A stretch of DNA of 39,833 nt, taken from the IMG/VR virus record IMGVR_UViG_3300032304_000280, positions 1-39,833 of that record; one strand, 5' to 3'. The notes beneath the pieces are model-generated. The model saw only the letters and a program-made list of their open reading frames with translations. It was not told the origin of the DNA and did not search any database. The position numbers and the translations under genes were made by a program. Positions within the stretch are counted from its first letter, which is position 1, and each line of letters begins with the position of its first letter. The stretch comes from a virus (lineage: Duplodnaviria; Caudoviricetes). This document shows positions 1 to 39,833 of this stretch, one piece after another.

Positions 1-123
1 GCATGGCATGCACGCAATGCCTGCCGCAGGCGCGTATACGACCCCTGCAAGCACCAAACGCAAGTACGCCATGCTTACCCCTGAGATTCGTAAATTCGAG
101 GCCCAGGAGGCTGAAATCAAGGC
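1..123. repeat. Terminal direct repeat (circular assembly overlap), copy 1
   Basis: Bases 1-123 are identical to 39711-39833 and the reading frame continues across the junction. Confidence 0.97.
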
Positions 124-3100
124 GGCGGCACCATCGGCTCAACTGCGTGCTGGCACTCTGACATTTGACGAGGCCGACGCAGAAGCAGTGGCCAAGTTTT
201 TCCCACCGTCTGCCCAGGCTCAAATCCTGCGCCAGCCAGAGCGCGGCGGGTTCGATCCGAAACGATTGACCACAATCCTCAACGAGAAGGCGGATATGTC
301 CACCTTCCTGCATGAGACTGCGCACTTTTTCTTAACGGTGTACGCCGACATGGCCTCGCGCCCAGACGCCACCGAACAGAACAAGCAAGACATGCAGACT
401 GTGCTCGATTGGTTTGGCATCAAAGACCTAGCTACCTGGAATGCGCTGTCGCTCGATGAGCAACGCAAGTACCACGAGCAATGGGCCTACAACTACGAGA
501 TCTACTTGTTTGAAGGCAAGGCTCCAAGCCTGCAAATGCAATCGATGTTTGAGCGTTTCAGCGCCTGGTTGCGCCGCGTTTACAAATCGATCCGCGACGA
601 ACTCAACCAGATCTATCGCCAAGAGAACGGCGAAGACTTGCCGATCCTGACCGGTGAAGTGCGTGAAGTCATGGACCGCATGCTGGCCAGCGAAGAGCAG
701 ATCAAACAATCTGAAGCAGTCAACAGCATGGTGCCCATGTACCAGACTCAGCAAGAGTCCGGCATGGACGACACCGAGTGGGCCGCGTACCAAGAAATGA
801 TGGCCGAGGCCACAGAGGCATCGATCACTGAGTTGACACAGGCAAGCCTGCGCCAATTGAAGTGGCTCGGCAATGCTCGTTCTCGCGTGCTCAAAGAGAT
901 GCAGGCCAAGACGGCTGACATCCGCAAAGGCGTGCGTGAAGAAGTGGCCGCAGAAGTTCAAGAAGATCGCGTTTATGTGGCCATGGAGTTCTTGAAGCGT
1001 GGCATCACCAAAGATGAAAACGGCCAAGACATCCAGGCATTAACTGGGCACAAACTCAAGATCGCCGATGTGAAGGCGCTCTACCCTGAAAGCAAAGAGT
1101 CGCTGACACCTGCACCTGACCTGACAAAATTGGGTTACGGCAAGTACGGCATGCTGGCTGAAGAAGGCCTGCCGCCTGACCTGGTGGCATCGATGTTCGG
1201 CTTTGACTCGGGAGATCAGTTGGTCCGCTCGTTGCTCGATGCCAAGCCAATCAAAGAAGAGATCGATGGTCGCACCGACGAGCGCATGCTTGCTGAATAC
1301 TCAGACCTATTGGACCCGGCCAGCATTGAGTTGGAAATCCAGAAGGCACTGCACAACGAAGCACGCGCCCGCTTTGTGGCCGTCGAGTTGCGCTACCTGG
1401 CCAAGGCAACACAGCCTGCGCGCCTAATGATTCAAGCCGCCAAGACTGCGGCCAAGTCAATCATTGGCAACAAGATCATCAGCGAGATCCGCCCGCGTGA
1501 CTACACCTTGGCAGAGGCTCGCGCATCCAAGGAAAGCATCAAGGCATCCAAAGCTGGAAAGACCACTGAGGCCGCAAAGGCCAAGCAAAACCAATTGCTC
1601 AACAACCAGTTGTCTCTCGAGGCAGTCAACGCACGCAAAGAAATCGACAAGGCCATTGACGGCTTTGCCAAGATTTTCAAAGGCGATGCCAAGATGGCCA
1701 AGAATCGCAACATCGATCTGGTCAACGCCGCACGATACATCCTTGGCCACTATGGCCTTGGCCCGCGTGATGTCGATCCTGCAAAGTTTGTCGAGCAACT
1801 CAAGTCATACAACCCAGACCTGTATGCAGACATCGAGCCAATCTTGCTCGAGTCCACCGCTGGCCCACGCAACTACAAAAAGTTGACGCTGAACGAATTC
1901 CGTCAAATGAAGGAAATCGTCGATGCGTTGTGGTACCAGTCCAAGCGTGAAAACGAAGTGATGATTGAAGGCAAAGCAGTTGCGCTTGATTCGATCATTG
2001 CAGAACTCAATGCGCGACTCGATGAGATTGGAGTGCCTGAAGAGGTTGCCGGTGAACGCATGGCGCCTGGCAAAAAAGAAAAAGCCATCCGCGCCCTGTA
2101 CAACGCCAAAGCATTGACCCGCAAGGTCGAGCACTGGGCTGATGCTACTGACGGAGCCGCTGGTCCTGGCCCATTCACCAATTACATCTGGCGTCCATTG
2201 CGTGCCGCGCTTGATCAATACCGCGTTGACCGCAACCGCTATGTCAAAGACTATGTCGACATGATCTCCAAGCTGGATCTGCCAGTGCAAAAGATCAATG
2301 CGCCAGAATTGAACTACACATTTGGCAACGAGAACGGCGGCATCGGCAAGGCAGAAGTGCTTGGTGCATTGATGCATATCGGCAACGACAGCAACATGAA
2401 GAAGCTGATTGCTGGTCGAGGCTGGGGCCAAATCAACGAAGACGGCTCTGTCGACACATCTCGATGGAATGCTTTTATGAACCGCATGATTGATGAAGGA
2501 GTGCTCACTAAAGCCGACTTTGATTTTGTGCAAGCAGTATGGGATCTAAATGAAGAACTCAAGCCTATGGCGCAAGAGGCGCATCGCGAGATCTTCGGCT
2601 ACTATTTCAAAGAAGTCGAGGCTCGCCCAGTGGTTACACCGTTTGGCACATACCGTGGTGGCTATGTTCCGGCGAAGACTGACCCGTTCATAGTTCGCGA
2701 CGCACAGCGTCAGGCCAAGATGGAAGAACTCGAGGCCGACTTCCGCAACTCGATGCCAAGCACTGGCGCAGGGTTCACGAAGTCTCGCGTCGAATACAAC
2801 AAGGCACTGTCGCTGGACATTCGTGTGATGGCCAAACACATCGATGATGTGATCCGCTTTGCACGCGTACAGCCAACGATCCGCGACACACTCAAGATCA
2901 TCCGCAAGCGTGATTTTGCAGACACCATCACCAGGATGGACCCGACCGTCATCGAGGACATGATCCTGCCGTGGCTCAATCGATCTGCTCGCCAGATCAC
3001 GAGCGAAGTAGGCATGAACCGTAGCATCGATACATTCTGGCGCGCAGTTCGCAACCGCACTGGTATTGGCATCATGTTTGCCAACATCACCAACGCGTTG

Positions 3101-4162
3101 CAACAGGTGACCGGCTTCTTCCCTGCCTTGCTCAAGGTCGAAGGCAAATACATGAAGTCTGCCCTGGCCGACTACATGAAGAGTCCAACGACGCAATCTG
3201 AGTTTGTTGCTGAATTGTCGCCGTTCATGGCTGACCGCATGAGCAATCAGATGGTCGAAGTGCAAGACATGATGAATGACTTGCTGATCAACCCAACCAA
3301 GTTTGACAAGATCCAGAAGTGGTCCAACAAGCATGGCTACTTCTTGCAACAGGCTTTTCAAAACTTTGTCGATGTGGTGACCTGGGTGGGCGCATACAAC
3401 CAGACAGTCGCAGAACTTGGCGCAGATGTTGATGAGAAGTCAGCAAGCAACGAAGCGATCAAGCGCGCCGACGCCGCTGTGCGTATGACCCAGTCAAGCC
3501 TACAACCTGAAGACTTGTCCGCGTTTGAGGTCGGTTCGCCGTTTTACAAGACGCTTATCCAGTTCTCTGGCTACTTCAACATGATCGCCAACTTGAATGC
3601 CAACGAGTACATCAAGATCTTCCGCGACCTTGGCTGGCGTGGCCAAAAGGGCAAACTGTTCATGACCTACTTGTTGGGCTTCGGCTTGCCAATGCTGGTC
3701 GCTGACGCCATCGTGCGCAGTCTTGGCGGAGGCTGGGACGACGAAGATGATGACGGCTACATGGATGTGTTCATGAGTTGGTTCTTTGGCTCACAACTGC
3801 GTGGTGCTGTCGCCCTGGTTCCGTTTGGTACTGCGGCCACCGTGCCATTCAACGCGTTCAACAACAAGCCCTATGATGACCGCATGACAACCAGCCCGTC
3901 TGTCTCAACGCTCGAGGGCGCGACGATTGGTGTGGTTAAGGCTGGCATCAATATCGCCGATTCAGACAAAGAGGTCACTGGCAAGAATGTTCGCGACATT
4001 CTGACCATGATCAGCCTGGTCACCGGCATCCCCGTAACCGTGCTTGGCAGACCGATTGGCTATGCCATCGATGTCGAGCGCGGCAAGATTAAACCCACCT
4101 CTGATGTCGACTACATTCGCGGGCTTGCCACTGGCAAAGCAAGCGAGTCGTCGAGACAGTAA
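2..4162 (+). CDS. C-terminal part of the giant internal virion/ejection polyvalent protein (continues from 34543 across the origin); zincin-like HExxH motif
   Basis: MHAMPAAG... is in frame with the end of the window; STFLHETAHFF at ~311-325 with downstream HEQWA; hydrophobic C-terminal segment; last position in the ejection-gene block. Confidence 0.85.
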   Translation, partial: HGMHAMPAAGAYTTPASTKRKYAMLTPEIRKFEAQEAEIKAAAPSAQLRAGTLTFDEADAEAVAKFFPPSAQAQILRQPERGGFDPKRLTTILNEKADMSTFLHETAHFFLTVYADMASRPDATEQNKQDMQTVLDWFGIKDLATWNALSLDEQRKYHEQWAYNYEIYLFEGKAPSLQMQSMFERFSAWLRRVYKSIRDELNQIYRQENGEDLPILTGEVREVMDRMLASEEQIKQSEAVNSMVPMYQTQQESGMDDTEWAAYQEMMAEATEASITELTQASLRQLKWLGNARSRVLKEMQAKTADIRKGVREEVAAEVQEDRVYVAMEFLKRGITKDENGQDIQALTGHKLKIADVKALYPESKESLTPAPDLTKLGYGKYGMLAEEGLPPDLVASMFGFDSGDQLVRSLLDAKPIKEEIDGRTDERMLAEYSDLLDPASIELEIQKALHNEARARFVAVELRYLAKATQPARLMIQAAKTAAKSIIGNKIISEIRPRDYTLAEARASKESIKASKAGKTTEAAKAKQNQLLNNQLSLEAVNARKEIDKAIDGFAKIFKGDAKMAKNRNIDLVNAARYILGHYGLGPRDVDPAKFVEQLKSYNPDLYADIEPILLESTAGPRNYKKLTLNEFRQMKEIVDALWYQSKRENEVMIEGKAVALDSIIAELNARLDEIGVPEEVAGERMAPGKKEKAIRALYNAKALTRKVEHWADATDGAAGPGPFTNYIWRPLRAALDQYRVDRNRYVKDYVDMISKLDLPVQKINAPELNYTFGNENGGIGKAEVLGALMHIGNDSNMKKLIAGRGWGQINEDGSVDTSRWNAFMNRMIDEGVLTKADFDFVQAVWDLNEELKPMAQEAHREIFGYYFKEVEARPVVTPFGTYRGGYVPAKTDPFIVRDAQRQAKMEELEADFRNSMPSTGAGFTKSRVEYNKALSLDIRVMAKHIDDVIRFARVQPTIRDTLKIIRKRDFADTITRMDPTVIEDMILPWLNRSARQITSEVGMNRSIDTFWRAVRNRTGIGIMFANITNALQQVTGFFPALLKVEGKYMKSALADYMKSPTTQSEFVAELSPFMADRMSNQMVEVQDMMNDLLINPTKFDKIQKWSNKHGYFLQQAFQNFVDVVTWVGAYNQTVAELGADVDEKSASNEAIKRADAAVRMTQSSLQPEDLSAFEVGSPFYKTLIQFSGYFNMIANLNANEYIKIFRDLGWRGQKGKLFMTYLLGFGLPMLVADAIVRSLGGGWDDEDDDGYMDVFMSWFFGSQLRGAVALVPFGTAATVPFNAFNNKPYDDRMTTSPSVSTLEGATIGVVKAGINIADSDKEVTGKNVRDILTMISLVTGIPVTVLGRPIGYAIDVERGKIKPTSDVDYIRGLATGKASESSRQ

Positions 4163-4195
4163 GGTACCCGTATCCACAACCAGAATGCTTAGTCT
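4163..4195 (+). promoter_or_regulatory. Putative phage late promoter GGTACCCGTA-N17-TAGTCT
   Basis: One of four identical 10-mers, each followed after exactly 17 nt by TAnnnT; lies upstream of the tail fibre gene. Confidence 0.75.
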
Positions 4196-4222
4196 CTTCA
4201 CAATTGTCCAGGAGTTCCGTCC

Positions 4223-7192
4223 ATGACCATCAGTTCAAATAGCCGGAAAGCCGGTCCGTTTATAGGTAACGGAACAGCCGCGACTTTCCCCTTTACATTC
4301 AAGGTCTTCCAGGCTTCTGACCTGGAGGTGGTGAAACTCACCGTTGCAACCAATGTCGAAACGATTTTGGTGCTCAATACTGACTTCACCGCATCCGTCA
4401 ACGAAGACCAAAACTCCAGCCCTGGCGGCACAATCACGCTGTCTGCTGGCGCCCTGGCGACTGGCTACAACCTGGTCATCACCTCGGACATTGAAAACCT
4501 TCAACCAACCGATCTGACCAACCAGGGTGGCTTCTACCCTGAAGTTATCACCGACGCGCTGGACCGCGCAACGATTCAGATCCAGCAATTGCAAGAAGCT
4601 GTTGACCGTGCGGCCCTATTGCCAATCACCAGTAGCGCAGACGCCGCATCTCTTGTGGCCGACATCGTGCGCTTGGCTGACAGTGCAGACAACCTGGACA
4701 TCGACGCCAACAACATTGCATCGATCAACTCTGTCGCCGGTAGCATTTCCAATGTCAACACCGTTGCGACAAACATCAGCAATGTGAACACCGTCGCTGG
4801 CGTGTCGTCCAATGTGACTGTTGTCGGAACAAACATTGCATCAGTCAACACTGTTGCGGCTGACTTGAACGAGCCGGTGTCAGAGATTGAAACTGTCGCG
4901 GCCAACATCACGAATGTGAACACCGTCGGCACCAACATTGCCAATGTCAATATTGTTGGTGGAATCAGCGCCAATGTGACTACTGTTGCAGGCATCTCTG
5001 GTAGTGTTTCAACTGTTGCGACAAACAGCGCAAGCGTGGTGACTGCGGCGACAAACATTGCCAACATCAACACCGTGGCGTCCGATCTCAATGAGCCTGT
5101 CTCTGAGATTGACACAGTGGCCACGAACATCGCCAATGTGAACACAGTTGGCACGAATATCTCAAGCGTCAACACGACTGCCGCGAACAACACGAACATC
5201 ACGACTGTTGCAACCAACATCGCCAATGTGAACACAACTGCAACCAACATTGCAAATGTGAACTCGGTTGCAGGCAACTCGACCAACATCAATGCAGTGG
5301 CTGGTAACAGCACCAACATTAACGCTGTTGCGACGAACTCAACAAACATCAATACTGCCGCGACTAACATTGCCGCTATCACGACTGTTGCCAATGACTT
5401 GAACGAGCCGACCAGCGAGATCGATGTCGTTGCGAACAACATCGCAAGTGTGAACACTGTAGGCACAAACATCGCTGATGTGAGCACCGTTGCAGGCGTT
5501 GCAGGTAATGTGAACACGGTTGCAGGCATTGCACCTAATGTCACGACGGTGGCAGGAATCTCAGCAAATGTGACTACAGTTGCAGGCGTTGCCGCGAATG
5601 TCACTACTGTTGCAGGCATCTCGTCAAATGTCACGACTGTTGCTGGTGTCAGTGCAGATGTGACCACTGTTGCTGGTGTGGCCAGCGACATTCCAACTGT
5701 TGCAGACAATGTCTCCAACATCAACGATTACGCCAACACCTACCAGGGCGCCAAAGCCACTGCGCCAACACTGCGCAACAACGGTGGCGCATTGCTTGAA
5801 GGTGACATGTACTTCAACACTACCAGCGACACGATGTTTGTGTACGGCTCTGGTGGTTGGGTGCCTGCTGGCTCTAGCGTGAACGGAACAAGCCAACGCT
5901 ACAAGTATGTGGCCACCTCTGGCCAGACTTCATTCTCTGGCACTGATGCAAACGGCAACACGCTGACCTATGACGCAGGCTTCATCGATGTGTATTTGAA
6001 CGGCGTTCACCTGGACCCGACAGACTACACCGCGACGACCGGTACCAGCATCGTGCTTGGCTCTGGTGCGGCGCTGAACGATGAACTTTACATCGTTGCG
6101 TTTGGCACATTTAATGTTGCGTCATTCAACGGCTCTGGCCTTGACGACAATACAGTCAACATCAGCAAATTGAATGCAACTGGTACTCGTAGCAGTTCTA
6201 CATTTTTGGCTGGCGACAACACATTCAAAACTGTTGCCGTCACACCAACTGCAATTTCAGACCAAGCAAATACAAGCACTGGTTACATGATGATGCCTGT
6301 TGGCACTACTGCACAGCGCCCTGGAACACCAGCTTCTGGCATGTACAGAATGAATTCAACAACCGGATCTCCAGAGTGGTATGACAATTTATCTGGATCT
6401 TGGGTGCGATTTAATATTGGGTTGCCATATACGGTTGAGTATTTGGTGATTGCAGGAGGCGGTTCTGGTGATGGTGGTGGTGGCGGTGCTGGAGGCGTTC
6501 TTGCATCATCCATGGCCATTAATGGAGGCAGTATTGTTTCTGTTGTTGTCGGCGCCGGAGGTCCAGCTAATACCATAAACAACTTTGGCAATAACGGTTC
6601 AAATTCAACTTTAGCAAGTATTGCATTTTCTACTCTTACTGCAATTGGTGGTGGATGTGGCAGATATTCAGGGCAGGCTGGAGTTTCTGGTGGCTCTGGT
6701 GGTGGAGGCGCGGCACAATCATATGCTGGTGGTGCTGGAACATCAGGTCAAGGAAACGCTGGTGGCGCTGGTTCTCCTGGAACAATTGCCGCTGGTGGTG
6801 GTGGTGGCGCTGGCGCTGTTGGTTCTGTTGGTGTTAGTAACACCGGAGGAGCAGGAGGCGCAGGAACAAACACATATTCAACTTGGGCAACAGCAACAAG
6901 CACCGGTGCAAGCGGTTTTTACGCAGGCGGCGGGGGTGGCGGCGGTAATTCAGGTGGAGCCGGAGGATCTGGTGGAGGTGGCGCTGGAGCCAGCGGAAGT
7001 GCAACTTCAGGAACAGCTAACACTGGCGGCGGAGGTGGTGGTGTTTATGCATCTTATCCAGCAGGATCTGGCGGTTCCGGAATTGTAATTTTGCGATACT
7101 CAGGTGCTCAACGCGCTTCCGGTGGCACAGTGACATCGTCCGGCGGCTACACCTACCACACCTTCACTTCGTCCGGCACATTCACGGCATAA
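4223..7192 (+). CDS. Tail fibre protein (podovirus-type N-terminal anchor, 10-aa repeat stalk, Gly-rich C-terminal domain)
   Basis: N-terminal GNGTAATFPFTFKVF...ALDRATIQIQQL anchor; NIANVNTVA-type repeats; EYLVIAGGG...HTFTSSGTF Gly-rich domain; SD AGGAG. Confidence 0.88.
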   Translation: MTISSNSRKAGPFIGNGTAATFPFTFKVFQASDLEVVKLTVATNVETILVLNTDFTASVNEDQNSSPGGTITLSAGALATGYNLVITSDIENLQPTDLTNQGGFYPEVITDALDRATIQIQQLQEAVDRAALLPITSSADAASLVADIVRLADSADNLDIDANNIASINSVAGSISNVNTVATNISNVNTVAGVSSNVTVVGTNIASVNTVAADLNEPVSEIETVAANITNVNTVGTNIANVNIVGGISANVTTVAGISGSVSTVATNSASVVTAATNIANINTVASDLNEPVSEIDTVATNIANVNTVGTNISSVNTTAANNTNITTVATNIANVNTTATNIANVNSVAGNSTNINAVAGNSTNINAVATNSTNINTAATNIAAITTVANDLNEPTSEIDVVANNIASVNTVGTNIADVSTVAGVAGNVNTVAGIAPNVTTVAGISANVTTVAGVAANVTTVAGISSNVTTVAGVSADVTTVAGVASDIPTVADNVSNINDYANTYQGAKATAPTLRNNGGALLEGDMYFNTTSDTMFVYGSGGWVPAGSSVNGTSQRYKYVATSGQTSFSGTDANGNTLTYDAGFIDVYLNGVHLDPTDYTATTGTSIVLGSGAALNDELYIVAFGTFNVASFNGSGLDDNTVNISKLNATGTRSSSTFLAGDNTFKTVAVTPTAISDQANTSTGYMMMPVGTTAQRPGTPASGMYRMNSTTGSPEWYDNLSGSWVRFNIGLPYTVEYLVIAGGGSGDGGGGGAGGVLASSMAINGGSIVSVVVGAGGPANTINNFGNNGSNSTLASIAFSTLTAIGGGCGRYSGQAGVSGGSGGGGAAQSYAGGAGTSGQGNAGGAGSPGTIAAGGGGGAGAVGSVGVSNTGGAGGAGTNTYSTWATATSTGASGFYAGGGGGGGNSGGAGGSGGGGAGASGSATSGTANTGGGGGGVYASYPAGSGGSGIVILRYSGAQRASGGTVTSSGGYTYHTFTSSGTFTA
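4700..5730 (+). repeat. Degenerate 30-nt/10-aa coding repeats in the tail fibre stalk
   Basis: Repeated N(I/V)xxVNTV(A/G) and NVTTVAG(I/V) units with three DLNEP(V/T)SEI(E/D) interruptions; boundaries approximate. Confidence 0.85.
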
Positions 7193-7201
7193 GGAATCGA
7201 T

Positions 7202-8284
7202 ATGAGCAAAGCACGAAATTTATCGCAGGTGATTGTCGACGCGGGTGGTGACATCAATGCATCATCGCTCGACAATGTGACGCCTGCATCAATCAGCGAC
7301 AAAAGCAACACGAGCACTGGCGCGTTTGATCTGCCTGCTGGTACGACTGCACAGCGTCCTGCTTCACCGCATGTAGGACAAACACGCTTTAATACAACCT
7401 TGGGTAAAGTTGAAAATTACACTGGTACCCAATGGGAACAAGTGGCAATGCCATACAACATTGAGTATCTTGTAATTGCTGGCGGCGGTGGCGGAACAGG
7501 AACTGGCGGCGGCGGCGGAGGTGCAGGCGGATATAGATCTTCTGTAGTTGGCCAAAGTTCTGGTGGCGGCGCGTCAGCAGAAAGTGCAATTTTATTGACG
7601 CCGTATTCTGACTACACAGTCACTGTTGGTGCTGGCGGTACTGGTTCAACTGGTGTTACATATGGCGGAGATGGCGGCAATTCTGCTTTTGGCAACATTA
7701 TTTCAATTGGTGGTGGCGGTGGAACCGGTAATGCATCAAGCGCAAGTTCTCGTTCCGGTGGATCTGGTGGCGGCGGAACTGCTCGCGCTAGTTCACAACC
7801 AGGTGGAGCAGGAACTACTGGCCAAGGATATGCTGGTGGCCACGGTGGACTTGTTTCTGGAAGCCAATCAAACTCTCGCGGTGGCGGAGGTGGCGGTGCT
7901 GGTGGTGTTGGTTTAGGTTCTAGTGATGGTGGTGTCCGTGCCGATGGTGGCCCAGGCGTCGCATCAAACATCACTGGAAGTTCCGTCACTCGCGGGGGTG
8001 GTGGCGGTGGTGGTTCAGAAAACTATGCCGCAGGCGTTGGCGGTACTGGTGGCGGCGGAAATGGTGGTCGTTATCCTGAACCAGGCTCATACCCTGCCGC
8101 TGTTGCTGGAACTGCCAACACTGGTGGTGGTGGCGGTGGTGGATATGGTTCTGCCGCAAGCGGTGGTTCTGGTGTTGTGATCATTCGCTATGCTGGCGCA
8201 CAACGCGGGACTGGTGGAACTGTCACATCAAGCGGCGGTTACACAATTCACACCTTTACATCCAGCGGAACATATACTGCATAA
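7202..8284 (+). CDS. Second, short Gly-rich tail fibre/receptor-binding protein
   Basis: MSKARNL N-terminus; GTTAQRP module and Gly-rich domain paralogous to the C-terminus of the preceding fibre. Confidence 0.8.
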   Translation: MSKARNLSQVIVDAGGDINASSLDNVTPASISDKSNTSTGAFDLPAGTTAQRPASPHVGQTRFNTTLGKVENYTGTQWEQVAMPYNIEYLVIAGGGGGTGTGGGGGGAGGYRSSVVGQSSGGGASAESAILLTPYSDYTVTVGAGGTGSTGVTYGGDGGNSAFGNIISIGGGGGTGNASSASSRSGGSGGGGTARASSQPGGAGTTGQGYAGGHGGLVSGSQSNSRGGGGGGAGGVGLGSSDGGVRADGGPGVASNITGSSVTRGGGGGGGSENYAAGVGGTGGGGNGGRYPEPGSYPAAVAGTANTGGGGGGGYGSAASGGSGVVIIRYAGAQRGTGGTVTSSGGYTIHTFTSSGTYTA

Positions 8285-8296
8285 CAGGAGAAGCAC

Positions 8297-8683
8297 ATGG
8301 CACATTTTGCAAAAGTAAACAACGGCATCGTCGAGCAAGTCATCGTCGCCGAGCCAGAATTCTTTGACACCTTTGTGGACTCAAGTCCTGGTCAATGGAT
8401 TCAGACCTCATACAACACCCGTGGTGGCGTTCACTACGACCCAGCAACTGGCGAGCCTTCTGCTGATCAAAGCAAAGCATTGCGCAAAAACTACGCAGGC
8501 ATTGGCTACAGCTATGACGCAACGCGTGATGCATTCATCCCGCCAAAGCCATACGCAAGCTGGTTGTTGAATGACAGCACCTGCTTGTGGGATGCACCAG
8601 TTGCAATGCCAACTGATGGTGGCCGCTATGCATGGAATGAATCAACTCAAACATGGGATGTTGTCCCAGATCAACAGCCATAA
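8297..8683 (+). CDS. Tail fibre-associated (assembly chaperone-like) protein
   Basis: MAHFAKV...WIQTSYN...RKNYAGIGYSYD...DAFIPPKPY family, commonly found after Gly-rich fibres; SD AGGAG. Confidence 0.7.
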   Translation: MAHFAKVNNGIVEQVIVAEPEFFDTFVDSSPGQWIQTSYNTRGGVHYDPATGEPSADQSKALRKNYAGIGYSYDATRDAFIPPKPYASWLLNDSTCLWDAPVAMPTDGGRYAWNESTQTWDVVPDQQP

Positions 8684-8698
8684 AAAAAAGGATGAGCA

Positions 8699-8965
8699 AT
8701 GGACCAGACGCTGTTTAACTGGGTCGTAGGTGTATGCGGATTTTTGGGGGGCTGGGTCTTGAAAGTTATCTGGGACGCGATCAAAGAACTCAAAGGTGAC
8801 ATTCGCCAAATTGAACGCGACCTACCAGAAATCTATGTGCGCAAAGACGACTTCAAAGAAGCTGTGCGCGAGATAAAGCAAGACATGAAGGACGGGTTCA
8901 ACAAGATCGATAGCACGCTTGGATTGATCTTTAAAAAACTCGAACACAAAGAAGATAAAGATTGA
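8699..8965 (+). CDS. Small membrane protein, holin/lysis-accessory-like
   Basis: N-terminal TM helix followed by coiled coil with YVRKDDF; start of lysis region. Confidence 0.6.
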   Translation: MDQTLFNWVVGVCGFLGGWVLKVIWDAIKELKGDIRQIERDLPEIYVRKDDFKEAVREIKQDMKDGFNKIDSTLGLIFKKLEHKEDKD

Positions 8966-8971
8966 CGATGT

Positions 8972-9496
8972 ATGGACCCAATCACAGCGTTCGCAACTGC
9001 ACAAGCCGCTGTGGCAGGAGTCAAAGCCGCCGTCAGTTTATACAAAGATGCCAAGGCCGTAGGTAGAGATGTTGGGTCCATAGCCAGCGAAATCAGCCAC
9101 AGTCTTGGCAAGTTTTTTGAAGCGCAAGAAGCTGTTTGCAAAGCAGGGCAAGAGATTGAAGGCAAGGTCATAAAGACCAAATCTGTCGACATGCAAGCAT
9201 TTGAAAATGTGATGCGAGTTAGACAGCTTCAACAGTACGAGCAAGAACTGAAAGAACTCTTGATTTACCACACACCCATGGCTGGAGTGTGGGAAGACTT
9301 CCAAGCAGAGCGTCGCAGAATTCGCGAAGAGAAAGCAGAAGAAGAACGAGTTGAGCGTGCAAGAGTTGCGCGCATTGCCAAAGCAAAAAAAATGTTTTGG
9401 GATGATGTGAAGTTTTACGGAATCATTGGTGGCTTCATTATGTTTGCAGTGAGCATGATGACTTGGTTCTTTTCTTGGTTGGTAGACAACAAATAA
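8972..9496 (+). CDS. Hypothetical coiled-coil protein with C-terminal TM helix
   Basis: Clean ORF in operon; hydrophobic C-terminus. Confidence 0.7.
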   Translation: MDPITAFATAQAAVAGVKAAVSLYKDAKAVGRDVGSIASEISHSLGKFFEAQEAVCKAGQEIEGKVIKTKSVDMQAFENVMRVRQLQQYEQELKELLIYHTPMAGVWEDFQAERRRIREEKAEEERVERARVARIAKAKKMFWDDVKFYGIIGGFIMFAVSMMTWFFSWLVDNK

Positions 9497-9511
9497 AACA
9501 AGGAGTGAAAG

Positions 9512-9922
9512 ATGTTTCCATTGACAGCATTATTTGATGTCGGCATGAAAGTGCTCGACAAATTTATTCCAGACCCAGAAGCAAAAGCAAAAGCACAGCA
9601 AGAACTTTTGAAGATGCAACAAGAGGGGCGCCTGGCTGAACTTAACGCTGACAACATCGAGGCGCAAGAAGTCACCAAGCGTGCGCAGGCTGACATGGGC
9701 AGTGACTCATGGCTGTCTAAAAACATCCGTCCTATGACGCTGATTTTTATCCTGGTCACATACACGACCTTTGCAATGATGTCTGCGTATGGCATCGACA
9801 CCAATCAAAAGTATGTCGAGTTGCTTGGCCAATGGGGCATGCTGATCATGTCGTTCTACTTCGGCGGTCGCACGCTTGAGAAGATCATGGACATGCGCGC
9901 AAAACAACCAGGCAAGGAGTGA
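9512..9922 (+). CDS. Holin (3TM/GTA-holin-like)
   Basis: LDKFIPDP...SDSWLSKNIRPMTL...FYFGGRTLEK pattern; directly upstream of the endolysin; SD AAGGAG. Confidence 0.75.
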   Translation: MFPLTALFDVGMKVLDKFIPDPEAKAKAQQELLKMQQEGRLAELNADNIEAQEVTKRAQADMGSDSWLSKNIRPMTLIFILVTYTTFAMMSAYGIDTNQKYVELLGQWGMLIMSFYFGGRTLEKIMDMRAKQPGKE

Positions 9923-9924
9923 CT

Positions 9925-10377
9925 ATGCCATTCAAACTATCACAGCGAAGCATCGAGCGCCTTGATGGCGTGAACGACAAGATGGTTGATGTTGTTGTGC
10001 GTGCCATCGAAATCTCCACCGTTGACTTTGGTGTCACTGAGGGTTTGCGCACCATGGAAACTCAGCGCAAATATGTCGAGACTGGCAAAAGCCAGACGAT
10101 GGAGTCAAAGCATTTGACCGGCGACGCTGTTGACCTGGTGGCCTACATCAATGGCCAGGTGTCATGGGAACTCAATCTGTACGACAACATTGCCGACGCA
10201 ATGAAGCAGGCCGCGATTGAAAAGAATGTTGCTATTCGCTGGGGCGCCGCATGGAATGTGCAGGACATCCGGCTGTGGCGCGGCACGATGGAAGAGGCCA
10301 TGAACCACTACATCGATGAACGCCGCAAACAAAACAAAAGGCCGTTCATTGACGGCCCGCATTTTGAGTTAGTTTGA
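9925..10377 (+). CDS. Endolysin, M15 family L-Ala-D-Glu peptidase (T5-endolysin-like)
   Basis: EGLRT..Q, SKHLTGDAVD and DGPHFEL zinc motifs; SD AAGGAG at 9914-9919. Confidence 0.88.
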   Translation: MPFKLSQRSIERLDGVNDKMVDVVVRAIEISTVDFGVTEGLRTMETQRKYVETGKSQTMESKHLTGDAVDLVAYINGQVSWELNLYDNIADAMKQAAIEKNVAIRWGAAWNVQDIRLWRGTMEEAMNHYIDERRKQNKRPFIDGPHFELV

Positions 10378-10430
10378 GTTGTCTCCATCCCGTCGGGCAT
10401 AAGCAGTTGCCTACTCCTTCACGACGGTTA

Positions 10431-10460
10431 GCCCCAGGGTTTGCGCCCTGGGGTTTTTTT
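10431..10460 (+). terminator. Rho-independent terminator ending the late operon, between convergent genes
   Basis: GCCCCAGGG/CCCTGGGGT stem followed by a T run. Confidence 0.85.
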
Positions 10461-10727
10461 CTACCTGGGTGCGCATGTGACATCGATGACGATGTCTGCT
10501 GAGTACCCGTTGACTTTGCGTTTTCCATACATCATGACGGCGCGAAGACCTGTTGTTTCACATTCACGGACCGCAGTGATAACTTCGTTGCGGCTAAGTG
10601 AGTGAATCTGTTTATCAAGAATCAACTCCTGCTCGACTGGGGTGGGTGGCATCGGTTTGTTACTCGAGCACCCACTGATCCAGCCAAGGGAGCAGACAAT
10701 CAGTAGAGTGATCATTCTGTTCCTCAT
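10461..10727 (-). CDS. Putative lipoprotein
   Basis: Signal peptide with lipobox-like ISG-C. Confidence 0.7.
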   Translation of the reverse strand: MRNRMITLLIVCSLGWISGCSSNKPMPPTPVEQELILDKQIHSLSRNEVITAVRECETTGLRAVMMYGKRKVNGYSADIVIDVTCAPR

Positions 10728-10735
10728 GGCTTTCC

Positions 10736-10933
10736 TTATTTGTTGTCAGTGGTAAATCGATTGCTTTTCTCGAAAGCCTCGACATCGTCAATGCGGTAAC
10801 GCACCTCGCTGTTTCGGCCATCGCCCAGTTTGATGTAGGCCGGTCCAATGTTGGCCACCCGCCACTTGCGCAGGGTGTTATCGGCGACCTTCCATCGCTC
10901 GCACAATTGTTTAGGCGTCAGTAGCTGAGACAT
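10736..10933 (-). CDS. Xis/AlpA-like helix-turn-helix DNA-binding protein
   Basis: MSQLLTPKQLCERWKVADNTLRKWR..GPAYIKLG...VRYRIDDVEAF; ATG at 10933 with SD GGAGGT. Confidence 0.8.
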   Translation of the reverse strand: MSQLLTPKQLCERWKVADNTLRKWRVANIGPAYIKLGDGRNSEVRYRIDDVEAFEKSNRFTTDNK

Positions 10934-11759
10934 TTGCCACCTCCGGTTGTGTGATCTCGCCAGTTGCCTGGTCAATGACATCGTCTGCCGGCTGGCCTAT
11001 AGAGGCCTTCAGGCGGCTTAAAGGGGCTTGCTGGGCCTCTGGCATTGGCGTGATGTTTACAGCCTCTCTGCGCTCGATCTGGACGAATCCTGATGCCTCG
11101 TTGTCATTGGCGATAACCTGGTCCAGATCAGCGCTTGATGGCAGGCGCTTGGCCATGCGACGAATCACAGTCTTCTTGGCCATCTCATCCCACCAGTCAG
11201 CCCATGGGCCAAACTTGCCTGCGCGGCTTGATGCTCGCACCTTCTCGACATCGGACACGCTCATCACCTCGCGGTAGATCGCGCCGTCTTTAGTCTTCGC
11301 CACAGCGTACACAGCGATTGGCTTGCCGCGATCCTCGCCCAGGAATGGACGGTGAACGATGTTCTCGTTGTCGCCCAGTTCGTATTCAAAGTGGTCCTTG
11401 TCATAGGCCACCTGCGCGCTGATGCTAGACAGTTCGCCAGAGTTTCGGATCTTTTTCAAGATGCCACCGACCATGGGCATGTACTGGACCTTCTTGCCTT
11501 CTTTGGTGTTGAAGATCACGGGCGCGGCTTCACGGCCATCCAACAGCAGACCATCTTGTGCGGCCTTCATGCATGCGCCCAGCAAACTGCGGCGATCGGC
11601 ACTCAGCAGTTCAGGGTTCATTTGCACTGCTGTCAGCGTGGTGCGAATGAACTTATCGACCGGGATCTGCGGAGGCAGTGCGGCCTGGAATTCTGGTTGC
11701 ATTTTCACCAGGGTGCCACGCATTGCTTCGATGGGGCTGAGTTCTGTTCCTGTAGTCAT
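10911..11759 (-). CDS. recT: RecT family ssDNA annealing protein
   Basis: S.LGACMKAAQDGL, YELG, GPW..WWDEMAKKTVIRR..KRLP motifs; next to a YqaJ exonuclease. Confidence 0.9.
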   Translation of the reverse strand: MTTGTELSPIEAMRGTLVKMQPEFQAALPPQIPVDKFIRTTLTAVQMNPELLSADRRSLLGACMKAAQDGLLLDGREAAPVIFNTKEGKKVQYMPMVGGILKKIRNSGELSSISAQVAYDKDHFEYELGDNENIVHRPFLGEDRGKPIAVYAVAKTKDGAIYREVMSVSDVEKVRASSRAGKFGPWADWWDEMAKKTVIRRMAKRLPSSADLDQVIANDNEASGFVQIERREAVNITPMPEAQQAPLSRLKASIGQPADDVIDQATGEITQPEVANVSATDA

Positions 11760-11983
11760 GCTTGTGCTCCTTCAAGTTTCAGTTGGTCTTGCTCGGGGAT
11801 CATGCTGGCCACCTCGAGTTTGATGCCGTTGCTCATAAGCGTGGCGACATCGATGGGCCTGGCGGCTTCGACCTGGTACATGCGGCCTGCGATATGGCGC
11901 AGTGCTTGTGCCTGGCTGATGGCTTGGACCAGGTAGGCTTTGTCATTGCTGACGACTTTGTAAATGCGTTGTTCGGTTGCCAT
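11756..11983 (-). CDS. Hypothetical protein
   Basis: RIYKV...LVQAISQAQALRH; SD AAGGAG; overlaps the recT start. Confidence 0.75.
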   Translation of the reverse strand: MATEQRIYKVVSNDKAYLVQAISQAQALRHIAGRMYQVEAARPIDVATLMSNGIKLEVASMIPEQDQLKLEGAQA

Positions 11984-11986
11984 GGT

Positions 11987-12937
11987 TTACTTCTCCTTCT
12001 TGGGATAAAAACGGAAACTGCGATAGCCCTCGGTTGCACCGATGACTGTGCCGACCATCTCAGGCGTGATGAGAGTGCCTGATCGGCCTTTGACTTGCCC
12101 CGTCGATAGCGAGCCAAAACTGGTGAGGACTTTGCTGGCGCGGCCAATGCGATCCAGGATCTCTGCGCGCTTTTGTTCCTTGATCTTTTCCAGATCGCTG
12201 GCCTCTCTGCGCACGAATTCAAACTGCTTGATCATGTCCTCGAGTTCGCGGTCAGCCTCGGCCACCAAGCCCTCATCTGCGCCGTTGCGCAACTGCTTGA
12301 TGATGAACTCGGCGTCGCGGGTGTAGTCGGCTGATGGCGCGGTGTTGGACTGCACACGATTCCAGAATTCTCCGGTGCGTTCGCGTATACTTTTACCAAT
12401 GTCCCGATCGCGATTTCGGAGGACTATCTTTTGCTCGTTGCCACCGACAAGCGCCACGATCGCGCACCAGTTGTAGTCGGCAATTTCCATTTGATGCTGG
12501 ACCTGTAACTCGATGTGCTCGGGCGCCTCGATGTTGCCGTTGCCATCGTCGATCCAATTTTTTTGGTACTGCACCCAGTCGACATTCTTGACCTCGAGAA
12601 TGCCTGGCCCATTGGCGCTTGACTTGATCTCAAAGTCAAAGCTGGACCCAATGCGTGCGGCCTGGTCGCGCATGTACACATTGAACTTGGCAATGCTCCA
12701 GCCCATGTCTTCAGCGGCGCCGTGCGCGATAGCTGATTCCAGGCGGTTGCCCCACTTCATGCGTTCATTGGGTTCGAACTTGACGGTCACGCCGTCGCGC
12801 TTTTGGTGAAACAGTTCGAACTCGGTGAGGTAAGGCGACAAGCCAAACAAGGCTGACACCTCGGTGCTGGTCACATCCTTGGCCCGCTCGGCAAGCCACT
12901 GCTTTTCGTTCTCAATTTCGATTCTTTGAATAGTCAT
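11987..12937 (-). CDS. YqaJ-like viral recombinase exonuclease (RecE-like partner of RecT)
   Basis: WLAER..VTSTEVSALFGLSPY, WGNRLE, SSFDF, ILEVKN, QVQHQM motifs. Confidence 0.88.
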   Translation of the reverse strand: MTIQRIEIENEKQWLAERAKDVTSTEVSALFGLSPYLTEFELFHQKRDGVTVKFEPNERMKWGNRLESAIAHGAAEDMGWSIAKFNVYMRDQAARIGSSFDFEIKSSANGPGILEVKNVDWVQYQKNWIDDGNGNIEAPEHIELQVQHQMEIADYNWCAIVALVGGNEQKIVLRNRDRDIGKSIRERTGEFWNRVQSNTAPSADYTRDAEFIIKQLRNGADEGLVAEADRELEDMIKQFEFVRREASDLEKIKEQKRAEILDRIGRASKVLTSFGSLSTGQVKGRSGTLITPEMVGTVIGATEGYRSFRFYPKKEK

Positions 12938-13200
12938 CAGTCATTCTCCATGTGGTCATAAATCAATTCCTGGATCGCGTCCTCTTCTCGCGCTGTGAGT
13001 TTTTTCTCAAGCCACTTGGCGCGATAGCCTTTGCGGTCCAGGATCTCAAAGTCTCCAAACCCACCCTCTGCTGGGTAGCAGTTCTCTGGTGGGCCGGAGA
13101 TATACGCGGGTGTGTAGCCCTCGTAATCGGTGACGCCAATGATGCAAGGGATACCGCAAACGCGGTGCTCGATCTCGGCGATGTAGTTGTTGCGCTTCAC
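12937..13200 (-). CDS. Hypothetical protein
   Basis: VCGIPCIIGV...GPPENCYP...EILDRKGYRAKWLEKKL; coupled to neighbours. Confidence 0.75.
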   Translation of the reverse strand: MKRNNYIAEIEHRVCGIPCIIGVTDYEGYTPAYISGPPENCYPAEGGFGDFEILDRKGYRAKWLEKKLTAREEDAIQELIYDHMEND

Positions 13201-13376
13201 AGCATCACCCGCAGTTCTTCAGCTTCCTCGCTGGTTGAAAAGCAAGTGATGATGACCTCGTGGCCACGGGCGTCGGTGATGGTGATGTCTCTCGTGTACA
13301 GCGGAGTTGTGCCATTGATCTCGCGAACTTCGCTGATGACGATTGACTTAGTGTTGTGTATGCTGATGTCTGCCAT
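13197..13376 (-). CDS. Hypothetical protein (59 aa, MADISIHN...)
   Basis: ATG at 13376 with SD AAGGAG; the longer track ORF extension is unlikely. Confidence 0.7.
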   Translation of the reverse strand: MADISIHNTKSIVISEVREINGTTPLYTRDITITDARGHEVIITCFSTSEEAEELRVML

Positions 13377-13404
13377 TTGTATCTCCTTGTGGTGATGCGT
13401 TGAA

Positions 13405-13436
13405 ATTATAACCCAGATCGTTGATGTAGTGTCAAC
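13405..13436 (-). promoter_or_regulatory. Sigma70 promoter TTGACA-N19-TATAAT overlapped by palindromic operator GTTGA-N7-TCAAC
   Basis: Perfect hexamers at 13435-13430 and 13410-13405; palindrome at 13420-13436. Confidence 0.7.
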
Positions 13437-13713
13437 GACTATTTTCGACAATGTCGCCTGCCGCGATCCAAAGGATGCGCTGGATGTTCTGTTCATGGTC
13501 GGCCAACTCCTGCTCATCCCAGGCGCCGTACTCGGCCAACTCTTTGCGCAATGCCGCTGGCTCGATGCGCTCCAACTGCCGGCGGATCTTGCGGTTGTTG
13601 GACAAGGCCAGGACATCGGCGTCGCATTGGCCCTGGTGTGATGCTGATTGAGCCTGGGCCATGGTCATCTCGATCTCAATCGTGCCGTGTGAAGAGGTGA
13701 ACCACATGATCAA
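13432..13713 (-). CDS. Hypothetical protein
   Basis: GQCDADV...LAEYGAWDEQEL...RILWIAAGDI; overlaps the upstream stop. Confidence 0.7.
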   Translation of the reverse strand: MIMWFTSSHGTIEIEMTMAQAQSASHQGQCDADVLALSNNRKIRRQLERIEPAALRKELAEYGAWDEQELADHEQNIQRILWIAAGDIVENSR

Positions 13714-13952
13714 GCCCCCACCTTTACAAACTCGATCTTGCCAAGGGCTTTTGCGGCCCGTAGCAGGCGGCTTTCTTCGGCGGGTAGGCAGATGCCATCC
13801 TCAATCAGGCGCTGGGCCTGACGGCCAAACCAGCCTTGCAATTGCCAGGCCAGGCCGGTGTCAATCAATGTCTGCCAAGCCTCGATGACTTGGTCCTCTG
13901 AGTCGGCCTCGATAAAGCCTTCTGCGATGCCGGTTGCTGTGTATGAATCCAT
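13710..13952 (-). CDS. Hypothetical conserved phage protein (80 aa)
   Basis: AWQTLIDTGLAWQLQGWFGR motif; ATG at 13952 with SD TAAGGAG. Confidence 0.75.
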   Translation of the reverse strand: MDSYTATGIAEGFIEADSEDQVIEAWQTLIDTGLAWQLQGWFGRQAQRLIEDGICLPAEESRLLRAAKALGKIEFVKVGA

Positions 13953-13962
13953 GGTGATCTCC

Positions 13963-14109
13963 TTAAAATGGTGCGTCTGGTAATTGACTGATGTCGAACT
14001 TGGGTTTGCGACGACGGGGCACTTTGCGCGTGATGTGCGGGTATGGTGGTTTGTCCCATACCCAGCGCACCACGGCACCCTCGTCATCCAGGATGCCGTA
14101 CTGAATCAT
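13963..14109 (-). CDS. Small protein (48 aa) ending in DAPF, not in the ORF track
   Basis: MIQYGILDDEGAVVRWVWDKPPYPHITRKVPRRRKPKFDISQLPDAPF; ATGA overlap with the upstream stop; fills the gap exactly. Confidence 0.65.
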   Translation of the reverse strand: MIQYGILDDEGAVVRWVWDKPPYPHITRKVPRRRKPKFDISQLPDAPF

Positions 14110-14507
14110 CGAGCGGCCTGGAGCACAGCGGTGTCAACCCAGTCGCCAATTTGGATTGGGCACCAGCCGTTCTTTTGTTGACGGCCACGGGTTGTGCTGG
14201 CCAGGTGGCAAAAGATGTTGCCGTCGCGGTGAGCGCCAACACCAATCACGCGCCAGGCGTCGCCCATGTGGACAATGGTTTTGTCCATGAATTGATCGCG
14301 CATCACATTTTTTCTGTTGATAACGCAGTTGAGACGGGTGCCTTGCTCGGCCTCTTTGAGGGTGTCAAACCCACGCACGCCACAGTCGCGCTCGTCGTCA
14401 AAAACAAAGTCGTTGTCCAGGGTGACGATGATGCTGTTGCCATCGGCGCGCTCGTCATCGATGTGTGCTACCCACAAACGGTTTGCAATTTTGGTAATGG
14501 TGCTCAT
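14106..14507 (-). CDS. Hypothetical early protein
   Basis: ATG at 14507 with SD AGGGG; HIDDER.DGNSIIVTL N-terminal half. Confidence 0.7.
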   Translation of the reverse strand: MSTITKIANRLWVAHIDDERADGNSIIVTLDNDFVFDDERDCGVRGFDTLKEAEQGTRLNCVINRKNVMRDQFMDKTIVHMGDAWRVIGVGAHRDGNIFCHLASTTRGRQQKNGWCPIQIGDWVDTAVLQAAR

Positions 14508-14520
14508 GTTGGTCCCCTGA

Positions 14521-14814
14521 TTAGCGTGAAGTTGTTTTGATGCTGAACACAGCGGTGGTGCTGGTGTATTCGGCAATCTTGTCTGCGCTGATGCCAAGGT
14601 CAGCGGCCATTTTTTTCCAGTCGGTGACAGCGCGGTTGGACTCGATGTACGAAGCCTTGAACAGGGCGCCTTCGAATACTGTGGGACCGCCGTTGCTGGC
14701 CAGGTCTTTCATGGCGTCTTTGAGGGCGTCGGCTTGCTTGGTGAGCGTCGCGATTTGTGCGAGCAGTGTGCCGAGTTCGTCAGCAGAAGCGGGTGTGGTG
14801 TTGATTGCAGTCAT
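14521..14814 (-). CDS. Hypothetical early protein (first gene of the leftward operon)
   Basis: DELGTLLAQIA.LTKQADALKD coiled coil, EG.LFKA, TDWKK; SD GGAG. Confidence 0.75.
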   Translation of the reverse strand: MTAINTTPASADELGTLLAQIATLTKQADALKDAMKDLASNGGPTVFEGALFKASYIESNRAVTDWKKMAADLGISADKIAEYTSTTAVFSIKTTSR

Positions 14815-14975
14815 GATTCTCTCCATTGTCAAAACATTTAAAGGGTGCAGGCGTTGGGTTAATAAGCCTGCGTCCGGATCTTTCCCAAAATATCGTCACG
14901 GCCATTTAGCTAACTCTGTCAGGCCAGGTGGCCATCGCTCGGTGCTAAATGCGGTATCGTTTTTTCGTCCGATGT

Positions 14976-15107
14976 GGTGATCTTACATCAACACATATCC
15001 ACAACGCAATACCTTTTCCGAGTGATTTATGTGGGTATTCGTTCCACCCAGGTAAATCAAGGGTTCACAAGGTGTTGCGCCTGTGTCATCATTGAGGGAT
15101 GAACAAC
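14976..15107. promoter_or_regulatory. Divergent early control region with PL-like and PR-like promoters and 17-bp operators
   Basis: Minus strand TTGCGT-N18-TAAGAT (15009-14980); plus strand TTCACA-N17-CATCAT (15064-15092); operator-like 17-mers at 14976, 15074 and 15091. Confidence 0.55.
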
Positions 15108-15329
15108 ACTTTCAATCACACATCGCCAGTTGAACTGGCCATTGACATGTTTGGCGGGGTACGAAAACTCGCCCGCGCCCTCAATCGCGATCCTGCCGCA
15201 GTGTCTCGCTGGCAAAAGACCGGCATCGTGCCGACCTCTGTACAGCGTCGCCTCCTGGAATTAGCCTGGGAGCGTGGCATCGACATCACTGCGCACGACA
15301 TCGTGTTTGGGCGCGAAGTCAATGATTGA
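15099..15329 (+). CDS. Cro/YdaS-like HTH regulator, probably leaderless
   Basis: IDMFGGVRKLARALNRDPAAVSRWQKTG.VP; first rightward gene; ATG is 7 nt after the predicted -10. Confidence 0.8.
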   Translation: MNNTFNHTSPVELAIDMFGGVRKLARALNRDPAAVSRWQKTGIVPTSVQRRLLELAWERGIDITAHDIVFGREVND

Positions 15330-15687
15330 GTTCACGCTGGGCTGGCCACCGTCGGAACTGTCTCCGAACAAACGCCTGCACTGGTCCAAGGTTTCAAAAG
15401 TCAAAGCCTCATACCGTGAGGCATGCTGGGCCATGGTGCTCGAGCAGGCGGGGGCCGTAAGACCAGACATTGCTGGCAATCTGCACCTGGTGCTCGAGTT
15501 CGTTCCGCCCGACCGGCGCAGTTACGATCGAGACAACCTGGTGGCCAGGATGAAGTCTGGCCTTGACGGCGTCGCTGATGCACTCAAGATCAACGACAAA
15601 CAATTCACAACACTGACTGCACGAGTGGACGCGGAACAGATCGGTGGTTTTGTACGCGTCCAAATTTTGAAGGAATCCCACACATGA
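15322..15687 (+). CDS. rusA: RusA-like Holliday junction resolvase
   Basis: LGWPPSELSPN, PPDRRSYDRDNL..MKSGLDGVADALKIND motifs. Confidence 0.75.
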   Translation: MIEFTLGWPPSELSPNKRLHWSKVSKVKASYREACWAMVLEQAGAVRPDIAGNLHLVLEFVPPDRRSYDRDNLVARMKSGLDGVADALKINDKQFTTLTARVDAEQIGGFVRVQILKESHT

Positions 15688-16073
15688 ACTTATCAATTTT
15701 CACTGGCAACATTGGCAGAGATCCAGAACTGCGCCAATTCAACGGCGACAACATTCTGAATTTTTCAATTGGCGTGCAAACCGGCAACCGCGAAAAACCC
15801 GAAACGATGTGGGTGGACTGCGCGCTGTGGGGCAAGCGTGCCACCAGCTTGCAACCATATTTGGCCAAAGGCATGCGAGTAACCGTTAGCGGCGCGGTCA
15901 AACTCGAGGCATTTACAGCCAAGGATGGCACACCAAAAACAAGTCTGCGAATGTCTGTTGACCAAATTGACCTGCCACCAAAAGGTGACGCGCCAGCACA
16001 AAAACAGCAAACGCAACAAACGCAACAGCCTGCCGGTGACATGGCAGACATGGACGACGACATTCCATTTTGA
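15684..16073 (+). CDS. ssb: Single-stranded DNA-binding protein
   Basis: GNIGRDPELR OB-fold start and acidic DDDIPF tail. Confidence 0.92.
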   Translation: MNLSIFTGNIGRDPELRQFNGDNILNFSIGVQTGNREKPETMWVDCALWGKRATSLQPYLAKGMRVTVSGAVKLEAFTAKDGTPKTSLRMSVDQIDLPPKGDAPAQKQQTQQTQQPAGDMADMDDDIPF

Positions 16074-16081
16074 GGTATCCA

Positions 16082-16390
16082 ATGAAAACTTATGACGACT
16101 TTGTGCGCATTCGTGGCTGGGCGCACCAGCGCAACCTGGTTGCAGGTAGCACGACCGACAAGCAGTTCACCAAGTTGATCGAAGAGATCGGCGAGTTGGC
16201 CGCAGGCCTGGCCCGCAAAGACACGGTCAAGGTAATGGACGGCATCGGCGACGCTGTGGTGGTGCTCACCATCCTGGCCGAGCAAATGGGGTTCAGCATC
16301 GAGGCCTGCATCGAGATGGCCTACGACGAAATCAAGGACCGCAAAGGCCGAATGATCGACGGCGTTTTCGTCAAAGAAGCCGACCTGTAA
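16082..16390 (+). CDS. MazG-like NTP pyrophosphohydrolase
   Basis: KLIEEIGELA...DGIGDAVVVL...AYDEIKDRKGRMIDGVFVKE. Confidence 0.85.
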   Translation: MKTYDDFVRIRGWAHQRNLVAGSTTDKQFTKLIEEIGELAAGLARKDTVKVMDGIGDAVVVLTILAEQMGFSIEACIEMAYDEIKDRKGRMIDGVFVKEADL

Positions 16391-16398
16391 AAAAACGC

Positions 16399-16454
16399 TT
16401 GACTCCATGTTTGGGTTTTGGTTTACAATGTGTGGACCGAAACTCAACATGGAG
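16399..16454 (+). promoter_or_regulatory. Promoter TTGACT-N19-TACAAT embedded in a 24-bp hairpin that hides the SD
   Basis: Arms 16403-16427 and 16431-16454 pair with four G-U wobbles and one bulge and cover GGAG at 16451-16454. Confidence 0.65.
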
Positions 16455-16462
16455 ATCATCAA

Positions 16463-16651
16463 GTGTCATCCCCCCGAATTGAAGCCGCCCGCCAGGGCCA
16501 GCGCAAGTACACCGGTAAGCCCTGCAAAGCCTGCGGCGAAACCGAAAAGTATGTGATCAACGCGGCCTGCGTTGCATGCACAAAAAACGCCAAGAGTGCC
16601 AATGAGTCCAAGATCAGAGAGATCATGGACCAGGCCAAGGTAGGTGCGTGA
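16463..16651 (+). CDS. Small Zn-finger protein resembling the N-terminal domain of phage HNH endonucleases
   Basis: YTGKPCKAC...Y....CVAC; GTG start after SD GGAG. Confidence 0.65.
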   Translation: MSSPRIEAARQGQRKYTGKPCKACGETEKYVINAACVACTKNAKSANESKIREIMDQAKVGA

Positions 16652-17412
16652 TGCATTTCTACTCATTCAACATTGGCGACTACATAAGCCACACCCGGCA
16701 CCTCACGGTGATCGAGGACTGTGCTTACCGTCGTCTGCTTGATCTGTACTACCTGCACGAACAACCGTTGAACGAGTGTTCAACGACCGTTGCACGGGCG
16801 ATCAACATGCGCGATCACGAAGACGAGGTCGGGGCTGTTCTCGAGGAATTTTTTGAACTTGTGGAGGGGTCCGGATGGGTCAATCGCAGGGCAGATGAAG
16901 AGATCGCCAAGTACCACAACAGGCTGGAAGCCGCATCCAGAGCGGGCAAGGCGTCTGCTGAACGCAGGTCCAACGCTCGTTCAACGACCGTGCAACCAAA
17001 CAATAAACAAGAAACAGTAAACATAAAACAGGAAACAAAGATAAATACAAGGGACAAGCCCTTGCCATGTCCTGACGGCGTGTCACCTGAAGTTTGGGAT
17101 GGATTCACAAAAGTCCGCAAGGCCAAGAAGGCGCCGGTCACGCAAACAGCCATGGCAGGCATCGAGCGCGAGGCACGCAAAGCAGGCTGGTCACTCAATG
17201 CCGCATTGACCGAATGCTGTGCAAGGGGATGGGCAGGGTTCAAAGCAGATTGGGTTGCAGACAAAGGCCCGCAGAAAACCCAGCACCAACTGAACAACGA
17301 AGCGATGGCCAGGTCGATCGGCCTGATCCCAAAGCATGACGAATACCAAGGCAACATCATCGAAGGAGAAATCTATGAATCAGAACCAGCCACTACCAAG
17401 CGCTTGGGTTGA
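16651..17412 (+). CDS. YdaU/DUF1376 family replication initiator
   Basis: MHFYSFNIGDY..HTRHL...AYRRLLDLYY..EQPL, N.RADEEI..Y; internal repeats and A-rich tract. Confidence 0.85.
   Translation: MHFYSFNIGDYISHTRHLTVIEDCAYRRLLDLYYLHEQPLNECSTTVARAINMRDHEDEVGAVLEEFFELVEGSGWVNRRADEEIAKYHNRLEAASRAGKASAERRSNARSTTVQPNNKQETVNIKQETKINTRDKPLPCPDGVSPEVWDGFTKVRKAKKAPVTQTAMAGIEREARKAGWSLNAALTECCARGWAGFKADWVADKGPQKTQHQLNNEAMARSIGLIPKHDEYQGNIIEGEIYESEPATTKRLG
16766..17050. other. Putative replication origin (iteron-like repeats plus A-rich tract) inside the initiator gene
   Basis: GTTCAACGACCGT at 16778-16790 and 16979-16991; palindrome CGTTGAAC-N4-GTTCAACG at 16766-16785; A-rich stretch ~16995-17050. Confidence 0.5.
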
Positions 17413-17767
17413 GAAGATCTTTGCCCGCATGCAAGGTGTCTACGGTCGAGAGTTCCTTGGCCAGTACGGTACCGGCATGGTCAACGGGATTGACGCAGGC
17501 ATCGAGAACGCCAAGATCGTCTGGGCTGATGAACTCAGCGGTTTTGCAAAGTGGCCAGAGGCAATTGGCTACGCACTCGAGCACTTGCCTGAACGCGTGC
17601 CCAACTGCATCAAGTTCAAGGAACTATGCAGGAATGCACCACGGCCAGAGCCAGCGAAGTTGGAATACAAATTGACCGATGAGCAATTGGCCCAGAACAA
17701 AGCCAGGGTTAAAAAGATGATGGAAGAACTGCGTCAAAAGATGGCAATACCAAAGGAGAGAACATGA
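17375..17767 (+). CDS. Replication accessory protein (helicase-loader position)
   Basis: WVEKIFARMQGVYG..F, W..EL, P....FKELCR; follows the initiator; SD AAGGAG. Confidence 0.6.
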   Translation: MNQNQPLPSAWVEKIFARMQGVYGREFLGQYGTGMVNGIDAGIENAKIVWADELSGFAKWPEAIGYALEHLPERVPNCIKFKELCRNAPRPEPAKLEYKLTDEQLAQNKARVKKMMEELRQKMAIPKERT

Positions 17768-17967
17768 GCATGATCAAAACAATTTCGATATGGCTTGCAT
17801 TGCTTGCCGCATTTTTAATCGTCAACCAGATGGATTACGAAGACGCCGTCAAGGAAGAGCAACACTACTGCGACATGGTGCGCGAAGGTCATTGGCCAGC
17901 ATACAAGCCAGAGATCGATTGCAAGCGCATCGACCAAGAGCACATGGTGCGAGGCATCAAGTTGTGA
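17764..17967 (+). CDS. Small membrane-anchored hypothetical protein
   Basis: N-terminal TM helix, MDYEDA, YC.MV..G.WP.Y; SD AAGGAG. Confidence 0.7.
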   Translation: MSMIKTISIWLALLAAFLIVNQMDYEDAVKEEQHYCDMVREGHWPAYKPEIDCKRIDQEHMVRGIKL

Positions 17968-18401
17968 GAAAGAAAAGCAAGTACAGACCAAAGCCGGTGC
18001 TTGCATTGCCGAAGATTTTCCGCCACAACAAAGAGGCTGAAGTCGATCTGCAATTTATACCGCACATGGAGTTGCAAAAATTCAAGACCGGTGATGCTGA
18101 CGAGTACACATGGAACACGGTGTGCTTTCGATTGAACTGGGGCTATGTGATGTCCGGTGACCACTTTGATTCTGTCGAGGCACGCGAACTGATGGAGCAA
18201 TCACTGGCCGCAATTAAGTCAGTCAAAGACAGGCACGAGCGCACAAGCAAGTGGGGCACAACCGGCGAAGAGTTCAATGTAATTGGCCACGCTTTGAACT
18301 TGACCGATGACATGCAATTGAACACAACCAGAAGACAGCAAGAGGAATCATTGAACACATTGCTGAGACTTAACGAACTGAAGATTGGAGGAAAGTTTTG
18401 A
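17964..18401 (+). CDS. Hypothetical protein (RKKSKYRPKPV family)
   Basis: GTG start overlapping the upstream TGA. Confidence 0.7.
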   Translation: MRKKSKYRPKPVLALPKIFRHNKEAEVDLQFIPHMELQKFKTGDADEYTWNTVCFRLNWGYVMSGDHFDSVEARELMEQSLAAIKSVKDRHERTSKWGTTGEEFNVIGHALNLTDDMQLNTTRRQQEESLNTLLRLNELKIGGKF

Positions 18402-18853
18402 CATACGGGAACGCGGACCAAACTTACCAGGACAGACAAGGTGTCGGTGTCAATATCGGCGAAGAGATGTTTGAGCAATGGTGCGAGCGCAATGGGTGGA
18501 ACTGCACGCGCCTGGGCTTTGATGAGAAGTTTGCCAATGTGGGCGCCTTTTACAATCTCAATCCAATACTGCGCAACATGCCGGACTATGTGATCCAGCG
18601 TGATGAACGCACCTTCGTTGTCAATGTCAAAGGCACAGCCAACATCAAAGAAAAAGAGCGCTTGCTGTTGCCGCAATTGATCGAGGCCTACTCAACGCAA
18701 AAGGCGCCGCTGATCTACATGTTCAGCATTCGCAATCAGCGCATGAAGTTTGCAGAGGCAGAACACATCATCGAACTGTATGACATCGAGTCAGACAAGA
18801 AGTGGCACGACGGTGTTGTGTATCGAACCATTCGACTGGAGTATGTGCGATGA
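18398..18853 (+). CDS. Putative PD-(D/E)xK-fold nuclease-like protein
   Basis: GEEMF helix followed by MPDYVI...VVNVKG. Confidence 0.55.
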   Translation: MTYGNADQTYQDRQGVGVNIGEEMFEQWCERNGWNCTRLGFDEKFANVGAFYNLNPILRNMPDYVIQRDERTFVVNVKGTANIKEKERLLLPQLIEAYSTQKAPLIYMFSIRNQRMKFAEAEHIIELYDIESDKKWHDGVVYRTIRLEYVR

Positions 18854-18945
18854 ACATTGGGCACATCATGATGGTCATTGGTGAACTGATGATCGGCGCA
18901 GGAATGGGTGTCGCACTTGTTGGTGTGGCAATATATTTTTATTTT
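18850..18945 (+). CDS. 31-aa hydrophobic peptide, not in the ORF track
   Basis: MNIGHIMMVIGELMIGAGMGVALVGVAIFLF; ATGA overlap; SD GGAG. Confidence 0.55.
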
Positions 18946-18956
18946 GAGGATGACTT

Positions 18957-19217
18957 ATGAAATTCGCACGAGTATTTGATGTGGTTCGATATGGCCAGAT
19001 CGTAATGTTGAAACAACAGAACCAAGAAGGCGCACCTGAGTTGCGATTCTTTTGCCAACCTGAAGGCATGGGCGTTTGCTCATTCGCTATTGGCTGGGAT
19101 GACGACAGCGGTGAAAGCAAGATCGAACACGCATTCGAGCACATGGTCATGCGTGAGGCGATCGAGATCGTCGACGGCTGGTTCAAGCACATGTCGGCCA
19201 TGGAGCAAAAGCATTGA
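18957..19217 (+). CDS. Hypothetical protein
   Basis: MKFARVF...GQI...PELRFF..P.GMGVCS; SD GAGG. Confidence 0.7.
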   Translation: MKFARVFDVVRYGQIVMLKQQNQEGAPELRFFCQPEGMGVCSFAIGWDDDSGESKIEHAFEHMVMREAIEIVDGWFKHMSAMEQKH

Positions 19218-19441
19218 CAGCACGCGAGCAATACGAGATCGATGTCACGCTCCACGATGGTCGTGTCGTTGGCTCATGGTCACGCGAGTGGATGATCGAA
19301 TGCGAAGCCAAGCATTTACTGACATTGCCACTGTGGAAGCGCAGGGATGAACTCGATGTCCGCGAAAAAAAACGCGGCATCAAATCGGTAGAACAACTCA
19401 AGGCCGTGATGGCCTCAATACACACAAGAAGAAAAAAATGA
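19214..19441 (+). CDS. Hypothetical protein
   Basis: S.EW..ECEA..LL.LPL..RR...KKRG motif; coupled start. Confidence 0.65.
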   Translation: MTAREQYEIDVTLHDGRVVGSWSREWMIECEAKHLLTLPLWKRRDELDVREKKRGIKSVEQLKAVMASIHTRRKK

Positions 19442-19668
19442 CAGCACTCGAACAAGCAAAAAAAATTCTCGACCGCACGCGGGAGGGATGGAACATAAGC
19501 CCACAACGAATAAATTGGGCGCTCGAAATTACTGGCGACATCGTTGCGGAAAATTCAATGATGATGCAAAATCAATACTGTGCAACTTCGCACGACACTC
19601 GAGGAGATAATCATGGGCTATGGCAAGGACAAAGGCAAGAAACCCCCGAAGCGTTAAGCAGTACCTAG
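19438..19668 (+). CDS. Hypothetical protein
   Basis: AKKILDR..EG....INWALEITGD N-terminal half; C-terminal half overlaps regulatory sites. Confidence 0.5.
   Translation: MTALEQAKKILDRTREGWNISPQRINWALEITGDIVAENSMMMQNQYCATSHDTRGDNHGLWQGQRQETPEALSST
19543..19581 (+). promoter_or_regulatory. Tandem 17-bp operator-like sites plus TACTGT -10 upstream of the HTH/terminase genes
   Basis: GTTGC-N7-TCAAT (19543-19559) abuts GATGA-N7-TCAAT (19560-19576); TACTGT at 19576-19581. Confidence 0.5.
19613..19657 (+). CDS. Candidate 14-aa basic micropeptide MGYGKDKGKKPPKR
   Basis: Strong SD GAGGAG at 19601-19606 with 6-nt spacing to ATG. Confidence 0.4.
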   Translation: MGYGKDKGKKPPKR

Positions 19669-19678
19669 TTGTCATGAG

Positions 19679-19939
19679 ATGAAGGGTAAGAAGCGCGTGC
19701 AATTTGTGGCAGTAAATGAACAGGGATACCGCATTGGCGCATCCCATCACAATGCCCGCCTTCCGGATGAGGTCATAGACAAAATCCGTGACATGCACGA
19801 AGACGAGGAAGTGGGCTACCGCAAACTATCCAAGATCTTCGACATCCCTCTGAGCACCATCAAAAAGATTTGCAAGTACGAGCGACGAGCACAAACCCCT
19901 GATAGATGGAAAAAGATCATCGATGAAACCGAAGACTGA
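19679..19939 (+). CDS. HTH DNA-binding protein, candidate late-transcription activator
   Basis: ARLPDEVIDKIRDMHE...GYRKLSKIFDIPLSTIKKIC HTH; directly upstream of terS. Confidence 0.7.
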   Translation: MKGKKRVQFVAVNEQGYRIGASHHNARLPDEVIDKIRDMHEDEEVGYRKLSKIFDIPLSTIKKICKYERRAQTPDRWKKIIDETED

Positions 19940-20429
19940 AAAGCGACCAATGGGCAGGCCACCAGAGCCTGTGCCACAAGACAAGGTCGATGAGATCTGC
20001 GAATGGATCACGACCGGCAAAACCTTGCGTGAGTGGTGCCGCAACAATGGCATCCACTACTCGACCGTGTACCTTTGGATGGGAAAAGACAAGGACTTTG
20101 CTCAACGCTTCGCGCAGGCGCGTGAGATTGGCCATGACTGCATTGCCGACGACGCGCTCGAGATCATCGACACCGAGCCACTGATGACTGGTGGCGACAA
20201 TCCCAAATACGACAGCGCGCATGTGGCCTGGCTACGCAACCGGGCAGAGTACCGGCTCAAGCTGTTGGCCAAATGGAACCCGAAGAAGTACGGCGACCGC
20301 ACCACATTGGCCGGCGATCCTGACAACCCACTGATGGAGCCGATGGACGACACCCAGCGTGCGGCCAAACTGCAAGCGATCTTGGCCACAGCCCAGGCGC
20401 GGAAAGCCAAGAATGGCGGCGGCGTTTGA
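19923..20429 (+). CDS. terS: Terminase small subunit
   Basis: MGRP, EICEWITTGKTLREWC, AREIG.D.IADDALEI.D, LLAKWNPKKYGD. Confidence 0.88.
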   Translation: MKPKTEKRPMGRPPEPVPQDKVDEICEWITTGKTLREWCRNNGIHYSTVYLWMGKDKDFAQRFAQAREIGHDCIADDALEIIDTEPLMTGGDNPKYDSAHVAWLRNRAEYRLKLLAKWNPKKYGDRTTLAGDPDNPLMEPMDDTQRAAKLQAILATAQARKAKNGGGV

Positions 20430-21945
20430 CCCAGCATTGCTGGCGTACTTGACCGATGAAGAGCGAGCAGAACTCGACTCACTACTGACCAGCGACAAGA
20501 CCTTGTGGCGCCCATTGCCTGGGCCTCAAACCATTGCGTACGAAAGCCAGGCCGACATCATTGGCTACGGCGGCGCGGCGGGTGGTGGCAAGACTGACCT
20601 GGCCTGCGGTAAAGCATTGACCAGCCATCGCAAGATCGGCATCTTTCGATTGAACGGCACCGAGTTGACCGGCGTGCTGGACCGCATCACAGAACTGCTT
20701 GGTGGCCGCAATGGCTACAACGGCAAGGACAATATCTGGCGGACCAGGCGCGTCGATGGCGTGCCCATCCAGGTCGAGTTCGGATCGTTCCCAAACCCAG
20801 ACGACGAGAAGAAGTACCAGGGCCGACCGCACGACCTGCTGGTGTTTGACGAAGCCGCAAACATGCGCGAGTCTGCCGTGCGCTTCCTGCTTGGCTGGTT
20901 GCGTACCACTGTGCCTGGCCAGAAGTGCCAAGCCTTGCTGACATTCAACCCACCAACCACAGCCGAGGGCCGCTGGATCATCCAGTTCTTTGCGCCATGG
21001 CTGGACAAGAAGCACCCGAACCCGGCAGAGCCTGGCGAACTGCGCTACTTTGCGACGGTCGACGGCAAGGATGTCGAGGTCGATTCGGGTAAACCCTTTA
21101 CTCACAACGGTGAAGTGATCACGCCGCTCTCGCGTACCTTCATCCCCTCACGCATCAGTGATAACCCTTACTTGATGGGGACCGGCTACATGGCACAACT
21201 TCAATCGCTACCCGAGCCACTGCGCTCACAGATGCTCTATGGCGACTTCCAGGCAGGCATGGAGGACGATCCCTGGCAAGTCATACCCACGGCATGGGCA
21301 GAGGCCGCTATGGCCCGCTGGACGCGTCCTGACAAGCTGGCGCCGATGGATAGCCTGGGCGTCGATGTGGCCAGAGGCGGTAAAGACAACACGATCATCG
21401 CCAAGCGGCACGGCATGTGGTTCGATGAGCCACTGGCTTACCCTGGCACAGCCACACCCGATGGCCCGACGATCGCTGGCCTGGTGGTGTCTGCACTGCG
21501 TGACCGCGCCCCGATCCACATCGATGTGATTGGCGTCGGGTCCAGCCCGTATGACTTCCTGAACGAGATGGGCCAGCAGGTGCTGGGCGTCAATGTGGCC
21601 GAGTCAGCCCTGGGCCTGGACAAGTCTGGGCGCCTGCGCTTCAAGAACCAACGATCGGAACTGTGGTGGCGCATGCGTGAGGCGCTCGATCCAGCCAACA
21701 ACACCGGCATAGCGTTGCCTCCAGATCAACGACTGCTCGCTGACTTGTGCGCGCCAACCTGGAAGCTGGTGGGCCAGACCGTGGCCGTGGCCAGCCGTGA
21801 AGAGATCCTCGACAAGATCGGTCGATCACCTGACTATGCGTCTGCCTACTGCTTGGCGCTGATGGACACACCCAAGCGATCGATCATGCAGGAGTTGGGC
21901 CGATACAACAAAAGGGAAGAGTATGACCCGTACAGCAAACTTTGA
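20413..21945 (+). CDS. terL: Terminase large subunit
   Basis: Walker A GGAAGGGKT, Walker B LLVFDEA, TFNPP, nuclease GVDVARGGKD and RSPD. Confidence 0.93.
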   Translation: MAAAFDPALLAYLTDEERAELDSLLTSDKTLWRPLPGPQTIAYESQADIIGYGGAAGGGKTDLACGKALTSHRKIGIFRLNGTELTGVLDRITELLGGRNGYNGKDNIWRTRRVDGVPIQVEFGSFPNPDDEKKYQGRPHDLLVFDEAANMRESAVRFLLGWLRTTVPGQKCQALLTFNPPTTAEGRWIIQFFAPWLDKKHPNPAEPGELRYFATVDGKDVEVDSGKPFTHNGEVITPLSRTFIPSRISDNPYLMGTGYMAQLQSLPEPLRSQMLYGDFQAGMEDDPWQVIPTAWAEAAMARWTRPDKLAPMDSLGVDVARGGKDNTIIAKRHGMWFDEPLAYPGTATPDGPTIAGLVVSALRDRAPIHIDVIGVGSSPYDFLNEMGQQVLGVNVAESALGLDKSGRLRFKNQRSELWWRMREALDPANNTGIALPPDQRLLADLCAPTWKLVGQTVAVASREEILDKIGRSPDYASAYCLALMDTPKRSIMQELGRYNKREEYDPYSKL

Positions 21946-22549
21946 ACGCGTGGCCACCGGCATCGATGTCATGCCCTTGTTGGCCAGGCTCGAGGCCATG
22001 CCACACCTGTGGGATGAGATCACTGCACGCCAGGAATACACCGGCACGGCACATAAAGACACACACTGCATCTACCCGCGTGGGCCGCTGAAGTTCACGC
22101 CGTACTTCTACATGTACGACACTGGTGCTTACGACTACCCGGTGATGGACACGCTGGCCGATGTCCTGGTCCCGATCCTGCGGCCACTGCTCACCGATGT
22201 GCTCAAGGTCGAAGAGTTGGGGCGTGTGCTCATTGTCAAACTCAGGCCAGGCGGCATCATCACGCCGCACATTGACGAGGGCACCTACGCAGATCACTAT
22301 GCCCGCTTTCATGTGGCCGTCACTGGCACAGACAAAGCGACGCTGACAGCAGGCGACGAGACGCATCACATCGCACCTGGTGAGGCATGGTGGTTTGACC
22401 ACAAGGTCAGACACTCAGCACGCAACGACGGGGAAACCGACCGCATCCACATCATCATTGACGCGGTCACTCCGCTGTTCCCGATGCGCAAGGTACCCGT
22501 ATCCGATAATGTAGCCACTACTGTGGCGTCAATAGTGGGGAACCCATGA
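21923..22549 (+). CDS. Aspartyl/asparaginyl beta-hydroxylase family 2OG-Fe(II) dioxygenase
   Basis: L.PGG.I.PHID, RFHV, GEAWWFDH...HSA.N.G..DRIH.IID (HxD...H triad). Confidence 0.85.
   Translation: MTRTANFERVATGIDVMPLLARLEAMPHLWDEITARQEYTGTAHKDTHCIYPRGPLKFTPYFYMYDTGAYDYPVMDTLADVLVPILRPLLTDVLKVEELGRVLIVKLRPGGIITPHIDEGTYADHYARFHVAVTGTDKATLTAGDETHHIAPGEAWWFDHKVRHSARNDGETDRIHIIIDAVTPLFPMRKVPVSDNVATTVASIVGNP
22492..22524 (+). promoter_or_regulatory. Putative phage late promoter GGTACCCGTA-N17-TACTGT
   Basis: Conserved motif and spacing; upstream of the GNAT/portal genes. Confidence 0.72.
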
Positions 22550-22995
22550 CTGAAATCCGACCTTCGAATGTCGACGAGATGCTTGCGAATGCAAGCGAGT
22601 TGTTCTCAGAACACTGGGAAGAGATTGCCTTGAACAAGCAGGTGATGGTGCTCAAGCCCGATGAGGCTAAGTATCGCGCCGCAGAGGCCAACGGCATGCT
22701 GTTGATCCTCGCCGCTTTTGAAGGCACGGAGATTGTGGGTTACTCGGTGAACATCGTGACGAATCATCTTCACTATGCCGACCTCATAACATGTAGCAAC
22801 GACTTGCTCTTTGTAACTGAAAGCAAGAGGAGTGGCCGACTTGGACTGCAACTGATCCGTGCAACGGAGAAAGCGGCAAAAGAGCGCGGCGCCCGTCTGA
22901 TGCTGTGGCATGCCAAACCAGGCACGCCATTGGAGAAGATGATGCCTCGCCTTGGTTACGGTGTGCAGGACATCATCTTCAGTTTTCAGATCTAA
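22546..22995 (+). CDS. GNAT family acetyltransferase-like protein
   Basis: IVGY, DLLFV.ESKRSGRLGLQLI...E..AKERGA, RLGY motifs. Confidence 0.8.
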   Translation: MTEIRPSNVDEMLANASELFSEHWEEIALNKQVMVLKPDEAKYRAAEANGMLLILAAFEGTEIVGYSVNIVTNHLHYADLITCSNDLLFVTESKRSGRLGLQLIRATEKAAKERGARLMLWHAKPGTPLEKMMPRLGYGVQDIIFSFQI

Positions 22996-23006
22996 AGGAG
23001 ATCATC

Positions 23007-23330
23007 ATGGGTGTAACAGCGGCAGTGGCGGCAGTAGTGGGTACCACCTACTCTGTGTACAGTGGCGAACAAGCCAAGAAGCAACAACAGCAAGCGCTTC
23101 GTCAGCAAGAGGCGGCGCAGACTCAACAACTAACGCAAGCCAAAGAGGCGGCGGAAACATCACAGCAGAACATCAACAAGGCCAACCAACGCCGCCCTGA
23201 CACTCAGGCCGTCATGGCTGATGCAACTGCGGCTGGTGCTGGCGGTGCCAGCGGCACGATGCTAACTGGTCCGCAGGGTATCGACCCTCAACAGTTGGCA
23301 CTCGGCAGAAACACACTTCTCGGCGGTTAA
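23007..23330 (+). CDS. Small virion protein upstream of the portal
   Basis: Gln/Ala-rich; GTMLTGPQG...LGRNTLLGG C-terminus typical of pre-portal genes in this phage type; SD AAGGAG. Confidence 0.7.
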   Translation: MGVTAAVAAVVGTTYSVYSGEQAKKQQQQALRQQEAAQTQQLTQAKEAAETSQQNINKANQRRPDTQAVMADATAAGAGGASGTMLTGPQGIDPQQLALGRNTLLGG

Positions 23331-23333
23331 ACC

Positions 23334-25037
23334 ATGAGTCAATTTCCCAGCGACGCACAGTCGTATCCAAACGCCCCGACGCGGGACAAACTGTTCACGC
23401 GCTGGGGACAACTCAAATCGGAGCGTGCATCTTGGTGGGCGCACTGGCAAGAGATCACAACCTACCTGTTGCCACGCAATGGCCGATACTTCGTCCAGGA
23501 CCGTGACAAAGGATGGCGTCGTCACAACAACATCTATGACAACACCGGCACACGCTCACTGCGCGTGCTTGGCGCTGGCATGATGGCTGGTGCAACAAGC
23601 CCAGCACGACCATGGTTCCGCCTGGCCACAGCAGACCCTGAACTCAACAAGTATCAGCCGGTCAAGGTGTGGCTCGATGACACCACGCGTCGCATGCAGA
23701 TGGTGTTTCAACGGTCCAACACATACCGCGCAATGCATCAGATGTACGAGGAACTCGGCGCATTTGGTACCGGCGCATCGATTGTGTTGCCTGACTTTCA
23801 GAACATCATCCATCACTACCCGCTGACAACCGGCGAGTATTGCATCGCGACCAACTATCAGGGAAGCGTCAACACTCTGTACCGTGAGTATGAGAAGACC
23901 GTGGCCGAGGTGGTGCAAGAGTTCGGGCGCGAGAACTGCTCAACCACTGTGCGCAACATGTTTGACCGTGGCACGCTTGATGCCTGGGTGCCAATCATCC
24001 ACGCCATCGAGCCACGATCTGATCGCGACACACGCAAGCGCGACAACATGAACATGCCATTTGCGTCGTACCACTTTGAGGTGGGCGGCGACAACGACAA
24101 GTTCCTGCGCGAGTCTGGCTTCAAGATGTTCCCTGCATTGGCCCCACGCTGGGCCACTGCTGGTGGTGACATCTACGGCAACAGCCCTGGCATGGAAGCA
24201 TTGGGCGACATCAAGCAATTGCAACACGAGCAACTGCGCAAAGCCCAAGCGATTGACTACCAGGTCAAACCACCATTGCAAGTGCCGACCTCGATGAAGA
24301 ACCGAGATGTCGAGACTCTGCCTGGTGGCGTTTCATTCGTTGATGCGAACTCACCTACCGGTGGCATTCGCTCTGCGTTTGAAGTCAACCTCAATTTGCA
24401 GTACCTGCTCAACGACATCCAAGACTGCCGCGACCGCGTTCGTGGTGCGTTCTATGCTGACCTGTTCTTGATGCTGGCCAACGCAACAGACACACGCATG
24501 ACAGCGACCGAAGTGGCCGAGCGTCACGAAGAAAAACTGCTCATGCTTGGTCCAGTGCTCGAGCGTTTGCACAACGAGTTGCTGTCTCCATTGATCGACA
24601 TGACATTCACCCGCATGGTCGAGGCTGGTGTGCTATTGCCACCACCTCCAGAATTGCAGGGCATGGAGTTGTCGGTCGAGTTTGTCTCGATGCTGGCGCA
24701 GGCACAGCGTGCCATCGGCACCAACAGCGTTGACCGATTCGTTGGCAACCTGGGCGTCGTGGCCAACATGAAGCCAGAGGTGCTTGACAAGTTCAACAGC
24801 GACGCATGGGCCGATGCCTATGCCGATATGCTGGGCGTAGACCCCAACATCCTGGTGGGCGGCGAGCAAGTCGCATTGATTCGCGGTGCACGCAATGAAG
24901 CACTCGCGGCCAAAGAGCAACAAGCCGCAATGCATCAGCAAGCACTGATCGCAAAGGATCTCTCACAGACACAAACGACAGAGCCAAGCGCGCTGACCAA
25001 TGTGATCGATATGTTCTCCGGATACAACACACCCTGA
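23334..25037 (+). CDS. Portal (head-tail connector) protein, T7 gp8/BPP-1-like
   Basis: TSPARPWFRL, PRW...GD.YG.SPG, MTATEVAERHEEKL..LGPVLERL..ELL.PLI. Confidence 0.93.
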   Translation: MSQFPSDAQSYPNAPTRDKLFTRWGQLKSERASWWAHWQEITTYLLPRNGRYFVQDRDKGWRRHNNIYDNTGTRSLRVLGAGMMAGATSPARPWFRLATADPELNKYQPVKVWLDDTTRRMQMVFQRSNTYRAMHQMYEELGAFGTGASIVLPDFQNIIHHYPLTTGEYCIATNYQGSVNTLYREYEKTVAEVVQEFGRENCSTTVRNMFDRGTLDAWVPIIHAIEPRSDRDTRKRDNMNMPFASYHFEVGGDNDKFLRESGFKMFPALAPRWATAGGDIYGNSPGMEALGDIKQLQHEQLRKAQAIDYQVKPPLQVPTSMKNRDVETLPGGVSFVDANSPTGGIRSAFEVNLNLQYLLNDIQDCRDRVRGAFYADLFLMLANATDTRMTATEVAERHEEKLLMLGPVLERLHNELLSPLIDMTFTRMVEAGVLLPPPPELQGMELSVEFVSMLAQAQRAIGTNSVDRFVGNLGVVANMKPEVLDKFNSDAWADAYADMLGVDPNILVGGEQVALIRGARNEALAAKEQQAAMHQQALIAKDLSQTQTTEPSALTNVIDMFSGYNTP

Positions 25038-25048
25038 AAGGAATAACC

Positions 25049-25375
25049 ATGCCAATGATCAACATGCAAAAGCCCGCCGAGCGCGAAGAGATGCCAGGCG
25101 AATACGAAGCAGACGAGCCGCGTTACCCATACGGCCTGTGCATCAGCCTGGGCAAAGACGAACTCGAGAAGCTGGGCATCACCGTATTGCCAAAGGTTGG
25201 CACTGAGATGACCATCATGGCCAAAGCCTATGTCAAGATGACTCGTGCATACGAGACTCAAGGCGAAGGCGAAGACATGGGCATCGAGTTGCAGATCACC
25301 GACATGGAGATCCAAGGCAACCAGCAACAGCGCAATGCCGACGCATCGACCATGCTTTACGGCACCGGTGAGTAA
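25049..25375 (+). CDS. Head-region hypothetical protein (possible capsid-associated protein)
   Basis: YPYGLCISL...LEKLG...LPKVG...ELQITDM; C-terminus ASTMLYG. Confidence 0.75.
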   Translation: MPMINMQKPAEREEMPGEYEADEPRYPYGLCISLGKDELEKLGITVLPKVGTEMTIMAKAYVKMTRAYETQGEGEDMGIELQITDMEIQGNQQQRNADASTMLYGTGE

Positions 25376-25377
25376 TC

Positions 25378-25539
25378 ATGCCAGCCAAGTCTGAGAAACA
25401 GGCCCGCTTCATGCAGGCTGTTGCACACAACAAGGAGTTCGCCAAAAAGGTGGATGTACCTCAATCTGTTGGGCGCGACTTTTCTCAGATGGCTGACAAG
25501 ATGTACCCAGCAAAAGACAAAGAAAAGAAAAAGGACTGA
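25378..25539 (+). CDS. Small basic protein (53 aa), not in the ORF track
   Basis: MPAKSEKQARFMQAVAHNKEFAKKVDVPQSVGRDFSQMADKMYPAKDKEKKKD; tiles the gap. Confidence 0.75.
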   Translation: MPAKSEKQARFMQAVAHNKEFAKKVDVPQSVGRDFSQMADKMYPAKDKEKKKD

Positions 25540-25541
25540 CC

Positions 25542-25709
25542 ATGCCAGGACCAGGACTTTGGGCCAATATTCACGCCAAGCGTAAGCGGATCGAAGAAGG
25601 ATCTGGCGAGCGCATGCGTAAGCCTGGCGAAGAGGGTGCGCCAACCCGCAAGGATTTCAAGGAATCTGCGGCTGAAAAGCTGTATGGCAAAGACAAGGAC
25701 AAGAAATGA
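25542..25709 (+). CDS. Small basic protein (55 aa), not in the ORF track
   Basis: MPGPGLWANIHAKRKRIEEGSGERMRKPGEEGAPTRKDFKESAAEKLYGKDKDKK; SD AAGGA; ATGA overlap with the next gene. Confidence 0.75.
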   Translation: MPGPGLWANIHAKRKRIEEGSGERMRKPGEEGAPTRKDFKESAAEKLYGKDKDKK

Positions 25710-26275
25710 CAGCACGCCAAAAGTACCAAGGCGCCCCCTGGCTGTATGACGAGACGACCGGCGACATCGTTGGAGTCAAAGATCCTGATGGGTCAGACTT
25801 TTACTTTCAGCGTGCGCCGTTACTTGGCTTGTTTCATGACAACACAACGCAAACTGCCGCCTTGGCAAACACAGCGTACGCAATGACTTTTGGTGAAACC
25901 GACATATCTCGGGGGATAACAATTGTCGATACAACCAAAATTACAGTGAGTCGTGCTGGTGTTTACAACATTCAATTTTCAGTTCAATTGGATAGGACCA
26001 ATTCTGGTACCGATGTTGTTGATATATGGTTCAGAAAAAACGGGGTTGATGTCTCTGATTCAAACACCAAAGTTACGATAAGTGGTTCGGCTAATGCCTG
26101 CAAGACAGTCGCGGCCTGGAACTTTTTTGTTGAAGCCAATGCTGGCGACTATTTCCAAGTCATGTGGAATACCCCAGATACCCGCGTAAATCTTCATTAC
26201 AACGCGGCAGGTACCAGCCCAACCAGGCCAATTACACCGTCGGTCATTGTGACCGTTAATGAAGTAGCGGCATGA
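25706..26275 (+). CDS. Putative head fibre/decoration protein with C1q/TNF-like beta domain
   Basis: ITVSRAGVYNIQFSVQL...IWFRKNG.D...AGDYFQVMW beta-rich pattern. Confidence 0.55.
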   Translation: MTARQKYQGAPWLYDETTGDIVGVKDPDGSDFYFQRAPLLGLFHDNTTQTAALANTAYAMTFGETDISRGITIVDTTKITVSRAGVYNIQFSVQLDRTNSGTDVVDIWFRKNGVDVSDSNTKVTISGSANACKTVAAWNFFVEANAGDYFQVMWNTPDTRVNLHYNAAGTSPTRPITPSVIVTVNEVAA

Positions 26276-26276
26276 G

Positions 26277-26309
26277 GGTACCCGTATCCAAATGTGCAGT
26301 AGTTAGATT
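26277..26309 (+). promoter_or_regulatory. Putative phage late promoter GGTACCCGTA-N17-TAGATT (leaderless transcript)
   Basis: Conserved motif; the next ATG is 7 nt after the -10 and has no SD. Confidence 0.75.
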
Positions 26310-26315
26310 GGCGCC

Positions 26316-26666
26316 ATGAGCAAAGAATTTGACCCGATCGATTTGCGTGGGCAAGAGCGTGCAAAGTCTGACAAAGACATGCGCGAGAAACTCGCCCGCG
26401 AAAACGAGGAGGCGGACATCAAGTGGCTCATGGGTAGCAAGAGGGGGCGCCGTGTAGTGTGGCGTCTTATGGATCAATCCGGCGTGTTCCGGCTGTCGTT
26501 CAATACCAACTCGATGCAAATGGCATTCGCAGAAGGTAACAGGAACTTCGGCAATCGCATGCTCGCGATGATTCACGCTCAGTGCCCTGAGTTATATCCA
26601 CAAATGGTAAAGGAGCAATCCAATGACAGAATCGCTGATGACGGATCAAGCCGCAACGACCACTGA
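26316..26666 (+). CDS. Bbp19-like head-region protein
   Basis: DIKWLM..KRGRRVVWRL....GVFR.SF...MAFAEG.RN.G. Confidence 0.75.
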   Translation: MSKEFDPIDLRGQERAKSDKDMREKLARENEEADIKWLMGSKRGRRVVWRLMDQSGVFRLSFNTNSMQMAFAEGNRNFGNRMLAMIHAQCPELYPQMVKEQSNDRIADDGSSRNDH

Positions 26667-27303
26667 AGGCATCCCCGCATCGCAAGACGCCTCGAGCACA
26701 CAACCGACGGGTGGTGAGCAACAGGCATCACAGCAACAGGCTGACGGTACGCAGAACCAGCAGGCTGGCCAGGATGGCCAGAAGACTGGCAATGCCGAAG
26801 GTGACCAGAACGGTGACAAGGCTACGGCCAAAGCACCGGAAGCGTATGAATTCAAAGCAGGAGAAGGCCGCGAGTTCGACCCCGAGGTGATTAAATCATT
26901 CTCGGAAATCGCCAAGGAATTGGATCTGCCACAAGACGCCGCGCAGAAAGTGCTGGACAAAGTCGCACCAAAGATCTTGGAGCGTCAGATGCAAGCACTG
27001 GAAACTGCTCGTAATGAATGGGCCGAATCGGCTCGCACCGACAAGGAATTCGGGGGTGACAAACTCAACGATAACCTGGTCGTGGCGAAGAAAGCACTCG
27101 ACTCGTTTGGTACGCCAGAACTGCGCAAGTTGTTAAACGAGTCTGGCCTGGGCAATCATCCGGAAATGATCCGCTTGATGTACAGGGCAGGCAAAGCAAT
27201 CAGTGAGGATCGCTTTGTCGGCGGCACTCGAGGTGGTCAGAAATCTGGCCCCAAGGGTTTCAATGATTTAGCATCAGCGCTTTATTCAAATCAGCAATCT
27301 TAA
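26623..27303 (+). CDS. Capsid scaffolding protein
   Basis: Low-complexity N-terminus, APEAYEF, DKEFGG, GLGNHPEMIR...GKAISED; precedes the MCP. Confidence 0.8.
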   Translation: MTESLMTDQAATTTEGIPASQDASSTQPTGGEQQASQQQADGTQNQQAGQDGQKTGNAEGDQNGDKATAKAPEAYEFKAGEGREFDPEVIKSFSEIAKELDLPQDAAQKVLDKVAPKILERQMQALETARNEWAESARTDKEFGGDKLNDNLVVAKKALDSFGTPELRKLLNESGLGNHPEMIRLMYRAGKAISEDRFVGGTRGGQKSGPKGFNDLASALYSNQQS

Positions 27304-27316
27304 ATAGGAGTCCATC

Positions 27317-28336
27317 ATGGCTACTTTGTCGAACAACTCTCTCACCCTGGCCGATTGGGCCAAACGCGTCGACCCGGACGGTCGAGTTCCCGTCGTTGCA
27401 GAACTGCTTTCGCAGAGCAACGAAATCTTGGAAGACTGCGTGTTTAAGGAAGGCAACTTGCCTACCGGCGAACGCGTTGTAATCCGTACTGGCTTGCCTA
27501 CTGTTTACTGGCGTGCCCTGAACCAAGGTATCCCATCGAGCAAATCGACCACTGCACAAGTGGACGAGGCTTGCGGTATCTTGGAAGCCCGCTCTGAAGT
27601 GGACAAAGACTTGGCAATGTTGAACGGCAACACCGCTCAATTCCGCCTGTCTGAAGACACTGCATTCTTGGAAGCAATGAACCAGACTCAAGCCACGACT
27701 TTGTTCTACGGCAACCCTGGTGTTGATCCCAAGCAGTTCCTCGGCTTGGCCGCTCGCTACAGCGACAGCACTGCCGCCAACGGTCAGAACATTCTGAAAG
27801 CCGGTGGCGCTGGTTCTGACAACACATCGATCTACTTGGTCGTGTGGGGTGACAACACTGTGTACTGCCCGTTCCCTAAAGGTTCTAAGGCTGGCTTGAT
27901 TCACGAAGACCTCGGTGAGCAAACCGTTTACAACAGTGACGGCACTCGCATGCAGGCTTTGGCTACTCGCTACCAGTGGAAGAACGGTCTTGTTGTGAAA
28001 GACTGGCGCTATGTGGTTCGCATCGCCAACATCGATGTGAGCGACTTGATTGCCCAGACTGGCACACAAGCACCTACTGCCGCAACCGCGATCATCAAGT
28101 TGATGGCTCGCTCTTTGTACCGCATCCCTAACATGGCTATGGGCCGTGCCGCGTTCTACATGAACCGCACTGTGCACTCTGGTCTGTCGATCGCGGCTTT
28201 GGACAAGAGCCAGTATGTCTTGAAGATCAATGAAGGTCTGAGCCAGTTCGGTATGCCTTACTCTTGGCTGTCGTTCCTCGGAGTTCCGCTCCGTCGCGTT
28301 GACGCTATCCTCAACACCGAAGCGGCCATTTCCTAA
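27317..28336 (+). CDS. Major capsid protein (BPP-1 Bbp17-like)
   Basis: TLADWAKR.DPDG, N.IL.D..F.EGNLPTG, RTGLP..WR..N.G, DWRYVVRIANID, F.GVP.RRVDA.LNTEA; SD AGGAG. Confidence 0.92.
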   Translation: MATLSNNSLTLADWAKRVDPDGRVPVVAELLSQSNEILEDCVFKEGNLPTGERVVIRTGLPTVYWRALNQGIPSSKSTTAQVDEACGILEARSEVDKDLAMLNGNTAQFRLSEDTAFLEAMNQTQATTLFYGNPGVDPKQFLGLAARYSDSTAANGQNILKAGGAGSDNTSIYLVVWGDNTVYCPFPKGSKAGLIHEDLGEQTVYNSDGTRMQALATRYQWKNGLVVKDWRYVVRIANIDVSDLIAQTGTQAPTAATAIIKLMARSLYRIPNMAMGRAAFYMNRTVHSGLSIAALDKSQYVLKINEGLSQFGMPYSWLSFLGVPLRRVDAILNTEAAIS

Positions 28337-28367
28337 TTGGTCAATTTAACTCTGAAAGGAACACATC

Positions 28368-28802
28368 ATGATTACCGATAAACTGCTCCGCGTCTCCACT
28401 GACCAAGCCGTGACTACAACCGCTGTGTCGACCGATACGATCGACCTGTCTGTTGCTCGCGACATTGGTGAAGGCGGCGACCTTTACATGAACTTCGCAA
28501 TGACTGAAGCCTTTGCTGGTGGTACTTCTACCAACTTCGAAGTCATCATCGCTGACAACGCCGCTCTGTCGAGCAATGTCGTGGTGATTGGCGCTTCCGG
28601 CGCGATCGTGACTGCTGATCTGACTCTTGGCAAGAATGTTGCCGTGCGTTTGAATCCGCAAATCGCATCGTTGGGCAAGCGTTACTTGGGTGCTCGCTAC
28701 ACCGTGTCCGGCACTAACACTGGCGGCAAGGTTGTTGCAGACATCGTTATGGATGTTCAGGACGGCAAGAAGTTCTACGCATCTGGCTTCACCGTAGTCT
28801 AA
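28368..28802 (+). CDS. Capsid cement/decoration protein (Bbp16-like)
   Basis: MI.D..L..S..QAVT..A.STD.IDL...DIG.G, RYLGARYTV; follows the MCP. Confidence 0.8.
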   Translation: MITDKLLRVSTDQAVTTTAVSTDTIDLSVARDIGEGGDLYMNFAMTEAFAGGTSTNFEVIIADNAALSSNVVVIGASGAIVTADLTLGKNVAVRLNPQIASLGKRYLGARYTVSGTNTGGKVVADIVMDVQDGKKFYASGFTVV

Positions 28803-28817
28803 TAAGGAGAATTACAC

Positions 28818-29015
28818 ATGCCTAAATACCGCGTCACCGCACCTTGCTTTGTCAACAATGGCTTTCGTAATGAAGGCGAGATCGTCGACTATGATGGTCC
28901 CGCTGGATCTGCGCTGGTTCCTATCGATGATGAAGGCAACGAGGCCAAAGCTGAAACCTCTGCAAAGAAGTGGACGCCCAAAGCCAAGCGCGGCGCTGAT
29001 GAAGGCTCCGTGTAA
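28818..29015 (+). CDS. Hypothetical protein
   Basis: SD TAAGGAG; MPKYRV...FVN....EGEIVDYDG. Confidence 0.75.
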   Translation: MPKYRVTAPCFVNNGFRNEGEIVDYDGPAGSALVPIDDEGNEAKAETSAKKWTPKAKRGADEGSV

Positions 29016-29044
29016 TCCTTCCTGATTGGAAGCCGTAAGTCACG

Positions 29045-29076
29045 GGGGGCCGCTGGGAAACCACGGTCCCCTTTTT
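29045..29076 (+). terminator. Rho-independent terminator after the capsid genes
   Basis: GC-rich stem with GAAA tetraloop followed by TTTTT. Confidence 0.75.
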
Positions 29077-29090
29077 ACATTTAGGAGGCC

Positions 29091-29774
29091 ATGATGGCAT
29101 CAGTTGTCGACATCTGTAACCTTGCGCTGGCGCACCTCGGCGACAACGCCACCATCGCAAGCATCGATCCACCAGAAGGATCTGCGCAGGCAGAACACTG
29201 CCAACGCTTTTATCCAATCGCTCGAGACACTTTGCTCGAGATGCACAGTTGGGCTTTTGCAACCAGACGCGCATACGGCGCTGAAGTTGAAAACTCCTGG
29301 CCAATGTGGAGGCATGCATATGCCAACCCCGCTGACGCAATGAGCGTCATTGCAGTGCTACCACCAGAAGCGCGTGACGACTACAGCACCGCATTCACAC
29401 CTGAAAATTACCCAGACTTTTACACAAACTATTCACCGGCTGTTGCCGCTGGCCAGTATGTTCCGCAGAAGTTTGCAATTGAAACAGCGCAGGATGGTTC
29501 GCAAATTATTCTGACCAACCAAAAGCAAGCTGTGATCCGTTACTCGGCTCGCATCAACGACCCAACAAAATTCTCTGCACTGTTCACCACCACGCTGTCA
29601 TGGCATCTCGCATCGATGCTTGCCGGCCCAGTGATCAAAGGTGACCAGGGCGCCGCAGAAGCCAAGCGATGCATCACCATGATGAACCTCTACCTTGGCA
29701 AAGCAATGGAGTCTGATTCCAATGAGCGCCAGATCAAGCCAGAGCACATCGTGTCCTGGATCGCAGGGAGATAA
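29091..29774 (+). CDS. Tail tubular protein A/adaptor (T7 gp11-like)
   Basis: S.VDICNLALAHLG...I.S, ARD.LLE.H.W.FA; position in the gene block. Confidence 0.8.
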   Translation: MMASVVDICNLALAHLGDNATIASIDPPEGSAQAEHCQRFYPIARDTLLEMHSWAFATRRAYGAEVENSWPMWRHAYANPADAMSVIAVLPPEARDDYSTAFTPENYPDFYTNYSPAVAAGQYVPQKFAIETAQDGSQIILTNQKQAVIRYSARINDPTKFSALFTTTLSWHLASMLAGPVIKGDQGAAEAKRCITMMNLYLGKAMESDSNERQIKPEHIVSWIAGR

Positions 29775-29776
29775 GC

Positions 29777-32104
29777 ATGCCTAATGTGCGCACACTACAA
29801 CGATCATTTGCTGGCGGCGAGATGTCGCCAGAGATGTTTGGCCGCATCGATGATGTGAAATATCAAACCGGGGCGGCGACGATGAAGAACTTCATTGCCA
29901 CGCCACAAGGTCCGGCAGAAAACCGCGCAGGGTTTGCATTTGTTCGCGAGGTCAAAGACAGCACCAAGCGCACCAGGCTGATCCCATTTACATACTCGAC
30001 CACGCAAACCATGGTGATTGAGTTAAGCCCAGGCTACATACGCTTTCACACACAAGGCGCGACATTGATGTCAGGTGGTGTGCCATACGAGATTGCAAAC
30101 CCATACGCAGAAGCTGATCTGTTTGACATTCACTATGTGCAGTCAGCCGATGTGATGACGCTGGTGCACCCAAACTATGCGCCGCGTGAACTGCGCAGGC
30201 TTGGCACTACCAACTGGACATTGACCACCATCAACTTTGGATCTCCGATTGCCGCGCCCAGTGGCGTGACTGCAACCAGGTACATCCCTGCATCGTCATC
30301 GACCAACGCAGACACTTACGAGACGATGAGTTATGTCGTGACAGCAATTGCCGCTGATGAGATTGGCGAGTCCATCTCTTCAAGCGTGGCATCAGTCACC
30401 AACAACATTTTTGTCACTGGTGCGACCAACACAATTTCCTGGTCAGCAGTGACAGGCGCATCGCGTTACCGCGTCTACAAACTGTTGGGAGGTCTGTATG
30501 GCTACATTGGAAGCACGACTGGCACGAGCATCGTCGACAACAACATCGCGCCGGATCTGTCGGTTACTCCTCCCAACTACGACAACGAATTCACCAGCAC
30601 AGGCAACTACCCTGGAGCCGTGTCGTACTTCGAACAGCGTCGGTGTTTTGCTGGAACCATCAACGAACCGCAAAAGATCTGGATGACCAAGTCAGGCACT
30701 GAGTCTAATCTCAGCTATGGCCTGCCAATTCGTGACGACGACCGCATCGAGTTCCGCGTGGCCGCTCGCGAAGCAAACACAATTCGCCACATCGTGCCGT
30801 TGACTCAGTTGTTGTTGCTGACTGGATCTGCTGAGTGGCGCGTGTCATCTCTCAACAGCGACGAGATCACACCAACCACCATCTCTGTTCGACCACAGTC
30901 GTACATCGGTGCATCGAATGTTCAACCGGTGATCATCAACAACGCTTTGGTGTACTGCTCTGCTCGCGGTGGCCATGTGCGTGAACTTGGTTACAACTGG
31001 CAGGCCAGTGGGTTTATCACCAACGACTTGTCGATCCGTTCTGCCAACTTGTTTGACAACTACGAGATCACTGACATGGCATTTGCCAAGGCGCCGATCC
31101 AGATGATTTGGTTCATCTCGTCGTCTGGCATGTTGCTTGGTTTGACATACACGCCAGAGCAACAAGTGGGCGCGTGGCACAAGCACGATACCGACGGCAC
31201 ATTCGAGTCTTGCACCGTGGTTGCAGAAGGCAACGAAGACCGCTTGTATGTGGTTGTCAAGCGCACCATTGGCGGCGTCACCAAACGCTATGTCGAGCGC
31301 ATGGCCAGCCGTCACTTTGATTCAATCGAGGACGCGTTCTTTGTTGACTCAGGCGCAACATATGACGGCACAAATACCTCCGCCACCACGGTCACGGTAA
31401 GCGGTGGCACAACCTGGGGACCGGCTGATGTGCTGACCATCACAGCATCGACTGCCATCTTTACCTACCCAGGCACCAGTGATGTCAATGACGCCATTGT
31501 GCTGACCGACTCTGCCGGCAACACATACCGCCTCACAATCCGCTCCACGACCTCCACAACGGTCGCAACGGCTCGAGTTGATGTCACACTACCATCCGCA
31601 CTCAGAAACACCGCCACGAGGCTGTATTCGTTTGCACGCAATACGATCAGTGGCTTGACTTGGCTCGAGGGCAAGAGCGTGTCCATCCTGGCTGATGGAG
31701 CCGTGCAACCCAAGAAGACTGTGACCAGTGGATCGATTACGATTGACCGGGCCGCAAGCATCATCCACATTGGCCTGGAATACGACTCAGACCTGCAAAG
31801 CCTGCCGCTTGCCATGGGCATCGACAACGGCATGGGCCAGGGTCGCTACAAGAATGTCAACAAGGCATGGCTCCGCGTTTACCAGTCGTCCGGTATTTTC
31901 ATTGGACCCAACGCGGACAATCTGGTCGAGGCCAAACAAAGGACGACCGAACCATACGGCACGCCGCCTGAGTTGAAGACCCAAGAAATTCAGATCATGC
32001 TGACACCATCATGGCTCGACAGCGGCCAGGTGTTTGTCCGCCAGTCTGATCCACTGCCATTAACCATCGTCGGCATGACCCTTGAGGTTGCGATCGGTGG
32101 GTAA
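29777..32104 (+). CDS. Tail tubular protein B/nozzle (T7 gp12-like)
   Basis: QRSFAGGEMSP...GR.D, YP..VSYFEQR, QV.AWH.H.T.G, Q..PLPLTI. Confidence 0.88.
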   Translation: MPNVRTLQRSFAGGEMSPEMFGRIDDVKYQTGAATMKNFIATPQGPAENRAGFAFVREVKDSTKRTRLIPFTYSTTQTMVIELSPGYIRFHTQGATLMSGGVPYEIANPYAEADLFDIHYVQSADVMTLVHPNYAPRELRRLGTTNWTLTTINFGSPIAAPSGVTATRYIPASSSTNADTYETMSYVVTAIAADEIGESISSSVASVTNNIFVTGATNTISWSAVTGASRYRVYKLLGGLYGYIGSTTGTSIVDNNIAPDLSVTPPNYDNEFTSTGNYPGAVSYFEQRRCFAGTINEPQKIWMTKSGTESNLSYGLPIRDDDRIEFRVAAREANTIRHIVPLTQLLLLTGSAEWRVSSLNSDEITPTTISVRPQSYIGASNVQPVIINNALVYCSARGGHVRELGYNWQASGFITNDLSIRSANLFDNYEITDMAFAKAPIQMIWFISSSGMLLGLTYTPEQQVGAWHKHDTDGTFESCTVVAEGNEDRLYVVVKRTIGGVTKRYVERMASRHFDSIEDAFFVDSGATYDGTNTSATTVTVSGGTTWGPADVLTITASTAIFTYPGTSDVNDAIVLTDSAGNTYRLTIRSTTSTTVATARVDVTLPSALRNTATRLYSFARNTISGLTWLEGKSVSILADGAVQPKKTVTSGSITIDRAASIIHIGLEYDSDLQSLPLAMGIDNGMGQGRYKNVNKAWLRVYQSSGIFIGPNADNLVEAKQRTTEPYGTPPELKTQEIQIMLTPSWLDSGQVFVRQSDPLPLTIVGMTLEVAIGG

Positions 32105-32105
32105 A

Positions 32106-32138
32106 GGTACCCGTAAGATCCGGTGACACGGATACTGT
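32106..32138 (+). promoter_or_regulatory. Putative phage late promoter GGTACCCGTA-N17-TACTGT
   Basis: Conserved motif and spacing; upstream of the ejection-protein genes. Confidence 0.75.
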
Positions 32139-32218
32139 TCAACCATGCAAGAACCTGGTGCTGTGGAGGTAAGGTCAACACAGTCCTCCAAGCCCAGGTG
32201 AAACAGGAGATTTGACAC

Positions 32219-32830
32219 ATGGCAACCTTATTGACCGGAACCGGGACACAGGCAATGAGCCAGGCCGGGTCCATCTTTGCAATTGGCGGGGCAGTCACTG
32301 GCGCCATTGGCAACTACTACGCCGCCCAAAGCCAGATCGCACAACTGGAGTCACAAGCATCCTCGATGCGATTCCAGTCCGACATCTCGGAACTCAATGC
32401 GGCCCAGGCTGAATTCACAGCCCAGCAGATCCTGCGTGCTGGCCAACTCAAGCAAGGCCAGGTTAGCCTGCGCGCCGGCAAGATCAAAAGTTCACAGCGC
32501 GCATCGATGGCCGCTCGAGGTATTGACCTGGGCGTCGGCAGTGCTGTTGAGACTATCGCAACAACCGACCTCATGAAAGAGATCGACATGCTGACAGTCA
32601 ACGCTGATACCGTCCGAAGCGCAGAAGCGGCACGACTACAGCGTCAAAACTATTTGACAGCATCAGCAATGCAGGATGTGTCTGCATCAAACTTGGCAGG
32701 CTCCGCATCAACTATCAGCCCATTCATGGCGGCTGGATCGAGCATTCTCGGCAGTGCCGGAACCGTGGCCAATGCCTGGTACCAAGATCGCAAACTTGCG
32801 GCAATGGCCGCAAAACTTGGCATCGATTAA
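32219..32830 (+). CDS. Internal virion/ejection protein (T7 gp14-like)
   Basis: Ala/Gly/Gln-rich, QRASMAARGIDLGVGSA; SD AGGAG. Confidence 0.75.
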   Translation: MATLLTGTGTQAMSQAGSIFAIGGAVTGAIGNYYAAQSQIAQLESQASSMRFQSDISELNAAQAEFTAQQILRAGQLKQGQVSLRAGKIKSSQRASMAARGIDLGVGSAVETIATTDLMKEIDMLTVNADTVRSAEAARLQRQNYLTASAMQDVSASNLAGSASTISPFMAAGSSILGSAGTVANAWYQDRKLAAMAAKLGID

Positions 32831-32839
32831 GGACGAATC

Positions 32840-34528
32840 ATGGCAACAGTACCAATTTACGATTTACCAACACAAGAAGCAGGCGTAGGCAACATGCCTG
32901 CAATACAGGCTCCAGGCGTAGAGCCGATGCGCAATTTTGCCGGCGAGCAAATTGCAAAGACTGGCCAGGCAGTGCAGTCTTTTGGCACGACTGTGATGAA
33001 GATCGCAGACCGCCTGCAAGGTGAAGTTGATGATGCCAAAGCCAAAGAACTCTACAACACATTTGCGGCATCAGCCGACACCATTGAAACTCAATACCTA
33101 ACGCTCAAAGGCAAGGATGCTGTGGGCGCGGCAATGAAGACCAAGAATGATCTTGAAGCCGCATTGACGGATGTTGTTGGCCAAGCCGAGAACGATGTGC
33201 AAAAAATCTTGTTGCGCAATTCTGCCGGCGTTCGCATGCGCAGTGCCAACAGCGCAATCATCAAACACTCATTGGTTGAGCAACGCGACTACGACATCAA
33301 GGAAAGCGGCGCCCAAGTTGACTCATTTGTCAATGATGCGATTCGCTACTCTGCTGGTTGGAAAAATCCACAAGGCGACTTTGCTGTTTACTACGGAGCC
33401 GCGAAAGATGGCGCTAATAAGCTGGCAGACAAACTTGGATACGAAGCCAAGAGTGCACAGCGCGAGCAATTGATCTTGAAGGCAACCAACCAGATTCACG
33501 GCCAGGTTGTGCAGTCTCAGATCGATGCTCAGAACTTAGATCAAGCACGCGACTACCTGCAACGCTACGGCAATGAGATGACGCCGGAGACTTATCAGCG
33601 CACAAAGAAAGCGCTCGAGATCGGCACATCTGACGCCAAAGAACAAGGCCTCGCAGAATCATTCTGGAGCAGTAGCGGCAACAACATTGCTGGCGCTCTC
33701 AAGATGGCTCGTGAAAAGCTATCCGGCAAAGAAGAGGACCAGGTTGTTCAGCGCTTGAAGATTTTTGAGAGCGAGCGCACTGGCATCATCCAGGCCGCTC
33801 AGAACGACGCCAAAGACAAAGCATGGCGCTCGTATGCAGAGACAGGCAACTTCAGCAAGATCCCGCCAAGCATATTGGCCAGCATGGATGGCGCCGACTT
33901 GGCCAGCCTGCAACGCACAGCAAAGGCTGATGTTGAGGCGCGCACAAAGGGAACTGAAGTCAAGACAGATCCAAATGTCTACTACCAGTTGACGCAAGAA
34001 GCCATGACGAATCCTGACTTCAAAGATCCGACCAAGGTTGATCTGCGCAAATACTTTGACAAGCTGTCACCTGGTGACCGCAATCACTTCATCAATTTGC
34101 AACGCACGATCGGCACAAAGAACGAGGCGCCAGAGGCTGTAACAACGCAACAGCAAATCACCGCAGTGACTAAGCAACTAGGCCTAAAAGATGAGAAGGC
34201 TGGCATGTTCACGCAAGAAGCAAACAAAGCATTGTTCGCGGCACAAGTAAACAAGGGCGGAAAGCTAAACCAGGCCGAGCGTCAAAAGGTGCTTGATGGA
34301 TTGGTGCTTGAGGGTGAAGTGTTGACCGGCTCATGGTACAGACCTGATCCAAACATGCGCAGGTATGAGGCGCGTGCTCGCGGTGAAGAAAGCAAGTTCA
34401 AGCCAACATTTACTGATGCACAGCGCAACAAAGCTACTGAAGCACTTAAACGCAATGGCGTATCCAACCCAACAAAATCGCAAGTTGATGCAGTGCTGTA
34501 TGAGACATACGGCATCGAGCAGAAGTAA
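32840..34528 (+). CDS. Internal virion/ejection protein (T7 gp15 position)
   Basis: MATVPIY N-terminus, helical composition, position between the small and giant ejection genes. Confidence 0.7.
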   Translation: MATVPIYDLPTQEAGVGNMPAIQAPGVEPMRNFAGEQIAKTGQAVQSFGTTVMKIADRLQGEVDDAKAKELYNTFAASADTIETQYLTLKGKDAVGAAMKTKNDLEAALTDVVGQAENDVQKILLRNSAGVRMRSANSAIIKHSLVEQRDYDIKESGAQVDSFVNDAIRYSAGWKNPQGDFAVYYGAAKDGANKLADKLGYEAKSAQREQLILKATNQIHGQVVQSQIDAQNLDQARDYLQRYGNEMTPETYQRTKKALEIGTSDAKEQGLAESFWSSSGNNIAGALKMAREKLSGKEEDQVVQRLKIFESERTGIIQAAQNDAKDKAWRSYAETGNFSKIPPSILASMDGADLASLQRTAKADVEARTKGTEVKTDPNVYYQLTQEAMTNPDFKDPTKVDLRKYFDKLSPGDRNHFINLQRTIGTKNEAPEAVTTQQQITAVTKQLGLKDEKAGMFTQEANKALFAAQVNKGGKLNQAERQKVLDGLVLEGEVLTGSWYRPDPNMRRYEARARGEESKFKPTFTDAQRNKATEALKRNGVSNPTKSQVDAVLYETYGIEQK

Positions 34529-34542
34529 TAGGACACAACGAC

Positions 34543-37500
34543 ATGATGCTAGTACCTGATGATGAATTTGATGCCGCCGCCGCACGAGTTGCTGGTGTAA
34601 AAAAATCGCCAAATCTCGATCAAGCCGCCGCAAATGTAGTTGACACACAGCGCACGCAATTGCGCACTAGCTTGTATGGCGCACTTGATGCAAATCCTGA
34701 TGAGGCCGCACGCGCAAAAAATCTATCAGACAAGTCTGGCATCCCAGTCGACATCGTTCAGCGCAATTACGCGCAAGTCAATCGCAATGTGCAACTCAAT
34801 GAGTTTGACGAAACACTCAAGCGCTCACCCTTGCTTGGCCAATGGTTAAGCAACACAAACAACGCAAAGATCTCGCACGACGATTCATCTAACCTTGCAG
34901 GCATCGAGCGTGAGTACGGCACGATCAAACCAATCGAGCGCTCATTCTTAGAAGAGATCACCGAACCATTCCAGCGTGGCTATGCGCGATTTAAGAAGGG
35001 CTTCTCGCTCATGCTTGAAGACACAGCCATGATGAAAGGTTTGCGCTCGCAACAGCAAGCGGCGGCTGAAGCGAATGGCATCACCTACAACCCAAAAGTT
35101 CAGCAGGCTGTAAACCTGGCCAACTATCAACGCAATGTTGAAAAGTTTCCAATGCCTCAAAACATTGAGCGCGGACTGCAAGAAATTGGTGAAGCAAAAA
35201 GTTTTGGCGAAGCATTCTCTGCAATCGTGTCTAACCCTGCCGCAGTGAGGGAAGTGATTTTTGAATCGATGGGTATTGGCGCTCCTGGCATTGCAGTGAC
35301 TGCCGCATCAGTGCCTATGGGTCCGTTGGCTGTGGCAACTGCCGCAGGCACAACCAGCTTCTTTACTGAATATGCATCAACGCTTGATGAAGTAATGTCA
35401 TCGAGCGGTGCTGACATGAAAGATCCAAACGCTGTCTACAAAGTTTTGACTGATGAAAAAGTCATGGCTGAAGCAAAAGACAAAGCCATGAAACGCGGCG
35501 TGCCAATTGCATTTTTTGATGCATTGACAGCCGGCATGGCAGGCAAGCTACTCAAAGGCGCAAGACCTACAGTGTTGAGCGTTGGTAGTCGTGTTGTTGG
35601 CGAAGGTGGTGTGCAAGCAGTAGGCGGCGCCGCAGGTGAAGCATCGGCACAAGCATTGACTGGTGAGTTCAAGCCAGGCGAGATCTTGCTCGAGGCGTTT
35701 GCTGAGATCCCAACAGCATTGGTTGAAGTGCCTGGCAACTATCGCGGCACAATGTTGCAGGCTGAGTCTGCCGAGCGCAGTGCCAATGCATTCGAGAAAG
35801 TCCAAGAGTTTTCACGCGCCAGCAAAGTGCGAGCACGCAGTGCAGAAACATTCAACGATTGGATTGGCCAAGTATCTCAAGAGACTGATGTCACTACGGT
35901 TTACATCAGCGGCGAAACGCTCAAACAATCTGGCTTGGCCGAACGAGTGGCAGAAGTATCGCCATCAGTGCGTGAGCAACTGGATACAGCCGTTGCAACA
36001 GGTGGCGACATTGCCATCCCTGTGACCGAGTACCAAACCAACATTGCACCGACTGAGTTCAGCACAGCGCTGATCGATGACTTGCGCATTGAAGGTGAGA
36101 TGATGACGCGCCGCGAGGCACGCGAGTTCATCGACAACCAGTCTGAAATCATGAAGAGTCAGATGGAGGCTAACGCCAAAGTCGAGATGACAAACAAAGA
36201 GTTTGTGAAGTCTGCGCGTGAAGTCGAAGGCTTGATGTTCCAGCAGATCAAAGCAACCAAGCAATACACCGACAACGCGGCCAGAATCAATGCGCAACTT
36301 GTGCGCGACTTTGTGGTGACTCAATCAGCGGCACTCAAAATCATGCCGACAGAGTTCTACAACCGCTACATGTACAAGGTCGAGCGAGCAGAAGGACAGC
36401 CTGGTGGCATGGCCCTGTTCAACCAAGACCAGCGCGTGATGATTGACAGCGTGCCATTCCGCAACTGGATTGGCTCGTCTATTTTTCAAGACGAAACAGG
36501 TGCACCGCAGACGCTGTACCACGGCACTGCCGACAATGTGACTGCATTTGATCCTGACCATCCAAACCGCAAAGACAGCGGCTGGCTTGGCACTGGTGTG
36601 TATCTGACTGACAGCGCTGACATGGCCGACATATACGCCATGCAAAAGCGTCGCACCGGCAATGCTGGTGAGAATGTCATGCCACTGTATGCGCGCCTCG
36701 AGAATCCTTACATGGCCACCATGGAAGACAAGGCACGCATTCGTGCTGGTGGCCGCGAAGCCGCTGATGCATTCACTGCCGAATTGCAGGCACAAGGCTA
36801 TGACGGCGTGATCTTGCAGGTTGCACCCGATGCACGCGAGATCGTGGTGTTCGACAACACAGCAGTCAAGTCGCCATTCAACGATGGCACATGGTCGCGT
36901 GAAAATGCCGACATCCTGCGCCAGGGCAATCAAGTATTGCAAACCGAATCACTGACCGACTCTGACGCAATCAACTCCGAAGAGGATGCCGAGGCCGACG
37001 ATGTGGCCGCGATTGAGGCACAGGCAGAAATTCCTGTGACTGTTGAAGACCAGGCCGAACTCAAGAACGCACTCGAGGTGGCAAAGAGCCAGGTGTGGAA
37101 CAAGGGCCGCGACCTCAAGATGGCGATCCAGACCGCAGTGCAACAAGCCGCGACTGAAGCCGGTGTCGATGTTTCTGTTCCATCACCGCAAACCACTGAC
37201 TACCTGGTGCGCGTGGGCCTCAAGGACGCACTGTTTGCGCTCGAGCAAAACCCGAATGCGATCGGTTGGTACGACGAGAAAACACGCCAGGCGCTGGCAG
37301 TCATGGCATTGGTGCACCCAGAGATCGCGACCAACGAAGACGCACGCTTTGCATTTACTTGGGCGCTGGCTGTCACATCGAACGGCTTGAAGGTCGACAA
37401 GAACTTTGAGTTGGCTGAGAAGGCCTACACCTACTACAAAGAAAACAAGGTCATGCCCACCAACATCAAAGGTGGACAAGCCCAGGGCGCGATCAATGAT

Positions 37501-39833
37501 TCGCTTGCCCTGTTCAACGAATTGGTCGGCGCCTGGGGCATCAAGAACCTGCGTCAGTTCATGCAGACCAACTTCACTGTGGGCGAGATCAGCGCGATCA
37601 GCAAAGACCTCAAGCCAGGCGGTGAGCACGCAGACACCATGGTCAAGGGCGCGGCCATCATTGGCCCCAAGATCGGCAACGGCTTTTTCTCCAACCTGTA
37701 TGGCGACTTTAGTTCCCTCACGATGGACCGCTGGCTGGTCCGCACCTGGGGCCGCTGGACCGGCACGCTCATTAAGAGCCTGCCCAAGCATGTTGAGACG
37801 GCCACCAACCGCCTGAACGCGGCAATCCGTAACGCGACACCAGAACAGGCCACACGCCTCTCTGAGGTCATCGGCATGGACATTGCCAACACCGAGGTCA
37901 ATCGCCTGGCTGACGCCATCCAGAAGGCCTCCATGGACCCCAAACTGCGCGAGCAGATGAACGAGTCCAAGGTCGGCGAAGAGATCCGCAAGGCCGGCAA
38001 CAGCCTGGCCAAGTACAACGATGGCCAAAAGGAAGCCCCGGCTGGCCCTCACGAGCGCACCTACATTCGCTCTGTCTTCTCCCAGATCCTGGCTGAGTTG
38101 CAGGCCGATCCAGCCTATGCCGACCTGACCATGGCCGATTTGCAGGCTGTGCTCTGGTACGCAGAAAAACGACTCTACGAATCAGCCAAAGACAATAATG
38201 TTGACCAAGAGTCAACAGACGGGTATAGTGATGAAGATGCCCCAGATTACGCCAACGCCGCCGCAGGTGTTGCGCGTAGCTTGGGTGTTTCCGATCGCAA
38301 GATCAATAACGCATTAAAGAAGGAGTCCAAAGATGAACGCGCAAGACGAGCACGACTACAGGATGAGCAAGCGCAGGTCGCTGGAGAGGAGCAAGCCGAA
38401 GCTGGAGGCTTTACTCAAAGAGAAAAACGGCTCTTTGCAGGCGCAGTCGCAACCAGAATTGCAAGATCCAATCGAAGCGGCGATCAAAAACAATCCTGGT
38501 CTTACACGGCAAAAAGCAGTGGAGATGGCGGAAAAGTTCGGGTTCTAAAAAGCCAACTTGTCACCTACTCGCAGGAATGGAAAGCAGGCGCAGGCCTGGC
38601 CCGTGTGTACCGAAACAACGGTATCACCGTGCCCAAGTTCTACGAATTGGAGCAAGGCAATGCACAGAATGCACAACGATTTTCTGAGGCCATCACAGCC
38701 AGCAAACAAGCCAGTGGCGACATGGGCGCGGCTGTCTTCGTCTACCCAGTCGAGGACTACCAAGGCATGCGCCTGTTCTTGTCTGAAGACGGCAAGTCCG
38801 GCGTCGCTGTCAAACCTGATGGCGACATCGTGTCGGTGTTCTCGCAAGCTGGCGCTGGCCGCTCTGTCATGGAGTTGGCCGTGGCCGCAGGTGGCACCAA
38901 GCTGGATGCATTCGAGACGATCCTGCCTGAGTTCTACGCCGCGCACGGATTTGTTGCGGCTTCGCGTTTACCCTGGGATGACACCCAGGCACCCGAAGGC
39001 TGGAACAAAGAAGCGTTTGCCGACTTTAACAATGGCGAGCCGAATGTCGTCTTCATGGCCTTGGACCAGTCGTACTACGGCTGGCACAAGATTAGCGATG
39101 GCAAGAAGTCCAAGACCTATGACGACGCCGTCGCCGACCAAAACCGCGCTGTAAAGCGCAACAAGAAACGAAAGGAAGATCATGGAAAACCCGCAGTCTT
39201 TGCCCAATCAGGAACCGGAGCAGGCGGCGTTCAACGCCTACGAGCAAGCGATCTCGATGTTGCCCAACGATATGGCACAGCCAGGGATGGAGCAACTTCA
39301 GTCCTTGGTGTCCACTATTCAAAACAACCTCGGAATAGTCTTGCCGGATTCGCCTACGGAACAGGCTTAAAAGGCGCAGAGGCTGGCCGTCTGGCTGGCG
39401 CTGACTCTCGCCTATCTAATCGCATCCACTTCTATGTGGACACCGGCAACGGCATTCGCCCAGAGGCTGGTGTTGGCGGCAATGTGCACGCCGTCTATCT
39501 GGACAACCTATACGACGCGGCGGCTGACCCGCTTGGCCTGCGCGCCCAGGCATCAGCCGGTGGCCGTGATGACCGTGGCCAATGGTTTAACGCGGTCGAG
39601 TCCGCAATCATCGATGCTGGGTTTGATGGTGTTTACATACCAGGCGCTGGTGGCGATCAAGGTGTGGCCGTGCTACTTGGCCCGCAACACAAGGGTGTAC
39701 CAGTCGAACAGCATGGCATGCACGCAATGCCTGCCGCAGGCGCGTATACGACCCCTGCAAGCACCAAACGCAAGTACGCCATGCTTACCCCTGAGATTCG
39801 TAAATTCGAGGCCCAGGAGGCTGAAATCAAGGC
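34543..39833 (+). CDS. N-terminal part of the giant (3,109 aa in total) ejection/polyvalent protein with ART-like, HhH-glycosylase-like, GNAT-like and second ART-like domains; continues to 4162
   Basis: ATG at 34543 after AGGA; no stop found in frame 1 to the window end; joins the 8..4162 ORF through the terminal overlap (5168+4162=9330 nt). Confidence 0.88.
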   Translation, partial: MMLVPDDEFDAAAARVAGVKKSPNLDQAAANVVDTQRTQLRTSLYGALDANPDEAARAKNLSDKSGIPVDIVQRNYAQVNRNVQLNEFDETLKRSPLLGQWLSNTNNAKISHDDSSNLAGIEREYGTIKPIERSFLEEITEPFQRGYARFKKGFSLMLEDTAMMKGLRSQQQAAAEANGITYNPKVQQAVNLANYQRNVEKFPMPQNIERGLQEIGEAKSFGEAFSAIVSNPAAVREVIFESMGIGAPGIAVTAASVPMGPLAVATAAGTTSFFTEYASTLDEVMSSSGADMKDPNAVYKVLTDEKVMAEAKDKAMKRGVPIAFFDALTAGMAGKLLKGARPTVLSVGSRVVGEGGVQAVGGAAGEASAQALTGEFKPGEILLEAFAEIPTALVEVPGNYRGTMLQAESAERSANAFEKVQEFSRASKVRARSAETFNDWIGQVSQETDVTTVYISGETLKQSGLAERVAEVSPSVREQLDTAVATGGDIAIPVTEYQTNIAPTEFSTALIDDLRIEGEMMTRREAREFIDNQSEIMKSQMEANAKVEMTNKEFVKSAREVEGLMFQQIKATKQYTDNAARINAQLVRDFVVTQSAALKIMPTEFYNRYMYKVERAEGQPGGMALFNQDQRVMIDSVPFRNWIGSSIFQDETGAPQTLYHGTADNVTAFDPDHPNRKDSGWLGTGVYLTDSADMADIYAMQKRRTGNAGENVMPLYARLENPYMATMEDKARIRAGGREAADAFTAELQAQGYDGVILQVAPDAREIVVFDNTAVKSPFNDGTWSRENADILRQGNQVLQTESLTDSDAINSEEDAEADDVAAIEAQAEIPVTVEDQAELKNALEVAKSQVWNKGRDLKMAIQTAVQQAATEAGVDVSVPSPQTTDYLVRVGLKDALFALEQNPNAIGWYDEKTRQALAVMALVHPEIATNEDARFAFTWALAVTSNGLKVDKNFELAEKAYTYYKENKVMPTNIKGGQAQGAINDSLALFNELVGAWGIKNLRQFMQTNFTVGEISAISKDLKPGGEHADTMVKGAAIIGPKIGNGFFSNLYGDFSSLTMDRWLVRTWGRWTGTLIKSLPKHVETATNRLNAAIRNATPEQATRLSEVIGMDIANTEVNRLADAIQKASMDPKLREQMNESKVGEEIRKAGNSLAKYNDGQKEAPAGPHERTYIRSVFSQILAELQADPAYADLTMADLQAVLWYAEKRLYESAKDNNVDQESTDGYSDEDAPDYANAAAGVARSLGVSDRKINNALKKESKDERARRARLQDEQAQVAGEEQAEAGGFTQREKRLFAGAVATRIARSNRSGDQKQSWSYTAKSSGDGGKVRVLKSQLVTYSQEWKAGAGLARVYRNNGITVPKFYELEQGNAQNAQRFSEAITASKQASGDMGAAVFVYPVEDYQGMRLFLSEDGKSGVAVKPDGDIVSVFSQAGAGRSVMELAVAAGGTKLDAFETILPEFYAAHGFVAASRLPWDDTQAPEGWNKEAFADFNNGEPNVVFMALDQSYYGWHKISDGKKSKTYDDAVADQNRAVKRNKKRKEDHGKPAVFAQSGTGAGGVQRLRASDLDVAQRYGTARDGATSVLGVHYSKQPRNSLAGFAYGTGLKGAEAGRLAGADSRLSNRIHFYVDTGNGIRPEAGVGGNVHAVYLDNLYDAAADPLGLRAQASAGGRDDRGQWFNAVESAIIDAGFDGVYIPGAGGDQGVAVLLGPQHKGVPVEQHGMHAMPAAGAYTTPASTKRKYAMLTPEIRKFEAQEAEIK
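38333..38548 (+). CDS. Nested +1-frame gene (71 aa) inside the giant gene
   Basis: SD AAGGAG at 38320-38325 with 7-nt spacing; protein-like C-terminus DPIEAAIKNNPGLTRQKAVEMAEKFGF; atypical codons in the host frame. Confidence 0.6.
   Translation: MNAQDEHDYRMSKRRSLERSKPKLEALLKEKNGSLQAQSQPELQDPIEAAIKNNPGLTRQKAVEMAEKFGF
39182..39370 (+). CDS. Nested +1-frame gene (62 aa, acidic) inside the giant gene
   Basis: SD AAGGA at 39172-39176; amphipathic helical acidic product; atypical codons in the host frame. Confidence 0.5.
   Translation: MENPQSLPNQEPEQAAFNAYEQAISMLPNDMAQPGMEQLQSLVSTIQNNLGIVLPDSPTEQA
39711..39833. repeat. Terminal direct repeat (circular assembly overlap), copy 2
   Basis: Identical to bases 1-123. 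Confidence 0.97.

Follow-up and report, generated by a model that had tools for sequence, protein, structure and literature searches.

We found two small genes, ORF1 and ORF2, nested in the +1 frame inside the gene of a giant polyvalent virion protein in a 39,833-nt viral sequence (Caudoviricetes; IMG/VR record IMGVR_UViG_3300032304_000280, the whole of which is called the window here), and, judged from conservation among relatives, both nested ORFs are real genes. We lean towards the view that their products are cognate inhibitors, which would quiet virion-packaged enzymes during assembly and would later have been kept elsewhere as orphan immunity. From comparative sequence data this role appears likely because each gene is conserved before its own enzyme domain and one of the two also occurs without that enzyme.

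An earlier sequence-only reading placed both ORFs within one uninterrupted giant ORF. The main frame is indeed open, but the gene runs on past the window ends: the window has a 123-nt terminal overlap and the giant gene wraps round both of its ends (Table 1). The protein is about 3,120 aa long in relatives, and Limnohabitans phage DC33 (PQ492659.1) encodes one that is 86.8% identical; the annotation of that record lists none of the nested genes. Genes upstream include portal, capsid, and internal virion protein, and the giant gene follows an internal-virion-protein gene and a gene matching an endolysin family. Based on this gene context and on phi24B gp47, we predict that the giant protein is packaged and injected with the DNA. 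The RNA runs listed for the region were at the contig level, with shares of at most 0.18, and contigs do not reveal translation.

The giant gene joins several disparate effector/LPD domains in one polypeptide, with LPD22 and ART-PolyVal above the Pfam cut-offs, a GNAT fold, and a weak ART-like fold. Among the domain labels first proposed, the GNAT fold was borne out by the AlphaFold model (pLDDT 94.4) and by Foldseek, in which the top matches were GNATs (best E 4e-4, TM about 0.4-0.5), and a solo relative of this domain in a Streptomyces phage is annotated as an acetyltransferase. The second ART label found weak support (pLDDT 86.2; best Foldseek match 6kyf, E 2e-3, followed by MbcT, E 9e-3, and then other ART-fold chains, with no match <1e-3), and a RES match to this domain was also weak (2 of 13 members). 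The HhH-glycosylase label of the domain upstream of ORF1, which reflects a motif resemblance only, was supported by no tool: the domain had no Pfam match and no PDB sequence match, and ESM Atlas gave a lead to DUF7178 in 11% of one cluster only. No nested SD-ATG gene adjoins the first ART domain.

Table 1. Positions of the giant gene, its domains, and the nested genes in the window.
Feature	Position	Strand	Remarks
Gene of the giant polyvalent virion protein (5' portion)	34543..39833	+	Rest, via terminal overlap, ends at 4162
LPD22 domain, main frame	34669..34914	+	Pfam PF18834, E 8.5e-21
First ART domain (ART-PolyVal), main frame	36490..36879	+	Pfam PF18760, E 2.8e-19
Conserved domain, first labelled "HhH-glycosylase-like"	37180..38220	+	Conserved in an alignment
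Shine-Dalgarno AAGGAG of ORF1	38320..38325	+	AAGGA(G) kept in 26/26 close relatives
Nested ORF1, 71 aa, +1 frame	38333..38548	+	N-terminal AQxxHD motif and C-terminal module
ORF1 C-terminal module (DPI..A...PGLTR..A..MA..FGF-stop)	38462..38545	+	Tracks downstream GNAT domain
GNAT-fold acetyltransferase-like domain, main frame	38557..39168	+	AlphaFold and Foldseek
Shine-Dalgarno AAGGA of ORF2	39172..39176	+	AAGGA(G) kept in 31/31 close relatives
Nested ORF2, 62 aa, +1 frame; motif PEQAAFNAYEQAIS conserved in its N-terminal half	39182..39370	+	Tracks downstream ART-like domain
Second ART-like domain, main frame (ORF2 covers part of it)	39226..39720	+	AlphaFold and Foldseek, weak

The coordinates, the +1 frame, and the Shine-Dalgarno (SD) signals of the two ORFs were as first described, with 7 nt between AAGGAG and the ATG of ORF1 and 5 nt between AAGGA and the ATG of ORF2; these are the sole +1-frame ATGs with an upstream AAGGA, AGGAG, or GGAGG over 1,763 codons. 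The A-rich stretch noticed before each start was also present (47% A for ORF1 and 53% A for ORF2 in the 30 nt upstream), and the claimed use of rare main-frame codons over the nested ORFs holds: AGA made up 4/15 Arg codons inside them versus 2/83 outside, CGA 5/15 versus 9/83, GGA 10/19 versus 4/127, and CTA 3/8 versus 6/103, with a GC3 of 0.35 versus 0.61. The ORF2 product lacks Lys and Arg in this window as stated, but relatives differ and the trait is not conserved. ORF1 appears to consist of two conserved motifs with a variable Ser/Gln/Pro-rich linker between them. Neither product has a family in Pfam, PHROG, or PADLOC, and ESM Atlas returned for the small proteins only unnamed viral clusters at 0.88-0.90, with a low recognition value.

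Conservation was examined in 32 distinct close-relative sequences, the window included. ORF1 was intact from ATG to stop in all 26 sequences spanning it (6 partial or gapped sequences were left out), and ORF2 in 30 of 31, the remaining one being open and overrunning the usual stop position; the SD, the ATG, and the open +1 frame are conserved throughout (26/26 and 31/31). Synonymous-site constraint likewise agreed with dual coding: main-frame pS fell to 0.049 over ORF1 and 0.065 over ORF2, whereas elsewhere it was never below 0.120 (median 0.247; 1,411 overlapping 62-codon windows), and a value of 0.091 just upstream of the SD indicated that constraint reaches slightly beyond the nested gene. 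The +1-frame pN/pS among close relatives was only 0.61 and 0.68 (0.91-0.92 in the C-terminal halves), a ratio that is confounded in dual-coding DNA. That the ORFs are mere shadows of a conserved main frame is hardly tenable. +1 frames are often open here, as in a 164-codon ORF inside the GNAT domain, but that ORF is itself a shadow with no synonymous suppression (pS 0.178, +1 pN/pS 3.1), unlike ORF1 and ORF2. For ORF1 the shadow reading is refuted by its synonymous trough and by the persistence of its motif in copies whose main frame contains many stops.

As the earlier reading expected of a nested ORF, the C-terminal motif of ORF1 travels with a particular domain, the GNAT downstream of it. 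Starting from the enzyme, we collected 57 divergent, non-redundant fused GNAT homologues and looked for a +1 ORF, 45-120 codons long, that terminates at the GNAT domain start; 47 had such an ORF, which was preceded by an SD in 41 cases and closed with G-x-stop in 40. The corresponding rates at 1,309 control anchors taken from these genes were 12.9%, 4.0%, and 0.2%, and in the +2 frame the count was 0 of 66. Starting from the small gene, in 18 of 20 viral loci identified through the ORF1 C-terminal motif the -1 frame immediately downstream of the motif encodes a GNAT; of the two exceptions, one contig ends there and the other did not score. The motif family comprises 269 protein clusters, the pairing is retained behind different upstream domains, among them a MuF fusion of a Microbacterium phage, and the hosts of phages with motif and GNAT range from Microbacterium to melainabacterial or acidobacterial assemblies. 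With the motif HMM, no match of at least 12 bits away from a GNAT was found in six frames of loci L001-L245. An ORF1-family query matched no plasmid record, and DC33 was the sole phage record matched. Ten of the 57 fused GNATs lack the +1 ORF under our rule and solo or broken GNATs lack the motif; therefore, the partner is not always needed by the enzyme. Plain physical linkage of adjacent DNA would also make a small gene track its domain.

We also considered the ORF1 C-terminal module as a partner of the upstream domain and rejected it, since two phages with the upstream domain and without the GNAT have a nested ORF lacking the module. The N-terminal motif of ORF1 scored 14.9 bits in one of these phages (best decoy 12.5) and below the decoys in the other. 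From these comparisons ORF1 is probably two-part, with a C-terminal module for the GNAT and, on weaker evidence, an N-terminal motif for the upstream domain. Possibly every nested peptide is built in this way, with one module for the domain on each side.

ORF2 follows the ART-like domain downstream of it. In 11 of 12 distinct distant ART-like homologues a +1 ORF lies across the domain start, and the ORF2 motif, judged by eye, was clear in five of the homologues and weak in three; a GNAT lies upstream in only 1 of the 12. As a GNAT partner ORF2 was rejected: GNATs preceding other domains either have no ORF2 or come with nested genes of different families. A homologue search with ORF2 returned 8 close relatives only. 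At one locus a 'DLQNLP.DP' variant occupies the position of ORF2, and homology between the two is positional only, because their score was not above decoys.

It is very improbable that translating the nested frames matters and not the product, as in control of giant-gene translation or mRNA stability, or in re-initiation or frameshifting into separate domains. The conserved strong SD sites, the stop of ORF1 exactly at the GNAT domain start, and the constraint slightly upstream of the SD would all suit such a function; however, the motif is conserved at the protein level over the 269 clusters and in free-standing genes, and a main-frame start codon is absent beside the ORF1 stop in the window.

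Free-standing copies were frequent in metagenomes, where 23 of 29 motif loci had the motif without a GNAT match. Stops in the -1 frame were present in 19 of 21 tested free-standing copies versus 0 of 16 nested copies, and the small-frame pN/pS of the free-standing copies was 0.27, an apparent conservation that is inflated, as the copies were found by small-protein match. By eye, the copies sort into roughly nine related groups, and some lie close to integrase, primase, Mob, Zorya, Panacea, or restriction genes. In locus L167, from one metagenome-assembled genome, the enzyme frames are broken, yet a pair of small ORFs remains, with Panacea and type I restriction genes nearby; among 401 sampled genomes of its phylum the orphan gene was present in one, that of L167 itself. 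Two nested-type families stand next to each other in L167 and in L247-L249, and several database proteins string together modules from different junctions, resembling the polyimmunity proteins described in passages of Zhang et al. 2012 (PMC3482391). Such copies without the enzyme add indirect support for an inhibitor role.

The same copies, persisting under purifying selection and in several cases beside integrase, primase, or Mob genes, could instead be independent effectors acting on host targets (anti-defence, superinfection exclusion, or host modulators), with domain tracking due to block inheritance, and some GNATs do manage without the small gene. We regard this as unlikely: the phage motif occurs only directly before the GNAT across distant hosts, where a free gene would be expected to relocate, and at one position different domains have different partners. 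Folding or packaging chaperones, which would keep the giant protein fit for encapsidation and ejection with catalysis unblocked, predict the same pairing data as inhibitors do. Moreover, a giant LPD protein of phi24B, proposed as an ejection protein, was detected in virions according to a recent preprint (bioRxiv 10.64898/2026.04.10.717836), and must therefore be packaged compact or unfolded. Still, partners exist for only some enzyme domains, no additional trough appeared when the C-terminal half of the gene was scanned for constraint, and a pure chaperone is not expected to outlast its decayed client, yet the small genes do; a chaperone role is thus distinctly unlikely.

Under the inhibitor model that we favour, the nested ORFs would be translated by internal starts on the same late mRNA, and the small proteins would attach to the GNAT-fold and ART-like domains beside them during synthesis and packaging of the giant protein and stay behind when it enters the next host. 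Each enzyme cassette would shuffle together with its small partner gene, the -1 frame of which would serve as the interdomain linker, and the linker may be a by-product of the small gene and not the reverse. Cells or mobile elements may keep the small gene alone, with no enzyme, as orphan immunity. Further, it is conceivable, if rather doubtful, that all shuffled cassettes bring +1-frame flank inhibitors, two-part at each junction and silencing both sides, and that bacteria and mobile elements capture these peptides, drop the enzymes, and chain the modules as a new defence against virion-injected effectors.

In open-access texts we found no description of nested genes in polyvalent proteins. 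These proteins are widespread, and how host-modifying enzymes are made late without self-harm is a standing question; a nested partner also marks which domains are likely to be harmful. Nested genes escape standard annotation, yet one module alone accounts for 269 protein clusters. Should the free-standing copies prove protective to cells, they would constitute a defence directed against phage enzymes that have been injected, and would account for a group of orphan hypothetical proteins. The arrangement would also be a way in which overlapping genes repeatedly form in nature and later separate.

In type II GNAT toxin operons (AtaRT, TacAT, KacAT) the small partner lies immediately upstream, as ORF1 does, and in the phase of stop-start overlaps. 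The GNAT here differs in being a fused domain without its own start, ORF1 matches no antitoxin family, and no toxin of this type was among the top Foldseek matches listed for the GNAT-fold model. According to passages of Iyer et al. 2017 (PMC5512222), GNAT domains of polyvalent proteins are typically found next to ART domains, and their packaging and delivery during infection are predicted. Like those proteins, the giant late-region protein here has LPD22 and ART-PolyVal; unlike here, the passages describe no nested or inhibitor genes, and the main text is without the terms 'overlap' and 'small protein'.

Polymorphic toxin-immunity and polyimmunity systems, as outlined in passages of Zhang et al. 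2012 (PMC3482391), share with our case exchangeable enzyme cassettes each with a small (here putative) partner, as well as such partner genes without toxins, near recombinases, and in tandem fusions; MuF phage toxins (PMC12226406) are likewise comparable. The small partner here also goes consistently with one enzyme domain (47/57 GNATs; 18/20 viral motif loci; 11/12 ART-like domains). However, polymorphic toxin immunity genes are separate genes beside a C-terminal toxin, whereas the partners here are nested out of frame inside the gene, at internal junctions and mostly upstream of the domain, and match nothing in Pfam, PHROG, or PADLOC. In the bacterial defence system Rpn (PMC10400984), RpnS is encoded in frame and is identical to the toxin C-terminus; the likeness lies in a small gene placed inside the gene of a larger enzyme, an internal start, and extra free copies, while the nested products here are out of frame, sequence-unrelated, several per gene, and of phage origin. 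For lambda Rz/Rz1 and Synechocystis slr0489, slr1079, and slr1082, passages of a preprint (bioRxiv 10.64898/2025.12.20.695498) report that a nested out-of-frame product binds the host-frame protein, and that Slr0489L alone retarded growth, which its authors compare to a toxin-antitoxin effect. The nested genes here are likewise out of frame, with partner binding predicted; those pairs, as described there, encode membrane or envelope proteins and include a single nested gene, whereas here domain-specific partners appear to be shuffled within a multi-enzyme virion protein.

The window covers a complete podophage genome of 39.8 kb, assembled as a circle, whose ends share an exact overlap of 123 nt. 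Its giant gene runs off the window end, so that the 1,386-codon frame at the window start is the C-terminal part of the same gene. The giant protein is about 3,120 aa in relatives, and a protein of Limnohabitans phage DC33 shares 86.8% identity with the window's product; the DC33 record (PQ492659.1) is classified as Inoviridae, yet this region has podophage-type capsid and tail genes like those of the window. Upstream are genes for portal, capsid and internal virion proteins, and LPD22 and ART-PolyVal domains lie within the giant gene. Its product is therefore a polyvalent protein of the kind described in PMC5512222. The domain downstream of ORF1 has a confident predicted fold (pLDDT 94.4) with GNAT acetyltransferases as top structural matches (best E 4e-4), and the one following ORF2 (pLDDT 86.2) weakly matched ART-fold chains (best E 2e-3). 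The HhH label of the domain upstream of ORF1 was supported by none of the tools used.

Positions of the features discussed (L-numbers, collected homologous loci; SD, Shine-Dalgarno)
Sequence	Position	Feature
Window	1-123 = 39711-39833	terminal overlap
Window	34543 (+) to 4162, across the ends	giant gene
Window	2-4162	1,386-codon frame
Window	38191-38310	synonymous suppression
Window	38333-38548	ORF1, 71 aa
Window	38557-39168	GNAT domain
Window	39182-39370	ORF2, 62 aa
Window	39226-39720	ART-like domain
L113 (MW202722.1)	11672-11860, 12347-12553, 12557-12742	unannotated +1 nested ORFs, strong SD
L114 (MW202640.1)	11549-11737, 12218-12460	unannotated +1 nested ORFs, strong SD
L148	about 2760-2900	LPLTRQTYL-type N-terminal module
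L152	about 2090-2444	tandem nested ORFs
L050, L051	about 4970-5005	main-frame stop 5' of GNAT
L270	1-1508	Zorya/restriction-like neighbourhood
L247	318-1202	Zorya/restriction-like neighbourhood
L167 (JBNJLE010000009.1)	2152-3374	decayed cassette

ORF1 and ORF2, their SD sites and the accompanying codon shift were all as the sequence-only reading had described, and no other strong SD-ATG start occurs in the 1,763 codons of the +1 frame. When codons were aligned across 32 distinct close relatives, the two ORFs formed the two deepest troughs of third-position variation along the whole gene, with main-frame pS of 0.049 (ORF1) and 0.065 (ORF2) against a minimum of 0.120 elsewhere (1,411 overlapping windows). 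Their +1-frame pN/pS was 0.61 and 0.68, compared with 1.6-3.1 in the outside regions tested, and a longer +1 ORF within the GNAT domain, used as negative control, was without any such constraint. ORF1 was intact in 26/26 spanning sequences and ORF2 in 31/31, one of which extends beyond the usual stop position. Among close relatives, the SD, ATG and open +1 frame are conserved and synonymous sites are constrained, two points that the same reading had proposed to check. Set beside these values, mere shadow frames are scarcely credible, and translation of the nested frames for regulation, to which the internal SD sites would be suited, is very improbable. Just 5' of the ORF1 SD, synonymous change is moderately suppressed (pS 0.091, below every other 33-codon value outside ORF1 and ORF2), possibly by a regulatory element.

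ORF1 belongs with the downstream GNAT domain. Among 57 non-redundant fused GNAT homologues (<85% identity) found through the enzyme (9 more representatives found via the small protein were left out, and 3 solo or broken GNATs were tallied separately), a +1 ORF ended at the GNAT start in 47, carried an SD in 41 and ended in G-x-stop in 40, while the corresponding values at 1,309 control anchors were 12.9%, 4.0% and 0.2%. The upstream domain differs among homologues; in Microbacterium phage Barnstormer (OQ190478.1), a cultured phage and possible test system, it is a MuF capsid protein, and the unannotated +1 ORF lies inside the annotated minor capsid protein gene (gp4). In the reverse search, by motif, GNAT lay directly 3' of the ORF1 motif in the -1 frame in 18/20 viral loci. 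Across loci L001-L245, the C-terminal motif HMM had no matches of at least 12 bits away from GNAT. The motif was also absent from the nested ORF of two annotated phages that share the upstream domain but have another one downstream. The motif was found in 269 clusters (50% identity), mostly C-terminal in proteins of 50-130 aa; ten looked up were all nameless or 'hypothetical'. A Terriglobales assembly (L152) has two tandem nested ORFs, each with a terminal ORF1 motif, before one GNAT. In L050 and L051 the main frame stops just 5' of GNAT and the nested ORF continues beyond its usual stop, which is either natural uncoupling or a decaying cassette.

ORF2 likewise goes with the downstream ART-like domain, since a +1 ORF covers the domain start in 11/12 distinct distant homologues (ORF2 motif clear in 5 and weak in 3, by eye), only 1/12 having GNAT upstream. 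A GNAT partnership for ORF2 was rejected, because GNATs before other domains have no ORF2 or have other nested families. The C-terminal half of ORF2 lies over conserved enzyme sequence and may be passive for the most part, so the evidence is thinner than for ORF1. The expectation that a nested ORF travels with a given domain thus held for both pairs.

The nested peptides look modular: N-terminal parts go with the type of domain upstream, C-terminal parts with the type downstream. A motif from the nested ORF between one upstream type and an ART-like domain was fused to the GNAT module in 4 database proteins, above the best decoy, and modules of two other junctions were also fused to it (6 matches; 2-3 matches); the link of the ORF1 N-terminal motif to its upstream domain was marginal. 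We treat this tracking as a lead, because linkage alone could produce it. The L113 and L114 ORFs lie at further domain junctions in related giant genes, and members of their families reappear in other phages where the neighbouring domains are the same; in L148 a different N-terminal module stands behind another upstream domain type.

Among 29 metagenome loci found by motif, 4 were nested before GNAT, 2 were nested-type fragments and 23 had no GNAT match. Stops in the -1 frame occurred in 19/21 free-standing copies tested (2 partial matches left out) versus 0/16 nested copies. The free-standing copies form about nine related groups with a small-frame pN/pS of 0.27, and some neighbour integrase, primase, Mob, Zorya or restriction-like genes (ZorA/ZorB and an HNH type IV restriction-like gene in L270 and L247); in L247-L249 they have another nested-type module immediately 5'. 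Such copies are rare in genomes (1/401 sampled, that of L167). In L167, a Pseudomonadota assembly and the sole case showing direction, both GNAT and the enzyme domain after it are broken, while two small ORFs are intact, one of them fusing two junction modules, with Panacea and type I restriction genes close by. Independent effectors, linked to the domains by position only, would suit such enzyme-free copies; with the two-way pairing of ORF1 and GNAT, we consider them unlikely.

From the small genes and their pairing with domains, we infer translation, binding, inhibition and release, and lean towards this course: small proteins would be translated from internal SD sites of the late mRNA and, by binding neighbouring domains, would hold these inactive during virion assembly, and the giant protein would be packaged and delivered without them. 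The inhibitor or chaperone role proposed earlier is partly supported by the domain-specific pairing; against the course preferred here speaks the missing partner in 10/57 fused GNATs, in solo GNATs and at the first ART domain. Chaperones that do not inhibit would fit the same pairing and are rated somewhat below independent effectors. A small gene whose stop overlaps the downstream start is in +1 phase relative to the downstream gene; therefore, the cassettes may plausibly have arisen by capture of a two-gene unit, in which the other frame of the small gene turned into the linker. No intact free operon of small gene and enzyme was found.

In the main texts of the literature searched, no account of genes nested within polyvalent proteins was found. 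Toxin-immunity cassettes (PMC3482391) are alike in the proposed way of working and differ in gene arrangement and family. Rpn (PMC10400984) shares the gene-within-gene layout, but its inner gene is in frame whereas ORF1 and ORF2 are out of frame, as are the inner genes of Rz/Rz1 and Synechocystis slr0489 (bioRxiv 10.64898/2025.12.20.695498). What the window contributes is a two-way test of domain-specific pairing, together with the enzyme-free copies.
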